In this document: in pieces, positions 1 through 64,000 of the stretch | Layout: the number at the start of each line of letters is the position of its first letter | Position numbering within the stretch: the stretch's first letter is position 1 | DNA from: a virus | Lineage: Duplodnaviria; Caudoviricetes | DNA: 64,000 nt | Virus record (IMG/VR): IMGVR_UViG_3300025723_000013 | Strand: one strand, 5' to 3' | Translations under genes and position numbers: made by a program | Notes under the pieces: generated by a model | What the model was told of the DNA's origin: nothing | Databases searched by the model: none | The model's input: only the letters and a program-made list of their open reading frames with translations

Positions 1-246
1 ATGGCCGCTGGCAATCGCCAGTACAAGATGGTGATCTATGGATATGATGCCAAAACCGATACCTTGGGCTGCAATAACTGTGGCGGCCAATACATGGACG
101 CCCGACCCACAGGTCAGGTGCCGCTGAATCATGAGGGCCAACCATGCCGCCATGTGTACAAGGGCGTGCCAGGCCGTTGGCGCTGCACCACAGACTATGT
201 GTGCCAGCACTGCCATGATACCTACATGATTGATTCGGGCGATTGA
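1..246 (+). CDS. Hypothetical Cys/His-rich protein, possibly 5' truncated
   Basis: ORF with CNNC, CRH and CQHCH motifs. Confidence 0.6.
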   Translation: MAAGNRQYKMVIYGYDAKTDTLGCNNCGGQYMDARPTGQVPLNHEGQPCRHVYKGVPGRWRCTTDYVCQHCHDTYMIDSGD

Positions 247-247
247 C

Positions 248-436
248 ATGAGAGAAACCAAGGATCAGCTGCGGCAGCAGTTGGCTCAATTGCAGGAGCA
301 GAATCAAGAACTGCGGCAGCAGTTGGAGATCAAACAGCAGCAGATCGCTGAACTGCGGGAGTTTCTCAAACCGGCCAAACTCAAAGAGTTCTTTGAGGAT
401 TCTGATTATAGATACCTGTTCAAGGGCGGCATTTGA
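248..436 (+). CDS. Small coiled-coil hypothetical protein
   Basis: Q/L/E heptad pattern; ATG at 248 follows the upstream stop. Confidence 0.6.
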   Translation: MRETKDQLRQQLAQLQEQNQELRQQLEIKQQQIAELREFLKPAKLKEFFEDSDYRYLFKGGI

Positions 437-460
437 CCATGACTCAAAACCTGTTATAAT
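433..460 (+). promoter_or_regulatory. Sigma70-type early promoter
   Basis: TTGACC-16-TATAAT with TG extension; near-copy at 663-690 (GTGACA-16-TATACT). Confidence 0.7.
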
Positions 461-485
461 GCCTACTCACTGACAAGGAGCACAC

Positions 486-653
486 ATGTATAAAGTGACT
501 GTTTACAAAAAGGACCGACGTTGCAAGTCCGGATATCGAAAGGTTGCAGTGATTCCTTACCCTAACGCCTCGGGCAACTCCATGATGGACGAGTGCAAGT
601 ATCTGCGCCAAACCACTTACAAACCCGAGGACGGTTATAAAATAGACTGGTAG
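486..653 (+). CDS. 55-aa hypothetical protein (below ORF-track cutoff)
   Basis: AAGGAG RBS, MYKVTVYKKDRRCKSGYRKV...KIDW*. Confidence 0.7.
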   Translation: MYKVTVYKKDRRCKSGYRKVAVIPYPNASGNSMMDECKYLRQTTYKPEDGYKIDW

Positions 654-718
654 ATTTTGAGAGTGACATTGCCTCAAAACCTGCTATACTACACACACAC
701 TTACAGCTAGGAGCAGAA

Positions 719-1363
719 ATGTTTAACACCAAGGCAGCAGCGGATGAGTTTGTTGGCGGGTTGAGCAACACCTCCAAGATGCCGGGCAAGAGTTTTGGAC
801 TGAGTGCCACTCGCTGCCAAGTGGGTTCCAAACTGCGGTCGGTGGCTGGTAGTACCTGCCATAAATGCTATGCCATGAAAGGCGCCTACACATGGGAGAG
901 CACAGTCGGCGCACATGATCGTCGACACCTACAGCTGATGCAGGCACTGACCGATACCCTAACACGTGACTCATGGATCGCTGCCATGGTACGCTTGCTC
1001 AAGGGCGAAACATATTTTCGCTGGCACGACAGCGGCGACTTGCAGAGCGAACAGCATCTGGAAATGATCGCAGAAGTGGCACGTCAGACTCCAGAGGTCA
1101 AGCACTGGATACCCACTCGTGAATACAGTTATGTGCGTAAATTCCTTATGAAGAACAGTCGTCCTCGCAATCTTGTGATACGGCTCAGCGCACAGATGAT
1201 TGATCAACCGCCAGCCACAGGCTTTGAACACACATCAACAGTTCACAAACAGGGTCAAGCCCACGGACGTGAATGCCCATCTCGTTTCCAGAACAACGAA
1301 TGCCAAGATTGCCGAGACTGTTGGGATGATACAGTGGACAATGTCAGCTATTTCGCTCACTAA
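719..1363 (+). CDS. Phage Gp88-like (radical-SAM-related Cys-cluster) protein
   Basis: CQVGSKL...GSTCHKCYAMKG, YFRWHDSGD, C-terminal CxxxxxxxxCxxCxxCW; AGGAG RBS. Confidence 0.7.
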   Translation: MFNTKAAADEFVGGLSNTSKMPGKSFGLSATRCQVGSKLRSVAGSTCHKCYAMKGAYTWESTVGAHDRRHLQLMQALTDTLTRDSWIAAMVRLLKGETYFRWHDSGDLQSEQHLEMIAEVARQTPEVKHWIPTREYSYVRKFLMKNSRPRNLVIRLSAQMIDQPPATGFEHTSTVHKQGQAHGRECPSRFQNNECQDCRDCWDDTVDNVSYFAH

Positions 1364-1375
1364 TTGGAGGATCAC

Positions 1376-1573
1376 ATGGCCTACAAGATCTTTAAACTGC
1401 ACGGATCATATGGACCTCGCAAGGGCCTAGAAGGTCCGTTTGAATATTTCAACGGCAGGGTGCTGTACTATGATGTCAAGGAAGGCCGCTATTGGGATCC
1501 AAGGACTGATTTCTATCTGGACGATGAAGAAATTGCCAGTCTACACAACGGTCTGATCAATTTGCTCAAGTGA
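1376..1573 (+). CDS. Hypothetical protein
   Basis: GGAGG RBS; GPF.Y..GRVLYYD.KEG.YWDP.TD.Y pattern. Confidence 0.75.
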   Translation: MAYKIFKLHGSYGPRKGLEGPFEYFNGRVLYYDVKEGRYWDPRTDFYLDDEEIASLHNGLINLLK

Positions 1574-1575
1574 GA

Positions 1576-1603
1576 TTGACAATGCGTTGACATGTGCTAA
1601 AAT
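1576..1603 (+). promoter_or_regulatory. Sigma70-type early promoter
   Basis: TTGACA-16-TAAAAT with TG extension. Confidence 0.65.
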
Positions 1604-1630
1604 CGTGGCACACTGAATAGGAGCTATCGC

Positions 1631-2059
1631 ATGAAAGAAAGAATTTTTAACATGGCCTTGGAGGCACAGACAAAATCACATGGACAGGAACCGTGGAGTT
1701 TCACAGACAGTGAGCTGGTGAATTTTGCAGTGCTGGTACGGCAGGACCTGATTAAAAATCTCTTGTTGAAAACACCCGATGTCTACTCCAACAGGTATTT
1801 TGACACCATCAAAGATACGCCTGAACCCAAATCTGCGATCACACGCATAGATCAGTTGATCCAACAGGTGAGCACTGACATCAGCGGCAAATGGATCAGC
1901 CGCGATTCAGTTCGAACTCTAGCCCAGTTGATTGTTAGGGAATGTGCCAAAATTGGAGAAGATTATGGTGATGACGGACTTTCATCTGACCCTGAAGGTA
2001 ATAGATATCCCTTGAATGCGGGCATAGCAATTAGGAAACATTTAGGAGTTGAAGAATGA
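1631..2059 (+). CDS. Hypothetical protein, two-module member of the FAxLIVxEC...FGVE family
   Basis: C-terminus LAQLIVRECA...KHLGVEE; AGGAG RBS. Confidence 0.75.
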   Translation: MKERIFNMALEAQTKSHGQEPWSFTDSELVNFAVLVRQDLIKNLLLKTPDVYSNRYFDTIKDTPEPKSAITRIDQLIQQVSTDISGKWISRDSVRTLAQLIVRECAKIGEDYGDDGLSSDPEGNRYPLNAGIAIRKHLGVEE

Positions 2060-2202
2060 CAGACTATGAATTAGCAGAAACATTGAAAACTGCTGCCAAG
2101 AGTGCGAGAGATAACATTGCTCTTGAAATGCTGTTGTTGATGGCGGCAGAACGAATCGAACAGTTGAGTGTGGTGCAAACTCCGGGAAACTATAATGAAT
2201 GA
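2056..2202 (+). CDS. 48-aa hypothetical protein
   Basis: ATGA overlap with upstream stop, GGAG RBS. Confidence 0.55.
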   Translation: MTDYELAETLKTAAKSARDNIALEMLLLMAAERIEQLSVVQTPGNYNE

Positions 2203-2428
2203 TCGAATTCGTGAACTATATGTAAAATCGATGGAGTCAACTGGCGTAGAAGGTCTAGGCGGCTCTTATCAGGAATTAAACCCTGTAAAGTTCGCCCAGT
2301 TGATTGCAAAAGATTGTGCCGATATCTGCCTTGAGATGGCAGCAAAGTGTGCTGGAATTCCTGGTGATGGTGCACTAGCAAAAGATTGTGCTTATTGGAT
2401 TAAAAAAGATTTCGGAGTTGAAGAATGA
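2195..2428 (+). CDS. FGVE-family paralogue
   Basis: MNDRIRELY...KFAQLIAKDC...KDFGVEE. Confidence 0.75.
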   Translation: MNDRIRELYVKSMESTGVEGLGGSYQELNPVKFAQLIAKDCADICLEMAAKCAGIPGDGALAKDCAYWIKKDFGVEE

Positions 2429-2769
2429 GTTTAGATGTAAATTTAATGGTTACCCAACCCGTATCGGTTTATAGTGAGAATATTACGCATAACCTTGGAG
2501 CAATGGCAAGGGAAGTAAAATTGTCAAACGGCATGACATTGTATGATGTATTGTGGCGTCCCGATGAACAAGAAGGGTTGAAGTTTGCTAAAGATATTTC
2601 AGAATTGCTAGATGAGGGCTGGAATATTCTATTATCAGACCCTGAGCATTACAAAAAGTTTAAGCCAGCTGGCGGCTGGGGAAGTTATGAAGGACTCTTA
2701 TTGTTTGTATACGAGTATAGAAACGCATGTTGGGATAATCCTGATGCAGAATTGAGAGTGTCAAGATGA
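2425..2769 (+). CDS. Hypothetical phage protein
   Basis: ATGA-coupled; NITHNLG.MA, WGSYEG. Confidence 0.75.
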   Translation: MSLDVNLMVTQPVSVYSENITHNLGAMAREVKLSNGMTLYDVLWRPDEQEGLKFAKDISELLDEGWNILLSDPEHYKKFKPAGGWGSYEGLLLFVYEYRNACWDNPDAELRVSR

Positions 2770-3041
2770 ACGAACGAATTCGAGAACTTGCTGAACAAGC
2801 AGTCAAAGATGTTGATGTTGTCCACGAGGATAATCCCTTCAACGAAGAATTGGCTAAGATGTATATTCCGAATCTCTTTATTGAACGATTCGCCAAATTG
2901 ATTGTGTGGGAGTGTTTGAGTGAACTGCAAATCAGCAAGCGATGTGACCCATATACGGGTGAAATTTATATCAACGAATATAATCAAGCAATTGACGACC
3001 AAATAAAGATGTTAGCAGGACATTTTGGAGTTGAACAATGA
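2766..3041 (+). CDS. FGVE-family paralogue
   Basis: MNERIRELAEQA...FAKLIVWEC...HFGVEQ. Confidence 0.75.
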   Translation: MNERIRELAEQAVKDVDVVHEDNPFNEELAKMYIPNLFIERFAKLIVWECLSELQISKRCDPYTGEIYINEYNQAIDDQIKMLAGHFGVEQ

Positions 3042-3280
3042 ACAAATATGATTTAAATATACATCAAAACCCAGACGCTATGGCTTGGACCAAGTTTTTC
3101 AGGGAAACTCATCCATCCTGTAACATAGATGATGATGTAATGCTTGGATGGTTCGCCAATGCTATGATGGCAATGCATGATTTTTTAATCTATAAAGACG
3201 CTCCGTTAAATGGAGATCATGCAGAATTTATGTTAACTCAGGAAAATGTGCTTTCCCGCATTAAGAGGATTGAAGAATGA
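3038..3280 (+). CDS. Hypothetical protein
   Basis: ATGA-coupled ORF; WFANAMMAMHD. Confidence 0.7.
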   Translation: MNKYDLNIHQNPDAMAWTKFFRETHPSCNIDDDVMLGWFANAMMAMHDFLIYKDAPLNGDHAEFMLTQENVLSRIKRIEE

Positions 3281-3471
3281 GGTATTGGTTCTATAGAACA
3301 CTGATGCGATTAGCACATCGTTTCAATTGGCACCACATGAAACCTTGCTATCCAGATGGAGACACTATGCTTTGGTGTCATTGGTGTGGAATTAGGGTTG
3401 TAATAAAACAATCAAACAAAACTTTGGAGTTGAAGAATGATAATGCACCTTCACAATTGACGAACAAATAG
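3277..3471 (+). CDS. Hypothetical protein
   Basis: ATGA-coupled ORF; CHWCG. Confidence 0.6.
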   Translation: MRYWFYRTLMRLAHRFNWHHMKPCYPDGDTMLWCHWCGIRVVIKQSNKTLELKNDNAPSQLTNK

Positions 3472-3502
3472 CCATGTTAAAAGAGCTTTTTGGAGTTGAA
3501 AA

Positions 3503-3871
3503 ATGATTAACACCATCAAAGAACTGCTGGGCCACACCTTGATCAATGTAGAGGTAAACTCAGACGGCAACGAAATCTTGTTCACCCGCGAGGATGGAAT
3601 TCGATACCGTATGTATCACAGGCAGGACTGCTGTGAGGATGTGGCCATTGAAGATGTATGTGGTGACTGGCATGATCTCATAGGCAGCCCTTTGTTAGAA
3701 GCCGAAGAAGCCACCAGTGACGATATGCTGAACTGGTTGGAACACATCACTTGGACATTCTACAAATTCGCCACCATCAAGGGCAGTGTGACCATTCGCT
3801 GGCATGGTATCAGTAACGGTTATTACAGCCAGCGGGTGGATTTTGAGTGCTTGGACGAAGTTGAATGTTGA
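3503..3871 (+). CDS. Hypothetical phage protein
   Basis: YHRQDCCEDV.IED..GD; TWTFYK; GISNGYYS. Confidence 0.75.
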   Translation: MINTIKELLGHTLINVEVNSDGNEILFTREDGIRYRMYHRQDCCEDVAIEDVCGDWHDLIGSPLLEAEEATSDDMLNWLEHITWTFYKFATIKGSVTIRWHGISNGYYSQRVDFECLDEVEC

Positions 3872-4086
3872 ACAACATCTTAAAATGGCTTGCTACCAAG
3901 ACTCTGATCATAGGCACGTTGATCAACAGCCTGGGCTATTATCCCCTAGGACCCTTGATTCTGCTGGCCGGTGGGCTGATGTGGCTGATTGTGGCCATAC
4001 GCTGGAGAGAAGCTTCCCTCATAGTGACCAACGGCGTCATGGCTGCGATCAGCACGGCTGGACTGATCTATCACTATTATCATTGA
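3865..4086 (+). CDS. Small membrane protein
   Basis: Three hydrophobic segments. Confidence 0.7.
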   Translation: MLNNILKWLATKTLIIGTLINSLGYYPLGPLILLAGGLMWLIVAIRWREASLIVTNGVMAAISTAGLIYHYYH

Positions 4087-4110
4087 CTGCTGTGTTTGAT
4101 CTGCTATAAT
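4083..4110 (+). promoter_or_regulatory. Sigma70-type early promoter
   Basis: TTGACT-16-TATAAT with TG extension. Confidence 0.7.
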
Positions 4111-4139
4111 ACTCACATACTAGAGCGGAGACGAACACT

Positions 4140-4373
4140 ATGAATTGGAACTTGGAAGGTTTGATTGTGCGTGGTCGCTATCTTGGACAGCATCCGGTGC
4201 AGGGTCACGTGGTGTTGTCACGCACCAAGTACGGAAGTGGCATTGATCATCATGTGGTGTTGGATCATCCACTGGATCTTTTTGGCAGCTGCCGCGATCG
4301 AGTGGTGCTAGCCCATCATCACGTGGATCAGGTGTTGCAGAATCACTCCAAGGAGTGGGTACGTCATGGATAA
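4140..4373 (+). CDS. Hypothetical protein
   Basis: GGAG RBS downstream of promoter. Confidence 0.7.
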   Translation: MNWNLEGLIVRGRYLGQHPVQGHVVLSRTKYGSGIDHHVVLDHPLDLFGSCRDRVVLAHHHVDQVLQNHSKEWVRHG

Positions 4374-4569
4374 AGATCAACAAATCAAACAGCTTCGCGA
4401 ATCACAAATGGTGCTGTATCTCGAAAATGCCACACTCAAAAGCCGTTGCCACGAGATGGAAGAGCGTATCGCTCACTTGGCCCAGGCCTTGGATATTGCC
4501 ATCCAAGCACTAGAAACTGCCAAGGCCACTTTTGAACAGGCCTTGCAGGCCGCTGATCAATCTAGATAA
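4366..4569 (+). CDS. Coiled-coil hypothetical protein
   Basis: Overlaps upstream stop; AAGGAG RBS. Confidence 0.65.
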   Translation: MDKDQQIKQLRESQMVLYLENATLKSRCHEMEERIAHLAQALDIAIQALETAKATFEQALQAADQSR

Positions 4570-4667
4570 AAGCTCACTTTAAACGTTCTGGTAGCGAATC
4601 AGTCAGTTAAGCCAGCAGCCGGCTACATAACCTTATAACGGTCCTAAGGCATGTTCTTTGATGTTTG
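4570..4667. ncRNA. Candidate ncRNA/cis-element containing exact rRNA segments
   Basis: GGTAGCGAA (4590-4598), GCCAGCAGCCG (4611-4621), TATAACGGTCCTAAGG (4634-4649); stems GTAGC/GCTAC and CCTTA/TAAGG; between convergent genes. Confidence 0.5.
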
Positions 4668-5393
4668 TCAGCAGTGCCATTTTCTCAATGATTTATTGAT
4701 ACGACTGTTGGGATCATGAGCTGTCTTGGCTGATGTGCGATGTTTTTTCATGCCCTTCATGCGAGCGCAAAAACTCTTGCGTCGTTTGGAGGCCTTGCTG
4801 CCTTTCTTGAGCTTGCCGGGCTTGGTAGTGACCGCGGTCTGCAATTTGCTGCCGGGATGTTGTCTGCGGTAGCTGGCCACGCCCTTCTTGTTGAGCCCGC
4901 CGTTTTTGTTCTTGCCAGATTTCTTTTGCCATGCCGCAGCTTCATCCAGATGACTGCCTTCACGTGGGGCGAACGCAACATCTGCCACGTCTGCGATTCG
5001 TATGTGTTTCAGACCAGTGGTTCCGTGAGATCTAGCAGCCCAGTATCCTTGATTGTGCAGATGCTGCATCACATAGTAGAGAAATTTGGGATCAATTTTG
5101 TCACCGGCAGTGACCTTGACGCCCATGTATTGAGGCTGATATTGTGTGACTGGTCGGCCCACCTGTTGTTGGCTGCCTTTGCGTATGATCCAAAAGTCCG
5201 CATTGGGCATGTGCGTGGCCACCAAAGCCAAATCACGCAGGTACATGCCCGACGATTCCTTGACACTGCGATTGGGCACACAGTTATTGACTCGCACGCC
5301 GCCCTTGATCTTGGTGCCCTGTTTGTGCATGCCTGACCAGCACTTGGCATCCAATCTGGTTTTAACCTCACCCACGAATTCTTGAGCTCTCAT
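4668..5393 (-). CDS. Modular basic virion-internal-type protein
   Basis: MRAQEFVGE start; modules KCWSG...NNCVP, a central domain, and AAWQKKSGKN...RINKSLRKWHC. Confidence 0.75.
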   Translation of the reverse strand: MRAQEFVGEVKTRLDAKCWSGMHKQGTKIKGGVRVNNCVPNRSVKESSGMYLRDLALVATHMPNADFWIIRKGSQQQVGRPVTQYQPQYMGVKVTAGDKIDPKFLYYVMQHLHNQGYWAARSHGTTGLKHIRIADVADVAFAPREGSHLDEAAAWQKKSGKNKNGGLNKKGVASYRRQHPGSKLQTAVTTKPGKLKKGSKASKRRKSFCARMKGMKKHRTSAKTAHDPNSRINKSLRKWHC

Positions 5394-5587
5394 TTTTTCT
5401 TTCCTCTGCGCATGTTGATCTGCCAGCGGGCCAATTGGCCTTTACGCCCCTTGCTCTTGGCTGCCTTGGTCAATTGAGCCAGGGTGGCATGTTTGGGGAT
5501 ACCCGCACGAGCACTGTCGCCAGGACGACCCGGGCCTTTGCCATCTGCAAAGTTTTCAAACAAGGCCAACAGTTCGCGCAAAGTCAT
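5390..5587 (-). CDS. Small basic late protein
   Basis: TAAATA 5 nt upstream; MTLRELLALFENFADGKGPGRPG. Confidence 0.75.
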   Translation of the reverse strand: MTLRELLALFENFADGKGPGRPGDSARAGIPKHATLAQLTKAAKSKGRKGQLARWQINMRRGKKK

Positions 5588-5606
5588 ACTGATATTTATC
5601 ACTCTG

Positions 5607-6548
5607 TCACTGACCAAACTGAGTGGTGATCACACGACCATGCAGATCTTGTGCATGCAAGGGCAACTGTTCAATCACAAAGGTTCTCTGCAGCCATCGA
5701 TCGTTGCCATCAAAGCGTGGCTGATAGGCACTGCGTCCATGCACTGCCCGCGCATTGTCAATGATCAAGAGATCGCCTGATGTGAGATTGATTTCACTGT
5801 GACACTGAGCCACCGCACGGCCCAGTTCATGTAGGGCCTGATCAGCAGCAGGATCAGTGCCTACCATGAGATCCTCATCAAACACCATGACAGGATCATG
5901 GGGCGTGGTCAATACCGCCATGGGTGGGCCCAACTGATTGGCTCTGCCATTCAAGAAGCTTTGATCTATGGCCGTACGGAATCTGGGTTCAAACAAGATT
6001 CTCTGTGTGGCCCGGCTCAGGTGCGGCCACACCTGATTGATTGAGCACAGCGTGGTCATGGCTCGTTCATCTCCCCTCAAGCACAGCAGGGCCAGATAGG
6101 CCGGACGATAGGGATGAAAGGCCGTTTCGGTATGAAACATGAGTGGCACCAGACTGGATGTGCTGGTTTGGGCATGCTGATTGGCACGAGTTGGCACCAG
6201 ATTCTGCACCAAACGGCCGCCCAATTCAGGTTCATAGCCCACGGGTTCACCCAGCAGGCTGGCCACGGCCAACAGAGTGCGTTCGCTGATCAAATCTTTG
6301 CTAGTGGGCTCAGTGGGTGAGGAGGGAGTTCGCGGCACTGCTCCCACTGGCAAGCCTCGCATCAGCAGCGCACCACTGGGGTGGCTGTGCCTGCGAAACT
6401 GAGCCACTGCGTGAGTGATCTCAGCAGGCAGATGAGCACGCCAGTCCCGAGCCTGGGCCATGAACTGGGCGCTATCCAGTGGCTCCTGCAGGGGCAGCGG
6501 GCCTGGATCCGGTGCTGGGCACGTCAAGGTGAGGGGTGCTAGATGCAT
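5607..6548 (-). CDS. TauD/TfdA-family Fe(II)/2OG dioxygenase, clavaminate-synthase/AsnO/VioC-like
   Basis: FHTETAFHP (HxE), LLCLR, IIDNARAVHGR, DRWLQR; AAGGA RBS. Confidence 0.85.
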   Translation of the reverse strand: MHLAPLTLTCPAPDPGPLPLQEPLDSAQFMAQARDWRAHLPAEITHAVAQFRRHSHPSGALLMRGLPVGAVPRTPSSPTEPTSKDLISERTLLAVASLLGEPVGYEPELGGRLVQNLVPTRANQHAQTSTSSLVPLMFHTETAFHPYRPAYLALLCLRGDERAMTTLCSINQVWPHLSRATQRILFEPRFRTAIDQSFLNGRANQLGPPMAVLTTPHDPVMVFDEDLMVGTDPAADQALHELGRAVAQCHSEINLTSGDLLIIDNARAVHGRSAYQPRFDGNDRWLQRTFVIEQLPLHAQDLHGRVITTQFGQ

Positions 6549-6607
6549 GAGCGGGTCCTTTCATGTGTGAGATATTTATCGGCGATTAAATACACAATTG
6601 AATCAAC

Positions 6608-6838
6608 ATGCGAACCACACTGAAAATATCACGCGAGCAGTATCAAGCTCTGTTTGTAGAGCAGGGATGGGATCCCATTTGGGATTGGGGACCCTTGAGC
6701 CGAAGCCAATTTATCCTGGAATCATTGCGCCGGGAGTTTGGCATCGCGGACTACAGATACCAGTATGACCTCAGCCTGATCGAATTTGACTTTGATCATG
6801 AGCAGCAGGCCACTTGGTTTGCGCTGAAATATCTATGA
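6608..6838 (+). CDS. Hypothetical protein, paralogue of next gene
   Basis: Ends EQQATWFALKYL; TAAATA upstream. Confidence 0.7.
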   Translation: MRTTLKISREQYQALFVEQGWDPIWDWGPLSRSQFILESLRREFGIADYRYQYDLSLIEFDFDHEQQATWFALKYL

Positions 6839-7065
6839 AACGCATACGGATCACAGTGGATGAATTCAATCAGTTGGTGGCTCGATATGACCAAACAGTG
6901 GCCGCACAAGAGCCCCTGCTGCAACCCGGGCTGTACACTCGCGGCCTGCTGGGGCACTATGGCATCAAGACGTTCAAATACCTGTCAGCTCTGGGCTTGG
7001 TTCGCTTGGAATTTGTGAGCGAGCCCGCTGCCACTTGGTTTGCGCTGCGACATGTTGGCTCGTGA
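6835..7065 (+). CDS. Hypothetical protein, paralogue of previous gene
   Basis: Ends EPAATWFALRH; shared DNA GCCACTTGGTTTGCGCTG. Confidence 0.65.
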   Translation: MKRIRITVDEFNQLVARYDQTVAAQEPLLQPGLYTRGLLGHYGIKTFKYLSALGLVRLEFVSEPAATWFALRHVGS

Positions 7066-7105
7066 TCAGCACATCAAAAATCTACACACATTAAATAAGT
7101 TCACT

Positions 7106-7702
7106 ATGGATAAACACAGAATAATTCAAGAAATGCATGCTCTTCCGTCGGCCTGGACCGGACATTTGGAATTTGCTCAATGGCTGGTTGATCGTGTGCG
7201 ACCAACCACCACTGTGGATCTGGGTGTGGATTACGGGTTCAGCCTGTTTGCCTTGGCTCTTGGCGGTCAAGGCACTGTGTACGGTGTAGACAGTTTTGAG
7301 GGCGATATTCATGCTGGTTACCATCCTGATGCCTACCGTATGGTAAGCAATTTCCAACAGCGCCATGCCTTTGATCATGTGCAGTTGATACGGTCATGGT
7401 TCACACCCTTGGCCCAAAAATGGCTGCTGCCAATTGACATACTGCACATCGACGGATTGCACACCTATTCGGCCATCACCGAGGATTGGCAAAATTGGTC
7501 AAAATTCGTGCCCGCCACTGGAGTGGTGATCATGCATGATGTGATCAGTTTCCCTGCCGATGTGGGTCGTTTTTACAATGAACTGCCTTTGCCCAAGGCC
7601 TATTTTGAACACAGTGCCGGACTGGGCATCGTGACATGGAATGTGAGATTACTGGAGGACATCTTGAGAGCCTTTCCTCAGGCACGTGTGGGCCCTGTGT
7701 GA
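7106..7702 (+). CDS. Class I SAM-dependent methyltransferase (Methyltransf_24-like)
   Basis: VDLGVDYGFS, YGVDSFEGD, IDILHIDGLHTY, GVVIMHD; TAAATA upstream. Confidence 0.85.
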   Translation: MDKHRIIQEMHALPSAWTGHLEFAQWLVDRVRPTTTVDLGVDYGFSLFALALGGQGTVYGVDSFEGDIHAGYHPDAYRMVSNFQQRHAFDHVQLIRSWFTPLAQKWLLPIDILHIDGLHTYSAITEDWQNWSKFVPATGVVIMHDVISFPADVGRFYNELPLPKAYFEHSAGLGIVTWNVRLLEDILRAFPQARVGPV

Positions 7703-7737
7703 TCCCCGGCCGGTGACGCGGCCATAAATAGTCACAT

Positions 7738-8193
7738 ATGCTGCTGCGTGAATTACTGGACCGTCCTTACCCTGTTGCCTTGGATGACCCCGACGCCGCC
7801 GACGCGGCCTATCGAGCCGTTTGGATCTGGAGATTCACCACAGATCAGGGCGATCAAGGCGAAGTCACCATAACTCGCAGTTTGATGCACAGCCGGACTT
7901 CAGTGAAATACAGCATCAACGGCAGCCGGGATAGACCCAATCGAGATCAACTCCGTCCCAACAGCATGAGAATCTTCAGCTCGGTGTTGGCCGCTCTCAG
8001 ACACTACTGGAGCCTCAACCCTGCCAATCAAACCCAGACCCTGGAATTTGTGGGCAGCCACAGCGATCCCAAAAGACTGGCGTTTTATGATCGCATGGCT
8101 CAGCAGCTGGGTCGGTGGATTCCCTACAGACTGGTGAGCACACAGGATCATCCAGACGATTACAAGAAGTATGTGTTGGCCCGGATCCGTTAG
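7738..8193 (+). CDS. Late protein with MLLREL leader
   Basis: TAAATA-N7-ATG; paralogous to 20820-21233. Confidence 0.75.
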   Translation: MLLRELLDRPYPVALDDPDAADAAYRAVWIWRFTTDQGDQGEVTITRSLMHSRTSVKYSINGSRDRPNRDQLRPNSMRIFSSVLAALRHYWSLNPANQTQTLEFVGSHSDPKRLAFYDRMAQQLGRWIPYRLVSTQDHPDDYKKYVLARIR

Positions 8194-9413
8194 GCAGCGG
8201 AGCCTGATTGTTTTTGTTGGGCATAGGCCTGCTTGAGTGCTTGCAGCACACGACGGATACAGTCCGGTCTAGTTTGCGTTTTCTGCCATTCATCCTCCCA
8301 AATCACCACCAAGGTAAAGCCTTTCTGGCGCAGATATTCTTCTTTTTCTTGATTTAGTCGTCTACGTTCGCCTGCCGTTTTTCCAACTTTGGGTAACGGG
8401 GTGTTGTCGTCCTGGAATCGTAAGGGGTTGGCATGGTAAAGATCGCCATAATACTCCACGATCATGGGAGGATCTTCTATGAATAGATCGATTTTGTATG
8501 AATCTCCGTGACGGCCGCCAGTGGGGATTGGTACAGAGTGTTGAGGGTTCAGCGGTTGAATTTCGGGTAGCTGTGAGATTGTTTCAAAAAAATGTATTTC
8601 ACCTTGACTGCGCTGATGTACTTTTTGATTTTTTTTATAGTCTTGATGTAAAAGATCATAATCTGGCAGGTTTTTTAGGTGTCTTCTAATAGTTCCACGA
8701 TCTCGATCAATTCTTAAGCTGATATATCCAGGATTATAGCCCTGCTGATACAATTCGCGTATTTCATGATCTTGTTGCACAGTGAACGACCTTTTTTCTC
8801 GTTTTTGCCTAGCCTTAAACTGCCTATCGACAACAGCAGATACACTGGGTATTGATCTATTTTTCTCACGAGCGATCTTAGCGATGGACCAGTTATATTC
8901 GCCCTCGGGATCATAGTGACTTCGTATGAATTCTTCATCGTCGGGAGTGAACGACCTTTTTTCTTGTTTTTGCCTAGCCTTAAACTGCCTATCGACAACA
9001 TCAGATACACTGGCCGCTAATCTATTTAACACACCAGCGATCTTAGCGATGGACCAGTTATATTCGCCCTCGGGATCATAGTGACTTCGTATAAATTCTT
9101 CATCGTCGGGAGTGAACTCTTGATAGGGTCGTTTGAGTTCCTGATCAAGATAGCGATGGATCAGGACATAACTCTTTCCTAACTGTTTAGCAATGGCCGC
9201 TGCATTTAATCCCTGTTTGGCCAAGTGATTGATAAGAAAATAGTTCTTTATGGTTTGCTCGGTTGTACCAGCACCCAGTTGGTAATCGTGGATGAGATCT
9301 TGCAGTATGTGGTGATCACTGTGATGCTGAGCTCGCAGTTGGCGCATGCGTGCTCTCTGTTGAACAGTAAACCCTCGAAACGCTTCTTGAATGAATAATT
9401 CACGTAATAGCAT
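8190..9413 (-). CDS. Vsr/DUF559-like endonuclease with repeated HTH-like modules
   Basis: C-terminal KIDLF...IVEYYGDLYH...GFTLVVIWEDEW; HTH-like repeats; MLLRELFIQE leader. Confidence 0.7.
   Translation of the reverse strand: MLLRELFIQEAFRGFTVQQRARMRQLRAQHHSDHHILQDLIHDYQLGAGTTEQTIKNYFLINHLAKQGLNAAAIAKQLGKSYVLIHRYLDQELKRPYQEFTPDDEEFIRSHYDPEGEYNWSIAKIAGVLNRLAASVSDVVDRQFKARQKQEKRSFTPDDEEFIRSHYDPEGEYNWSIAKIAREKNRSIPSVSAVVDRQFKARQKREKRSFTVQQDHEIRELYQQGYNPGYISLRIDRDRGTIRRHLKNLPDYDLLHQDYKKNQKVHQRSQGEIHFFETISQLPEIQPLNPQHSVPIPTGGRHGDSYKIDLFIEDPPMIVEYYGDLYHANPLRFQDDNTPLPKVGKTAGERRRLNQEKEEYLRQKGFTLVVIWEDEWQKTQTRPDCIRRVLQALKQAYAQQKQSGSAA
8781..9117. repeat. Tandem 165-bp (55-aa) internal duplication
   Basis: 8781-8952 nearly identical to 8946-9117; FTPDDEEFIRSHYDPEGEYNWSIAKIA twice. 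Confidence 0.9.
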
Positions 9414-10013
9414 GTGGTTATTTATTAGCGATCACGTGGTGAGTGTGCAGTGCACGGACTGCTAGTGATACACACACGAACCGGTCGCCGGATCGCGCAC
9501 GGAGCCGGTGGAAGGCGGCTCAAATACCCCGCTGTACGTGATGCGCACACACGCATACACACGCGCACACACGCACAAACCCGCAGAGATTGAGTGTGTG
9601 CCGGTGGAGGAAACACTGCCCGTGACCAGAGTCCGTGACCCGTGACCCGTGATCGCGATTCCGGAGCAAGAAAGAATGGTCCAGAACCGGTCAAGAAGCG
9701 GTTGGCACCATTTAAACTATGCCTCACTTCCTTCACCTTGTCACGGGGTTTCTAGCCCAGATTCCCTGCCGCTTGAACTTCAGACCGTGACAGAAACCTG
9801 GAATAAAACCCCACCAAACCGTGAGGATTTTGGGCCAAAACGGTGGGGGTTTGAGACATTTCCCCACACTTTTTGAGGAATTTTGATCCATCTCAGTGTG
9901 GGGCTACCCTAGCACAGGATCCCACTACAACCACAGCCACCGGCTGGATCACAGTGGGGTTGTCAAATACCCCGCTGTACGTGATGTGCACACACGTACA
10001 TATACACACACTA

Positions 10014-10078
10014 GCGCACACACACGTACATATACACACACGCACACACACGTACATGTATACACACACGCACACACG
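10014..10078. repeat. 65-bp uninterrupted purine-pyrimidine alternating tract
   Basis: GCGCACACACACGTACATATAC...; shorter tract 9541-9577. Confidence 0.85.
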
Positions 10079-10223
10079 AGCACATGCACACCGGAAGCGT
10101 TTGATCCCGGAGCATGGGCACTGTGACCTGGCGCCGTGAGTGAGCTGACATGGATATGAGCACACACACATCGAATGGACACGGCGGCATCGGGGCACAT
10201 CGAGGACTGGGCGGCGCAGGTGG

Positions 10224-10252
10224 TTGACACCTGTGGGGCAGTTGCATACACT
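10224..10252 (+). promoter_or_regulatory. Sigma70-type early promoter
   Basis: TTGACA-17-TACACT, then CA tract and AGGAG. Confidence 0.65.
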
Positions 10253-10287
10253 AGCGGCTCACTAACACACACAGGAGAACACACACC

Positions 10288-10638
10288 ATGCCCAAGACAG
10301 CGGCTTCGCGCCACCTCACTGACCAGGAGATCGCAACCATCGCGAACCAAGCCCTGGCCGCGGCTCAGGAGGCCACCCAGAATTTTCTCGACGCCAACGG
10401 TGATCGTGATCTGTGTGGATTTGCTTGGGTCACCCTCCGGCCTGCCACCACGCGCATGGCACGCTGGCTCCGGCAGCAGGGCGTGGCTCGGCCTGCACCG
10501 GGAGGCGGGGTACAGGTGTGGAATCCGGGTGGTCACCCTACCCAGTGCATCACGGCCCGGGAACAAGGCGCACGGGCCTTTGTCAAGGTCATGGAGCAAC
10601 ACGGCATCCGGGCCCTGGCCAACAGTCGATTGGACTAG
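10288..10638 (+). CDS. Hypothetical early protein
   Basis: CGFAWV...SRLD; strong RBS. Confidence 0.8.
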   Translation: MPKTAASRHLTDQEIATIANQALAAAQEATQNFLDANGDRDLCGFAWVTLRPATTRMARWLRQQGVARPAPGGGVQVWNPGGHPTQCITAREQGARAFVKVMEQHGIRALANSRLD

Positions 10639-10740
10639 CAGGCGATTTTTTTTTGAAAACGGGCTAGACAACGAGCCTGCATCGTGTATAATGTTCAACG
10701 TTGAGCAAGAGATGTTTTTTAACCAGCAAGGAGATTGAAC

Positions 10741-10980
10741 GTGGCCAAAGCCATTCCAGTTGATGTGACTTTTCCTGAGTCGGGCGAGACCCGCACTTTC
10801 CGCAGCATCCGTGCTGTGGCGCGCATGTTGAGCGGAACGGGCACTGAGTCGGGCGGTTTCCGCAAGACCATCAGTGCTCGTGCTGCCAACGGCTTTGTGT
10901 TGGCCCAGCCCGATGTGGTGCGCCATAACCGCTTGGCAGATGCCTGGGTGGCAGACCCAGGCTTGGAGCGAGTGGCCTAA
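10741..10980 (+). CDS. Small NUMOD1/IENR1-like HTH protein (paralogue 1)
   Basis: GETRTFRSIRAVARMLSG; AAGGAG RBS, GTG start. Confidence 0.6.
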   Translation: MAKAIPVDVTFPESGETRTFRSIRAVARMLSGTGTESGGFRKTISARAANGFVLAQPDVVRHNRLADAWVADPGLERVA

Positions 10981-10987
10981 AGGCTCA

Positions 10988-11015
10988 GGGCAGCTGACCA
11001 CCGGGTCAGCTGCCC
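10988..11015. terminator. 12-bp GC hairpin abutting next -35
   Basis: GGGCAGCTGACC-ACCG-GGTCAGCTGCCC; no clear U-tract. Confidence 0.55.
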
Positions 11016-11044
11016 TTGACACTCGTGAACGCACACCGTATAAT
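11016..11044 (+). promoter_or_regulatory. Consensus sigma70 promoter
   Basis: TTGACA-17-TATAAT. Confidence 0.85.
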
Positions 11045-11083
11045 CACCCGTGAACCGGCAAGCACACACACAAGGAAGCCCAA

Positions 11084-11935
11084 ATGGCACGAGAAACCAA
11101 CGTGATTGAACTGGATCCAGAAGCCGTGGCAGCGCGGGCTGCTGCTGTGGCCCAGGAGACCGACGATGAGATCCTGGCACGCTTGAACGAGCGATTCCAG
11201 ATCCTGGAAGACATGACCCTGGCAGTCAAGCGTGGATCGGTACGCAGCATGATCGTATCAGGTCCACCCGGCACGGGCAAGAGCCACGGCGTGGAACAGG
11301 TGCTCAGCCGCGACGACCTATTCAACACCCTGGCCCAGCGGCGGCCCAAGTACGAGATCGTGAAAGGAGCCACCAGTAGTGTGGGCCTGTATGCCAAACT
11401 GTTTGAGTATGCGGCTCCGGGCCATGTGCTGGTGTTTGACGACTGCGACACCATACTCATGGAAGAAGAAAGCCTCAACACCCTGAAAGGCGCCCTGGAC
11501 TCGGGTGAACGGCGCTACATTTCGTGGAACAAGGACAGCCGCCTGCTGCGCACACAGGGCGTGCCGGACCGTTTTGAGTTCTCGGGTTCAGTGATCTTTA
11601 TCACCAACATCAAGTTTGACTTTGTGCGCAGCAAGAAACTGCGAGACCACTTGATGGCCCTGGAGTCGCGCAGCCACTACATTGATCTGCAGATGGACAC
11701 CACGCGAGAAAAGATCCTGCGCATACGCCAGATCGTGGCCCAAGGCATGCTGTCTCGCTATCTGTTTGAACAGGATCAAGAAGCCCAGATCATTGACTTC
11801 ATAGTGGAGCATCAGGAGCGACTGAGCGAGCTGAGCCTGCGCATGGTGCTGAAAATCGCGGATCTGCGCCGTGAGTTTCCAGACACTTGGCGCAACATGG
11901 CTCGCACCACCTGCATGAGCCGGCAGCGCCCGTGA
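11084..11935 (+). CDS. AAA+-type P-loop ATPase
   Basis: Walker A GPPGTGKS, Walker B VLVFDDCD, FITN, SRSH. Confidence 0.85.
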   Translation: MARETNVIELDPEAVAARAAAVAQETDDEILARLNERFQILEDMTLAVKRGSVRSMIVSGPPGTGKSHGVEQVLSRDDLFNTLAQRRPKYEIVKGATSSVGLYAKLFEYAAPGHVLVFDDCDTILMEEESLNTLKGALDSGERRYISWNKDSRLLRTQGVPDRFEFSGSVIFITNIKFDFVRSKKLRDHLMALESRSHYIDLQMDTTREKILRIRQIVAQGMLSRYLFEQDQEAQIIDFIVEHQERLSELSLRMVLKIADLRREFPDTWRNMARTTCMSRQRP

Positions 11936-12156
11936 CGGCCAGGTGGGCCTGGGCCCTGGCCCACTGGGCCATTTGGATGGCAGCTGCGGGCCTGGCCCAC
12001 CTGGAAGGCCTGCCCTGGCCGCATGTGGCGGCCTGGGCCCTGCTGCTGCTGTGCCAGGAGTGGAACACGCGCCTCGTGTGGGAACACGAGGTGATGCAGG
12101 TGCTGGCGCGCGTCCGGCACCTGGTGGAGCAGGCGCGGGCCCCACCACACACGTGA
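11932..12156 (+). CDS. Small membrane protein
   Basis: GTGA overlap; Trp/Ala-rich hydrophobic segments. Confidence 0.5.
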   Translation: MTARWAWALAHWAIWMAAAGLAHLEGLPWPHVAAWALLLLCQEWNTRLVWEHEVMQVLARVRHLVEQARAPPHT

Positions 12157-12208
12157 ACAGCTCTCCAGCTCGCAGTGGGGCTGGCCGCGGCCCACTGGCA
12201 GGTGCGGC

Positions 12209-12236
12209 TTGACTTAGAGCTGTTTTCTGTTATAAT
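12209..12236 (+). promoter_or_regulatory. Sigma70-type early promoter
   Basis: TTGACT-16-TATAAT with TG extension, CA tract. Confidence 0.75.
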
Positions 12237-12266
12237 ACACACACATTCACACACAAGGAGACTGCC

Positions 12267-12563
12267 ATGACCCTTTACAGCTATGCCGGAGTCAGCCGCC
12301 GCCAAGGACGCATGCGACCGCGTTGGGCCAACGATCAAGCTCGCATCCGGACCCTGATCCGCACCGGACACACGGACATTGATCTCATACCGTTGCCCAA
12401 GGCCATGACACGCACAGAGGCCCTGACCTGGCTGATCTCGATTGACTTTGACAACGGCAATCCGGAAGTGCGCGAGGCCCTGGAGGCCGCACTGGATCGA
12501 CGCCAGACCCAAGAACCGGCCGAGGCTCAGGGCGTGGAGCCGGCCCAGGAGCCGGCCCACTGA
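12267..12563 (+). CDS. Hypothetical phage protein
   Basis: RWANDQARI..L...GHTDIDLI.LP; AAGGAG RBS. Confidence 0.75.
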   Translation: MTLYSYAGVSRRQGRMRPRWANDQARIRTLIRTGHTDIDLIPLPKAMTRTEALTWLISIDFDNGNPEVREALEAALDRRQTQEPAEAQGVEPAQEPAH

Positions 12564-12622
12564 CCCACCCGGTACCGCACAGCCCGGTCGCGGGCTGTGC
12601 GAACTTTTGCAAGGAGCATACT

Positions 12623-12844
12623 ATGGGAATTTTGACCACATTTGGCAGGCCCTACGTGGAGTTTGATCCGGGCCAGCGCAGCCACCGCGAGTGGTTGCAT
12701 CAGTTCCTGGCCACGGCCAGCTGGGGCCACTGTCCGGTGCGTTTTACCGTGAATCAAGAAGGTGAGCACTTGGCCGTGATACAGCGACGCCTGTTGGAAT
12801 GGTACATGGACCGCGAGTTTGCGCGCCGTGGTGCCACAGGCTAG
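12623..12844 (+). CDS. Hypothetical phage protein
   Basis: RPYVEFDP...HREW...WG.CPVRF; AAGGAG RBS. Confidence 0.75.
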   Translation: MGILTTFGRPYVEFDPGQRSHREWLHQFLATASWGHCPVRFTVNQEGEHLAVIQRRLLEWYMDREFARRGATG

Positions 12845-12903
12845 CGGCGGACTGCCGGCCGGCCTCGGCCCTGGTACTCTCACACACACAGCAAGGAGCA
12901 CAC

Positions 12904-13242
12904 ATGATACAGCCCAACTCACAGTTCCGTTATTGGCGAGCCGACCAAGTGGCCGAGTGCCTGGATGGCATTCCCGACAGCCTGTATCAACGCCTTTGGC
13001 ACATCACCCAGCCTGAGCCTGTGACGCCAGGCCTGGATTATGGCGAAACGCCACCGGACAGTTGGGATCACTGCCTGGCCGCCCAGGGCTGGAGTCTGCT
13101 GACTGAGGATCAGCAACGCCTGCTCAATCAGCTCATGGAGCAGTATCACGCTGCGCTGGGCTGGACCCAGGCTCAGCAGGATCGGGACATCCTGGACCAG
13201 ATCGACCACTTCAACTGGGTGGGCAGCCGGCACCACTATTGA
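12904..13242 (+). CDS. Hypothetical protein
   Basis: AAGGAG RBS after CA tract. Confidence 0.65.
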   Translation: MIQPNSQFRYWRADQVAECLDGIPDSLYQRLWHITQPEPVTPGLDYGETPPDSWDHCLAAQGWSLLTEDQQRLLNQLMEQYHAALGWTQAQQDRDILDQIDHFNWVGSRHHY

Positions 13243-13374
13243 GGTTGACGGCGATCCGGCCCTAGTGTACATTGCACACACAGACACACACGCTGCAAGG
13301 AGACCCACATGCACACTTGGCCCTCGGATCAGGCGCTCGAGGCCTATCTGCCAGAACACGCTTAACACACCAAT

Positions 13375-13449
13375 GGGATCGTAGCTCAGAGGTAGAGCAA
13401 TCGGCTTTTAACCGATTGGTCGAGAGTTCGAATCTCTCCGGTCCTACCA
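13375..13449 (+). tRNA. tRNA-Lys (UUU) with encoded CCA
   Basis: Acceptor GGGATCG/CGGTCCT, D arm, ATCGG-CTTTTAA-CCGAT, T arm GAGAG-TTCGAAT-CTCTC, ACCA end; promoter TTGACG-17-TACATT at 13245-13273. Confidence 0.95.
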
Positions 13450-13483
13450 AATCACCACGTCCAAACAACGCAGGAAGACCAAA

Positions 13484-13912
13484 ATGGCCTACATGAATCA
13501 AGAAAGAAAAGCACAGGTTGCACCACTGGTCAAGGCCGTGTTAACACGCTACGGCGTGAAGGGGTCGCTGTCGGTTCGCAACCATATGACACTGTGCCTT
13601 AACATCAAGGCGGGCACGATTGATTTCATTGACAATTTCATCAGCACGGATCAGGCACGGGGTCATGCCCATCCAATGACAGCCGAAACCATCCAGCGCC
13701 TCCGCAACGAGCAGAGCCTAGACGTTAACCCGTACTGGTTCCATGAGCACTTTTCAGATCGCGCTAGAGCATTCCTAAGCGATGTGATGACTGCGCTAAA
13801 GGGTGCGGGTTGGTACGACAAATCGGATGCGCACACGGACCACTTTGACACCGCTTACTATATTAGCATAAGCATTGGTGACTGGAAAAAGCCTTACCAG
13901 CTGATCGCGTAA
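13484..13912 (+). CDS. Hypothetical phage protein
   Basis: WYDKSDAHTDHFDTAYY...IGDWKKPY. Confidence 0.8.
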   Translation: MAYMNQERKAQVAPLVKAVLTRYGVKGSLSVRNHMTLCLNIKAGTIDFIDNFISTDQARGHAHPMTAETIQRLRNEQSLDVNPYWFHEHFSDRARAFLSDVMTALKGAGWYDKSDAHTDHFDTAYYISISIGDWKKPYQLIA

Positions 13913-13941
13913 GTGACTGAATCTTGAGGCAAAACTGGTGC

Positions 13942-13970
13942 TTGACTATTCCATCACCAGAGACTATAAT
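13942..13970 (+). promoter_or_regulatory. Sigma70-type promoter
   Basis: TTGACT-17-TATAAT. Confidence 0.65.
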
Positions 13971-14155
13971 GATCGCATATTGGCACGTGAGGGCGTCACC
14001 CTCTATTCTGGTCCGGAAGATGAGAAGCCCGTGACAGGGCAGGACCTTACCATTTGGTGCAAATGGCCTTGGCAACAGGACAGTCTTCCCAGGTCGAGAA
14101 GCGGGTGGAAGGTGGCAACACTACAATTACCGCCGCTGGGAAGAAGCTATTAGGA
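13971..14155 (+). ncRNA. Candidate structured ncRNA
   Basis: Stems GAGGG/CCCTC, GGTCC/GGACC, GCCC/GGGC, CCATTTG/CAAATGG, TCTTCCCAG/CTGGGAAGA and a GCAA tetraloop; competes with 71-aa ORF 13938-14153. Confidence 0.4.
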
Positions 14156-14184
14156 AAAAACCTCAAATACCCCGCTGTGTGGGG

Positions 14185-14213
14185 TTGACAATGCCCACAC
14201 AGCGTGGTACAAT
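14185..14213 (+). promoter_or_regulatory. Sigma70-type promoter directly after a CAAATACCCCGCTG motif
   Basis: TTGACA-17-TACAAT. Confidence 0.8.
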
Positions 14214-14281
14214 GCTGTTATCAAATCTAGCCCAGAGGAGAGCCCTAGATTATAACTAGTTGTAGTCAGGGAGAAAACACC

Positions 14282-14563
14282 ATGTATCTTGATGAAAGCA
14301 CTGTGGAAAAAATGCGTGAGCAGTTGGCGCACAGAGACGAGATCATGACCGATGCACTGCGCAAGCGCGACGCGCACCGGCTCATGGCCCAGGAGTATCG
14401 AGATCAGCTGGGTCAAGCACGGGTGCAGATCTCACAGCTGGAGGCACAGATGCAATCCCAGGCCGCGCAGCTGGATCAGCTGCGCACAGACAATCGGGAT
14501 TTGGAAGCGTTCAATCGCATGCTGCAGAAGATGATACGACGTATGGCTCACAAGGACAAATAA
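14282..14563 (+). CDS. Coiled-coil protein
   Basis: Heptad pattern, GGAG RBS. Confidence 0.7.
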   Translation: MYLDESTVEKMREQLAHRDEIMTDALRKRDAHRLMAQEYRDQLGQARVQISQLEAQMQSQAAQLDQLRTDNRDLEAFNRMLQKMIRRMAHKDK

Positions 14564-14565
14564 AC

Positions 14566-14787
14566 ATGGTCAAGCGAACAAAGATTTTACACGAAGAACT
14601 GGAGTATGTGACCGCGCAACGCAACTGGACACTGGCACAAAAAAACTTTCGCCAGCTCAAACGCCGAGAGGGTGTCACGGACGAAGATCTAGCCCTGGCC
14701 AAACAGCGCCTGGAAGTGTTCAAGTCCCGAGCACAGGAAACCAGCGCAGCGTTGACTCGCGCGGGGCTCAACAAGGGTTCTATCTAG
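14566..14787 (+). CDS. Hypothetical protein
   Basis: AAGGA RBS, coupled to upstream gene. Confidence 0.65.
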   Translation: MVKRTKILHEELEYVTAQRNWTLAQKNFRQLKRREGVTDEDLALAKQRLEVFKSRAQETSAALTRAGLNKGSI

Positions 14788-14802
14788 CCACAGGACACAC
14801 AC

Positions 14803-14970
14803 ATGATTACTAACACGTTCATGACACACGCACCCTTTGTGATCGCTGTGCTGTGTGGGATCACAGCCATCCTGGCCCTGGTGCAGGGCCACTCAGACGC
14901 AGCCGGAGCTTGGCTGTTGGCCTTTGCGGGATGGCTCACGGTGCACGTGGAGCGCTTGACACAGCACTAG
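14803..14970 (+). CDS. 55-aa membrane protein
   Basis: AGGA RBS; two hydrophobic helices. Confidence 0.6.
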   Translation: MITNTFMTHAPFVIAVLCGITAILALVQGHSDAAGAWLLAFAGWLTVHVERLTQH

Positions 14971-15008
14971 ATCCTGTTATAATGCACTCACAGTCACACA
15001 CGGAGAGC

Positions 15009-15176
15009 ATGATGGACCCGGCCAACTACCTGGAAAAGAATCGCACTCGCAGCCGCAATCCAGTGGCGCGACATGCCAATCAGTTCAATCGCCCAAGCAC
15101 GCACCCTAGCAAGCAGGATCGTGCTCGCCAGCGCCGACCCAAGTATGGGTTCCAGTTTGATCGGGAGCTGGTATGA
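15009..15176 (+). CDS. Small basic protein
   Basis: Promoter TTGACA-16-TATAAT at 14956-14983; GGAG RBS; RNPVARHA. Confidence 0.65.
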   Translation: MMDPANYLEKNRTRSRNPVARHANQFNRPSTHPSKQDRARQRRPKYGFQFDRELV

Positions 15177-15436
15177 CACGCGGTGTGCCCGTGCTGTGGC
15201 TGCCCACTGTGGCCTTGGCGGTGCTCATGATCCTGTTGGGTGTGAACCTGGTCAGCCACGTGGCCATGGCCTCTGCTGCTGTGCCCAGCACCATCTCATG
15301 CTACTCGGGCGGTCACGAGATCTATCGAGGGCGGGGTATACAAGTGGAACGCTTGGAGAACAGCTATGTGTACTTTCAAGAAGTGGGCACAGGGCGTGAC
15401 ATTTCCATACGTGCCGACTGCATGATCACCAAATAA
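15173..15436 (+). CDS. Membrane-anchored protein
   Basis: N-terminal hydrophobic helix; ATGA overlap. Confidence 0.6.
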   Translation: MTRGVPVLWLPTVALAVLMILLGVNLVSHVAMASAAVPSTISCYSGGHEIYRGRGIQVERLENSYVYFQEVGTGRDISIRADCMITK

Positions 15437-15507
15437 ATGGTTGACACAGCCCATAAGGGTTGTATACTACAACAGTTGACAAGGCATTTACCAAGGAGCC
15501 AATCGCA

Positions 15508-15681
15508 ATGCCACGTTTTATCAGCGACGAACATCTGATGGAAGACATCTTCACGCAGACCAATCCTATTGTGAAGTCGGACTTTTTTGATGACGCCAAC
15601 CAGTTTGATGATTGGGAGGAGGATTGGGAAGAGGACAGTGAGCAGACCTGGGCTCACATGGACGCAAACGACCAGGATTGA
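15508..15681 (+). CDS. Very acidic small protein
   Basis: 19 D/E in 57 aa; promoter TTGACA-16-TATACT at 15441-15468; AAGGAG RBS. Confidence 0.7.
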   Translation: MPRFISDEHLMEDIFTQTNPIVKSDFFDDANQFDDWEEDWEEDSEQTWAHMDANDQD

Positions 15682-15744
15682 GGTTGACACAGCCTGTGCA
15701 CGAACATATACTGCACAGGCTATTTACACACTAGGGAGAACAGT

Positions 15745-15942
15745 ATGACCAGTTACAAGATCCAAGTTACTTTTCCAAACTCGGGCGAGACCCGCACTTT
15801 CCGCAGTGTGCACGCTGTGGCACGCATGCTGAGTGGCACGGGCACTGCATCGGGCGGTCTGCGCCAGCAGATCGTGCACAAGGCCAACGAAGGCTATTGG
15901 GGTCATGACAACATCGTGCGCCGCCACGCGGTAGTGGGCTAG
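15745..15942 (+). CDS. Small NUMOD1/IENR1-like HTH protein (paralogue 2)
   Basis: VTFPNSGETRTFRSVHAVARMLSGTGT; promoter TTGACA-17-TATACT at 15684-15712. Confidence 0.65.
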   Translation: MTSYKIQVTFPNSGETRTFRSVHAVARMLSGTGTASGGLRQQIVHKANEGYWGHDNIVRRHAVVG

Positions 15943-15948
15943 GGCACA

Positions 15949-15980
15949 CAGGGCCTGCTGATTGGATTCAGCAGGCCCTG
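15949..15980 (+). terminator. 13-bp hairpin
   Basis: CAGGGCCTGCTGA-TTGGAT-TCAGCAGGCCCTG. Confidence 0.6.
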
Positions 15981-16002
15981 AACTGTTTTGGTCACAGCAC
16001 CC

Positions 16003-16155
16003 ATGACACACACTAGACCCCAATGCGGCCGTTGCAGTCAGCTGGAGGACCGCATACAACAGCTGAGGGACGCGCTCAAGGCCATACAGGCCCACAGCCA
16101 AAGCACCCCGCAGATTCGAGAGCTGGCCACCCGATCTCTACGGGGCATCATTTAG
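16003..16155 (+). CDS. 50-aa hypothetical protein
   Basis: CGRC followed by coiled coil; weak RBS. Confidence 0.4.
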   Translation: MTHTRPQCGRCSQLEDRIQQLRDALKAIQAHSQSTPQIRELATRSLRGII

Positions 16156-16309
16156 CAACAGGCTCAAATACCCCGCTGTGTGGGGATCTCCGCTGCTGAT
16201 AAATAAAAACTACCAATACATACAAACGCACTTGCGCACTGTGCACACTGTGTTATAGTGCATGTGTGCGTCAGGTCAGCAACCGCTACCACATATAGGA
16301 GCATAGCCC

Positions 16310-16594
16310 ATGCTAGAAGAAATCAGTACCGAATACGATCCGGAACTAGACGCCCACATCACAAAATATGCCTGCAGCTTTTTGGCCAGCTGCGAGGACC
16401 AAATGGTCAAAGTGACCGGCATCACAGTATGCGACGGCGGCGACTTTGAGGTCATTTGGGTAAAACACAACGGTGACCTGTTGTACCACGACCGTGAGTT
16501 TGAGCATGCTATCAGTCACGCTTTGGGTTATCGTGTACAGTTTACCGAACAAGGCATGCAGGCGCCTAAATCGGCCTGCCTGGAACGAATTTAA
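16310..16594 (+). CDS. Hypothetical phage protein
   Basis: AGGAG RBS; LG..VQFTEQGMQ. Confidence 0.75.
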   Translation: MLEEISTEYDPELDAHITKYACSFLASCEDQMVKVTGITVCDGGDFEVIWVKHNGDLLYHDREFEHAISHALGYRVQFTEQGMQAPKSACLERI

Positions 16595-16888
16595 CACAGC
16601 CCAGCGCCGCCTGCACAGCGGCGCTGTTTGGACGCCGCTGCTGCCTCATGGTGTGTGCTGGTCAGCAGTTGAAATCGCAGTGGGGCAGTGTGCTAGATCC
16701 CCAAATACCCCGCTGTGTGGGTTTATATCCGCCCCACTGTTGCAATCTTAAACGTGTGTTTTGATCACGTGGGGCAGCTCCCACTGTTGCCACAAAGCTT
16801 ATAGGAATTTTTGGTGGGATCCGGTTGACAACTCCAGCACCGGCACGCATACTACACACACTGCAAACCAGCAGTGACAGGAGCACAC

Positions 16889-17125
16889 ATGGAACACGTC
16901 AACATTGACTGCTATTTGGAATCACCTGCAAGCACACCCGATCTGGAAGAAGCCTGGGATCTGGACGCACAGTATCCAGGCGAGGATCAGGAGGAATGGG
17001 GCGACTACGAGGACGACAGCGACCGTGAGAATCAGCCCACCGAATACGAGGAGTGGCAGGCCGTGAGTGGCGGCGACGACAACTGGTACGACAACGCAAT
17101 GGAAATCGGCGACCTGGACTACTAG
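16889..17125 (+). CDS. Very acidic small protein
   Basis: 27 D/E and 1 R in 78 aa; promoter TTGACA-17-CATACT at 16825-16853. Confidence 0.75.
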   Translation: MEHVNIDCYLESPASTPDLEEAWDLDAQYPGEDQEEWGDYEDDSDRENQPTEYEEWQAVSGGDDNWYDNAMEIGDLDY

Positions 17126-17133
17126 ACCTCTCC

Positions 17134-17163
17134 AGGGCCTGTTTTGGCAACAGGCCCTTTTTT
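17134..17163 (+). terminator. Intrinsic terminator
   Basis: AGGGCCTGTT-TTGGC-AACAGGCCCT then T-run. Confidence 0.85.
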
Positions 17164-17469
17164 AGTGGCCCGCATTTCCCACCAGCACAATCACAGCAGC
17201 AGATGGCAGCAGTGGGGCCGCTGCCCAAATACCCCGCTATCACTATCTCTAAAAATATCTCGCAGTGGCTGGTCGGTACCGCTGTTCCCTGAACCCTGCG
17301 TGTGCATTCAAAAACGCAGCACGTGGGGCGGACACTGCGGCCGTGAACAGCTGGTGCAGTTCCCACAGTGCCGCATGCGAACCCGGCCAGCAGCAGTGGG
17401 GAGGATTAAATAACAGTTGACAGAGGGCGGCTGAACTAGTAAACTGGCTGCACTTAGAGGAGACACACA

Positions 17470-17808
17470 GTGATTGAAACAGTGATCGATTTGATTCCGT
17501 TTGTATTGGTCATGATGAGCGCGGCACAGTTGGTGGTGGTCATGTTGGTGCACAGTGATCTTAAAAACTTATTTGTTAACCTGACTCAACGCCTGGACAG
17601 CTTGAAAGACTCAGAACTTACCATTTCGCAGGGCAACAGCAGCCCAGCGCCCACCACTTTTGCGCATGCGCCCACCACAGCACCCGGTGCGGGCACAGGC
17701 TCTCAAAGTGCAGGCGTGGTTGACCGCCACCCACCCGCACAGACCGCTGGAATCTATGAGGTCAGCGATGCGCAAGTGATCGCAGCGTTGCGAGAGCTGG
17801 ACAAGTAA
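17470..17808 (+). CDS. Membrane-anchored protein
   Basis: Promoter TTGACA-17-TAAACT at 17417-17445; GAGGAG RBS; TM helix. Confidence 0.7.
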   Translation: MIETVIDLIPFVLVMMSAAQLVVVMLVHSDLKNLFVNLTQRLDSLKDSELTISQGNSSPAPTTFAHAPTTAPGAGTGSQSAGVVDRHPPAQTAGIYEVSDAQVIAALRELDK

Positions 17809-18105
17809 TTGCCGGCGGGGTGCAACGCCCTAGCCCCACCAGGCCGTATACAACCCTAGCTACAATCTGTGGGGTTGAGTTGGGCCCCAATGCGCTGTAT
17901 TAAAAGAATATAAATGCAGCGGTGGGGTGCAACGACGCAGCCCCACGCAGTGGCCAGTGCAGCTGACCTCGATCCGAGTGTGACTCAGCAGCGCTGGACA
18001 AAAAACACTTGCAAAATACACACACTGTGTTAAATTTGCAGCTGTAGCAATCGGCCAGTGGCTCTGGAGATTGTGCCCAATCAATTAAACACTTGGAGTT
18101 GCAGC

Positions 18106-18324
18106 ATGAACGAACGAATTCGAGAACTGGCTCAACAAGCTGCTGATGGTATGCTTTCTTATGATGCTGAAGGTGAATGGCGTCTTAATCAAAAGGAAGC
18201 GGAAAAGTTCGCCCAGTTGATTGTGAGAGAATGTGTTATAATTGTGGCAGATGCCGTTGACCATCGCGAACCCGCCATCACTTATGCGAGCAAGATTAAA
18301 CAACATTTTGGAGTTGAACAATGA
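18106..18324 (+). CDS. FGVE-family paralogue
   Basis: MNERIRELAQQA...EKFAQLIVREC...HFGVEQ. Confidence 0.8.
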   Translation: MNERIRELAQQAADGMLSYDAEGEWRLNQKEAEKFAQLIVRECVIIVADAVDHREPAITYASKIKQHFGVEQ

Positions 18325-18938
18325 CTGAGGAGAAAGCACAAGTGAAAACTGTGATTTGCACTAGTCTTAACAAGATTCGCGCGCGCGTTCCATGCGAGAA
18401 AGGGTGGAAAAAACTACTCGATCATTTGGGTAAAACTAAAGCGGACGATGAACCATTACCGTTTTCCGTAATTGTCGAATCAAACGGACTTGACGACGCG
18501 TTGTGGGCGTGTAGAACAACGCCAGAATATGACCACGAGTGGCGTTTGTTTGCAGTTTGGTGCGCACGACAAGTACAACATTTGATGACTTACCATCAAT
18601 CGGTCGATGCGTTAGATGTCGCATACCGACACGCGAACGGACAAGCAACCAATGAGGAGCTACACGCTGCGCAAAATGCGGCGAAAGATGCAGCGAGAGA
18701 TGCAGCGAGAGATGCGTATCACAAGTCAGTACAGGATGCGGCGTGGGCTGCGGCGTGGGCTGCGGCGAGGGCTGCGCGGTATGCGGCGTCGGCTGTGGCG
18801 GAGTATGCGGGGTGGGCCGCGCGAAATGCGGCGGGGGGTGTGGCGGAGTATGCGGGGTGGGTTGCGTGGGCTGCGGCGAAAGACGCTCAAACACAAAAAT
18901 TTCTGGATGTGGTGTCAAGTGCGCGGGGGGAGAAATGA
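18321..18938 (+). CDS. Phage protein with Ala-rich low-complexity tail
   Basis: PC..GW.KLL..LGKT.ADDEPL...NG.DDALW; AAWAAAW repeats. Confidence 0.75.
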   Translation: MTEEKAQVKTVICTSLNKIRARVPCEKGWKKLLDHLGKTKADDEPLPFSVIVESNGLDDALWACRTTPEYDHEWRLFAVWCARQVQHLMTYHQSVDALDVAYRHANGQATNEELHAAQNAAKDAARDAARDAYHKSVQDAAWAAAWAAARAARYAASAVAEYAGWAARNAAGGVAEYAGWVAWAAAKDAQTQKFLDVVSSARGEK

Positions 18939-19063
18939 AACCGCACATGTACGTCTATGTAAACAACCGATTGATCACAGTGGAATCCTGCCTGGAGTTT
19001 GCCATGCCCTATTGGGCTAAACGCAAACAGACCAATAAACGGATCACTTGGAAGTTCCGATAG
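18935..19063 (+). CDS. 42-aa hypothetical protein
   Basis: ATGA overlap, GGAG RBS. Confidence 0.5.
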   Translation: MKPHMYVYVNNRLITVESCLEFAMPYWAKRKQTNKRITWKFR

Positions 19064-19147
19064 CGCTGGTACACCCGGGCCAGCGCAGCTGGATCTCGCC
19101 GGGCACACGCGCAACCAGTGTGGGGATCAAATACCCCGCTGCGCTCC

Positions 19148-19286
19148 CACTGCTGGGTGCACGCCGCTAACTTGCGCAATAGGGCTGTGTGCTGTGATCT
19201 CACTGCTGGGTGCACACCGCTGCTGTGTACGCCAAGCGCTGACAAGCTGTGTGCTAAATCTGCTGCGTTCCCACTGCTGGGTGCAC
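19148..19286 (+). repeat. Three copies of CACTGCTGGGTGCAC
   Basis: 19148, 19201, 19272. Confidence 0.85.
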
Positions 19287-19329
19287 GATTGCTAGATCGC
19301 GTGGCAGGGATCGCCGTGAACAAAAAAAA

Positions 19330-19349
19330 AGCGCCGTGATCACGGCGCT
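19330..19349 (-). terminator. Minus-strand intrinsic terminator
   Basis: Perfect palindrome AGCGCCGTGATCACGGCGCT with A9 on the plus-strand 5' side. Confidence 0.75.
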
Positions 19350-19384
19350 CAACGTAGCGGCTCGAGGCCACTGGCCCCTGGGCG

Positions 19385-19585
19385 TCAGCTGCCCTCCACC
19401 GTGCGCTGCCAGCGCGGACGGCTCTCAATCATGTTCAACACTGCCTGTCGCAGCGCATCCAGATCATGCACAGGACCCTCAATGCGATCCAGCTCTGCAC
19501 CGCCCTGATGTATGCGGCCCGAAATCAACCACTGCATGGTGTTGTGGCTCACTGCTTGATCTTGGAAACGTATCTGTCTGCTCAT
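19385..19585 (-). CDS. Hypothetical protein, the only clear minus-strand gene in the early island
   Basis: AAGGAG RBS, own promoter TTGCAC-17-CATAAT (19646-19618), downstream terminator. Confidence 0.7.
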   Translation of the reverse strand: MSRQIRFQDQAVSHNTMQWLISGRIHQGGAELDRIEGPVHDLDALRQAVLNMIESRPRWQRTVEGS

Positions 19586-19814
19586 CGCTACTGCTCCTTG
19601 CTGTTGCTGGAATCTGTATTATGCACAACCCGCCGGCCCTGTGCAACCTCTCGTGTGTCGAGTTGTGTTAAGTTGTGTCGAGTTTCCCACCCGCACCTCG
19701 CGTGTGCTGCGTTCCCACTGGCCCTGTTTCCCACTCGCGCTGCTGTTGCACAGTTTCCCAAGGGCTCTCGCAGGGCCGGTGTGCGCCGTGTGCGACGGCT
19801 TTTTTCATTGTGTT

Positions 19815-19843
19815 AGTATAGCATCAGTCCCACCCGATGTCAA
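19815..19843 (-). promoter_or_regulatory. Minus-strand sigma70 promoter
   Basis: TTGACA-17-TATACT. Confidence 0.75.
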
Positions 19844-20060
19844 CTCTGCGTGCACACTTTATGCGGGGTTGCAGAGCCCCGGCTGCGGCGTCTGCGCTTG
19901 CGCACGCAGTTTTGTAAAGCGCGTGGGAGTTAGTCAAGCAGTCCAGCTCACAGCTGCGCACACGCACTGCGGGCCTGCCCGGCACTGGCGCAGTGGGATC
20001 CGGTTGACAGCCGGTCTGCGCGAGTGCATACTGCATGCACACTCGCGCAAGGAGACCAAC

Positions 20061-20147
20061 ATGTGCTCGTTATTGACTTATCTAGTGATCAGCTGTGTGA
20101 CCGCACTCGTAGTGGCACAAGTGATCCACTGGGGCAACGGAGACTAG
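20061..20147 (+). CDS. 28-aa hydrophobic peptide
   Basis: Promoter TTGACA-17-CATACT (20004-20032), AAGGAG RBS. Confidence 0.6.
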   Translation: MCSLLTYLVISCVTALVVAQVIHWGNGD

Positions 20148-20305
20148 CAGCCCACCCGGCTGTGTGCGCACACCCGGCCCCCGGGTGTGCGGCCGCTGTG
20201 CCGGCTGACCCCCACTGCTGTGCACTAGCACAGCTAACGCCTGCGGTGGGGCCGCTGTATTAAACCCCTGCTGCGATTGCGTAACTGCGAGATTTCTGCA
20301 CTGGA

Positions 20306-20509
20306 CCCCCGCTGCTGCTGCGTTAAGCTGTTGTATTCCTGCACCGGGGCCCCAGCTGTTATTGCGCTAGCACATCAATTCCTGCACCGGGGCTGTGTGT
20401 GCCGGGCCCCCGCTGCTGCTGCGTTAAGCTGTTGTATTCCTGCACCGGGGCTGTGTGTGCCGGGCCCCCGCTGCTGCTGCGTTAAGCTGTTGTATTCCTG
20501 CACCGGGGC
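20306..20509 (+). repeat. Three identical 45-bp direct repeats
   Basis: CCCCCGCTGCTGCTGCGTTAAGCTGTTGTATTCCTGCACCGGGGC at 20306, 20407, 20465. Confidence 0.95.
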
Positions 20510-20769
20510 CCCAATGCGCTCTATTAAAAAAATCTAAATGCAGCGGTGGGGCTGTGCCGGTCCCCACCCGACCGGTATACTAGCTAGCAAGCTAGCCCGT
20601 GTTGCGTGCGGCAAGCCCGTTTTTTCTCACCACCGTTTTTCAATCCCGGGGTCGCAAAATCACCGGGGGTGGAGATCTCCGGGGCCTTTTTTATTTGCGT
20701 AACAATTTTTTGGCACTGTATAGACCGGGCCCTGCTCAATTCCTCACCCCCTCACGGGAGGCCCCTTTG

Positions 20770-20791
20770 AAAAATTTGCGCGCAAATTTTT
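20770..20791. repeat. Perfect 22-bp palindrome
   Basis: AAAAATTTGCGCGCAAATTTTT. Confidence 0.9.
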
Positions 20792-20819
20792 TGAGCCCTT
20801 ATAGAGGCCCCAGCCCTGG

Positions 20820-21233
20820 CTAGCCGTACAGGTGATCCCAGATCTGGCCTATCAATGGGGGCCGCCGCTCTCGGCCCAGGCCCCGGCGGGCCAAGAACGT
20901 GTCCAAGGCCAGCCACTGTGCCAGTTCCCATTGTCTCCACGCTGCCCACCGTTTTAGCATGACCGCGCGACTGCCAGTCACTCCCGGTTCCGTGGCAGGT
21001 TGCACACGCCAAAGATCACTGTGCTGAAACTCGTGGGCCAACTGTGGCACTGTGAGTGGGGTGGGTATGGTGTGCACAGTGCCTTCGGCCACACGGGGCA
21101 CATCCGGCAGTCGGGTGAGGCTCACGCGATAGCGCTGCCCTTGTTCAGTGTGGAATTCACGGTGGTATGACAGGCCCGCCTGATGTTGCACCGGTCGGGG
21201 GCGGGGGCGATCAAACATTTCTCGTAACAGCAT
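20820..21233 (-). CDS. Late protein with MLLREM leader
   Basis: TAAATA-N8-ATG; N-terminus resembles 7738-8193. Confidence 0.6.
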   Translation of the reverse strand: MLLREMFDRPRPRPVQHQAGLSYHREFHTEQGQRYRVSLTRLPDVPRVAEGTVHTIPTPLTVPQLAHEFQHSDLWRVQPATEPGVTGSRAVMLKRWAAWRQWELAQWLALDTFLARRGLGRERRPPLIGQIWDHLYG

Positions 21234-21413
21234 AGTGTGGGTATTTAGCCTCGTGCCAGTGAGCGCCCGGGCCTGTGAGATTATAGTGGTAGATAATGTG
21301 AGAAAAAATTTTGCGCAGCCCCTTTGGGGGTCGGCTCTACTCTCAACCCTCCATCTCATGGTTGTCTGGCTCGGCTCTGGCGGATTACAATAAATAAATC
21401 AAAAGGAGTTCTC

Positions 21414-21941
21414 ATGAGACGATTGACCGAAAATGAACAACAGCGTGTGCAGTTGGCTGCATTTAAAAGAGCGCATCAAGCAGCACAGCAAGAAATCAGC
21501 GCCATTGACGATATCAACCGAGATGTGGATCAAATAGTGATCCAAGTGGGACGCATAGCAGAGGCCGCTGGGGTTGACATGCGGGACATCGCTCATGCAG
21601 CTGATTATGTGGAAGAAGCTTTTAGCGGCTTGGTCAAATCTCTGCATGATCTCCAAGAAGTGTTTCAAGATCATATCACCACACTGGAACTGCGCATGGA
21701 GGACGACGACATTGATCTGGATGAAGCACAGCAACCTGATGTGTCCTATGTGATCAAGGTGCTGCATCCCAACAGCAGCACGCGCTTTGTCAAGCAGTAT
21801 CTAGTGACTGATCTGCGGGACTGGTGTCAACGCAAGGGAGTGGATTTTCAAGCTGCCCTGGACGCGGTGCATAGACAGGGATTGGTCAAAGGCACAGCCA
21901 CCAATTATCGAGTGACACGCTACAAGGGCGGCACAAGATAA
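21414..21941 (+). CDS. Late modular protein
   Basis: TAAATA plus AAGGAG; MRRLTENE; linker DIDLDEA. Confidence 0.7.
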   Translation: MRRLTENEQQRVQLAAFKRAHQAAQQEISAIDDINRDVDQIVIQVGRIAEAAGVDMRDIAHAADYVEEAFSGLVKSLHDLQEVFQDHITTLELRMEDDDIDLDEAQQPDVSYVIKVLHPNSSTRFVKQYLVTDLRDWCQRKGVDFQAALDAVHRQGLVKGTATNYRVTRYKGGTR

Positions 21942-21986
21942 TGTTCATCAATTGAATAAATAAACACAATATTGTGAGACATTGCG

Positions 21987-24035
21987 ATGCCTGATAACGA
22001 AAGAAAAAAAACTAAACTGGATACCAAACCCAATCCGTTTCCGCACCTGGATGATTTGGATGATCTGTTGGGAGGCAGCACCAATCCTCCTTCCACCATT
22101 GAACCCGAGAGAGACGATGCTCAACAACAACGCCACTCAGATCCGGACGCCAACGGCCCAGCTGAACTGCCACGTGCCAGTGCTGAACGCACGCGCAGTG
22201 TGCAGGCCACTCCGTCCGAACGCATGCGCGATGCACTCAATAGACTGAATGATTTAGATCCTGGAGAAATTACTGATCAAGAGCGTGCTAGACAGCATCG
22301 TGGCATGGGCGAACCAGAAGAACCCAGTCCAGTGATCAACCAAAACATGCCAGTTGTGGCCAATCGACTGCCGGCCATGTTGGCCACCGAATTGGCTGTG
22401 CCCAACATTGAATGGCATCAAATACGCAACCTTCCTGGTTTCCAGAAGCAACAGATACGCATGATGGGCGATCGAGTGTTTGGCGCACGCACCCGCACTC
22501 CTGTGGAGGATATCACTGCCATTGCCTGGCTCAGCCCAGATGCTGCCAATCTGTTGCCAGGATCACGTCGTGCAGGAAACAATCCCAGGCCGCCCTCGGA
22601 AAGTGAATACAACACTCTGGAACAATTGAGCAGTGTGGGCGAATGGTTAAGAGATCATGCTCAGCCCATGGGATCCCCGGATGCACCTACTCATCCACAC
22701 ATACCAGGGTATCGAGCCGACGTGAGAGAATTTGTGGAATCAGGGGTGCGTTTTCAAGTGGTACAAGATTTCATAGACGATCAGCGATTGGGCTATTATA
22801 TCTATGCATGGCCCGAAGCAGATACCAAAGCAGGGACAAGGACAGCACGCGAGCCATCACAGCTAGGTCGAGGTCAGACCTACGACATGCCAGGAGAAAA
22901 TTCTCCCCCGCAAGATAGACCAAGATTACCCAGAAGAGAGTCAACTATCATGATCAAAAAAGATGCAAGCTATCTCAAAGAAGAACTGGAGATGCACAAG
23001 AGATTTATCAAAGAAGAATATCGATTTAGAGTGGCTGAAGCCATTTTATGCAAAAAACTAGATGAAGCGATTATAAAAGAATTGTTGGTTGAAAGCACGT
23101 TGAGTCGAGTGATTGGCAAAAATCCAGGCGGTCAGCATCTGGTTCAATGGTTACATCGTAGAAATAAATTAGGCAACGACGTGGAATGGGCAGAGCATCC
23201 GTTCAGTGAACGAGTGATGTGGTCTGAATTTAAAAATCATCCCGATAACTTTTTAATCGTGGTGGGCACACGCGGTGTAGCTGGTATCAAGCCCAATGAG
23301 CAAGATATACAAAGCGGTGAAGAAGCTGCTAGAAGAAAACGCAAAGTATATAATCCTGCGAGAGATAATACGCTGCGATACAAGGTAGTGGCATTTGTGG
23401 GTGATCAACAGGTAAATCCTGATCTATTCCGACAAGAAGGCGACGTGGAAAGAGATATTGATCCTACTGTGATGCGTGCCAGAGGCGGGCTAGTAGGCAG
23501 ATCTGATGTGCGCAATGATGAAAATATTTTTGATAAAATGCGTGAGCAACTGGGTGAACTCAAAAGCGTGATAATTTCACATAGAGCAGTTCCTAGAGAT
23601 GTAATGGCTGCCCGCGCTAGTCGTGATCAACCCAAATACGGAGTCGAAGATCTCCCTAGACTACAGATTAAATTGGTTTCCAAACTACGACCGTTACTTA
23701 AAAAAATAGCATATGAATGCCTTAGTATCATTACGCAACGTGCGCAAAGAGCCATGACCGGCGGAAATTTTGACGCGGCCAGCGAAGCAAGTGCGACTGC
23801 GGTAACAATTAAAAATTTTATTACAGCAGTCGATACCCAAGGAGAGTTAAATCTCGGTTATGGCAGCCCGGTAAAAGCACTCATCAATAGGTCAGTGGAT
23901 TCTGTAGCTCCACAAGATTTAATGAAAAGAGTAGAATGGTACGAGGATATGCTCACACCAGGCGATACTGTGAGAAAATGGGAGCCTATGCTGGCTGGTG
24001 TGAGAACTGCTCTCATGCGAAAACCAGGTAATTAA
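21987..24035 (+). CDS. Large modular late protein
   Basis: 682-aa ORF; internal RREST and LLVEST junctions. Confidence 0.75.
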   Translation: MPDNERKKTKLDTKPNPFPHLDDLDDLLGGSTNPPSTIEPERDDAQQQRHSDPDANGPAELPRASAERTRSVQATPSERMRDALNRLNDLDPGEITDQERARQHRGMGEPEEPSPVINQNMPVVANRLPAMLATELAVPNIEWHQIRNLPGFQKQQIRMMGDRVFGARTRTPVEDITAIAWLSPDAANLLPGSRRAGNNPRPPSESEYNTLEQLSSVGEWLRDHAQPMGSPDAPTHPHIPGYRADVREFVESGVRFQVVQDFIDDQRLGYYIYAWPEADTKAGTRTAREPSQLGRGQTYDMPGENSPPQDRPRLPRRESTIMIKKDASYLKEELEMHKRFIKEEYRFRVAEAILCKKLDEAIIKELLVESTLSRVIGKNPGGQHLVQWLHRRNKLGNDVEWAEHPFSERVMWSEFKNHPDNFLIVVGTRGVAGIKPNEQDIQSGEEAARRKRKVYNPARDNTLRYKVVAFVGDQQVNPDLFRQEGDVERDIDPTVMRARGGLVGRSDVRNDENIFDKMREQLGELKSVIISHRAVPRDVMAARASRDQPKYGVEDLPRLQIKLVSKLRPLLKKIAYECLSIITQRAQRAMTGGNFDAASEASATAVTIKNFITAVDTQGELNLGYGSPVKALINRSVDSVAPQDLMKRVEWYEDMLTPGDTVRKWEPMLAGVRTALMRKPGN

Positions 24036-24037
24036 TA

Positions 24038-25189
24038 ATGCTTCCGGACATTAGATCATTAATAACCCTTGTTGAATCATTGCTGGTTGAAAACACACTC
24101 AGTAAAGGCAGCCAATTTGTCTTGAATAATAAAAAACTAGTTACGGAATTGGCAGATGTTGTGCGTGATGATGTGAACACTTCGCCCCACAATTTTCCCG
24201 CAGACTTTGTTCAAAATGTCAAAGGCAGTGTGGCCAAAGGTGTTAAAAAATTCAATGATCAACAAATCGCTGAATGGATAATGACACAACTGGATCGCAT
24301 AGAAGAACAAGGGTACGAGGGTGTAAGATATCAGCGAGAAGGCAAAGATAATAAATGGATCGTTGAGCGCTATATAGCTGGCAGTCACAACTGGGAAGAT
24401 ATCACCGGAACCTTGAATCTAAATCTAGGAAAATTTTATTTTCTCAAAAATCGAAACATGCTGGAACCGGCGCATTCAAACCTGGGCAGTTTTAAGAGTG
24501 TGCGCGATTTAGGAAACTATTTGGTATTCCATTACCAAGAAGCTCTTAAAGATTATAATGAAAGAATGAAGTTAGCAGCTATGAAACGAGCCATACGAGC
24601 TTTTGTTATAGTGGATAACGATGATTATAAAATTTATGTCACTTTAAATAGAGCTGCCAATGTGCTTTATGGTCAAGGATCAAACTGGTGCACAGCAAAC
24701 AGCAATTACGGTGGACATTTCCAAAGCTATTCCACTAGAGCCATGCTGTTTCAACTTTATCCTTACGCTCCTGATGATGTCTCAATCACCAAGGCCACTA
24801 ATAACGGTGAACGCAAGTTTGTAGGAAAAGAACGATTTCAGTTTGATGCCGGTAATGCTCAAAATCCTGATTTTAAAAATATCGCCGATAGTCAAGCCAA
24901 CGCGGAATACATTAGAGAAAAATTTCCTTACCTTTATACAGATCTAGTTACAGGTCTTAAAGAAAAAAAACCCGAACTTGAAGCTTATATGAAAACGGCT
25001 TCAGAGGATCCTGCATTACAAACAGATGATACAAAAATTAAAACTTACAATATTGATGATGAAATAGAAAAATTAAAAAATTTCATAAGGGCAGGATACA
25101 TGACAACAACGGTGAGGCCGGCTGTGTCCGAAGAAGAACCAGAAGCTTTGCCTGATAACAGTACTCCTCCTGCTGAGCCAACTGCCTAA
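24038..25189 (+). CDS. Late protein with PcfJ-like WCT motif
   Basis: LYGQGSNWCTANS; LLVENT leader. Confidence 0.6.
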   Translation: MLPDIRSLITLVESLLVENTLSKGSQFVLNNKKLVTELADVVRDDVNTSPHNFPADFVQNVKGSVAKGVKKFNDQQIAEWIMTQLDRIEEQGYEGVRYQREGKDNKWIVERYIAGSHNWEDITGTLNLNLGKFYFLKNRNMLEPAHSNLGSFKSVRDLGNYLVFHYQEALKDYNERMKLAAMKRAIRAFVIVDNDDYKIYVTLNRAANVLYGQGSNWCTANSNYGGHFQSYSTRAMLFQLYPYAPDDVSITKATNNGERKFVGKERFQFDAGNAQNPDFKNIADSQANAEYIREKFPYLYTDLVTGLKEKKPELEAYMKTASEDPALQTDDTKIKTYNIDDEIEKLKNFIRAGYMTTTVRPAVSEEEPEALPDNSTPPAEPTA

Positions 25190-25431
25190 AGATCTTTTTT
25201 CCATTTCAATATAAAATAAGTGCCGGCAAAAGATCCAATCATGACCGCTAGAATATAATGATGATCTTCAACGTAAGAGATAGCACTGTAACTGCCGCAT
25301 AACATGATCAAGCTGCTCCATGTGGCTGCCTTCAATGCATTACGTTTTCCGGTTTCAATAAAATACATGGTCCAGCATATATCAGCTAGCGCAACCAGGA
25401 TCATAACAAATAAAAATTTTGCATAAAACAT
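25186..25431 (-). CDS. Small multi-pass membrane protein
   Basis: Hydrophobic; TGTACA-17-TATAAT upstream. Confidence 0.65.
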   Translation of the reverse strand: MFYAKFLFVMILVALADICWTMYFIETGKRNALKAATWSSLIMLCGSYSAISYVEDHHYILAVMIGSFAGTYFILKWKKDL

Positions 25432-25491
25432 GTGTCTATTATAACACAATATCGGTCTAGTGTACATCTATCTTTCAGCATAAATATCGTA

Positions 25492-26316
25492 ATGCATATA
25501 CGTGATATACTGTTAGAACTCGATAGTCGCAAAGCTGCGGTCATATACGGACCTCAATTGATTCAACGCTATTATGGTAATGAAGCGATTTTGAAATATA
25601 AAATGCCTGAAGCTGAACTGAGTGCTTATATCATAAGACAGTTGGCAAAGAAAGACCCTACTACTAATTTGAAGTATCTTACTTGGATCATAAGAGAATA
25701 TATCCAAGGAAGAATAGACCTTGGTCACGATTATGATGACGGTCACGACAATGATGGATTGTATAGATTGTTGAGAAAATTTGATGAGGCCAAAAAGAAA
25801 AATAAAATCAAACCACAATTACGAGATATCAATAAATTTACTATTGATCAATTCAAACGGTTAGGAAAGGTAATAAACTCAAAAGAACAAAGAGATTACG
25901 TAAATTTTAGAAATGCATTTTTTAATACAGTAGTTCCGGATTTGAAAAAAACAGCGCATGAATCGTTAAGACAGGCCCTGATTGAAGCTAACCAATCATT
26001 AGAGAATCAAGATTTTGAACATTTTTATGATTTGATGCAGACATGCAGAAATATCAAACAGACCATCGTTATGATGGATTCCCAATCATTGATACATGAT
26101 ATAAGGTCGCCTAGCAATCCAATTTTTCAACTGATCAATAAAGCGGTAAGGAAAGTCTCTCCAAATATAGAAGGATTATCTCGACCTGATGGCGGTATTG
26201 ATTACGGTTGGTGGTTTTCCAACATTATCAAGAACGGAAAAAAAGGAACGCACTATCAAAAAGTTTTGACCAATCTGCGCCAAATTTTGTTATTCACACC
26301 CAATCACTGGCGGTAA
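25492..26316 (+). CDS. Late protein (MHIRDILLE leader)
   Basis: TAAATA-N5-ATG; DPT..LKYL.WI...Y..G. Confidence 0.7.
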   Translation: MHIRDILLELDSRKAAVIYGPQLIQRYYGNEAILKYKMPEAELSAYIIRQLAKKDPTTNLKYLTWIIREYIQGRIDLGHDYDDGHDNDGLYRLLRKFDEAKKKNKIKPQLRDINKFTIDQFKRLGKVINSKEQRDYVNFRNAFFNTVVPDLKKTAHESLRQALIEANQSLENQDFEHFYDLMQTCRNIKQTIVMMDSQSLIHDIRSPSNPIFQLINKAVRKVSPNIEGLSRPDGGIDYGWWFSNIIKNGKKGTHYQKVLTNLRQILLFTPNHWR

Positions 26317-26322
26317 CACAAT

Positions 26323-26550
26323 ATGATCGATCATAAATTTCGCTCACTAACACACTGGCGTATAGGACCTATTAGAAATCAATGGGGATGGGTTTTTAGT
26401 GCCGCAGAAATCGGAGACACTTGGTTTTTAAAATGGACCACTCCCATTGGCGAAACTGGAATTACTATTTTATCTGACCATGATTCGGTAGTTGACGAAA
26501 TAGATCGTATTAATAGAGAATCCAGTGGAAATTTCACACAAGACGATTGA
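26323..26550 (+). CDS. Hypothetical protein
   Basis: ORF directly after upstream gene. Confidence 0.55.
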   Translation: MIDHKFRSLTHWRIGPIRNQWGWVFSAAEIGDTWFLKWTTPIGETGITILSDHDSVVDEIDRINRESSGNFTQDD

Positions 26551-26622
26551 GGTCAATTGGTTTGACAACATGGATCTTCTTGACCATTACTATGGCATTT
26601 TGTCAGTAAAGATTTAGATTAA

Positions 26623-27306
26623 CTAGTCAAGACTTAATAGTTCATCTTCTAGATCGTGAATTTCAGTGTTCAATCTTTCTAGTAATTGCATATTACGCAA
26701 ACTTTTGTAGACTAGATTTGGAGTTCCAAATTCGCCGTATGCCTTTAATCCCAATTTTCGATAATGTGAGAGCAAGGCCATAACCTGTTTGCATAGATCC
26801 ACGTCTTGCTGTTTGATAGCAAACAATATCAAACGACTCCATGTGTTGACAGATTGTTTGACCTTGCCTAGATTGTAATTCACTTGTGCAGTACTCGGAT
26901 GACGTACCCATTGTCCTTTCAATAAACTATAGCATGCACTGACAGCAGGATTAAGAGAATCCTCAGCATATACTTCAACAGGAATTCCATAGATATCAAT
27001 GTCGTGATTTTTCTTCCACAATTTTCTTTTGCTGTCAAACAGTTCTATTATGGGCTCGTCACATTGTATATCACTGAAATCAAATACCAAATGTAGATCA
27101 ATATCGGAATATTGTGAATAGTTATAGTTGGCCTGGCTGCCCGAAATCAATATGTCGCGAATAGGAGCTTTTACTTTTAGAAACTTGTAGTATTCTCTCG
27201 CTATCCTAAGCAAAGCCCGTTGCACTTCGTCGTGAGGTTTATCACCGTTCCATAAAGCTGGATTCAGTCTGTCATGTATGTCAATAGGCAATTTAAATGT
27301 AGGCAT
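26623..27306 (-). CDS. Pol-beta superfamily nucleotidyltransferase
   Basis: ISGSQANYNYSQYSDIDLH (GS...DxD), IPVEVY. Confidence 0.8.
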   Translation of the reverse strand: MPTFKLPIDIHDRLNPALWNGDKPHDEVQRALLRIAREYYKFLKVKAPIRDILISGSQANYNYSQYSDIDLHLVFDFSDIQCDEPIIELFDSKRKLWKKNHDIDIYGIPVEVYAEDSLNPAVSACYSLLKGQWVRHPSTAQVNYNLGKVKQSVNTWSRLILFAIKQQDVDLCKQVMALLSHYRKLGLKAYGEFGTPNLVYKSLRNMQLLERLNTEIHDLEDELLSLD

Positions 27307-27315
27307 GTCATGTAT

Positions 27316-28770
27316 TTAATCCTTTTCAACATTGATGTTGGCCAGCATTGCTCTCAGCTGTGTAGATCCTGCAATTGCTTTGATCTTGCCAACTGGCACA
27401 CCCCGAGTGGGATCTGCATCACGTGTTTCTGTGTCTGCAGCCGTGTCCAAAGTTTTAACGGTACTGGTTTTTTTAAACTTTTCCATGATGTTGCTGGTGG
27501 CTGAATTGGATTTTTGTTGCCCGAAACTGGATTCTTCATCTTCTCCCAAATCTGAGATACGCAGAGTATCCACATTAAATTCCAAATCCACTTTGTTTCC
27601 AACACCGCTGCTGCTGCGTGTTTTCATAAACTGTATCTGGTAGCGCCCGCGTTCTTTCATAGCACGGCTGGTAAAAATACCGATCACGTTATCTGCTGTC
27701 TGGATCTTGCTTAATCCGCCCGAAATGTGACTGTGATCAAACTCAATTTCTTCCACAGCAGCTCGATTCAACTGACTGGCTGTTACTACCACACATTGCG
27801 TTTCCATGGCCAAATTGCGCAGTTCTTCGCTGACATATTTGTCCTTTACAAAAAGATCGCTCGGACTTACCTTGATCGATAGAGGCATCATAAGGTCTAA
27901 GTAGTCCACTAAAATTATGTCAGGTTTTTGACCTGTTTTGACCTGATATTCCTTCAAATATGATCTCAAATCATTACAATTTTTACCAGAAGGAAGGTAT
28001 TTTACCTGTATTTCTGCCGCCTTCTTTCTTGTCATCTTGACCTTTAGTTCTACATCGTCTAGATTCTTAAACACGTCTCTGGTAGGAGTTCCTGTGACCA
28101 TGCTGTCCAGTCGCATGCTGACCAGTTCTTCACTGAGCTCAAATGTAAAATAGATGGTGTTTAGTCCAGCCAGCGCAAAGTTCAATGCTTGATTGGCCAG
28201 GAACAGCGATTTGCCGCCGCCGGATCCTGCACACCATATGTTCAATTCTCCGCGCTTGAAACCGCCATACAGCTTTTTGTCCACCGTGGGCCAGCCTGTT
28301 GAAATCTGTCCATTGTTTTCTTTCAGCTTGTTTAATCGCGCTCTAGGATCATCCCAATAGTCTGTGCCCATGTCTCGACTGAGACTGATCTGGATAGCGT
28401 CTTTGATCAGTTTTTCTACCGGGCCATAATCACCTGCCTCCAATAGATCACTGCTTTCGATAATGGCTCTTTCTAAACTTTTGTGTCTACTGAAGTTTTC
28501 AAAGTCGTTCAGTAACCAGTCATAGTTCTCTTTGGGAACAGGAGCGGCCTGTAAGTTCATTTTGCAATTGGCATTTAGTATGCCGGGTTCGGGCATGATC
28601 TTGTATTTGTCCACATATTCGGTCATGAACTCTGCGGCCTTTCTTAGCTTTTGATCAAAGTTTTTGGGATCAAAAATGTTCTGGCACCGAATAAATGTTT
28701 CAGCGTCGCTCAAAAACATTTCTAAATAAATCTTTTGTATATCGTGACTGTAATCTGTTTTATTTGTCAT
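27316..28770 (-). CDS. DnaB/gp41-like replicative helicase
   Basis: AGSGGGKS, ILVDYLDLM, TASQLNR, KTRSS. Confidence 0.95.
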   Translation of the reverse strand: MTNKTDYSHDIQKIYLEMFLSDAETFIRCQNIFDPKNFDQKLRKAAEFMTEYVDKYKIMPEPGILNANCKMNLQAAPVPKENYDWLLNDFENFSRHKSLERAIIESSDLLEAGDYGPVEKLIKDAIQISLSRDMGTDYWDDPRARLNKLKENNGQISTGWPTVDKKLYGGFKRGELNIWCAGSGGGKSLFLANQALNFALAGLNTIYFTFELSEELVSMRLDSMVTGTPTRDVFKNLDDVELKVKMTRKKAAEIQVKYLPSGKNCNDLRSYLKEYQVKTGQKPDIILVDYLDLMMPLSIKVSPSDLFVKDKYVSEELRNLAMETQCVVVTASQLNRAAVEEIEFDHSHISGGLSKIQTADNVIGIFTSRAMKERGRYQIQFMKTRSSSGVGNKVDLEFNVDTLRISDLGEDEESSFGQQKSNSATSNIMEKFKKTSTVKTLDTAADTETRDADPTRGVPVGKIKAIAGSTQLRAMLANINVEKD

Positions 28771-29755
28771 CCAGTTTCTCCAATTTTTTCTTCTGTAGCT
28801 CTATTTTTATCTTGTTTGTCTCTCGATAATGCAATATCGTGGCTAGGGTGTAGAGTTTACCATAGCGCAGCACTGCATCAGCTACATCTTTGATATCATC
28901 TGCCCAGGGAGGAAAACTCATGCTCCACCCATTATCAATCGCTGATTTCAACAGCTTGGCACCAGGTCGATCTCGATCAGGAACTACAATAACCGGTTTG
29001 CCTGTAGAGTTGATACGCGCACATTGAACCTCGTTGGGTTCATTTGTCATGATGGCTACTCCACCTATGGCTATGGCATCAAACTGTCCTTCCACTACGA
29101 TTAGATATTTTCTATCCCAATGCTGTGCATCTAAATTAAACACATAACCGGGTTGACTCTTGGTCAGATATCTAGGTCGTCCATTGTTTATTTTACGTGC
29201 CGTCCATCCTACTACTTTTTTGTCATGATAAAATGGAATGATCACGCGATCCTGATATCCGGCACAATCACTCCAATGCCAATCGTAATCATCCAATGTC
29301 AATCCTCTAGACAGTATGTATTCCACAATGTTTGCCAACCGAGAGTCCGGTTCTTGTATGGATAGCCATTGCATGATGCTTTGACATTTGCCAGGCAATG
29401 CTTCTTCGTGCAGCTCAAAATTTAACGCTTTGTTGTCAAGCGGAGATGTGTCTTTGTCTTTTAACGCATCTAAAATCAGTCGATTAATTTCTGTTTCGGG
29501 TAACCCTAACCAGCGCAATAGATCTTTGGTATTTTTACCTACCAGTTTACCGGGTTTCCATCCTGCTTTGAAACCGCAGTTGAAGCAATGCCATACAAAG
29601 CCCTCCCCTTCAAACAGTATGCCGCCACGTTGTCTAGTGTCTTGTGATTCGCCCTTGTGCACACAGCATGGAGCATTGAAGCTGATCCATCCGCCGCTGG
29701 TAGTTTTTCTTTTGGGCGGCAGCAGAGCACGCAACGTTTCTTGTATGAGACTCAT
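28760..29755 (-). CDS. DNA primase (gp61-like)
   Basis: Zn finger CCVH...HCFNC; TOPRIM VEGQFD, VPDRD, KDVAD. Confidence 0.9.
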   Translation of the reverse strand: MSLIQETLRALLPPKRKTTSGGWISFNAPCCVHKGESQDTRQRGGILFEGEGFVWHCFNCGFKAGWKPGKLVGKNTKDLLRWLGLPETEINRLILDALKDKDTSPLDNKALNFELHEEALPGKCQSIMQWLSIQEPDSRLANIVEYILSRGLTLDDYDWHWSDCAGYQDRVIIPFYHDKKVVGWTARKINNGRPRYLTKSQPGYVFNLDAQHWDRKYLIVVEGQFDAIAIGGVAIMTNEPNEVQCARINSTGKPVIVVPDRDRPGAKLLKSAIDNGWSMSFPPWADDIKDVADAVLRYGKLYTLATILHYRETNKIKIELQKKKLEKLDDK

Positions 29756-29764
29756 ACATTGATT

Positions 29765-30640
29765 TTAACTTCTATACAGTATTTGATCAACCGATCCGGC
29801 ATAGGCAAGATTCTGTGCAGCAAATGTGTTGTTGTAGATATTGTTGGATTGTGTCACCGGATTGATAGCTGGAATATAGCGTACTCGAATGTAGGAAAAT
29901 AATCCGTTAAAATTTGTGTAATCAATCCCGCTAAATCCATTGTAGGATTTACTGCTGATCACTGCATAGTTGCCAAAAGTATTTGGGTTATTTTCCAATG
30001 TGCCTTCGATGACAACAGTTCCTTTGTAATTGGTCATGTAAACGGCCACAGTTTGCAGCGCAGTGTTGGATTTAAATTGGGGACTGGCATACAAATTGCC
30101 TGAGTAATAGTTCCATGCTCTCGCTGTTTGATCAGCGTTGAAAAATGTTTGGAATTGACAAGCCAACACCTGTTGACTGGGTATTAGTGTGGGATAGAGA
30201 TCATGTTTTACTTCCACCGTGCCGGCCACATCATAATAGGTGTTAGCGTATGCAGGCACATAACTGCCGTCGGCCGGATCTAGTGCTTTAATCCCTATTT
30301 GATAATACACACTTTCCAATGCTTCTAGATCGCTTTCGTAAAATGTCACTTGCCCAAGTCCTCGCAACGAAGCAGTGGTTCCGTTATCTAGGATTGTTAC
30401 GGGTTTTTGTATCAGTGTGCGTTGATCAGTGGCATCGAACAGTACCATAACAAATGTTCCCGTAGAAACATTCAATAGCTTTTGATCACTGTTTTTGAAT
30501 TGTATCTGTATGGTGTTTTTTACACCTTTCTGCAGTTTTAAATCGCGTTGGTACATAACCTGATAGATCCTATTATTGTTGTCGTCCAAATCTAAAACAA
30601 CTTGATATACATTTGGATATAAATAAACTGGTAATTTCAT
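29765..30640 (-). CDS. Late beta-rich (structural-type) protein
   Basis: TAAATA-N6-ATG. Confidence 0.7.
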   Translation of the reverse strand: MKLPVYLYPNVYQVVLDLDDNNNRIYQVMYQRDLKLQKGVKNTIQIQFKNSDQKLLNVSTGTFVMVLFDATDQRTLIQKPVTILDNGTTASLRGLGQVTFYESDLEALESVYYQIGIKALDPADGSYVPAYANTYYDVAGTVEVKHDLYPTLIPSQQVLACQFQTFFNADQTARAWNYYSGNLYASPQFKSNTALQTVAVYMTNYKGTVVIEGTLENNPNTFGNYAVISSKSYNGFSGIDYTNFNGLFSYIRVRYIPAINPVTQSNNIYNNTFAAQNLAYAGSVDQILYRS

Positions 30641-30643
30641 ATT

Positions 30644-31045
30644 ATGTATTTATTGCAATCAATGACAACAAAAATCGACTTTCAAAAGAATTTTCCCTTT
30701 ATCACCTGTATCAAATCAAATGATGTAGAATATGTAGGTATCATCATCAATTTAAATAGTCATGTGACCAGTCTCTATGATTTTGGCATTATCAAAACCG
30801 ATACAGAAAAAAGCAAATTCTTAGAATTGGGTGACGTCTGGTGGTGGGAAAGCAATCGCAAAATACCTATCAATATTTTTCTCAAAAAAGACATGATCAT
30901 ATTTAGAAATTATATCAAAACTTTCAATTCCAAGGATGTGGAAATACTTTTTGGACCCGTGGTCAATCTGGATGAGATTTCGGAAAAACGGGTAAAAAGA
31001 AAATCCATACAATTGGTACGCGCTCCAAAAAAATCCAAAGACTAA
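30644..31045 (+). CDS. Hypothetical phage protein
   Basis: YVGIIIN...WWWESNRKIPINIFL; start uncertain. Confidence 0.75.
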   Translation: MYLLQSMTTKIDFQKNFPFITCIKSNDVEYVGIIINLNSHVTSLYDFGIIKTDTEKSKFLELGDVWWWESNRKIPINIFLKKDMIIFRNYIKTFNSKDVEILFGPVVNLDEISEKRVKRKSIQLVRAPKKSKD

Positions 31046-31611
31046 TAGTTTTCACAGATAAGATTCATCTGCACAGCCACTAACATCGCATAGCTGATAG
31101 CGTGAGCCTTTTTAAAAGCATAATCTTCGCCCTCAGACTTTGTCCATATCTCGTTCATCACTGTAGTCCAGTCTTTCCCAATCAAATAACGTTTCGCGGG
31201 GCGTATCATCGCTAGGACCGCAGCTAACTGTTCCACGGAAGTTGGGCAAGTCATCCTCAGTACATCCCCATGCCCCCTTAAATGAAATAGTAGATTTACA
31301 AACTCGTCTTGAAGTAAAAGCTCCCATAATGGCTCCTTGTTCATTAATTCAATTAAATGTTGTTCGCTTTTGATATCTTTATAAACACCCACATTTAAAA
31401 AATCCAGCTTGAAATAGCCTCGACTTTCTGCAGTTTTATAATCAATTGCCGCAATATTACTTATTGGGTTTACAGGAATTTTCTGTAGGTATATTCCGGT
31501 ACTGTGTTTTTTATATTCGCCGCGTTCTATGCGCGAAGCTGCGATATGAGGAATCTTTGATAAAATATCTTCTCTATTGGCAAAATCAATGTCAACATCT
31601 GACTGTATCAT
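31042..31611 (-). CDS. Minimal DNA polymerase III alpha (DnaE)-like catalytic core
   Basis: SDVDIDF, KHSTG, FKLDFLNV, LAMIRP, YAFKKAHAISYA. Confidence 0.8.
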   Translation of the reverse strand: MIQSDVDIDFANREDILSKIPHIAASRIERGEYKKHSTGIYLQKIPVNPISNIAAIDYKTAESRGYFKLDFLNVGVYKDIKSEQHLIELMNKEPLWELLLQDEFVNLLFHLRGHGDVLRMTCPTSVEQLAAVLAMIRPAKRYLIGKDWTTVMNEIWTKSEGEDYAFKKAHAISYAMLVAVQMNLICENY

Positions 31612-32303
31612 TCTATTCCCGCTTCTTTACAAATCTCTTTGACAAGACCAACGTCTGCTGGGGCGTTTTTAAATCGCTTGAGCCAATGAGTAACATCAAA
31701 GGCTGGAGCAATTAATTCCAACTGTTCGTCACTGAAACCTTCTACCATGGCTTTTCCGCTTTTGGAGTTTAGTATCAACCAAGCAGAAATTTTACCGTTT
31801 CTTATATCATGCACTGCACGATTATGATTCACATAATTAAAATAATGATTAAACTGTGCTTGACTTATATCAGCCCATTCCATCATGGTCTGAAGTGATC
31901 TTTGCACCGCAGCCTCAACTGGTTCAGTTTTCAGTGTTTCATAGAGATAAGCTTCGTACAGTGCGTCTCTGCACCAATGATCCAGCTTGACTCCACTTTT
32001 GATCACGAAGTCAATAAATTTTTCCGGATATAGCGGATTGACATTGTTTAGGAAACTTCCAAACTTTACAAAAGCATTGTAAAAAGAACTCTTGCAAAAA
32101 TCTTCATAAGATTTAGTTGTTCTAGAGTTTTGAGTCAGCTGATAGAATCTATTATAGGCCATGAATCCTGTACGGACTCTTTTTTCGTCTTTTTGTAATG
32201 CTCTTCGTTTGTTTTCGCACATGTGGCTAAATAAAGTACGGGATTGCATAAATTTCTTCCCACAATGCGAGCAGGTAAAGGGCTGATCAGCTAAATCAAT
32301 CAC
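31608..32303 (-). CDS. Protein with N-terminal C2H2-like Zn finger
   Basis: CSHCGKKF......HMC. Confidence 0.7.
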   Translation of the reverse strand: MIDLADQPFTCSHCGKKFMQSRTLFSHMCENKRRALQKDEKRVRTGFMAYNRFYQLTQNSRTTKSYEDFCKSSFYNAFVKFGSFLNNVNPLYPEKFIDFVIKSGVKLDHWCRDALYEAYLYETLKTEPVEAAVQRSLQTMMEWADISQAQFNHYFNYVNHNRAVHDIRNGKISAWLILNSKSGKAMVEGFSDEQLELIAPAFDVTHWLKRFKNAPADVGLVKEICKEAGIE

Positions 32304-32476
32304 TCTTGTAAGGTCCCGTTTATTTTTCTAGCGAGATTGCTGGCAAACCGAATTAAACTTTCATGAGATGAAAATTTTCCTTCAACATATAATTTAATAT
32401 TATTATTATCGATGCCTGTTTCTATATAAACCTTTCCATCATGAGAAACCCCAGTGGTCCAAACTTCTTGTATCAT
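32300..32476 (-). CDS. 58-aa hypothetical protein
   Basis: Overlaps both neighbours, filling the gap. Confidence 0.55.
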   Translation of the reverse strand: MIQEVWTTGVSHDGKVYIETGIDNNNIKLYVEGKFSSHESLIRFASNLARKINGTLQE

Positions 32477-32928
32477 TCGTATTCCTTCCTTTGTTTTTTA
32501 TCAAACCCCATTTTATCAAATAGTTCTTTGATATCTTCTTTGGTCATCATACCGGACAACAATTTAATCTCATTCATTTTCATTGCAGGATACAGTTCTG
32601 CTATCAGTCGTTTAATTTTTTGTGCTTTTTCTTTTTTACCTGCAGCGAGATACTGATGATACATCCGCGTACCTACACCGACACCTGCAAATAGCTTCCA
32701 GAGCAATGCTTTATGATGTTTGCTCAGTACCCAATGATGTTTATTAACCAGTTCATTGGTTCTTTCAAGATACCATTCCTGTATATCATGATCTCCTTTG
32801 ACATTGCTAGTATAACGCATCAAAATAAAAGGACTAAAGGATTTTTTTTCGTCAGCGGTAAGATTATCATAGAAATTATAATTTCTCAAATCTACTGCTG
32901 TCAATTCCTTCTTGATATCAAGCGCCAT
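32473..32928 (-). CDS. Possible clamp-loader small subunit (gp62-like)
   Basis: FSPFILMRY..., size and replication context; weak similarity. Confidence 0.4.
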   Translation of the reverse strand: MALDIKKELTAVDLRNYNFYDNLTADEKKSFSPFILMRYTSNVKGDHDIQEWYLERTNELVNKHHWVLSKHHKALLWKLFAGVGVGTRMYHQYLAAGKKEKAQKIKRLIAELYPAMKMNEIKLLSGMMTKEDIKELFDKMGFDKKQRKEYE

Positions 32929-32961
32929 TTTCTTTTCCTAGATAATATAATATTTTTGATT

Positions 32962-34494
32962 TCACTTATTTTTTTGATCAATAAACCTGGCAATTTCTTT
33001 TTTATAAACTTCAGTTTCTTTCTTATAAATTTGTTGAGCAAAATTAGTATCAAGTGTACACATTGTTGCGGAATTTGGAGTATAAAATAACATATTTGAT
33101 ATTAAATAATTGTGATTGCCTCTATATAGCATGGTGTCAAAAATCCAGTTATCTCCATATCCAATTTTTAAATCATCTGGAATATTAACCCAATCCTGTT
33201 TAAATAGAAACATGAGGCATCCAAACCCAAATCCATTTTGTCCATTATAATAATCAATATCAATCGATCCGTCAACAAAAGAAGTGTGGGCATCTAGTCC
33301 AAAGATTTTATTTGGTTCGAGATATTCATAGATCTTGTTAATTAGTTTAAGATCAAAAATAAGATCATCATTTAAAATGCAAATCCTATCATATCTACTG
33401 TTTTTAACTCCAAAATTCCATGCTGGATTAACAAATGTATTCTGATCAAAATTGTAGAGAGATATTTTATCGTTATCCAACACGCTGTGCGCAGGAGTGT
33501 CTGCAACTGCATTATTAATTATTAGCACCTCTCCAATTAGCGGTATCTTTGTTAATTCAGATACAAAATTTAGAAATGGTTTGAACTTCCACATCGTGGG
33601 CACAATAACAGTAATTTTAGAATCAAAATTATAAACGCTATCAACAACTTTTGACGGTTTATGAGAAATTAATTTAGGTAAATGGTCTACAGCTTGGGAG
33701 TGAAAACATTTTAAAAAATCCAACGGAAATAAGGAAATATCCACTAATTCAAATTGATCGCCGCTTCTTTCAAATAAATCTTTATTGTTTTCAATTTGTC
33801 TTTTAATATGTTCAGGATTCTTAAAATAATCGTTGTTGAATTCTTGATGAGCAAAATTTTCAATCTTGTCTATAATATGCTTGACATTTCCAAAGTAACT
33901 GAGATGCCATCCGGCATTTTTTATATGAGGAATTTGATATCGATTATTTCTAAACCATTGTGCCGTTTTTTCTTTGATTAATCCTGCTTTAGAAAATATT
34001 GTTCCTACCCAAACATTGAGATTTCTATGTGTTAAATCATAATAAAAAAATTCCTGTAATAATGCACCGTAGGCAAATCCAAGTTGAGCATGCAAATCTG
34101 AATAAATCGATTTGATGACATCTTTGTTTGGGATCTCGTCAGCATCGCTTATTAACACAAGATCATCATCGCCTATTTGATTTACAAATGCAGTGATGTG
34201 ATTTCGCTGAAGATTTTCAACTATCCAAAATGGAGAGTTTTCGCCGTGGTTTTCATGATGATCAAAATCCAATTTGTGGATTGAATTATCAAAAATATAA
34301 GGAAAATAAATTATTTTATCTTTGTATTTTGAATATCTTTGCTCATTCTCTAAAAAATAAAAAGGCTTTGGTTTACCCGAATGAGTGATGTTGGATTCAA
34401 CAATAACAAAATAATCCACAGTATCATGAAGATATTTTATCCTAGATTCTAAAATATCCAATTCATTAAAAAATATAAATGTATCGTATATCAT
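32962..34494 (-). CDS. Fused glycosyltransferase: GT17-like plus GT2-like
   Basis: MIYDTFIFFNELD...FVIVES...SGKPK, SDADEIP, GWHLSYFG; second domain VIVPTMW, NPAWN, ILNDD. Confidence 0.85.
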   Translation of the reverse strand: MIYDTFIFFNELDILESRIKYLHDTVDYFVIVESNITHSGKPKPFYFLENEQRYSKYKDKIIYFPYIFDNSIHKLDFDHHENHGENSPFWIVENLQRNHITAFVNQIGDDDLVLISDADEIPNKDVIKSIYSDLHAQLGFAYGALLQEFFYYDLTHRNLNVWVGTIFSKAGLIKEKTAQWFRNNRYQIPHIKNAGWHLSYFGNVKHIIDKIENFAHQEFNNDYFKNPEHIKRQIENNKDLFERSGDQFELVDISLFPLDFLKCFHSQAVDHLPKLISHKPSKVVDSVYNFDSKITVIVPTMWKFKPFLNFVSELTKIPLIGEVLIINNAVADTPAHSVLDNDKISLYNFDQNTFVNPAWNFGVKNSRYDRICILNDDLIFDLKLINKIYEYLEPNKIFGLDAHTSFVDGSIDIDYYNGQNGFGFGCLMFLFKQDWVNIPDDLKIGYGDNWIFDTMLYRGNHNYLISNMLFYTPNSATMCTLDTNFAQQIYKKETEVYKKEIARFIDQKNK

Positions 34495-34497
34495 GTA

Positions 34498-35001
34498 TTA
34501 CCAACACTTTGTATAATCTAACAATTCACTTTGTCGGCTCACTTCTTTGACAAAATATGCGCAGATGGGCTTATTGCCTTTGTGTAAGGGTGTGGTCAGC
34601 AACTGCCCAGTTTTAATTTTGGGAAAATACCACTTGACATCTTGATAGACATTGACTATGTCAATGTCTAAAAATTCCGGTCTAAAAGAACTCAAGGGAT
34701 TGAAACAGAATGTTTTAAATCCTCGATCATTTAAACTGGTCAACGGAAGCACCTCCATGTCCGGACCTTCAGGATCTCCTACCACTGTGCACCAGTCCAA
34801 GGGCATGTTAATTTCATAAGGACCAATTTGTAATACCGCTGCTGGCGCGGTAAAACTTTCTAGGAAAATCAATGGAATAAAGAAGTAATCGGTATTTGAT
34901 GGGTCACTGTTATCCATGACCGAAAATCTCATGTTTTCGTCCACTTCCTCGGGAAGATCATTTAAAAAAAATGTCTGATTTTGTAATGTAAGTATCTGCA
35001 T
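34498..35001 (-). CDS. Hypothetical phage protein
   Basis: Coupled to UvsW; PLIFLESF, WYFPK. Confidence 0.75.
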   Translation of the reverse strand: MQILTLQNQTFFLNDLPEEVDENMRFSVMDNSDPSNTDYFFIPLIFLESFTAPAAVLQIGPYEINMPLDWCTVVGDPEGPDMEVLPLTSLNDRGFKTFCFNPLSSFRPEFLDIDIVNVYQDVKWYFPKIKTGQLLTTPLHKGNKPICAYFVKEVSRQSELLDYTKCW

Positions 35002-36479
35002 TATTGATATTTCACCTTGTCAATTGTAAAAGGATATTGTGCGTCTCGATAAAAACGTTTCCTTTCTGTTAAATGTCGTTTGGCATACTTACTGGCTGCT
35101 GTAATATCCCAAATTTGAACAAAATCTTTGTCGTCGGCTTTGCGTATACCGCGTCCGATGCTTTGAATAACACGTACAAAACTTTTACCTGGTTCGATCA
35201 AGACCAAATTAAAAATTCTAGGTATATTGATGCCCACAGCAGCCACTCCATAGGTGGCAACGATAATTTTGTTATCAGAAGTTTTAATTTCATCGTATTC
35301 TTCTTTTCTATCTTTGGTTTTGACTGCACCGGAAACAAACGCTACCTCTTGGCCTGTCAATGCTGTGAGATTTTCTTTAATCATATTTCCGCAATCAATG
35401 CGATCGACCAACACCAATGTATTTCCTGTATTTGCTATTCCGGAAATTATTTTGGAAATGAATTCAACACGTTCTTGACTTGTGACCAAATATTTCAATT
35501 CTTCTTGATAATTGCTAAACGCTTTCCACTCACTTGTTTGAACTATATTTACATGACATTGACTCAATATACCTTTTTGTTGTAATTCATGAGCACTGAC
35601 ACGACCTACTACGTCACCTAATGACACACGTATATTTTGAAAATTTATTTCTTCCTTGGGAACCGTTCCGGTCAATCCCCAACGTATGGGAGTATTTCTT
35701 AGATTATGTGTCAACAATTTCTTAAGTACATCAGCTTTGGCCATGTGTACCTCGTCAACTATGATGGTATTAACATTTTCAAGAAATTCTGCCAGAGTCA
35801 ATAACTCATCGCTGTTTTCAAAGTTTTTACTTTTTTTATCCAGGATATTGAGACTTTGCCAGGTGCAAATTGTGTGCGTTTTATTAAGATCTTTTCTATC
35901 TCCATAGTAGACGCCAACATCCAATCCCACATTGATAAAATCTTCTTCGGTTTGTTCAACTAGACTTTTGTTAGGAACTATAGTGATAGTGCGTCCATAT
36001 TTTTCACAAATCTTGCTCAAGGTAGCGGTCATGATGGTTTTGCCTGCTCCTGTGGCCACCTCTTGTAGTGATTGTGGATTGTTGAGAAAATTATTTACAA
36101 CTTCCACTTGATCACTACGCAATCTAATGGGTTCTCCTTCAAAACGGTGACCTTTAGGCCACCTACTGTCTCCCCAAAAATCTTCATTGATCTGATCAAA
36201 CTCCAATGCAGGGCTTGTTCTTAAATCTTCAACCTCCACATAATAATTATATTTTTCTAGTTCAAGTAAAACAGGTTCCAGCATTGCTAGATAAGTGGTT
36301 CCGCCAATGCCAAAAAAACTTACGGATCCATCCCATCGACCTAGCTGATAGGATGGCCTATATCTTGCTGTGGGGTCTTCATATTTGAATTTTTTAGTCA
36401 AAGCTTTGCGAGTATCTAGATCAAGCCCGTCAATCTTGATATTAACCTCGTCTTTGATTATGATTTTACAGCTGGCCAA
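35001..36479 (-). CDS. uvsW: UvsW-like SF2 helicase
   Basis: ATGAGKT, DEVH, GLTGT, QSIGRGIR. Confidence 0.9.
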   Translation of the reverse strand: MASCKIIIKDEVNIKIDGLDLDTRKALTKKFKYEDPTARYRPSYQLGRWDGSVSFFGIGGTTYLAMLEPVLLELEKYNYYVEVEDLRTSPALEFDQINEDFWGDSRWPKGHRFEGEPIRLRSDQVEVVNNFLNNPQSLQEVATGAGKTIMTATLSKICEKYGRTITIVPNKSLVEQTEEDFINVGLDVGVYYGDRKDLNKTHTICTWQSLNILDKKSKNFENSDELLTLAEFLENVNTIIVDEVHMAKADVLKKLLTHNLRNTPIRWGLTGTVPKEEINFQNIRVSLGDVVGRVSAHELQQKGILSQCHVNIVQTSEWKAFSNYQEELKYLVTSQERVEFISKIISGIANTGNTLVLVDRIDCGNMIKENLTALTGQEVAFVSGAVKTKDRKEEYDEIKTSDNKIIVATYGVAAVGINIPRIFNLVLIEPGKSFVRVIQSIGRGIRKADDKDFVQIWDITAASKYAKRHLTERKRFYRDAQYPFTIDKVKYQ

Positions 36480-36482
36480 TTT

Positions 36483-37694
36483 TTATCTCTTTTGTAGATC
36501 CAGTAAGTTCATGTGGATAATATTATGATGTCGTTGCAAGAAATTTTTAATCGTGTAATGAGCAGAGTTTGATCCAAAATTTACTACAAGATCAAAACGT
36601 TTGTTGGATTCAAAAAGTGTTTTGGGAAGTTTCACACTCACGAATACAAATTTTGTACTATCAGAAATAGATCCATTTAGATTGTTTTCTTTGATATAGT
36701 CATTGCACATTTTGCCAGTACTGCTATCAAGCCTAAATAAAACTGACATTTGATCATCTCTATAGTTCATGGATTTTAAACTATTGTGTGCAGTTTGTAA
36801 ATGATATAATTCGCTGCCGCCGGGAATAATAAAAAGAATATTATCAGAAAATTTAATAATATGTTGTAAAAAATTTAACGATTCGTGTTCCAGAGCACAG
36901 GGTGCAATTGAATTATTTCTCAACCATTTTTTTACAGAATCTGGATAGGCAGCAGCAGTCAAATGTTGATCAACTGTTTCATCCATGCAGGATATGCCAT
37001 ATTTTTTAGCACCAATCAAAATTTCTAATAAATTATCAGTTGATATTTTTGGAATTCTTTCGTGTGCATTTTTAAAAACATATTTAGAATCTTCAAATGA
37101 AACCATGGGAATGTAATTTTCAATTTGGCTACCCACTTCTTCTATTTGTTTTAGTATTGAATCAAATTCTTCATCTCTGACAAAGTTGTTGAATTTTGAT
37201 AAAAATAAAATGTTAGATTCGGTCAATGCAAAGGTCCAATATTTTTTTGAATTGTTCCATGAGATCTGTTTCGATTCAAAACTCAAATTTAATGACGATT
37301 TATATTCTTTGATTTGATCAATTAACTCTTCATCGTAGGGAAAATAAACCAAGATTTTTTTATTGGTTGATCCTTTGTTATATGAAGGATCATAAATTTC
37401 TTCGATACAAATTTTTCTTATTTGGGCAATTATTCTACTGGGCATTCTAAACTGAGGTTTATCTAAAAATTGTTCTACATCAAAATTTAACGCTCTAGAC
37501 AATTGAGATTTATATTTTTTAATTATTTGTATAGCTAAAGATCTTTGCTTTTCGGTCAAAGAATCTCCTCTGATTAACTGAGCAGCAAAACTGGTTATGT
37601 ATTTTTGATCAATCAAATTGAGTAGTAAAGGCATAGAGAAAATATAATTTCCCTCGCATGCCAGTCTTTCAATTAGTTCTTCCACGTACATCAA
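36483..37694 (-). CDS. Hypothetical protein
   Basis: 403-aa ORF in operon. Confidence 0.7.
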   Translation of the reverse strand: MMYVEELIERLACEGNYIFSMPLLLNLIDQKYITSFAAQLIRGDSLTEKQRSLAIQIIKKYKSQLSRALNFDVEQFLDKPQFRMPSRIIAQIRKICIEEIYDPSYNKGSTNKKILVYFPYDEELIDQIKEYKSSLNLSFESKQISWNNSKKYWTFALTESNILFLSKFNNFVRDEEFDSILKQIEEVGSQIENYIPMVSFEDSKYVFKNAHERIPKISTDNLLEILIGAKKYGISCMDETVDQHLTAAAYPDSVKKWLRNNSIAPCALEHESLNFLQHIIKFSDNILFIIPGGSELYHLQTAHNSLKSMNYRDDQMSVLFRLDSSTGKMCNDYIKENNLNGSISDSTKFVFVSVKLPKTLFESNKRFDLVVNFGSNSAHYTIKNFLQRHHNIIHMNLLDLQKR

Positions 37695-38149
37695 ATCGAA
37701 ACATCCTCTAATCCTGCTGTACGCAGTTTAACAATGTTGGTGATTTGCCATTGTTTTTGATCAATGGCCTTGATAATACCTAACCATTGATTTCTTAACA
37801 GGGCAAACTCATTAATGATTTTTTCCATGTCAACTACGTCTGCTTCGCCGTCCACATACTTTTCAACATCTCTGGAACTTAATGCTCTTTGATAATTCTC
37901 TAAATATTTCTTAAAAATCTTGCTACGTATTCTTCTTAGCTCGATATTTAAATATTCTAAAATCGCTTCAATTTCTTGTAATTGATTAAAGCGATGTTCT
38001 ACAATTCCAGGCAGTTGTGCCGAGGCCTTTTCTACATTGCCAAAAATCTTGACTTCTTTTTTGGCAGAATCAAGTTCGTGATAAAAATGATCAATGCAGG
38101 AAGGAAGGTGAGCAATGTCCTTGCTCACCTTTGAGTACCATAAGGACAT
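37691..38149 (-). CDS. uvsY: UvsY-like recombination mediator
   Basis: Helical; FKKYLENY.RAL..RDVEKYVDGE; next to uvsX and uvsW. Confidence 0.75.
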   Translation of the reverse strand: MSLWYSKVSKDIAHLPSCIDHFYHELDSAKKEVKIFGNVEKASAQLPGIVEHRFNQLQEIEAILEYLNIELRRIRSKIFKKYLENYQRALSSRDVEKYVDGEADVVDMEKIINEFALLRNQWLGIIKAIDQKQWQITNIVKLRTAGLEDVSI

Positions 38150-38391
38150 TAATAATCCTCGTGATCATGTCCAAAATCTTCTTCGTCCTCGTGGTCCTCT
38201 GGTCCATCGATTACTAAATTAATAGCATCATCGAGATGTGGATCATAAGACAAATATCCTTCCAATGTTTCGGCATCAATATCTTTTCCTAAAAGGAAAT
38301 CAACATATTGACCTGCAGCATTGTCCTTGTTCTTTTCCGGAATATACTGCTTGAAAGTATCCCAAATTTCAATGATCAAACTCTCGTCCAT
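38149..38391 (-). CDS. Acidic hypothetical protein
   Basis: Coupled ORF. Confidence 0.7.
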   Translation of the reverse strand: MDESLIIEIWDTFKQYIPEKNKDNAAGQYVDFLLGKDIDAETLEGYLSYDPHLDDAINLVIDGPEDHEDEEDFGHDHEDY

Positions 38392-39449
38392 TATTCGCCC
38401 TCGCTATCGGTTATGTTATTTGTAGATTGATTAACTAAAAGTTCATCCCACTGATCCATAATAAGTCTTAATTTATCTTCGGTCCAGTTTTTACGAAACT
38501 CCGAAATAATCTCTCCGGTCTCTTTGTCAGTGTAGGCCAATTTATTGCCCGACTTGGATAATACATTCATCTTTTCAAACATGTCTACCAAACCGGAAGT
38601 GGCACTCATTCCTGTGGAATAAGGAATTTCAACTTGCACAGTTTCAAATGGTTTAGCATAGCGTGTTTTCATGATTTTACAGGCACTTCGTATGCCATGC
38701 ACTTCGGAGGTCTTATTGCCATCTGCATCGGTCTTGAGTTTTAATTTCTTCATTGCAACCACAATACTGGATGCGTAAATGAATCCTTGGCCGCCGCTAA
38801 TTTTATCATCAGGATCAAACATGTCCTGACTAGCATAGGTATGATTGGTACAGATCATGCCCACATTCCAACTGCCAAACATGTTGACACAGTTGCGCAC
38901 CAAGGATGTTAGGGCTTTGGGTTTACGACCCATGTCGCCCTTCATTTCGCCTGCTTCGAACTGATTGACATCAGTCGGAGTTAACAACATACCAAGGCTA
39001 TCAATCACAAATAATACCTTTGGACGATCCTCATTTGGCATCAATTTGTATTCTTTCATAAACTCTGAAATAGTTTTGGCCACATCGTCAATCATGGCCA
39101 TGTTTAACTTCAGCAGTTTATCTTCTGCGGTATCTACTCCCAATGCTTTTAACCAAGCTTCGTCCAACGCATTTTCACTGTCAATAAGGATTACATAAAT
39201 GCCCTGTTCTTGTGCATGCTTAATGATGTTGCCCGAACAGATATAACTTTTACCTGCCCCGGATTCTCCTGCAAACACAGTGACCTTACCCAGCGGAACT
39301 CCTTTAAAGAAATCTCCTGAAATAAGATAATTCAAAGCATAATTACCAGTCGAGATCCAGTCTGTGGGGTCGTTAAATCCGACCCCTAGACCGTCAATTG
39401 ACTTGGTAATGCTCTTTCTAAATTTAGAAATATCAAAACTTTTTGTCAT
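38391..39449 (-). CDS. uvsX: RecA/UvsX recombinase
   Basis: ISTGNYALN, GESGAGKS, IDSENA, VIDSLG, SGGQG. Confidence 0.95.
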   Translation of the reverse strand: MTKSFDISKFRKSITKSIDGLGVGFNDPTDWISTGNYALNYLISGDFFKGVPLGKVTVFAGESGAGKSYICSGNIIKHAQEQGIYVILIDSENALDEAWLKALGVDTAEDKLLKLNMAMIDDVAKTISEFMKEYKLMPNEDRPKVLFVIDSLGMLLTPTDVNQFEAGEMKGDMGRKPKALTSLVRNCVNMFGSWNVGMICTNHTYASQDMFDPDDKISGGQGFIYASSIVVAMKKLKLKTDADGNKTSEVHGIRSACKIMKTRYAKPFETVQVEIPYSTGMSATSGLVDMFEKMNVLSKSGNKLAYTDKETGEIISEFRKNWTEDKLRLIMDQWDELLVNQSTNNITDSEGE

Positions 39450-39463
39450 TTTGATCTCCTAAA

Positions 39464-40507
39464 TTACTGCTGAACCGCGCGACTACGGATCCTTTGCATA
39501 ATTTCCTGTGCTCGGGCTGCACCGTCACTGACTGGAGCAGATTTTTCATCTGCCTTGACAGCAACTTTTTCTTCAACCTTGAGAACAGGCTTTTCTTCAA
39601 TCTTAGGTGCAGCAGCACGAGCAGGAGATGCAGATGTAATCACATCATCCTCGCCCAAGTCATCATTGCCTCGCGACGAAGATGCGTAGTTTGAAGGCTT
39701 AAAGTATTGACCCCAGCGAGCCATATCAAATGCTTCGCCGTCAACTGATGCCTGGAACATTTCCTGAATTACCTTAAGTTCAACCTCAGTGGGCTTCTTA
39801 GGAAGAAAACTCTTTAAATCAAAGAGTCCATACTTTTCAATAGCAGCCATTTCGTTTGCATCTAGTGCACGTTCACGACGAGCATAGCTTGAAGAAGTAT
39901 AATCAGCAAACTTGCCTTTCTTGGTCTTGGCAATCTTGAAATCTAATCCACGCACATAGTCAGTCGGCAGTTCTTCAATTTCCGGATCCATGACACCGGT
40001 CTTTACGATATTGAAAATCTGTGCGTTCATAACAAATCGTCGGATTGGATTTTCTGGAGCTTTATCATCGGGCACCTTGTTATCAACTACAAATCCTTGG
40101 AAAAGATAACTGCGTTTCTTCCAATAACGGCTACCCAATGCTTCTAGCTCGGCCTTGAATGCTGGATCTCGTTCGTCCTTGGCCTGCTTGTACCAAGCAC
40201 GCGCTTCTGTAAGGATAGGACATACCTCATTCTTTCCATACATTTCCATGCAAGGAACAGCCACTGTTACCGGCTTAGAATCAGTTTCTCCCACAATGCC
40301 AGCAAAGGGCATTTTAATAACTGATCGCTCTATCCAAAATCCCCATTCATTGTTCGGATCTGCATCTGGTAAGAAACGTACTGTTGTTGTTTGATCGTCT
40401 TGGATATTCCAAAAAGGATAGATTGCGTTGTCGCCGCCGGTTGAGCCACCGGTACCTTTTTGAGATGATGCTTGAAGTTTTGCTCTAATTTCTGCTAATG
40501 TTGCCAT
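39464..40507 (-). CDS. Single-stranded DNA-binding protein gp32-like
   Basis: VRFLPD, CMEMYG...CPI, YWKKRSY, ADYTSS. Confidence 0.9.
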   Translation of the reverse strand: MATLAEIRAKLQASSQKGTGGSTGGDNAIYPFWNIQDDQTTTVRFLPDADPNNEWGFWIERSVIKMPFAGIVGETDSKPVTVAVPCMEMYGKNEVCPILTEARAWYKQAKDERDPAFKAELEALGSRYWKKRSYLFQGFVVDNKVPDDKAPENPIRRFVMNAQIFNIVKTGVMDPEIEELPTDYVRGLDFKIAKTKKGKFADYTSSSYARRERALDANEMAAIEKYGLFDLKSFLPKKPTEVELKVIQEMFQASVDGEAFDMARWGQYFKPSNYASSSRGNDDLGEDDVITSASPARAAAPKIEEKPVLKVEEKVAVKADEKSAPVSDGAARAQEIMQRIRSRAVQQ

Positions 40508-40619
40508 AATGTTTTTCCTTTTGTTTAAGCCACATCTTTTTAGCCAACTGACTAAAAAGAAAAAGTGTGCATATGTCTATAATATACACACTTCTATTTA
40601 TTAAAGCAAGAAAAAATTA

Positions 40620-42440
40620 TTATTTTTTTAAGCCAGACAATCTCAAAATATCTTCAAAAGCCGTTTGATCCGGTTTTTCCATCATGTTTCTATTTTTGAT
40701 GTTTTGTTGTAGCACAGAATTAAATCTTTCTGGACCAAGTACTCGATGCATATGCATAAACTTTTTGGCCAATCGTGCTGCATGCGGACCACCTTCTTTT
40801 TCTATCTTGGTGATAACGCCGGTTTCGCCCAATGTAAAGGTTCCTTCCTGCACATTATAAAACCCTTGGATTCTTTCGGCTACATCTGTGGGAGAAAGTT
40901 TTTTCTTATTGGGTTCTCTTTCTATTTCTTCATCTTCTTCGGTAGGGGACGGAGGTGCTATTCCGGGTTCAGCTCCAGCAGGCGGCTGCTCTTCGGCTGG
41001 AGGAGTTTCTGGAACTTCAGGAGATGCGACTGCTTCCGGTGGAGGAGTTTCCTCCGGCTCGGCGGCTTGTTCTTCTTTATCGCTGTTATCTAGACCTAAT
41101 TCTTTGATGGCATCTTGATCATTTTTTTCATGTAACCAGGATCTCAGTATAGTTCTCATATCGCCATTGGGACCGGCTGCTTCGATAGCGTCTGATAAAT
41201 CTTGATCTAATATTCCAATATCCTCCAACGCCTGCATGGAAGGAGTGCCTTCTAATCCTGTTGTGTCTAACTCGCCGCTATCGAGAAGCTTTTTCAATTG
41301 AGAAATCTGATCGTCAGTCGGGCGGCCTTCTGCTACCTGTGTTGTCCATTCAGAAAATTCTGAAAATTCTTTTATTTCTTTTTCACACTTGCATTGGGTT
41401 TCATACATGCCACATTCGTCGCATGTTTCTTCTCGAGTTTCGCTTACCATGTCCGCTAGATTGACTTCGCCAATTTCTTGCATGATTTTGTGTATTAATG
41501 GAAAGTATTGAACTAGATTTTCATTAAATTTATTAACAGTAAATTGACTTTTGTAGTGTTCCATGGTTGCCTGATCCATGACCATTTGATCATCTTCGGA
41601 TGAGGCATGCTGACCTTCCTTCCATTCTTCGTAACCGCGTTGTGTGCTAATACGTTTCATACATTCACGCAACTGATCTAGTTTTCCACATGCTCTTTCT
41701 AAAATCTCATTGGCCTCGGTCTGCATTGTGTCATTGACCACATGATGAGCATGCTTTTTAAATGATGCCAGCTGAGCAATTTCCTCTGCCATCTTGACTA
41801 TTTTTTGTCCATGATGATCATGTGGTCTTCCATCATTGGCCACATGTCGACCCATGGCTTCGGCCAATCGTAAAGAATTTATTGGGCATTTATAACGTTC
41901 ACCTGCCTGGTTCTCCACATAGATAGCTCGGATATGTCTATGGCGACCACCGTCACTTACAGGAGCACTGTGTCTTACTATAATTTTTACTTTTTCCAAC
42001 ATGGGCAAATAACTGCTTCGTGAGCTGCCATACATTCTGCTTTCCGCCATTTTTTCTTCCTTAGATCCGGTTGATGCTAGATATTGAAAATCATCTTTGT
42101 TCAAATTGGATTTTGTTATATCTCTTGTATCAAAACGTAGCATTCTACGTTTGGCAAATAGTCTCATTTCTCTTAAAAAATCAAACCATACTCCTTGAGT
42201 AAAACGATCTTGACCTTGAAGTATTCCTTTTCCGTAAAATATTTTCAACGTGCCAACGTCATTGATGCTGATGCTGACTCTGCCAAGATTGTTGCCTTCA
42301 AATACAAAGTCAAAATCAAAAAATCGGGCTGCTAATGGATCTGATGTAATCTTGCCATTTTGATCGCCCATTTCTAGGTTAGAATAGCGACTGCGTATTT
42401 TATCAAAAAGATCTTGAGAAATGAGTTCTATAGCGTTCAT
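40620..42440 (-). CDS. Late modular protein
   Basis: TAAATA-N7-ATG; acidic Pro-rich linker. Confidence 0.75.
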   Translation of the reverse strand: MNAIELISQDLFDKIRSRYSNLEMGDQNGKITSDPLAARFFDFDFVFEGNNLGRVSISINDVGTLKIFYGKGILQGQDRFTQGVWFDFLREMRLFAKRRMLRFDTRDITKSNLNKDDFQYLASTGSKEEKMAESRMYGSSRSSYLPMLEKVKIIVRHSAPVSDGGRHRHIRAIYVENQAGERYKCPINSLRLAEAMGRHVANDGRPHDHHGQKIVKMAEEIAQLASFKKHAHHVVNDTMQTEANEILERACGKLDQLRECMKRISTQRGYEEWKEGQHASSEDDQMVMDQATMEHYKSQFTVNKFNENLVQYFPLIHKIMQEIGEVNLADMVSETREETCDECGMYETQCKCEKEIKEFSEFSEWTTQVAEGRPTDDQISQLKKLLDSGELDTTGLEGTPSMQALEDIGILDQDLSDAIEAAGPNGDMRTILRSWLHEKNDQDAIKELGLDNSDKEEQAAEPEETPPPEAVASPEVPETPPAEEQPPAGAEPGIAPPSPTEEDEEIEREPNKKKLSPTDVAERIQGFYNVQEGTFTLGETGVITKIEKEGGPHAARLAKKFMHMHRVLGPERFNSVLQQNIKNRNMMEKPDQTAFEDILRLSGLKK

Positions 42441-42446
42441 AGTGTA

Positions 42447-44042
42447 CTATTTATGTAAAGTGCTGATGTAAATCGGCATAGGCAAATCATGTTCTTCCAA
42501 ACCTTTATGATCTCGCATTTTTTCATAAATTACAGGATCCCAATCTTGTAAAATCATGATCATACGCATGGATAACAATAGGCTTGAAACCAAATCATCG
42601 TGCTGACCTGATTTTGCCTTGAATGATATGCCCGAAGCTATAAATGTTTTAAGTTCGCTGATTAAAGTTTTGCTGTTTAATTTTATTTGCTTGCTTTCAA
42701 TCAACTGCTTTAGTTTGGCACAGGCAGCAATTTTGGCTGAATGTGTGGTATTGAAGCCTCGTCGGAATCGTCTCACATGACCTTTTTTAATAGGTTCGCT
42801 TAGAAACAGTCCAGGAAAACTGTCCTCGCCCAATTCATTTATAGCCGCTATGGCGCTTTCGCCAATGGTATTATTTTCAACACTGTAGTAAATGCTACTG
42901 GTGGCGCCCATTTTATTACATTCGTCGTCTACATATTTGATCATATCTCGGAAAATTCTGGCTTGAGCTTGCACAGGAGTAGTATTATGATGCCATTCAC
43001 CCACTTGTTCTAGACTGGGTATTTCCAAAACTTCTATAGCAGCAAAATCACCACCTGTGCCCAAACTGGGGTCGAGGCTGAAAACATATGTCGAACTAGG
43101 GTCTATTCTTTTGTACCATCTGGCCTGTCCCATTTTCATAAAGGGTTCCTGCCCTTCCAGATCACTTAAACTGATGCTGTTGATCAATGTTTCACTGAAA
43201 ATCAAAAACTCGCATTGATGTTCACGACGGAATCTTTCTTCGCCCACTCTACTACGCTCAGTATCAGCCCAGGTTTCATCTCGTTCAGGATGTTGATTCC
43301 ATATGGCTTTGAATGGATAAAATCCATTTCTTCCTAATTCTGTTTCATTTCCAAACTCGTCAAATTTTTTATTAGCTTCATTCCAAATTTGAGCAAACTG
43401 ATCCTCGTCGCTGTTTGGAGTGCTAGTAATAATGGCTTTACCACCTGTGGCCAGAGTAGGGCTGATAGAGGTCCAAAATTCAACAGCAATATTGGGTTCC
43501 ACATATGCAAACTCGTCGGAGTAAAGCAAGGACACAGACATACCTCTACCTGTGGTTTCTGTAGTAGTTTGGGCTATTATTCTCGATCCGTTTTCAAATT
43601 CTACACTTTGTTTGTTATAGCTGGTAACACCTGCTCTTATCCAATCTGGGCAGGTTTCATAAGCATATCGTAATCGCTGCATGATTTCTTGTGCGCCCGA
43701 ATACTTGTGCGCGGCTATGAGAATAGTACTGTTATCCATAAACATCGCATACCATAGCAAATAACCCACCGCGGTGGTGGTTTTTCCCAGCTGCCTTCCA
43801 AGCATGTTAATGCTGAACCGATGTGTATGATAACTTTTTAGTAATTCCTCCTGATAATCATACGCCTCATATTTTAGTTTGCCCTGCACCGGATGCTGTA
43901 TAAAAAAATAATTTCTTAAGAAATGGGCAGGACCTGTGTCAGGATCTTGACATTTGATTAATTCTTCAATCTGAGCTTTGGTCCATTTTTGTTTTTGGTT
44001 TGCACGTTTTATTAAGACCCCATCGAGATTTTTACTACCCAT
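42447..44042 (-). CDS. Terminase large subunit (gp17-like)
   Basis: GRQLGKT, LLYSDEFAY, ITSTPN, DPSLGTGGD, HDDLV. Confidence 0.95.
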   Translation of the reverse strand: MGSKNLDGVLIKRANQKQKWTKAQIEELIKCQDPDTGPAHFLRNYFFIQHPVQGKLKYEAYDYQEELLKSYHTHRFSINMLGRQLGKTTTAVGYLLWYAMFMDNSTILIAAHKYSGAQEIMQRLRYAYETCPDWIRAGVTSYNKQSVEFENGSRIIAQTTTETTGRGMSVSLLYSDEFAYVEPNIAVEFWTSISPTLATGGKAIITSTPNSDEDQFAQIWNEANKKFDEFGNETELGRNGFYPFKAIWNQHPERDETWADTERSRVGEERFRREHQCEFLIFSETLINSISLSDLEGQEPFMKMGQARWYKRIDPSSTYVFSLDPSLGTGGDFAAIEVLEIPSLEQVGEWHHNTTPVQAQARIFRDMIKYVDDECNKMGATSSIYYSVENNTIGESAIAAINELGEDSFPGLFLSEPIKKGHVRRFRRGFNTTHSAKIAACAKLKQLIESKQIKLNSKTLISELKTFIASGISFKAKSGQHDDLVSSLLLSMRMIMILQDWDPVIYEKMRDHKGLEEHDLPMPIYISTLHK

Positions 44043-44060
44043 AATTATATTTACTCAAAA

Positions 44061-44084
44061 AAATAGGCCCCGCGGGGCCTATTT
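44061..44084 (-). terminator. Intrinsic terminator
   Basis: Perfect palindrome AAATAGGCCCCGCGGGGCCTATTT with A-run. Confidence 0.85.
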
Positions 44085-44101
44085 GATATGTTGTGTACGA
44101 T

Positions 44102-45520
44102 TTACTTTTTGGAAATATTTAAAGCAAACTGTGCACGCTTCTTTTCTTTAGGAGTTCCTGTTTTAGCAAGACTTTTCAATTCACTTTTACTAAATTTTTC
44201 ATCTTTTTTCTTGCCTTCTTGCTTGCGCAGTGCACCTTTGGTTGTGCCTTGTACAGCTTTTTTAACCCAGTTTTTTCCTTCGTCCATCGGTTTGTCCTTA
44301 TGTATTGGGCATTTGTCTTGGCCTTTCTTATCACATAAACAAACGCCTGTTCCGGCTTGACGAGTTGATGACTGTTGTGCTTTGGTTTGCGCATCAAATT
44401 TTTTCTGCCCTGCCTTTACATAAGGTTTCATTTCTTCACTGATATTTCCATGCACAGGACACTTGGTTTTTCCTTTGGTTTTGCAGCAGCATTTGTCTTT
44501 CATTGTGCTTTCCATGTAACCGCTGCATTCCTTCATACCATGCACTGGACACATTTTGCCCTTGGGTGAATGATTGCATCGAGATTCATCCACGCCAACC
44601 TTATTTCTTTCTTTTTTGGAAATTTTTTGACCTGATTTCAATTCCGCTTTGACTTGTGCTTTTTCCAACCATTTGGGCTTGTGCGGAGCTGCTTCTGCAA
44701 TAAATTCTGCATAATCGGCCAGCAATTTTTCCAAGGTAGATTCGCGGGTGGTCATGGTACTGCGACGATTTCTATCAACCAATTCATCTTTGGCGGCCAC
44801 AGCATTTTGATCTCCGTCACCAATGCGGTTAAATGTACCAGGCAGAAGCTCTTCATCTGGACTATTATCCATGGCACGGTGGCTGTGCCCGTTCATTCGA
44901 TCTTCTTCGAACTCTTCCTCGTCGTCATGGACTAGCATTTTTGAGTCTTCGTGACCTTCCATGCCATCCAGAGTCTTGATCAAATCTTTCATTTCTTGCC
45001 CTTGCGATAACACAGGCGAAGCTACCAGTTTGCTTGGTCCTGCGTCTGGTTTTTCAATGGGCATATGATCCATTTCAACCTTGTGAACACCAGCTAGATT
45101 CATGATATCTTTTAACATTCCAGACAGTTCTGGACCGTTATCGGCAGTAATATTAATGCTTGCATGTCCCCGGCTTTGTGCACCATCCATAGGCATCATT
45201 CCACATTCTTCCAGTGCTTCATTAATGCCTGACAAATAACGCAAGCTGTTTACATCTAATTCTTTCATGATTTTTCCTTCGTTGTTTCGGTTATCACTAC
45301 CGCCAATTCCATTATGTTTTTTTCCTGCAGGATCTGGATTTTCTTCATTGCCATTGCCTACCACACTCTGTGTATCGGGTGCTCCGCCTTGATAGCCATC
45401 ATAGGCAGAATTCCTATCTTCCTTGGTTTTTTTATCTTTAACCATGGGATTGATGACGTTTTTGTTGCCTTCGTCCAATTCAGCCAATCTGTTGAGAACA
45501 TTGATCATGTGCATGATCAA
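44102..45520 (-). CDS. Modular head-internal-type protein with Cys/His modules
   Basis: Three C..CP(V/I)H modules; basic C-terminus. Confidence 0.75.
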   Translation of the reverse strand: MIMHMINVLNRLAELDEGNKNVINPMVKDKKTKEDRNSAYDGYQGGAPDTQSVVGNGNEENPDPAGKKHNGIGGSDNRNNEGKIMKELDVNSLRYLSGINEALEECGMMPMDGAQSRGHASINITADNGPELSGMLKDIMNLAGVHKVEMDHMPIEKPDAGPSKLVASPVLSQGQEMKDLIKTLDGMEGHEDSKMLVHDDEEEFEEDRMNGHSHRAMDNSPDEELLPGTFNRIGDGDQNAVAAKDELVDRNRRSTMTTRESTLEKLLADYAEFIAEAAPHKPKWLEKAQVKAELKSGQKISKKERNKVGVDESRCNHSPKGKMCPVHGMKECSGYMESTMKDKCCCKTKGKTKCPVHGNISEEMKPYVKAGQKKFDAQTKAQQSSTRQAGTGVCLCDKKGQDKCPIHKDKPMDEGKNWVKKAVQGTTKGALRKQEGKKKDEKFSKSELKSLAKTGTPKEKKRAQFALNISKK

Positions 45521-46107
45521 AACTTCCTTACTTCAGGAGCCTGCTTCAATAGACTCTTGTCATTTGCTTTATCATCCACATTGTAATGTGCCTGCCCTTC
45601 GCTAGGAATTTGTTCGCCGCGTGCTTTGCGTTGCAGTTTTAATAATTCATTTAATTCTTTCACGAACCCCGAATTGTATTTGTCGCCATAATAATCTTCA
45701 AATTTGTGGTTTGGCGCTTCCTTATAATCGGGGTCATTTAATAATGCACCTTCTCTGGGTTCCGTGGGCTGCTGATATATTTCTAGATCTTCGCCAGGAT
45801 GACGAACAACCATGGCATCCTTGGTAATTCCCAAACTGGTACTGAGATACTCATGCAGCTCGCCCTGTGTGACAGGATAATCCACAGTGGCCTCGTAGAT
45901 GGTTACTTCGGCATTCTTGATTTTGGGAAAGTCTAAAGGTAATTCCTGTATGGGGGTAATCCCAACTTTCTTCCATTGAGACAGTTGGTATTTCTCCAGT
46001 AATCCCTTCATCATATCGGCCTGCTCAGGCGTAAATTTGCCCGCGACCTTGATACGGAAGTTCCATTTTTTTGTGCTTTCTGCTAGATATGTCTTAAAAT
46101 TTTTCAT
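45517..46107 (-). CDS. Late protein with T4 CTS-like leader
   Basis: MKNFKTYLAES; TAAATA upstream. Confidence 0.75.
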   Translation of the reverse strand: MKNFKTYLAESTKKWNFRIKVAGKFTPEQADMMKGLLEKYQLSQWKKVGITPIQELPLDFPKIKNAEVTIYEATVDYPVTQGELHEYLSTSLGITKDAMVVRHPGEDLEIYQQPTEPREGALLNDPDYKEAPNHKFEDYYGDKYNSGFVKELNELLKLQRKARGEQIPSEGQAHYNVDDKANDKSLLKQAPEVRKF

Positions 46108-46131
46108 AGTTAATTTGTTCCTATGCTTTAT

Positions 46132-46602
46132 TTATTTCAAATTCTTAAGTTTTTCCAATATGGAGTTTCGATCTGTCATAATATAGCCTTCGCCCTGTAC
46201 CTCATTGTCTTGTCCATGTTTTTTATCAATAGCTAGCTTTTTAAGCTGTAAATCTACCATTTTTAATTTTTTGTCTATTTTGGCACTTTTAGCTTGTATA
46301 GCTGCGTTCATCATATTGGCCGCTACTTCAAACATGCGAGCGCCATAGCGTGCTTCTACATTCATTCCTAGATCCATTAAATCGTCATAGGCCTGCTCGG
46401 CTTTGACAGCCAATGCGTCCAGTTCGGCATCACTTATATCCCCTAGTCCTTTGACTCTGGGCAAAGCCGCAGATATCTTGTCAAATTCTTCAAGTTTAGA
46501 TTGCAGATCAATAGTGGGAGGAGCCATAGTAGCTTCTTTCGCGGGAATAATGTCCTCGGTCTTGGGGTCAATGTTTAAAATTTCTTCTAATTTTTTTGTC
46601 AT
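46132..46602 (-). CDS. Putative terminase small subunit
   Basis: Helical, ARMFEVA resembles the gp16 PRAYEV motif; context. Confidence 0.45.
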   Translation of the reverse strand: MTKKLEEILNIDPKTEDIIPAKEATMAPPTIDLQSKLEEFDKISAALPRVKGLGDISDAELDALAVKAEQAYDDLMDLGMNVEARYGARMFEVAANMMNAAIQAKSAKIDKKLKMVDLQLKKLAIDKKHGQDNEVQGEGYIMTDRNSILEKLKNLK

Positions 46603-47036
46603 TTTTTAGTACCTAAAAATAAATCATGTTCGGTTATTATGCGGAAAATCATTCCGGCCTGTTTGCAATAATTTCTAGCTGCTTGCCATTTTACCATGTT
46701 GCGAACATACTGTGCTTGATTGTACTTGTTTTTTCCAACATTTTCCAGTATGGCCTGATTGGCAGGTTTTATTTCCCAAATCTCTGCACGTTTTTTATTT
46801 GATTTATCTACAAATACCACAAGGAAATCCGGAACGTAAACAGTGGCCTTGCCTGTTAAAGGATCACGATAAGGTATTTTAACGCTTTCGCTGGCCCATT
46901 GATGTATGGCAGGATTTTCATCGCACATTTTCATTACAGCAATTTCCCAACTTGAGCGAAATCGCGGGGTTCCTCGCCCGATGTACTTATCAGGATTTTT
47001 GAGTTTGTAACTGCCTTGTGAAAATCTTAGACTCAT
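46599..47036 (-). CDS. Head completion nuclease gp4-like (TnsA-type)
   Basis: RSSWE, WASES..IPY, YVPDF, EIKP. Confidence 0.85.
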   Translation of the reverse strand: MSLRFSQGSYKLKNPDKYIGRGTPRFRSSWEIAVMKMCDENPAIHQWASESVKIPYRDPLTGKATVYVPDFLVVFVDKSNKKRAEIWEIKPANQAILENVGKNKYNQAQYVRNMVKWQAARNYCKQAGMIFRIITEHDLFLGTKK

Positions 47037-47428
47037 TTTACTTTTGGAGTATTGTCTATGATCTGTCTGGTAACTTCCTGTGATGGCTGGAATGATTGAC
47101 TAGCTCCCAGCAAACTAGTTTTCAGTCTATTATAATTTAATATTTCGGCAACCAATCCGCTAATCTCAGTTGATCCCAGTGTTCTTAATGTATCTAAAAT
47201 CTGTAGAGCATTATATCCGTCTTGCAATGCCTGCGTGAGTATTGTTATTGCTGTTGATTCTGCGGCAACTGCTTGAAAACCTCTGCTCTCAAAAAAACCC
47301 GTCATAGCGATTAGCTCGTTGTTGTTTATAGTGATTGGAGTGCTAAAGTAATTGTTCATTACCTGTATTGTTTGATCAGAGCTGGATGGAGCTTTTTGTG
47401 AAGGAATATTAGTGTACAAAGCTGTCAT
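47033..47428 (-). CDS. Hypothetical virion-region protein
   Basis: Coupled ORF. Confidence 0.7.
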   Translation of the reverse strand: MTALYTNIPSQKAPSSSDQTIQVMNNYFSTPITINNNELIAMTGFFESRGFQAVAAESTAITILTQALQDGYNALQILDTLRTLGSTEISGLVAEILNYNRLKTSLLGASQSFQPSQEVTRQIIDNTPKVK

Positions 47429-48603
47429 ATTATTGGTCCGACACCTAATTTTTCACTGTAGGAAGGTAACTCAACTTGCGTTGCTTGTGTGGCATTTGAG
47501 GGTTGAGATCCTGCAGGAACACTTATTCCTGCAGGATTGGTGCTTTGTGATTCATTCAAAGACTGAGATGATAATATATTTGGTCCTGAAGTTTTCAGCA
47601 GTAGACTGAAAAATTTAACATTAGAATTAGGGGGTATAAAAATACTATCTGGTAATCTGGATCCAGCAGCCGCAATTGTTTCGCTGTTTATTCTATCAAG
47701 ATCGCTGTTGCCAGGATTGTTCAAACTGCCTCTAATATCCGTAATTCCCGATACTGACCCATTTTGATCTACAACTGTGGGATTCCCTTGTCCTCCAATG
47801 CCGATGGTACTGAAGGCTGTATCATAATGTTCAGGGCTATTAAATCCACTTTGAGAAATAACGCGATTATCCGGATTGGTATCATAAATCATTGTTTCGT
47901 ATTCTATGATCATTTTGCTGGCTGCTATTTTACTTCCTGCTGACTGATCTAACGATTCATGCGACCAGTCTTTTATCAAGGGTTTGACCAATTTAAACGC
48001 TGTGTATTTCTTTTGATTTAATTGAAAAATATCTATTGATTCAATGAAAGGTATGGATTGTCCATTACTCAATCCAAATTTGTTGGAATTGCTGATGAAG
48101 TCGTTGTATTTGTTATCGCTATATTTAGGCACTGTAGACGCTTGCGTTATACTCACACGTCCGGTGTCATTGCTGTCTCCGTAATAGTATGTATAATAAC
48201 TTTTCCAAAAATTAGTTGAAAGATTTGCCATGTCATCATGAAACGTGATAGAAATTGGACTGTAATTTATTTTCTTTTGTATAATGTGCTTTCTATTATA
48301 CTGATTCATTATTTCGGTATCAATTGTGAATTTAGGCAAATCTACCTGTTTGGATAACAAACCTATAAATCCTTTGTATCTGCCATACCATCTATTAAAT
48401 TCTATATATGCAACAGTATCGGTAATAGCCTTGGCTATATCCGCATTAATGTTGATCCTTACATAATATATCCATCCAGCTTTTGGGCTAAATTCATAGA
48501 TACGATCTGGCGTACTTCTTAGATATAATCTAGAAGCATGTTGGTAGTCTCTAAGATTTACCCCAGCACTGCCGCTTAATTGATTTACCCACCCGCTTGA
48601 CAT
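47425..48603 (-). CDS. Tail-tube-like baseplate protein (gp54/gp48-type)
   Basis: VDLPKF, QYNRK, YSPISITFHDD. Confidence 0.65.
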   Translation of the reverse strand: MSSGWVNQLSGSAGVNLRDYQHASRLYLRSTPDRIYEFSPKAGWIYYVRININADIAKAITDTVAYIEFNRWYGRYKGFIGLLSKQVDLPKFTIDTEIMNQYNRKHIIQKKINYSPISITFHDDMANLSTNFWKSYYTYYYGDSNDTGRVSITQASTVPKYSDNKYNDFISNSNKFGLSNGQSIPFIESIDIFQLNQKKYTAFKLVKPLIKDWSHESLDQSAGSKIAASKMIIEYETMIYDTNPDNRVISQSGFNSPEHYDTAFSTIGIGGQGNPTVVDQNGSVSGITDIRGSLNNPGNSDLDRINSETIAAAGSRLPDSIFIPPNSNVKFFSLLLKTSGPNILSSQSLNESQSTNPAGISVPAGSQPSNATQATQVELPSYSEKLGVGPII

Positions 48604-48622
48604 AGTGTTTTATTTATCTATA

Positions 48623-48652
48623 AAAAAAGGCGTAATAAATTACGCCTTTTTT
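48623..48652. terminator. Bidirectional terminator
   Basis: AAAAAAGGCGTAAT-AA-ATTACGCCTTTTTT. Confidence 0.85.
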
Positions 48653-48671
48653 ATCAGTGTATAAAAAAATA

Positions 48672-49328
48672 TTAAGCCGGAATTCCACTACCGCCGGCTC
48701 CGCCGGTAGCTAATGTTCCGGCTGTTTGCCTAATCCGCTCACCAATTCCTACTAGTGATCCAGCAGCATTGAGTTGAATGGCATTGTCATATCTAACAGT
48801 CAATGTGATCTCTAATGGATCACTGGTTTTATAATCACCTTGAGAGTATGCAGCTTTGTTTAAAAAGCAGCCATCCAATTCAAAAGTTTCTAAAACAACC
48901 GGACCATATTGGTTGCCATTTCCGCCATCTAAAATTTGTATCAACGTGGTAAATTTATAATCTATTCCGCTTACAGCACTGCTTTGTTCATAAAAGTCAA
49001 ATTGCTTTTGAAGCTGTTCGCCAACCAGTCTACTGACGTTGCCTTGTGCATCATCTCTAATTTTGATTTCAACGTCATCCCACTTGGCCTTGCCTGCTAG
49101 TTTGATTCGACTATTATAAACATCTAGAGTGATGTCATCAAAACTGGGTGATGGTCTACCTGCACTCATAACTTGTTTGGTCAATTCGGTAGTGGGTTTT
49201 GTAACACCAAAATTTTCAAAAAGTACGCGAAAACGATATGCCAGTTTTGGCATCAGCAGCCCTTGATTGGATGCACTCTGAGATGTGTCTAACGGTACTC
49301 CTAAATTGCTTAAACTTGAAATTGCCAT
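48672..49328 (-). CDS. Tail tube protein gp19-like
   Basis: PKLAYRFRV, AGKAKWDD...IRDD, LTVRYDNA. Confidence 0.85.
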   Translation of the reverse strand: MAISSLSNLGVPLDTSQSASNQGLLMPKLAYRFRVLFENFGVTKPTTELTKQVMSAGRPSPSFDDITLDVYNSRIKLAGKAKWDDVEIKIRDDAQGNVSRLVGEQLQKQFDFYEQSSAVSGIDYKFTTLIQILDGGNGNQYGPVVLETFELDGCFLNKAAYSQGDYKTSDPLEITLTVRYDNAIQLNAAGSLVGIGERIRQTAGTLATGGAGGSGIPA

Positions 49329-49356
49329 TTAATGCTCCTTGTTCTATTTTGTTAAA

Positions 49357-52300
49357 TTAGGCCTTTGCGCCTGCTGCGATAGCACCGGTGTTGACCAATC
49401 TCAATGGGATGTAAATAAACTCTACAGCTTTAACTGGTTCAATGGCAATGTCTACCCATAACTCACTGCGATCAATTCTCGAAGGAGTATTGTTTGATGT
49501 ATCGCATACTGTGATATAATCGTAAATCGCTCTTTGTGCTACCAATTCTAAAAGAAGATTATCAACTGCTCCTTTTATTTCAGAACGAGTGATCGAATCG
49601 TTTGGTTCAAACAAGAACGGACGAGCCAGTATTTCTAACTGTCTGCGCAGATAGCAAACTAGTCTAGCAACGTTAATACGATCCAAGCTACTGGCCACAC
49701 TTGCACGAGTATATTGCCCCATTACTACCAACCCGGAACCCGGGATAGTGGCTATTGGATTGACTTTGGCTTCTGCTAATACATTTCTTAAACCTTCATA
49801 CAGTGAAGTTTGTACAAATTCATCAGTGGTTGGATCAACATATCCTACCGCTGTGGCATTTTGAACCACGCCTCGTCTTAGTCCAGCTGGAGCAAACCAC
49901 GGATAACTTACATTATCGCTGTTGGCAATGGTATATAACATCATGTGACTAGGTGGTACAACTATATAATTTCCAAAGTTATCATTGCTATAACCGCTGG
50001 GATAATAAAAAGCCGTGTAGTCGTCGTAAGTTACCGCACCAACATCGCCGTTATCCAAAGCACCATTGGTGTTATTGCCCCAAGCACTAAGTGTGGTGGC
50101 ATCTGGTTCCAATCGGAAAGGAGTATCTGCCACAACAAATGCCGTTTGATTTCTATCCGAATTTAGATTGACCAAATTCTGCACAGCTTCTGGATAGCCA
50201 GGGCATGCCAGTAGATTGAATACAAGTGTATCGGTATCTCTTACAGCAGCATTGGTATCAATTAAAGATTTTAATGCTGCAACAACCACAGCTCTTTGTG
50301 CATGTCTTCCAAAGGTACCAACTCCTTGACTATCATTAGGACTTGCTGTTACCCAGCGATCCGCTTCATAGTTGGACAAAGGATCACTGTTGTATCTGAT
50401 ATTGACACCATTGTTGGCATTCAGATTGATGTAATCACTAACATATTTCTTAACATTGAATCCACTGCGACGTGTATTCCATAATCTTGTACCCTGTGGA
50501 TACAAAGCCGGATCAGGTGCATCTGGATCAAGATAATTGCTTCCTAGCATGACCTTGATCGGTGTTACTGTAGACATGCTGGATGCTCCACTGGTGCTCC
50601 AGCGAGCATCCGCAAATAGCCAACCATTTGGTGTGGTATGATCGGTTGGATCTTGCAAAACCCAGGTCAATGTTGAACCATTATACACATAAATTTGATG
50701 ACCATAACTGTCTATGGGCGAAGTCTGTATCCAAATGTCTCCATTTGTTAACGGAGTTCCGTCACTTTGCGTGGTAGGAGCCGAAGCCGAAACCAAAGGA
50801 CCGTTTGGATCACTATTTGGGAACTGATTTAAATATCCCACCCAAGTTGTTCCGTTTTGATATAAAATATCCACTTGATCAGTCATGGAATCGTACCATA
50901 ACTGTCCATCGGCAGGAGTAGTGGAAGGAGCCGTCGGTAATGATTGATAAAACAACGGAGCCCAGTTGCTTGCACGCAAACTGTATCCATTGGTTTGATA
51001 TCTACCTGTACGATATAGGTTTGGCGTAGTTTGTGGATTAAATCCTAAAGCATTGGGACTGCCGCCAGTCAATGGAGAATTGGTTCCATCTGCTATCTTA
51101 AAATCTCCACCTAACGCATGACTTATTGTGATTGTGCCATTGGTGCCAGCGGACGGGCTATAAGTTGCAGAAACATTGCTAAATCCTGCAGCACTAATAG
51201 CTGTAACCAGCGCGTTCAATGATGTGGCTGTGTTGTTTGCTGGCTGCGGAGCAATGGTCACTGTGGCAGTATTAAAATGTCCAAATACTCCTGCTAGAGT
51301 TTCATTCAAGACAAATGTACTATTTGTTGCGGTGTTGAATCCAGTAAATGAGTTAGGTACGGCATAGCTAATAGTTGTAGGAGCTACAGCTTTTCTTCTG
51401 TATACCTTAAATTCAGCTAAAAATTGCGAACTAGTTGATCCGCCTTTGCCCTGATCATAATTACTGCAAACAAATAGTGTTCCAACAGGAATTTGTGTTC
51501 CTCCGGTCAAATCCAAATTGAAGATTGCTGCATCGGTACTTTTGTAGATGGGGGCCGCCACTGTTCCAAAAGTCTGTGTTGCTCCGTTATAATAACTAAC
51601 AGACCAATTGGCTCCATTATTTGGAGGCGTTGTTTTGATATACACACTTCCACTAGGATTTCCATTAGCTGCAAATTGCGGAACCTGCGTGTGTGGCTGT
51701 ATGGCAAGACTTACTGCTGCATAGGTTGACGTAAATCCTAGAGGACCCACGGCCGATCCACTTAGAGAAATGCTGCCTTTGTAAGTGACATCGCTAGCAT
51801 CTGCATATAATGCCACTTGACCATTAAGCACTCTAGCTCCTACTCCGTGTGTGTACATCACACTGTTTATGCTCGAAACAACTTGCGAGGTGCTAGTTCC
51901 GCTAAAAGTAATGGATTGTCCGTTAACGGTAAGTGACAGTCCGGTATTAAATGAGCTGCTTATTCCTGAACTGACCGCGATAGGATAACTGGTTTGCCAG
52001 CAAGTGCTTCCGTTCCAGGTTGGACTAAATGTTTGTTCCCAATTGCTGCCGACCAATACCCAGACATTATCGCTGTTTTTATACCATAGTTCATTGGTAT
52101 TTTCTTGCGTAACTACCATGGCATATGCGCCAAGCGTTCCAAAACTTGGATTCGGGGTCCAATAAGGATTTCCCATAAAATCAGTGGAACTAGCGGCAAC
52201 TGAGTTTTTATTTGTGTCGTCAATGATAAGAAGGGTTTGATTTTCAAACAATCCAGAAGTGGCGTTCCATTCGCTTACTCCAAATACCGAATTGGCGGAG

Positions 52301-52716
52301 TTTAACCAATAAGTTCCTGCTACTGGACTGCCTGTAACCGGGCTGGACTGTGGTTCTAACTGCCCTAAATCAATATCAGCACGAACAACATATGCGCGAC
52401 TGCTGATACCCAACAAACTATGCGCAGCTTGCAACCCATATTCGTTTAACTCACCACCGTTTACAGGGTTTCCATTTGAGTCAGTTTGAAAAGTTGGATT
52501 TCCAAATGTACTACCCAAATCAAGCTGACTGGTAATTGTCCAAACTTTTCCTGCATTAGCACCTAATGTGCCTGCTGCTGTTCCAGTAGCACTGCTGTTC
52601 TTCTTGTTGGCAGCAGATGCCACAAAAATTAGAGGAACTGTTCCAGGAGCTGCTGGATTATAAAAACTCTCGTCAACAACTGTGACGGATACGCCTGGTG
52701 AATTTAGTGTTGCCAT
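49357..52716 (-). CDS. Tail sheath protein gp18-like (1119 aa, large insertion)
   Basis: LNSPGVSV, YPWFAPAGLRRG, LDRINVARL, FLFEPND, AVEFIYIP. Confidence 0.95.
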   Translation of the reverse strand: MATLNSPGVSVTVVDESFYNPAAPGTVPLIFVASAANKKNSSATGTAAGTLGANAGKVWTITSQLDLGSTFGNPTFQTDSNGNPVNGGELNEYGLQAAHSLLGISSRAYVVRADIDLGQLEPQSSPVTGSPVAGTYWLNSANSVFGVSEWNATSGLFENQTLLIIDDTNKNSVAASSTDFMGNPYWTPNPSFGTLGAYAMVVTQENTNELWYKNSDNVWVLVGSNWEQTFSPTWNGSTCWQTSYPIAVSSGISSSFNTGLSLTVNGQSITFSGTSTSQVVSSINSVMYTHGVGARVLNGQVALYADASDVTYKGSISLSGSAVGPLGFTSTYAAVSLAIQPHTQVPQFAANGNPSGSVYIKTTPPNNGANWSVSYYNGATQTFGTVAAPIYKSTDAAIFNLDLTGGTQIPVGTLFVCSNYDQGKGGSTSSQFLAEFKVYRRKAVAPTTISYAVPNSFTGFNTATNSTFVLNETLAGVFGHFNTATVTIAPQPANNTATSLNALVTAISAAGFSNVSATYSPSAGTNGTITISHALGGDFKIADGTNSPLTGGSPNALGFNPQTTPNLYRTGRYQTNGYSLRASNWAPLFYQSLPTAPSTTPADGQLWYDSMTDQVDILYQNGTTWVGYLNQFPNSDPNGPLVSASAPTTQSDGTPLTNGDIWIQTSPIDSYGHQIYVYNGSTLTWVLQDPTDHTTPNGWLFADARWSTSGASSMSTVTPIKVMLGSNYLDPDAPDPALYPQGTRLWNTRRSGFNVKKYVSDYINLNANNGVNIRYNSDPLSNYEADRWVTASPNDSQGVGTFGRHAQRAVVVAALKSLIDTNAAVRDTDTLVFNLLACPGYPEAVQNLVNLNSDRNQTAFVVADTPFRLEPDATTLSAWGNNTNGALDNGDVGAVTYDDYTAFYYPSGYSNDNFGNYIVVPPSHMMLYTIANSDNVSYPWFAPAGLRRGVVQNATAVGYVDPTTDEFVQTSLYEGLRNVLAEAKVNPIATIPGSGLVVMGQYTRASVASSLDRINVARLVCYLRRQLEILARPFLFEPNDSITRSEIKGAVDNLLLELVAQRAIYDYITVCDTSNNTPSRIDRSELWVDIAIEPVKAVEFIYIPLRLVNTGAIAAGAKA

Positions 52717-52821
52717 TTATCGATCTCCTTGATGGATTGCTTATTTTTATTTATCGATTACCAACGGTTTTTACCGATTAAATATTCGGTAAATCACACT
52801 TTTTCAATGATTTGCAAATTA

Positions 52822-53469
52822 TTAAACGTTCTTGATAAAAGATTCGAGCTGTGGGAAAAGACACTGTATTCCTTGACTATTGTCGATCACAGCGTCAAAC
52901 CGGCTACCCACCCAAGACCATTCACTTGCATGTATTTTAGGATACTTTTGACTCATAAGTTCTCTCGCATCTTCCAGTATCCATAGATCAGACCAATCTG
53001 TGGTGTTTTCCTTTACAGCAGTTTCATACCATTCAGGCAGAGGACCTCGCTGTATCCAGACCACTTTGCCGCCTTGCTTACGAATAATTTCTATCTCATT
53101 TGGAAATCGGCAATCTGTGATAACAGTGTTGCCCTTTCTGTTACGCAATTTATTTTCTAAGGATGCGATCCAGATATCGTCGTGAAAACTTTGACGACAC
53201 ACTTCCGTTCCCCAATATTGTAGTATCCAACGGGGAGTAAGGTGTGGCATATCTAATCTTTCCGCCCACCAAGTATCTACTTTTTCTCTCTGCTCGCGGG
53301 CTTCTTTAGTTCTACCCTCAAGCATTTCGCGATCCCACCCAAAAATTAAAGACACAGCATCTTTAAGAGAATTTGCAAATGATTCTCTAGAAAACTGATG
53401 TTTTTCTACTAGATAATCTGCGGCTGTATCTTTGCCGCTGCCGATCCATCCCACAAATCCAATAATCAT
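52822..53469 (-). CDS. Deoxynucleoside monophosphate kinase (gp1-like)
   Basis: GWIGSGKDT, SFANSLKD, TPRWILQYWGTE, ITDCRF; promoter TTGACT-17-TACAAT at 53518-53490. Confidence 0.9.
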   Translation of the reverse strand: MIIGFVGWIGSGKDTAADYLVEKHQFSRESFANSLKDAVSLIFGWDREMLEGRTKEAREQREKVDTWWAERLDMPHLTPRWILQYWGTEVCRQSFHDDIWIASLENKLRNRKGNTVITDCRFPNEIEIIRKQGGKVVWIQRGPLPEWYETAVKENTTDWSDLWILEDARELMSQKYPKIHASEWSWVGSRFDAVIDNSQGIQCLFPQLESFIKNV

Positions 53470-53518
53470 AAAAATTTCCTCAATATTAAATTGTAATAAA
53501 ATTTAATAAAAAAGTCAA

Positions 53519-54286
53519 TTAACCTATGACAAAATACATGGGCTGTTGATTATCAAAGTTGTTGATCAGTTCTTTGTCCAGTTCTGCGGCCTTGTCAATC
53601 CCTTCTTTCTTGAGGGCTGTGCCATTCAGTTGAGTATTTCCGCCCTGCGGAGCAGCAATCGATGCAAATTTTTCGCGTGCCTCGCCCAGCATGATCTTGG
53701 CCATGGCCAAAGCGTAGTCCTTGATCCAAACTCCTGCATAGGGATCTTGGAATAGCGCAAAGTCTGGACGATAATTGTAAATCCATGCCAGTACATTTTC
53801 TTCTGTTTGAGGACGCTGAGATACACGTAGTTTTTTAGTGGTAGGATTAAAATCAAAGTTAATAAAGCTACCAAACATTTTACCAACTAGATTTTGATAG
53901 CTGGCAAACGCAAAGTAGGTCCCTAATCCACCCATGTTGCTGGAGCTTAACAGATAGGTGTTGGTGTAGGCTAGATTGAATGGTTCAAACAAGGATCCAC
54001 CATCGCCGCCGCCTGATCTTGAACCTATGCTGCGACGAAACAGTTGCCGAACCTGCATGACTTCTTTGGGCATGTAATATTCATTTTGGTTAACTTGCAA
54101 GGTTAAAAAAGCAAAACTTTCTTCGGTAGAGTTTTGGCTGCGCTGACGATATCTTGACAGAGCCTTGTCAATGGCGGTATTGTAATGTACTGGATCAAGT
54201 TCTATATCTATCATTCCATCACCTAAAAAGGTTTTGATATAGTCTATCACAAGCTGTCTTTGATTATCTAAGTCGTTGTTATCCAT
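53519..54286 (-). CDS. Neck protein gp13-like
   Basis: LG..MIDIELD, WIKDYALA..K..LGEAR.KF; context. Confidence 0.8.
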   Translation of the reverse strand: MDNNDLDNQRQLVIDYIKTFLGDGMIDIELDPVHYNTAIDKALSRYRQRSQNSTEESFAFLTLQVNQNEYYMPKEVMQVRQLFRRSIGSRSGGGDGGSLFEPFNLAYTNTYLLSSSNMGGLGTYFAFASYQNLVGKMFGSFINFDFNPTTKKLRVSQRPQTEENVLAWIYNYRPDFALFQDPYAGVWIKDYALAMAKIMLGEAREKFASIAAPQGGNTQLNGTALKKEGIDKAAELDKELINNFDNQQPMYFVIG

Positions 54287-54334
54287 ACTAGTATTTAGTT
54301 CAATAAATACAATAGCTTCACTAGGAGAAGTAAT

Positions 54335-55534
54335 TTGCCTCGTTTGAGTATGTATAGACCCGAAAAGGGCAATGATTTCAAAATGATTGATCGCTTAATC
54401 AACGAAGAATTTCAAGTGGGCGGCACAGACATTTTCATTCACAAGTATTTGGGACCTGTGGCTCCTGCTGCGGGCACATCTACCCCTACTGAGCCGGTTA
54501 ATACCAATGCAGTGCCGGAATTGGGCATACAAGACGTGTTACTGATGGAAAACCGTGACAGGAACTACGAGCCCGATGTTTATGTGATCCGTGGCATTTA
54601 TACCATGTTAGATACCGTTTTCAATCTGGCGCAATTTGGACTGTTCCTTAACAACGATGAAATACTGTTGCATTTCCATCTAAGAAGCAGTGTGGAATCA
54701 CTGGGAAGAAAAATCATGGCGGGAGATGTTTTTGAGCTTCCTCACATGAAAGATGAATATGCCTTGGACAACCCCAGCATTGAAGTGGCCTTAAAAAGAT
54801 ACTATGTTGTAACAGAAGTCACGCGCCCCAGTGTAGGATTCAGCCAAACATGGTATCCTCATTTGATAAGATGCAAGTGTCATCCCCTAGTTGACAGCCA
54901 AGAATATGCACAGATATTTGCACAAGACAGCGGAAACGGCGATGGCAGCACTCTAAAAGATATACTCAGTACCTATAATCAAAGCATAGCGATCAATAAT
55001 TCCATAATTGCTCAGGCAGAATCGGATGCCTTGCTAAGTGGATATGATACAAATGGGTTTTATGTTATACCTACTGATAATTGGGTATCAGTTGTGACCG
55101 AAGATGCAAGCGATAGTGTTAACACGGTTGACAGTGAGACTGCTGCGCTAGACGCCAGCATAATTTTGAGTTCTCCTACCAATAATTTTTATGTCAGTTA
55201 CTTAACAGATGCCATTCCGCCAAACGGAGCTCCTTACACATATGGAGTTGAATTTCCAACACCGGGTGCTATTGGACAGTTTCATTTAAGGACAGATTAT
55301 TATCCAAATACTCTTTTTAGATGGAATGGAGCTCATTGGGTGATGTTTGAACAGAATGTTCGCATGACCATGACCAATAAACCGCTGAATGGAATTGGTC
55401 AACCCAATGATCAAACACGTCAAACACAAAAATTCTCTTTCATTAATAATACCAACACAGCCACAATTGCTGGCGAGGTAGTACAGGAAAGACAATTCTT
55501 AAGCAAGATTCTTTTACCAAAGGCAGATAATTAA
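54335..55534 (+). CDS. Neck/head-closure protein gp14-like
   Basis: IQDVLLMENRDR, QFGLFL, GRKIMAGDV; TTG start with AGGAG. Confidence 0.75.
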   Translation: MPRLSMYRPEKGNDFKMIDRLINEEFQVGGTDIFIHKYLGPVAPAAGTSTPTEPVNTNAVPELGIQDVLLMENRDRNYEPDVYVIRGIYTMLDTVFNLAQFGLFLNNDEILLHFHLRSSVESLGRKIMAGDVFELPHMKDEYALDNPSIEVALKRYYVVTEVTRPSVGFSQTWYPHLIRCKCHPLVDSQEYAQIFAQDSGNGDGSTLKDILSTYNQSIAINNSIIAQAESDALLSGYDTNGFYVIPTDNWVSVVTEDASDSVNTVDSETAALDASIILSSPTNNFYVSYLTDAIPPNGAPYTYGVEFPTPGAIGQFHLRTDYYPNTLFRWNGAHWVMFEQNVRMTMTNKPLNGIGQPNDQTRQTQKFSFINNTNTATIAGEVVQERQFLSKILLPKADN

Positions 55535-56982
55535 TGTCTCAATTTGCATATGATGGACAAATAAGAAGATTCCTAACTCAGTTTATGCGGCTGATGAGTA
55601 ATTTTTGCTATCAAGACAGCAGCGGAAAAATTATACAGGTTCCTGTACGTTACGGGGACATGAATAGACAGGTTGCTCAAATCCTAAACAAAAATACCGA
55701 AAACGTCATGCCCACTGCTCCTTTTATTTCTTGCTATATTAAAGATCTCAAATTTGATCGAGAACGCATGCAGGATCCATCATTCGTTGGAAAACTCAAT
55801 ATCAGAGAAAGAGATTACGATGCACAAGGTAATGAATATTTAAATACTCAAGGAGCCAACTATACCATTGAACGCTTGATGCCCACTCCTTACAAGATCA
55901 CTTTCAATGCAGACATATGGACCAGCAATACCGATCAAAAGTTCCAATTATGGGAGCAAATCACAGTGCTTTTCAATCCCAGCATGGAACTACAGATGTC
56001 GGACAATTATGTGGATTGGACCAGTTTGAGTGTGTTAGAAATAACCGACGGCAGTGTTTTTGAATCAAGGCAGATTCCACAGGGAACAAACAACGACATC
56101 AGCATAGCCACATTGCAGTTCATGGCACCGGTATGGATAACACCTCCTGCTAAGGTCAAACAGCTGGGTATAATAACCAAGATTATTTCCAATGTTTTCC
56201 TAGAACCCACAGGCACAGGGGCAGCAGGAGGATATAACGATGCCATACTTGGTGGTAACATATTTGGAGGACAAACTCCTGATACCAGAGTGACTGTTAC
56301 CCCGGGCAATTATGATCTATTGGTATTGGACAACACTGCGGTACTGGTTCCTTCAAATGAAGCATCGATAAGTGAAACTTGGATATCGGTTGACAGTGTT
56401 CCAAACAGACCCTCTTGGTTATCTCTATTAGATCTATATCCGGGAAAATTTACCTCAGGATTGAGCCAATTGAGATTACTCAAACCCACCGGCAACGAAA
56501 TAGTGGCATTCATGACATTGAATCCCACCAACGATTCCTTGATGCAATTGAATATTGATCCCGACACGGTGCCTGCCAACACAGTGTTAACCGACTATTC
56601 CGGAAATTTCAGTCGCGGAACCATTGACGCCATTGTCAATCCCTTGATCTTGGATCCCGGTTCAGCCAATGGAAAAAACATTGACCGTAGATATTTGATA
56701 TTGAAAGATGTGTTGCTCAACGATTCAATACAAGGACCAGCTGCCTGGGCCAGCTTTAATTCACTGTCAGGCAATAGCGATTCCTTGCAGGCTCGAGCCA
56801 ATGATATCATACAGTGGGATGGGGAGAAATGGAGAATATTGTTTGATGCCACCAAAACTGCTAACTCCTCTACCTACATCACCAATGCCTACACCGGCAT
56901 ACAGTACATGTGGAATGGCACGCAATGGTCCAAATCATTTGAAGGCATCTACGATAACTACAGTTGGAGAATGATCTTGTGA
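55534..56982 (+). CDS. Tail terminator gp15-like with C-terminal extension
   Basis: YDGQIRRF, VPVRYG, MPTPY, EQITVLFNP. Confidence 0.75.
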   Translation: MSQFAYDGQIRRFLTQFMRLMSNFCYQDSSGKIIQVPVRYGDMNRQVAQILNKNTENVMPTAPFISCYIKDLKFDRERMQDPSFVGKLNIRERDYDAQGNEYLNTQGANYTIERLMPTPYKITFNADIWTSNTDQKFQLWEQITVLFNPSMELQMSDNYVDWTSLSVLEITDGSVFESRQIPQGTNNDISIATLQFMAPVWITPPAKVKQLGIITKIISNVFLEPTGTGAAGGYNDAILGGNIFGGQTPDTRVTVTPGNYDLLVLDNTAVLVPSNEASISETWISVDSVPNRPSWLSLLDLYPGKFTSGLSQLRLLKPTGNEIVAFMTLNPTNDSLMQLNIDPDTVPANTVLTDYSGNFSRGTIDAIVNPLILDPGSANGKNIDRRYLILKDVLLNDSIQGPAAWASFNSLSGNSDSLQARANDIIQWDGEKWRILFDATKTANSSTYITNAYTGIQYMWNGTQWSKSFEGIYDNYSWRMIL

Positions 56983-57404
56983 AAGAGATAATTTGTTCAG
57001 GTGGTTTGTTCTTGGCCGAGAATACCAAACGTTTTTTATTTTTGTTTAGATCACAGGGCAAGACTGCAGATACCTGGGGATTGGTAGGAGGGAAAAAAGA
57101 CCCTGCTGATCTTACTCCTTATGATACCTTGGTAAGAGAAATTGATGAAGAGGTAGGAGTGACTCCTACCATTAAGAAAATGATTCCTTTGGAACTGTTT
57201 ACCAGCAATGATCAATTGTTCCAATACAATACTTACGTGTTACTGGTTGATAAGGAGTTCACTCCTGCCTTGAATGAGGAACACAAAGCGTATGCCTGGT
57301 GTGATCTTTATGCCTGGCCTAAACCGCTTCATCGCGGAGTCAAAAGCAGTTTATCCAATCGGATTATAAAAAGCAAATTAGAAATTTTATTAGAACTTAT
57401 TTAA
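56964..57404 (+). CDS. NUDIX hydrolase
   Basis: GGKKD...TLVREIDEEVG. Confidence 0.85.
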   Translation: MENDLVKEIICSGGLFLAENTKRFLFLFRSQGKTADTWGLVGGKKDPADLTPYDTLVREIDEEVGVTPTIKKMIPLELFTSNDQLFQYNTYVLLVDKEFTPALNEEHKAYAWCDLYAWPKPLHRGVKSSLSNRIIKSKLEILLELI

Positions 57405-57407
57405 ATA

Positions 57408-58022
57408 TTATTTAAATTTAGGACCCGACAGCCACACAACTAGAGTTCTTCTCACTCCTCCAGTCACTGGAGTTACTCGATGCATGGTATAACTGGGAAA
57501 TGCATAGATCATGCCCTGCTGTTTTTTCAATTTTTCCGGTTCTGGTCCGGTAAAAATCTCCAAATGTCCACCTTCGTATTCAGACGGATCACTGAGCTGT
57601 ATCACCAAAGACAATTTCCTAGGTGCAGCATTGGCGATACCTTTGTCCATATGCCAAGTATAATGACCCGGAGCTATTTCCAAGGAACCTTCATACACAG
57701 TATATTGTATCAGCTCCACAAATCCAAATAAATCAAGTTGGAAAAATTGGCCATTTAATTCTCTAGCAATGTGCCCAATTCTATCATAGATAAATTGTGT
57801 GTCACTGTTGAGTGGCAGCCAAGACACTTTGGAATTTCTTACCTCTAAATCACATCTGCTGTTGTCTCCGGTGCCAACTTTGGCCTGTTCCAATCTCAAG
57901 CCATATTCGCCAATTTCATTTATGCGATGGATTTCATCATTGGAAAATGCAAAGGATCTGAAAGCATAAGGAGGTTCTTTACAGGCAAGATCAGGGCTAG
58001 GGGGTAACGCATAGTTAATCAT
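57408..58022 (-). CDS. 2OG-Fe(II) oxygenase (prolyl-hydroxylase-like)
   Basis: YTWHMD, RKLS, YEGG, FPS..MHRVTPV..G.R..LV.W. Confidence 0.9.
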   Translation of the reverse strand: MINYALPPSPDLACKEPPYAFRSFAFSNDEIHRINEIGEYGLRLEQAKVGTGDNSRCDLEVRNSKVSWLPLNSDTQFIYDRIGHIARELNGQFFQLDLFGFVELIQYTVYEGSLEIAPGHYTWHMDKGIANAAPRKLSLVIQLSDPSEYEGGHLEIFTGPEPEKLKKQQGMIYAFPSYTMHRVTPVTGGVRRTLVVWLSGPKFK

Positions 58023-58411
58023 GATTTTCTCTTTTTATTTTGTGATTTATAAGAATCTAATGGAATAGTAATAGGATCTTCTATCACCCCACCTTGATCA
58101 TGCTCGGCCCAATTTTTCAAATGTACGAATTTGTCGCCATACTTGGTCAAATTCAACAGTACGGTGCCTGCTTCTAGTGCGGCTATTTCATGAGGATATT
58201 CCTGTTCTTGAAAATGAAATATGGCACCTTGGGTGGCCGTATAAGACCAAGATTTTTCTGGGCCGTATATTTCGCAAGATCCTTTGAGCACTATCACATT
58301 GTGTGCATCTTCCACCATGTGATAGTGCATGGGCAACCCATCACCACGGTCGGGAAAGAAATATTGTGTGCCTCGTAAAGATCCATAGTTGTAGCCTTTC
58401 CAATGATACAT
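58019..58411 (-). CDS. Cupin-fold protein
   Basis: LPMHYH...H...VLKG, PHEI.ALE. Confidence 0.7.
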   Translation of the reverse strand: MYHWKGYNYGSLRGTQYFFPDRGDGLPMHYHMVEDAHNVIVLKGSCEIYGPEKSWSYTATQGAIFHFQEQEYPHEIAALEAGTVLLNLTKYGDKFVHLKNWAEHDQGGVIEDPITIPLDSYKSQNKKRKS

Positions 58412-58470
58412 TATAATTCCTTGGGTCGATTATGAATGTACTTATCTAATAGATGAAAGGAGAGAAAAAT

Positions 58471-59298
58471 TTAGGTCCAAGTAAATCTAACGATGCCGGA
58501 ATTGCCAGGAAGACCAGGTGCAGGGGGCGAGTTTCTGCCCCCTGATACACCACCACGCCCGCCGGCACCACCCGAAGGACTACTGACTCCTGGACCTGTG
58601 ACGCTTAATCCTCCGGTGTTGAAACACCCGGGATTTCCAGAAATATTCGTATTGCCTCCTAATCCTGCAGCACCTCCCGATCCAACCGGTCCTTGACCTC
58701 CAAAACCAAGCAAACCTTGTCCTCCTCCGGGTGCAGTCATGGAAAAAGATCCAATACTTGTACTGCTAATTGTGCTTGTGCCCCCAGGTGTGCTGCCGCT
58801 ACCGCCGGCTCCGACTGTGTAGTTTACAAAATAAGAAGGATTGGACCAATAGGTTGACCTAGGAGTTGGCAAACTGTAAGTGAGTTTTCCATAAGCTCCG
58901 CTGCCTCCGCCGCCGCCCGATCCAGGACAGCCAGGACAGCCTGGACAAGCTACAGGGCGGTATCTTCCGGTTCCGCCTCCGCCTCCGCCACCCCATGCTT
59001 CTATAGTAACTGAAAGAGTGCCGGAAGGCACAGTAGTAGTTCCCGAAAGCGGAGTATTGACTGTGGGAGCGGAATAACTAGTAGTAGTATTAGCTCCAGC
59101 CGTGGCTCCTATAAAACTGCTCAATTTCAACGGATTGGCGGCACTGTATGGACCCGAGGTAACACCGGTAGTCCCTGTAGTATTTGCAACATACTGGCCT
59201 CCTTTTACGTATGAGTTGAGGTCAGTGGCAGCAGGTTGAGGTCCTCCTGGGCCAAATCTAGTTATTACCGTGTTTAGTGTTATTGCACCACCAGACAT
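58471..59298 (-). CDS. Glycine-rich tail fibre/adhesin
   Basis: IEAWGGGGGGG, Gly/Ser/Thr-rich. Confidence 0.75.
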   Translation of the reverse strand: MSGGAITLNTVITRFGPGGPQPAATDLNSYVKGGQYVANTTGTTGVTSGPYSAANPLKLSSFIGATAGANTTTSYSAPTVNTPLSGTTTVPSGTLSVTIEAWGGGGGGGTGRYRPVACPGCPGCPGSGGGGGSGAYGKLTYSLPTPRSTYWSNPSYFVNYTVGAGGSGSTPGGTSTISSTSIGSFSMTAPGGGQGLLGFGGQGPVGSGGAAGLGGNTNISGNPGCFNTGGLSVTGPGVSSPSGGAGGRGGVSGGRNSPPAPGLPGNSGIVRFTWT

Positions 59299-59390
59299 AG
59301 CTTAATTCCTCATCCCAATTGCTCAATCACACAAGAATAATTTGTGTTGCTAGCCACGCTGAACTGTTGTGCTGTCACGCGATACATATG

Positions 59391-60488
59391 TTAGTATGCT
59401 CCTAAAAATTGTGTAATCTGCCACTGACTGCGCAAAGCGCTGTATTGCACAACAACGTCGTACTCCTTGCCCGAAGTCATAGTCAGTGGAAATGTTACTG
59501 TTGTTCCTGTTGAAGGTAACTTATAGGAGGCGCTCATGGTCAATGTGTAGGAGCCACCACTGGACAAAATGCGCAAGTAGCAGGTGTCGTTGTCTCCTGT
59601 GCCGGTTGGAGTGTTGATTGTTAAGTTATTGGTAGCGGTAATTGCATAGCGTACAACTGCATTAGCTACCACGGGTGTAATAGTTGCTGCGTAGGCTAAC
59701 GGAGTGTAGGCACTGGAGCCAGAGGCGTTGTTAGGAACTGCTACGCCATTGATGTACAGCCCTGTTGCGTTAAGCGTTCCTGCTCCTTGATTACCGCCGG
59801 TAGCTGATCCAACAACTACGCCACCGCTTGATCCAATATCCAAGGTCAATGAAAAATCGGTAATTTGGTTACCTCCCAATATTGTCGAATTAGACGAATA
59901 GAAAGAAGCGCCGCCGCCGTATCCACCTAAACGGAGAACGGTGGGTTTTACATTCGTACCGCCTTGTTTGTACCAATTTCCACTACCGTCGCCTAAATAA
60001 GCACTGCCAGTAAAGAACGCATCGTAAGCCGGAGAATTGCCAATATTAGAAGAATATCCAGCAATTACAAAACCATAAGCTGTGCCGCCATTCACTGATA
60101 AAGTTGCATTTGGCGTACTTGCATTGCTGTTGACTGAAACCAATGAGTTGTTAATTCCAACTGCAACATTGACATAATTTCCAGCTATGCCCGACGTTGT
60201 AGAATAGATAGGCGCTGCACCAAACGTCCCTGAACTGTTAATTTGAACTTGAGTATTTGAACCTGCAGGCACAGCAGTCGTTGATGTGGTAACAGAATAC
60301 CCATTTATATATACGCTTGTGGCTGTGATTGCTCCGCCAACCACTAGTCCACCGCCAATGCCTGCTCCACCTACTACTGTTAATGCGCCAGTCGTGGTAG
60401 ACGTTGACTGATTGCTGCCTGTCACAAACAGTTGCGAGTTAACTGTTGCTGTGCCGTATACTATTGTTCCTGATTGTAATTTAGCCAT
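59391..60488 (-). CDS. Tail fibre protein
   Basis: STSTTTGALTVVGGAGIGG repeat, beta-rich; TAAATA-N7-ATG. Confidence 0.75.
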   Translation of the reverse strand: MAKLQSGTIVYGTATVNSQLFVTGSNQSTSTTTGALTVVGGAGIGGGLVVGGAITATSVYINGYSVTTSTTAVPAGSNTQVQINSSGTFGAAPIYSTTSGIAGNYVNVAVGINNSLVSVNSNASTPNATLSVNGGTAYGFVIAGYSSNIGNSPAYDAFFTGSAYLGDGSGNWYKQGGTNVKPTVLRLGGYGGGASFYSSNSTILGGNQITDFSLTLDIGSSGGVVVGSATGGNQGAGTLNATGLYINGVAVPNNASGSSAYTPLAYAATITPVVANAVVRYAITATNNLTINTPTGTGDNDTCYLRILSSGGSYTLTMSASYKLPSTGTTVTFPLTMTSGKEYDVVVQYSALRSQWQITQFLGAY

Positions 60489-60521
60489 AGTGTATTATTT
60501 ATTAATTTTTGTAGTGATTAT

Positions 60522-62714
60522 TTAAACCACAGTTACCAATGTGGAATAAATGACGGTTTCGTTTGCGTCGTACACATTCAGTGTGCGATTTATTCCCGAA
60601 GTCAATTGCCCTCTATTGAACAAGAACGTGATTTGCGTTGCTGTCCATGACGTTAGTATTTGAGGTTCTGAGTATGTGCCATCTGTGATTTCCACTCGAG
60701 CCCAGGTTAGGTCATGATAGATATCAGTGACATTGAACGCATTTGGAGATCCATAATATGCATCAGGGGTACTGAGAACATTGCCGCCGTAGTTGACAAG
60801 TGCTCCGTTTCCGTTTTCTGTAGCGGTTGTGGCTGCAAACCATGTGGTTGAATTACTGAATGCTGTGCCTGCGTAAGCCAATGCAGGATAATTGGGTATA
60901 ATTATTGGTATATCGATATTGCTATTACTGTTTTGAGCGGGTAAAGAGCTGCTTTGAGCATACATAGTTTTCTGATTTATGCGATTACGCAGCAGTGTGG
61001 CTGTAGTGGCTGATCCTGCCAATATCCTGTGTTCGTATCTATTCCAATTGGTCCAATCAGGCGCGATATTTGTTGTTGTACTTTGTCCCAACCCCAAACT
61101 TCCCGCTATATTAGCTGTGGGATTAAAATTGGTGGACGTTGTCAAAATACTACCTGTATTGCCGTTAACTATATTCAGTTGCAAAGACGGAGTTAGGGAG
61201 TTAACTCCAATAATAAATTGGACTTGACCCAAACTGGTGGCGCTGGTGTACACTGTGGTTGGGCCAAACACTCTTCTAAGAAAAATATTGTTGTTAGCAG
61301 CTAGCCCTGAGGAAGGACCATTTACTTTAAGTTTATAGCTTATATATTCTCCGGCATAATTGGTACCGGTAAACCCGGACATGTTTTCCAGTAACCCCAA
61401 ATGATATCTGTCCGATACTCCTGGAGCAGGAGGAGGGTTTGAAGAAGCCTGGAAAAAATAGCCTCCTGCGGATATGTTTGCAGGAAAAATGCCATCCATA
61501 TTTTCAATGATATTTGGTGCTGGAACAGTTTGTACTGACCCGTAATTATTCCATATGGCGGTCATGCCTCCAATCACTGCGTTCCATCCTGCATCAGTGT
61601 ATGTCAAAGGTTGACCTTGATCAAAGGCTGTCCACATGTAATGCAAATGCTGTTGCCCCTGCCAGGTGTAATTATTGTAATTATAACTGACTCTTGTGCC
61701 AAATGTACCGCTGGTTGTGATTGAGTATGTCTGCCCATGTATGTATCCTGATGAAGAATTAATAGTCAGTTCATCAAAAAATCCAGAAATTTGACAGGTT
61801 CCAGTATTTGAAACACGTTTTTGCGGTGCCGATAAAAACGGTGTTAGTGTGCTGTAAGCCACTGTTCCGCTGTTGATCAACGTGAATCCGTTGCCACTAG
61901 AATCAGTAATATAGCTAGAGCTATTGGCCACTGCTAACAGCAACTGTGCATTATACACCGTCTTTAAAGGGGCCACAGATGGAGTAAAGTTACCGGTATA
62001 CACAGCCGTGTTGTTGATATATCGCAAACTGCTCATATATCCTTGATATGTTCCAGTATTGGACGAGCCTCCAATAAAAATACCCGGATCACTGTTTGTG
62101 GTAGAGGTTAAAGATCCTATACTGGTGGATGTTGTGGTATTGGTTGAAGTTGATATTACAAATGATGCACCCGCTACTCCATTAACATAGGAGGTCAGTA
62201 TTGATGCTGTGGACAAAACGCCGCCCGGCGTGCTGTTGGAAACAAATGCTATATGCGACCAAGTGCCCGTAGAAATTGGAGAGAGATAAACTGAAGAATA
62301 TCCATAAAGATTGTAAAATAAAGTTGCACTGTTGGAAGCATTGGTTATGCCAAACGCCATCCTATTATTGGCTTCATTTCCAATGCTTACAATAGTTTGT
62401 GTTGAGCTGGTGAGAGGATAAATCCAGGCCTCCAACGTGAACGGACTAAAAGACGAATACAAAGTAAAGATAGAACCCGTGTTGCTCAGCAACGATGTAG
62501 CCGATCCACTAAAATAAATAGATCCTCCTGGATTAGGAACTAACCCGTAATTTGTTACTTCATCTAAATTTCCGCTGACAAAATAAGATGATGTAGAACT
62601 GCCATTGCCGTAACTTTCTACAGAAGTTGCTCCCTTCTTGGTTACTTCATCAACTGTGGAATTGGTTAAAAAATTCCCACCGTTGGTTAATCTAGTTACA
62701 AGGGTAGACGGCAT
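60522..62714 (-). CDS. LamG/concanavalin-like domain virion protein
   Basis: FTLEAWIY, WSHIAFV, YVNG, GYMSSLRY. Confidence 0.75.
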   Translation of the reverse strand: MPSTLVTRLTNGGNFLTNSTVDEVTKKGATSVESYGNGSSTSSYFVSGNLDEVTNYGLVPNPGGSIYFSGSATSLLSNTGSIFTLYSSFSPFTLEAWIYPLTSSTQTIVSIGNEANNRMAFGITNASNSATLFYNLYGYSSVYLSPISTGTWSHIAFVSNSTPGGVLSTASILTSYVNGVAGASFVISTSTNTTTSTSIGSLTSTTNSDPGIFIGGSSNTGTYQGYMSSLRYINNTAVYTGNFTPSVAPLKTVYNAQLLLAVANSSSYITDSSGNGFTLINSGTVAYSTLTPFLSAPQKRVSNTGTCQISGFFDELTINSSSGYIHGQTYSITTSGTFGTRVSYNYNNYTWQGQQHLHYMWTAFDQGQPLTYTDAGWNAVIGGMTAIWNNYGSVQTVPAPNIIENMDGIFPANISAGGYFFQASSNPPPAPGVSDRYHLGLLENMSGFTGTNYAGEYISYKLKVNGPSSGLAANNNIFLRRVFGPTTVYTSATSLGQVQFIIGVNSLTPSLQLNIVNGNTGSILTTSTNFNPTANIAGSLGLGQSTTTNIAPDWTNWNRYEHRILAGSATTATLLRNRINQKTMYAQSSSLPAQNSNSNIDIPIIIPNYPALAYAGTAFSNSTTWFAATTATENGNGALVNYGGNVLSTPDAYYGSPNAFNVTDIYHDLTWARVEITDGTYSEPQILTSWTATQITFLFNRGQLTSGINRTLNVYDANETVIYSTLVTVV

Positions 62715-62717
62715 GAC

Positions 62718-64000
62718 TTATCCAAACACAGTATCTAAACTGTTGGTGGCTGTGTTAAAGTACTGATACACTGCACTGGTGTTAGTAACGCTTGATACCC
62801 AGTGTATGGCATTGCCTACATATAAAGCGCCTCCGATGCCCACACCACCTACCACTGTTAATGCGCCCGAATTGGTCGAGATGCTGGTCAGAGTGCTCAA
62901 TACTTGCACTGCGGCTGTGGTACTGGTTGACAGCAATAACATATCAACTGTGCTAGTAGATCCATTGAGCACAAAGTGCAAGTTGTTGTTATTGTAGGTA
63001 CCAATAGTTAAGTCGCTGCCTACTGATTCCAAGAAGCTGGCACCGGGCAAGCTGAAGCTGTTGTTGGCATATCCAGCAGCTGAATAGCTGTAGTTGGTGC
63101 TGTTAACACCCATTTCCATGTACGTGGTATAGCCATTGTTGGCCACTTCATAGCTGGCATAGGCGGTGTTGGCACTGTTGTTGTTAATTAAAACAACATT
63201 GCTATATGTGTTGTCGTTGCCGGCAAATGTGGCTATTTGTCCTGTAAATGTATTAACATAAATGCCAACATTCAATGCTCCGGCTGTGCTTGGGGTGTTT
63301 GATTGATAGGCAATATTGACGTTGCCTCCTACGCCCACTCCGCCTGAAACCTGTAAAGCTCCTGTAACAGTTGAGATCGAAGTCGCGGTATTGGTCAATG
63401 TCAATATGCTAGAGAACGGATTGGTTATTCCGCCACTTGCGCCACTGGACCCGGTGTATCCCGAAGCTGTGCTGGCTGAACCCACATATCCCTGAACGCC
63501 CAGTGTTGATGCCAGTTGCCATCCATTTGAAGAATTATCATATACAAATGTGGCCTGAATGCTCTTGACATTTAATAATATGTTTTGATTGAGGCCATTT
63601 ATATTATTGCCGTTGTTGTTTATAGTTAAATTGTTGTTAGCCCAACTAGAGCCATCCATCACCACCACAAATGAGCCCGTAGTGGGCGAGGCGGGCAAGG
63701 TCAGCGTAAATGCTCCGCCTGAAGTATCCGCAATGTATGACGTGTTGATAGTGGCCGTTGTCGCGGAAGTTATTCTTACATAATTTAGATAGCCGGAACT
63801 TCCTATAAATCCAATGCTGCCTGTATATCCGGTTGATCCTGTATATCCCGTTGATCCAACAAATCCAACAGATCCCACAAATCCTGTGGAACCCACTGAT
63901 CCGGTATATCCAACGGATCCTGTAAATCCAATGGTACCTGTGGAACCACCTGATCCTGTATATCCAACTGATCCTAGATAACCAACAGATCCGGTATAGC
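62718..64000 (-). CDS. Tail fibre with collagen-like GYTGS repeats (5' end outside window)
   Basis: (GxTGS/GSVG)n open to the window edge; TGALQVSGGVGVGG. Confidence 0.8.
   Translation of the reverse strand, partial: YTGSVGYLGSVGYTGSGGSTGTIGFTGSVGYTGSVGSTGFVGSVGFVGSTGYTGSTGYTGSIGFIGSSGYLNYVRITSATTATINTSYIADTSGGAFTLTLPASPTTGSFVVVMDGSSWANNNLTINNNGNNINGLNQNILLNVKSIQATFVYDNSSNGWQLASTLGVQGYVGSASTASGYTGSSGASGGITNPFSSILTLTNTATSISTVTGALQVSGGVGVGGNVNIAYQSNTPSTAGALNVGIYVNTFTGQIATFAGNDNTYSNVVLINNNSANTAYASYEVANNGYTTYMEMGVNSTNYSYSAAGYANNSFSLPGASFLESVGSDLTIGTYNNNNLHFVLNGSTSTVDMLLLSTSTTAAVQVLSTLTSISTNSGALTVVGGVGIGGALYVGNAIHWVSSVTNTSAVYQYFNTATNSLDTVFG

Follow-up and report, generated by a model that had tools for sequence, protein, structure and literature searches.

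A Structured RNA Family with 23S rRNA-like Words in Uncultured T4-like and Jumbo Phages

A gap between convergent genes in a 64,000-nt stretch of phage DNA (the window) holds a member of an apparently undescribed family of structured RNAs, about 95 nt in length, that is carried by uncultured T4-like and jumbo phages. A first-pass annotation had picked out words resembling ribosomal RNA in this gap, for which conservation in related phages could be sought. We found such conservation: the blocks recur in the same order and at the same spacing, and the element is a real feature at the level of RNA. Members were gathered by three pattern scans of IMG/VR, which were pooled, and all totals are lower bounds; they come to more than 220 phage contigs at least, with at least 184 distinct sequences among the matches listed. 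The most conserved parts of the family are the words that resemble 23S rRNA. With it, the phages that are largest and least understood gain a widespread RNA family whose covariation is solid and which includes a pseudoknot.

Membership and Copy Number of the Family

The window derives from a T4-like myovirus, with genes for a large terminase, a tail sheath, a DnaB-like helicase and a UvsW-like helicase. The same sequence, 99.96-100% identical over the region, is present in several lake metagenome assemblies; a 284-kb contig is among them, so the window belongs to a jumbo T4-like phage (genome at least 284 kb). In six other assemblies at this level of identity the element is identical, and these are therefore uninformative on conservation. 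More distant evidence came from the neighbouring 241-aa gene, whose product has 349 relatives in IMG/VR. Their loci had no intergenic sequence in common with the window, but a search with short words recovered both end blocks, in the same order and with the same spacing, in two of them. The DUF6321 domain of the 241-aa protein is 85-91% identical across many phage contigs, and its N-terminal part is variable.

A covariance model (R1) matched the window element over the full model length, with a score of 84.8 bits (E = 1.6e-19), whereas the second match in the window (9.3 bits) was noise. By this model the 64-kb window has a single copy, as does each of 100 loci, and jumbo contigs of 138-353 kb have one or two. 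On a 352,754-bp contig with direct terminal repeats (L121), a strong R1 match at 266272-266371 is accompanied by a weak one of 29.4 bits at 76939-77023 on the minus strand, which may be a diverged second copy. Other carriers encode a DNA polymerase B less than 50% identical to those of Rak2- and Atu_ph07-type jumbo phages.

The element corresponds to no described family in the collections that were searched. A match to an unrelated Rfam family would have spoken against the first-pass proposal, but Rfam 15 returned no relevant match at the gathering threshold in the window and none in 12 related loci. The window's only Rfam match at that threshold is a tRNA gene at 13375-13446 on the plus strand (72.7 bits). 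When E values up to 10 were allowed for region 4300-4900, the only matches were two weak C/D-box hits inside the neighbouring gene. Searching the window region against cultured phages with blastn returned only a 120-nt stretch of S-SM2, again inside the neighbouring gene. Two variants of the element had no match in cultured phages, and R1 found none in five of them (Phosso, Atu_ph07, Vibrio phage 2.275.O, S-SM2 and GAP32). The 35 pattern matches in bacterial genomes, of which all but two loci were inspected, yielded no phage-type element: two look like chance matches, and the others inspected were 23S genes, in which the loop of H68 happens to read GGTAGCGAAG. Open-access papers and preprints yielded no description of the RNA family.

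Fold, Covariation and the rRNA-like Words

Read on the strand used in the first-pass annotation (plus), the order of the element is (T)GCTCAC-TTT, hairpins P1, P2 and P3, and GTTC; coordinates in the window are given in Table 1. In the model-based alignment (A2), 92.7% of cells were paired compared with 69.8% in shuffles, none of 500 shuffles reaching as high a value, and both sides had changed in 14 of the 15 pairs. When the 3' partners were slid by one to three columns, only 24-61% of cells remained paired, and the covariation score, 0.53 in register, fell to 0.10 or less. Alignment A1 gave a similar picture, with 90.1% of cells paired versus 70.9% in shuffles. Single-sequence folds of the window copy, on both strands, were no better than shuffles.

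Table 1. Features of the element and its neighbours in the window. Motifs are written as on the plus strand; for the RNA features the minus sign follows the probable strand assignment.
Feature	Position	Strand	Details
Whole structured RNA element, single copy	about 4564..4661	minus (probable)	coordinates as matched on the plus strand
Pseudoknot strand GCT, inside conserved GCTCAC (4572-4577)	4572..4574	minus	pairs with AGC 4617-4619 in the P2 loop
P1 hairpin	4582..4608	minus	outer AAC 4582-4584/GTT 4606-4608; inner CT 4588-4589/AG 4601-4602
P1 apex	GGT 4590-4592/ATC 4598-4600	minus	closes pentaloop AGCGA 4593-4597; contains block 1 (4590-4598)
P2 hairpin	4610..4624	minus	AGCC/GGCT; 7-nt loop AGCAGCC 4614-4620; contains 16S-like block 4611-4621
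P3	4625..4654	minus	ACAT 4625-4628/ATGT 4651-4654; CCTTA 4631-4635/TAAGG 4645-4649
Words within P3	4640-4649 (GGTCCTAAGG)	minus	H69-like TAACCTTATAAC; near-invariant GGTCCTAAGG (block 3)
GTTC (minus strand GAAC), P3 flank	4653..4656	minus	conserved in alignments A1 and A2
241-aa gene, C-terminal DUF6321	4668..5393	minus	stop codon 4668-4670, 18 nt from block 3
Sigma-70-like promoter and two small ORFs (4140-4373, 4366-4569)	4083..4569	plus	converge on the element

At the base of P1 the sequence varies freely while pairing is kept, the pairs carrying three or four standard pair types. The apex, GGTAGCGAATC, forms a three-pair stem (G.C, G.U and U.A) that closes a pentaloop NNCGA, and it too covaries, from G.C to A.U at positions 1/11 and from U.A to G.C at positions 3/9. 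The former change is seen in AGTAGCGAATT (19 of 184 members) and the latter in GGGCACGACTC (18 members), counts that apply where the search pattern left the apex free.

P2 has a stem of 4 bp, with 98% of cells paired and all four pairs changed on both sides. Its loop, which is AGCAGCC in 155 of 184 members, enters a pseudoknot with the upstream GCT(CAC), to which it contributes three to six bases; in A2 this helix is 98.7% paired. The partners covary, from GCU/AGC to GGU/ACC, GGCUAC/GUAGCC or GCCAC/GUGGC. This bears on the first-pass view of the P2 word as a piece of the 16S 530 loop, which is not supported: AGCAGCC changes to AGCACCC, AGTAGCC or AGTGGCC together with its partner, i.e., GCT to GGT, GGCTAC or GCCAC. 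Conservation of the word is thus explained by the pseudoknot rather than by 16S rRNA, and its likeness to 16S is probably incidental.

P3 encloses the near-invariant loop word GGTCCTAAGG, present in 170 of 184 members, and in longer members also a hairpin with GTAAC or GCAAC in its loop. Of two stems proposed at first, CCTTA/TAAGG is backed by the compensated variant CCCTA/TAGGG, whereas GTAGC/GCTAC is not conserved, GTAGC sitting in the apex of P1 and GCTAC being the freely varying 3' strand of P2. A kissing interaction between the P1 and P3 loops was also considered and rejected, with only three complementary bases and no covariation.

The three rRNA-like words lie exactly where they had been reported (GGTAGCGAA at 4590-4598, GCCAGCAGCCG at 4611-4621 and TAACCTTATAACGGTCCTAAGG at 4628-4649), and they match the bacterial 23S (GGCCGTAACTATAACGGTCCTAAGGTAGCGAAATTCC) and 16S (GTGCCAGCAGCCGCGGTAA) genes retrieved for comparison; the sites are named here by their E. 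coli numbering (e.g., 23S 1920-1937). The statement that three such exact pieces are unlikely by chance was too strong. An exact 9-mer match anywhere in the rRNA operon occurred in 96% of simulated 98-nt sequences, and an 11-mer match to rRNA is estimated for roughly 1/10 to 1/4 of sequences of that length. Because words this short match rRNA so readily by chance, neither the 9-mer nor the 16S 11-mer is significant alone. The 16-mer occurs once in the window, where 0.02 matches would be expected even with up to two mismatches, and the estimated probability of a 16-mer match to the rRNA operon somewhere in 64 kb is about 0.15-0.2. The observation is non-random because the 9-mer exactly continues the 16-mer in rRNA and the blocks keep their order and spacing over more than 220 phage contigs. 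That the two main conserved blocks of one family should match adjacent rRNA words by chance is very unlikely, with an estimate below about 1e-6.

On the minus strand the loops show 11 nt (P3) and 8-9 nt (P1) of complementarity to the retrieved 23S sequence; as judged from sequence, the invariant minus-strand loops are the complement of 23S 1920-1937. Only GGTCCTAAGG is family-wide, the word in P1 being the majority form but dispensable.

Strand and Genomic Context

The working strand is probably minus, i.e., the opposite of the one on which the element was first written. The antisense reading, which the first-pass annotation had put beside a plus-strand one, is the likelier by gene context, by the mismatches in P1 and by the consensus fold score. 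At 93 of 111 loci the left-hand flanking ORF, and at 101 of 110 the right-hand one, runs opposite to the strand first used (~90%). At the base of P1, A.C mismatches outnumber G.U (41 versus 15) and C.U is far above G.A, both of which favour minus, and the consensus fold is better on minus (-13.9) than on plus (-10.8). The pseudoknot strand is directly adjoined by the neighbouring promoter, so that a promoter reading the plus strand could not be accommodated. In favour of plus are the invariant G.U in the P1 apex, with its U.G variants, an excess of G.U over A.C in P3 (30 versus 21) and the single-sequence folds, in which plus had a slight edge in 74 of 110 cases. A near balance between the two kinds of wobble may also indicate that folding is required of both strands.

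On the minus-strand reading the upstream gene in the window is the 241-aa gene, and across the family the element keeps a close relation to the gene in this position. In about 70 of 101 loci, 3-13 nt separate block 3 from the upstream stop codon, and for 28 of 44 upstream gene families this distance is no more than 12 nt; GTTC adjoins the stop codon of the neighbouring gene in most loci. The upstream genes themselves are variable accessory genes. In certain loci (L178, L209, L216 and similar ones), the upstream gene ends in a G+C-rich, hairpin-forming stretch that encodes ...AALAAAG(K/R)-stop, loosely reminiscent of the tmRNA tag.

Beyond the other end of the element, an A/U-rich, G-poor tract lies 3' of the pseudoknot strand, and a sigma-70-like or late-type promoter occurs within about 90 nt in 54 of 113 loci, compared with 8.5% of background windows. 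TTGACA-N16-18-TATAAT is present in 30 of 113 loci, with the -35 box at a nearly fixed offset, and a late-type box (ATAAATA) overlaps the end of the element in 31 of 113. Intrinsic terminators, i.e., a G+C-rich hairpin followed by a U run, were found on the gene-sense strand in 3 of 113 loci, which is not above background. A DsbA-like gene of 86 aa (77 of 113 loci) and a DNA polymerase B gene (83 of 113) are always downstream on the same strand.

The copy in the window is an exception, with no DsbA-like or polymerase gene within the 64 kb. It sits between convergent genes, with no adjoining promoter and no downstream gene on either strand, and is the only conserved structure between the two convergent units; no terminator-like site was found in window positions 3800-5800. 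The opposing plus-strand unit starts at a near-consensus sigma-70 promoter (4083-4110; TTGACT-16-TATAAT plus a TG extension, in agreement with the consensus at 11 of 12 positions), and its second ORF stops at 4567-4569, 2 nt ahead of GCTCAC. The 77-aa product of the small ORFs has 21 distant relatives in IMG/VR, and the 67-aa, coiled-coil-like product has none. Neighbours of the element's own operon include a TauD/TfdA-family dioxygenase (5607-6548, minus strand) and a class I methyltransferase (Methyltransf_24; 7040-7702, plus strand).

Candidate Functions and Known Systems

We tentatively favour the view that the element, read on the minus strand, is a transcript-boundary module resembling the PeSL cassettes, i.e., intergenic modules of a promoter plus a stem-loop in T4-type phages, also found around gene 43, whose stem-loops terminate or attenuate transcription next to early promoters (PMC2839356). 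This function is ranked first because the element occupies the place that the stem-loop half has in a PeSL. In the window the minus-strand element would be the trailer of the 241-aa gene, with a compact fold directly behind the stop codon; in most relatives the fold also directly precedes the next promoter. It may attenuate or end the upstream message, or stabilise it, and may insulate the unit that follows. Several features sit awkwardly with such a role. There is no G+C-rich hairpin with a U run at the element, the element is single-copy whereas PeSLs are repeated, and part of the strand evidence (the apex G.U, the P3 wobbles and the single-sequence folds) favours plus. Moreover, a stabiliser or terminator needs neither invariant loops of 10-11 nt nor words that match adjacent stretches of 23S rRNA, so that this reading leaves the invariant loops and the complement to 23S 1920-1937 unexplained.

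Those same features are the starting point of the main alternative, which we regard as unlikely, namely that the RNA is directed against 23S rRNA. The words stand outside any rRNA-like secondary structure, so any function they have would run through their sequence, and on the favoured strand this means complementarity to 23S 1920-1937. The minus-strand P3 loop CCUUAGGACCG and the P1 apex AUUCGCUAC would pair with 23S 1920-1930 and 1930-1937, respectively, a site that runs from the 3' strand of H69 through the 5' strand of H70. The candidate target would be free 50S or nascent 23S rRNA, and the stop codon at the base of P3 fits an RNA that tethers or captures subunits released there; alternatively, it might disturb 50S assembly or subunit joining. 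It is doubtful, though conceivable, that a folded RNA in an mRNA trailer of large uncultured phages pairs through its invariant loops with the universally conserved H69-H70 junction, docking on host 50S subunits, or on precursors of these, or disabling them.

Natural antisense RNAs share this layout, in which two loops are complementary to neighbouring stretches of one target, and the low estimate for a chance match of the two main blocks, like the preference for the minus strand, points the same way. The A.C mismatch in the minus-strand P1 apex would leave an effectively open loop of 9 nt. The match also extends differently by subfamily: AAGGTAG in some members makes it 13-14 nt long, and one locus (L314) carries CCGTAAGCTATAACGGTCCTAAGG, which covers 23 rRNA positions with a single insertion, almost a complete H69. 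Set against this, about 10% of members have GGGCACGACTC in P1, which has no rRNA match, and compensation by AAGGTAG is more frequent among them without being universal (8 of 18 members lacking GGTAGCGAA, versus 22 of 159 others). The change from TAAGG to TAGGG breaks complementarity to rRNA and yet is compensated within the element. In the mature 50S these rRNA nucleotides are helical, and a single mRNA trailer could not titrate the ribosomes of a cell. Should the loops indeed pair with 23S rRNA, the element would be the first known natural case of a phage RNA directed at ribosomal RNA itself, and its target would be a site that the host cannot mutate.

Less probable again is a regulatory RNA for the replication module, acting as a protein operator or ligand sensor on read-through into the DsbA-like and DNA polymerase genes; the invariant loops would then be a binding pocket or site, and the likeness to rRNA inherited or incidental. 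The constant downstream position of those genes on the same strand suggests such a link, a pseudoknot combined with invariant loops is characteristic of riboswitches and protein operators, and T4 gp43 and gp32 bind structured operators in their own mRNAs. However, the element and the next gene are usually separated by a promoter, and the majority of downstream transcripts would therefore lack the element. The window copy has neither these genes within 64 kb nor any downstream gene, and no structure that could serve as an alternative expression platform was found.

A decoy on the plus strand, in which the words of the H69/H70 junction and the 530 loop titrate a factor that recognises those rRNA sites, appears improbable. 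It would account for the invariant G.U of the P1 apex, with its covarying flanking pairs and U.G variants; some subfamilies do have an H69-like hairpin in the rRNA register (e.g., ACCGU...ACGGU or CCG-UAAGCUAUAA-CGG), and in the window the early operon on the plus strand runs straight into the element. Yet the secondary structure of the rRNA sites is not reproduced in block 1 or the P2 loop, and the H69-register stem is absent from most members. Block 1 had been taken for a copy of rRNA, but it forms its own small three-pair stem with a pentaloop, unlike H70, and is replaced by GGGCACGACTC in about 10% of members; hence it does not copy rRNA structure. The 530-loop word is a 7-nt loop closed by C.G, and its sequence changes along with that of its pseudoknot partner. 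A plus-strand RNA would be antisense to both neighbours in about 90% of loci, and just upstream of it lies the neighbour's opposite-facing promoter, so that a plus-strand promoter placed to include the pseudoknot strand in the transcript could not fit.

That the element is a chance resemblance in a non-functional spacer is extremely improbable: although 9- to 11-mers match rRNA readily and even a 16-mer in 64 kb is not rare by the estimate above, order, spacing and fold are conserved over hundreds of divergent contigs in which the flanking intergenic sequence is not, and conservation together with covariation excludes such a resemblance.

Other origins were rejected. A group I intron or permuted intron-exon arrangement is at odds with the lack of any Intron_gpI match, the coding flanks and the wrong order of the guide words. 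Hammerhead-type arms, an RNase P external guide, an IS110 bridge RNA and a tRNA-like fold were set aside on word order, size or a missing core or recombinase. Tandem duplication of an rRNA fragment fails in that linkers after block 1 are no more rRNA-like than shuffles (9.1 versus 10.6); those before block 3 are slightly more so (10.7 versus 9.8).

Among known systems, the leaders that bind ribosomal proteins L1, S8, L20 and L10 are likewise short mRNA segments that share sequence with a conserved rRNA site. However, in these leaders the sense strand reproduces the rRNA structure of the site, ahead of the gene that is regulated, whereas the phage words stand in a different secondary structure, probably on the antisense strand, and follow a gene. 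CopA/CopT of plasmid R1 and RNA I/RNA II of ColE1 are also short structured RNAs with complementary words exposed in hairpin loops, two loops addressing adjacent parts of one target. The putative target of the phage element would be an rRNA instead of an mRNA or primer, and the element is not encoded opposite it.

Group I introns inserted at 1930/1931 in the 23S genes of Acidobacteriota begin with TTAGGTTCGCTAGCCTTAG and share two antisense words, TTCGCTA and CCTTAG, with the minus-strand loops of the element. The intron words adjoin each other in reversed order ahead of a catalytic core, whereas the phage element, at about 95 nt, has no intron core, as judged by the absence of an Rfam match. 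Since intron guides use the same two words, this 23S site is a recurrent target of RNA pairing. Insertions directly after CGGTCCTAAGG were seen in 23S genes of Acidobacteriota metagenome-assembled genomes (L329, L331, L338 and L346) and in L357. Four of these insertions begin with TTAGG or TTAAG and contain TCGCTAGCCTTAG, which looks like a group I internal guide for this site; the insert in L357 (Acidimicrobiales) is different and begins with TAGACCGACTCTCACG.

In position the element resembles the PeSLs. Both are intergenic, and both occur in plastic regions that include the neighbourhood of gene 43. A PeSL has a stop codon on its upstream side and, on the other, a strong early promoter of the sigma-70-like kind with an A/T-rich tract; among relatives of the element an adjoining promoter is seen in 30 of 113 loci for the sigma-70-like form and 31 of 113 for the late-type form, but it is absent at the window copy. 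PeSLs are simple GGGG/CCCC hairpins in many copies per genome, whereas the phage element has three hairpins, a covarying pseudoknot and invariant loops of 10-11 nt. If it serves only to mark a boundary, it would be an unusually elaborate and conserved version of the T4-type boundary cassette.
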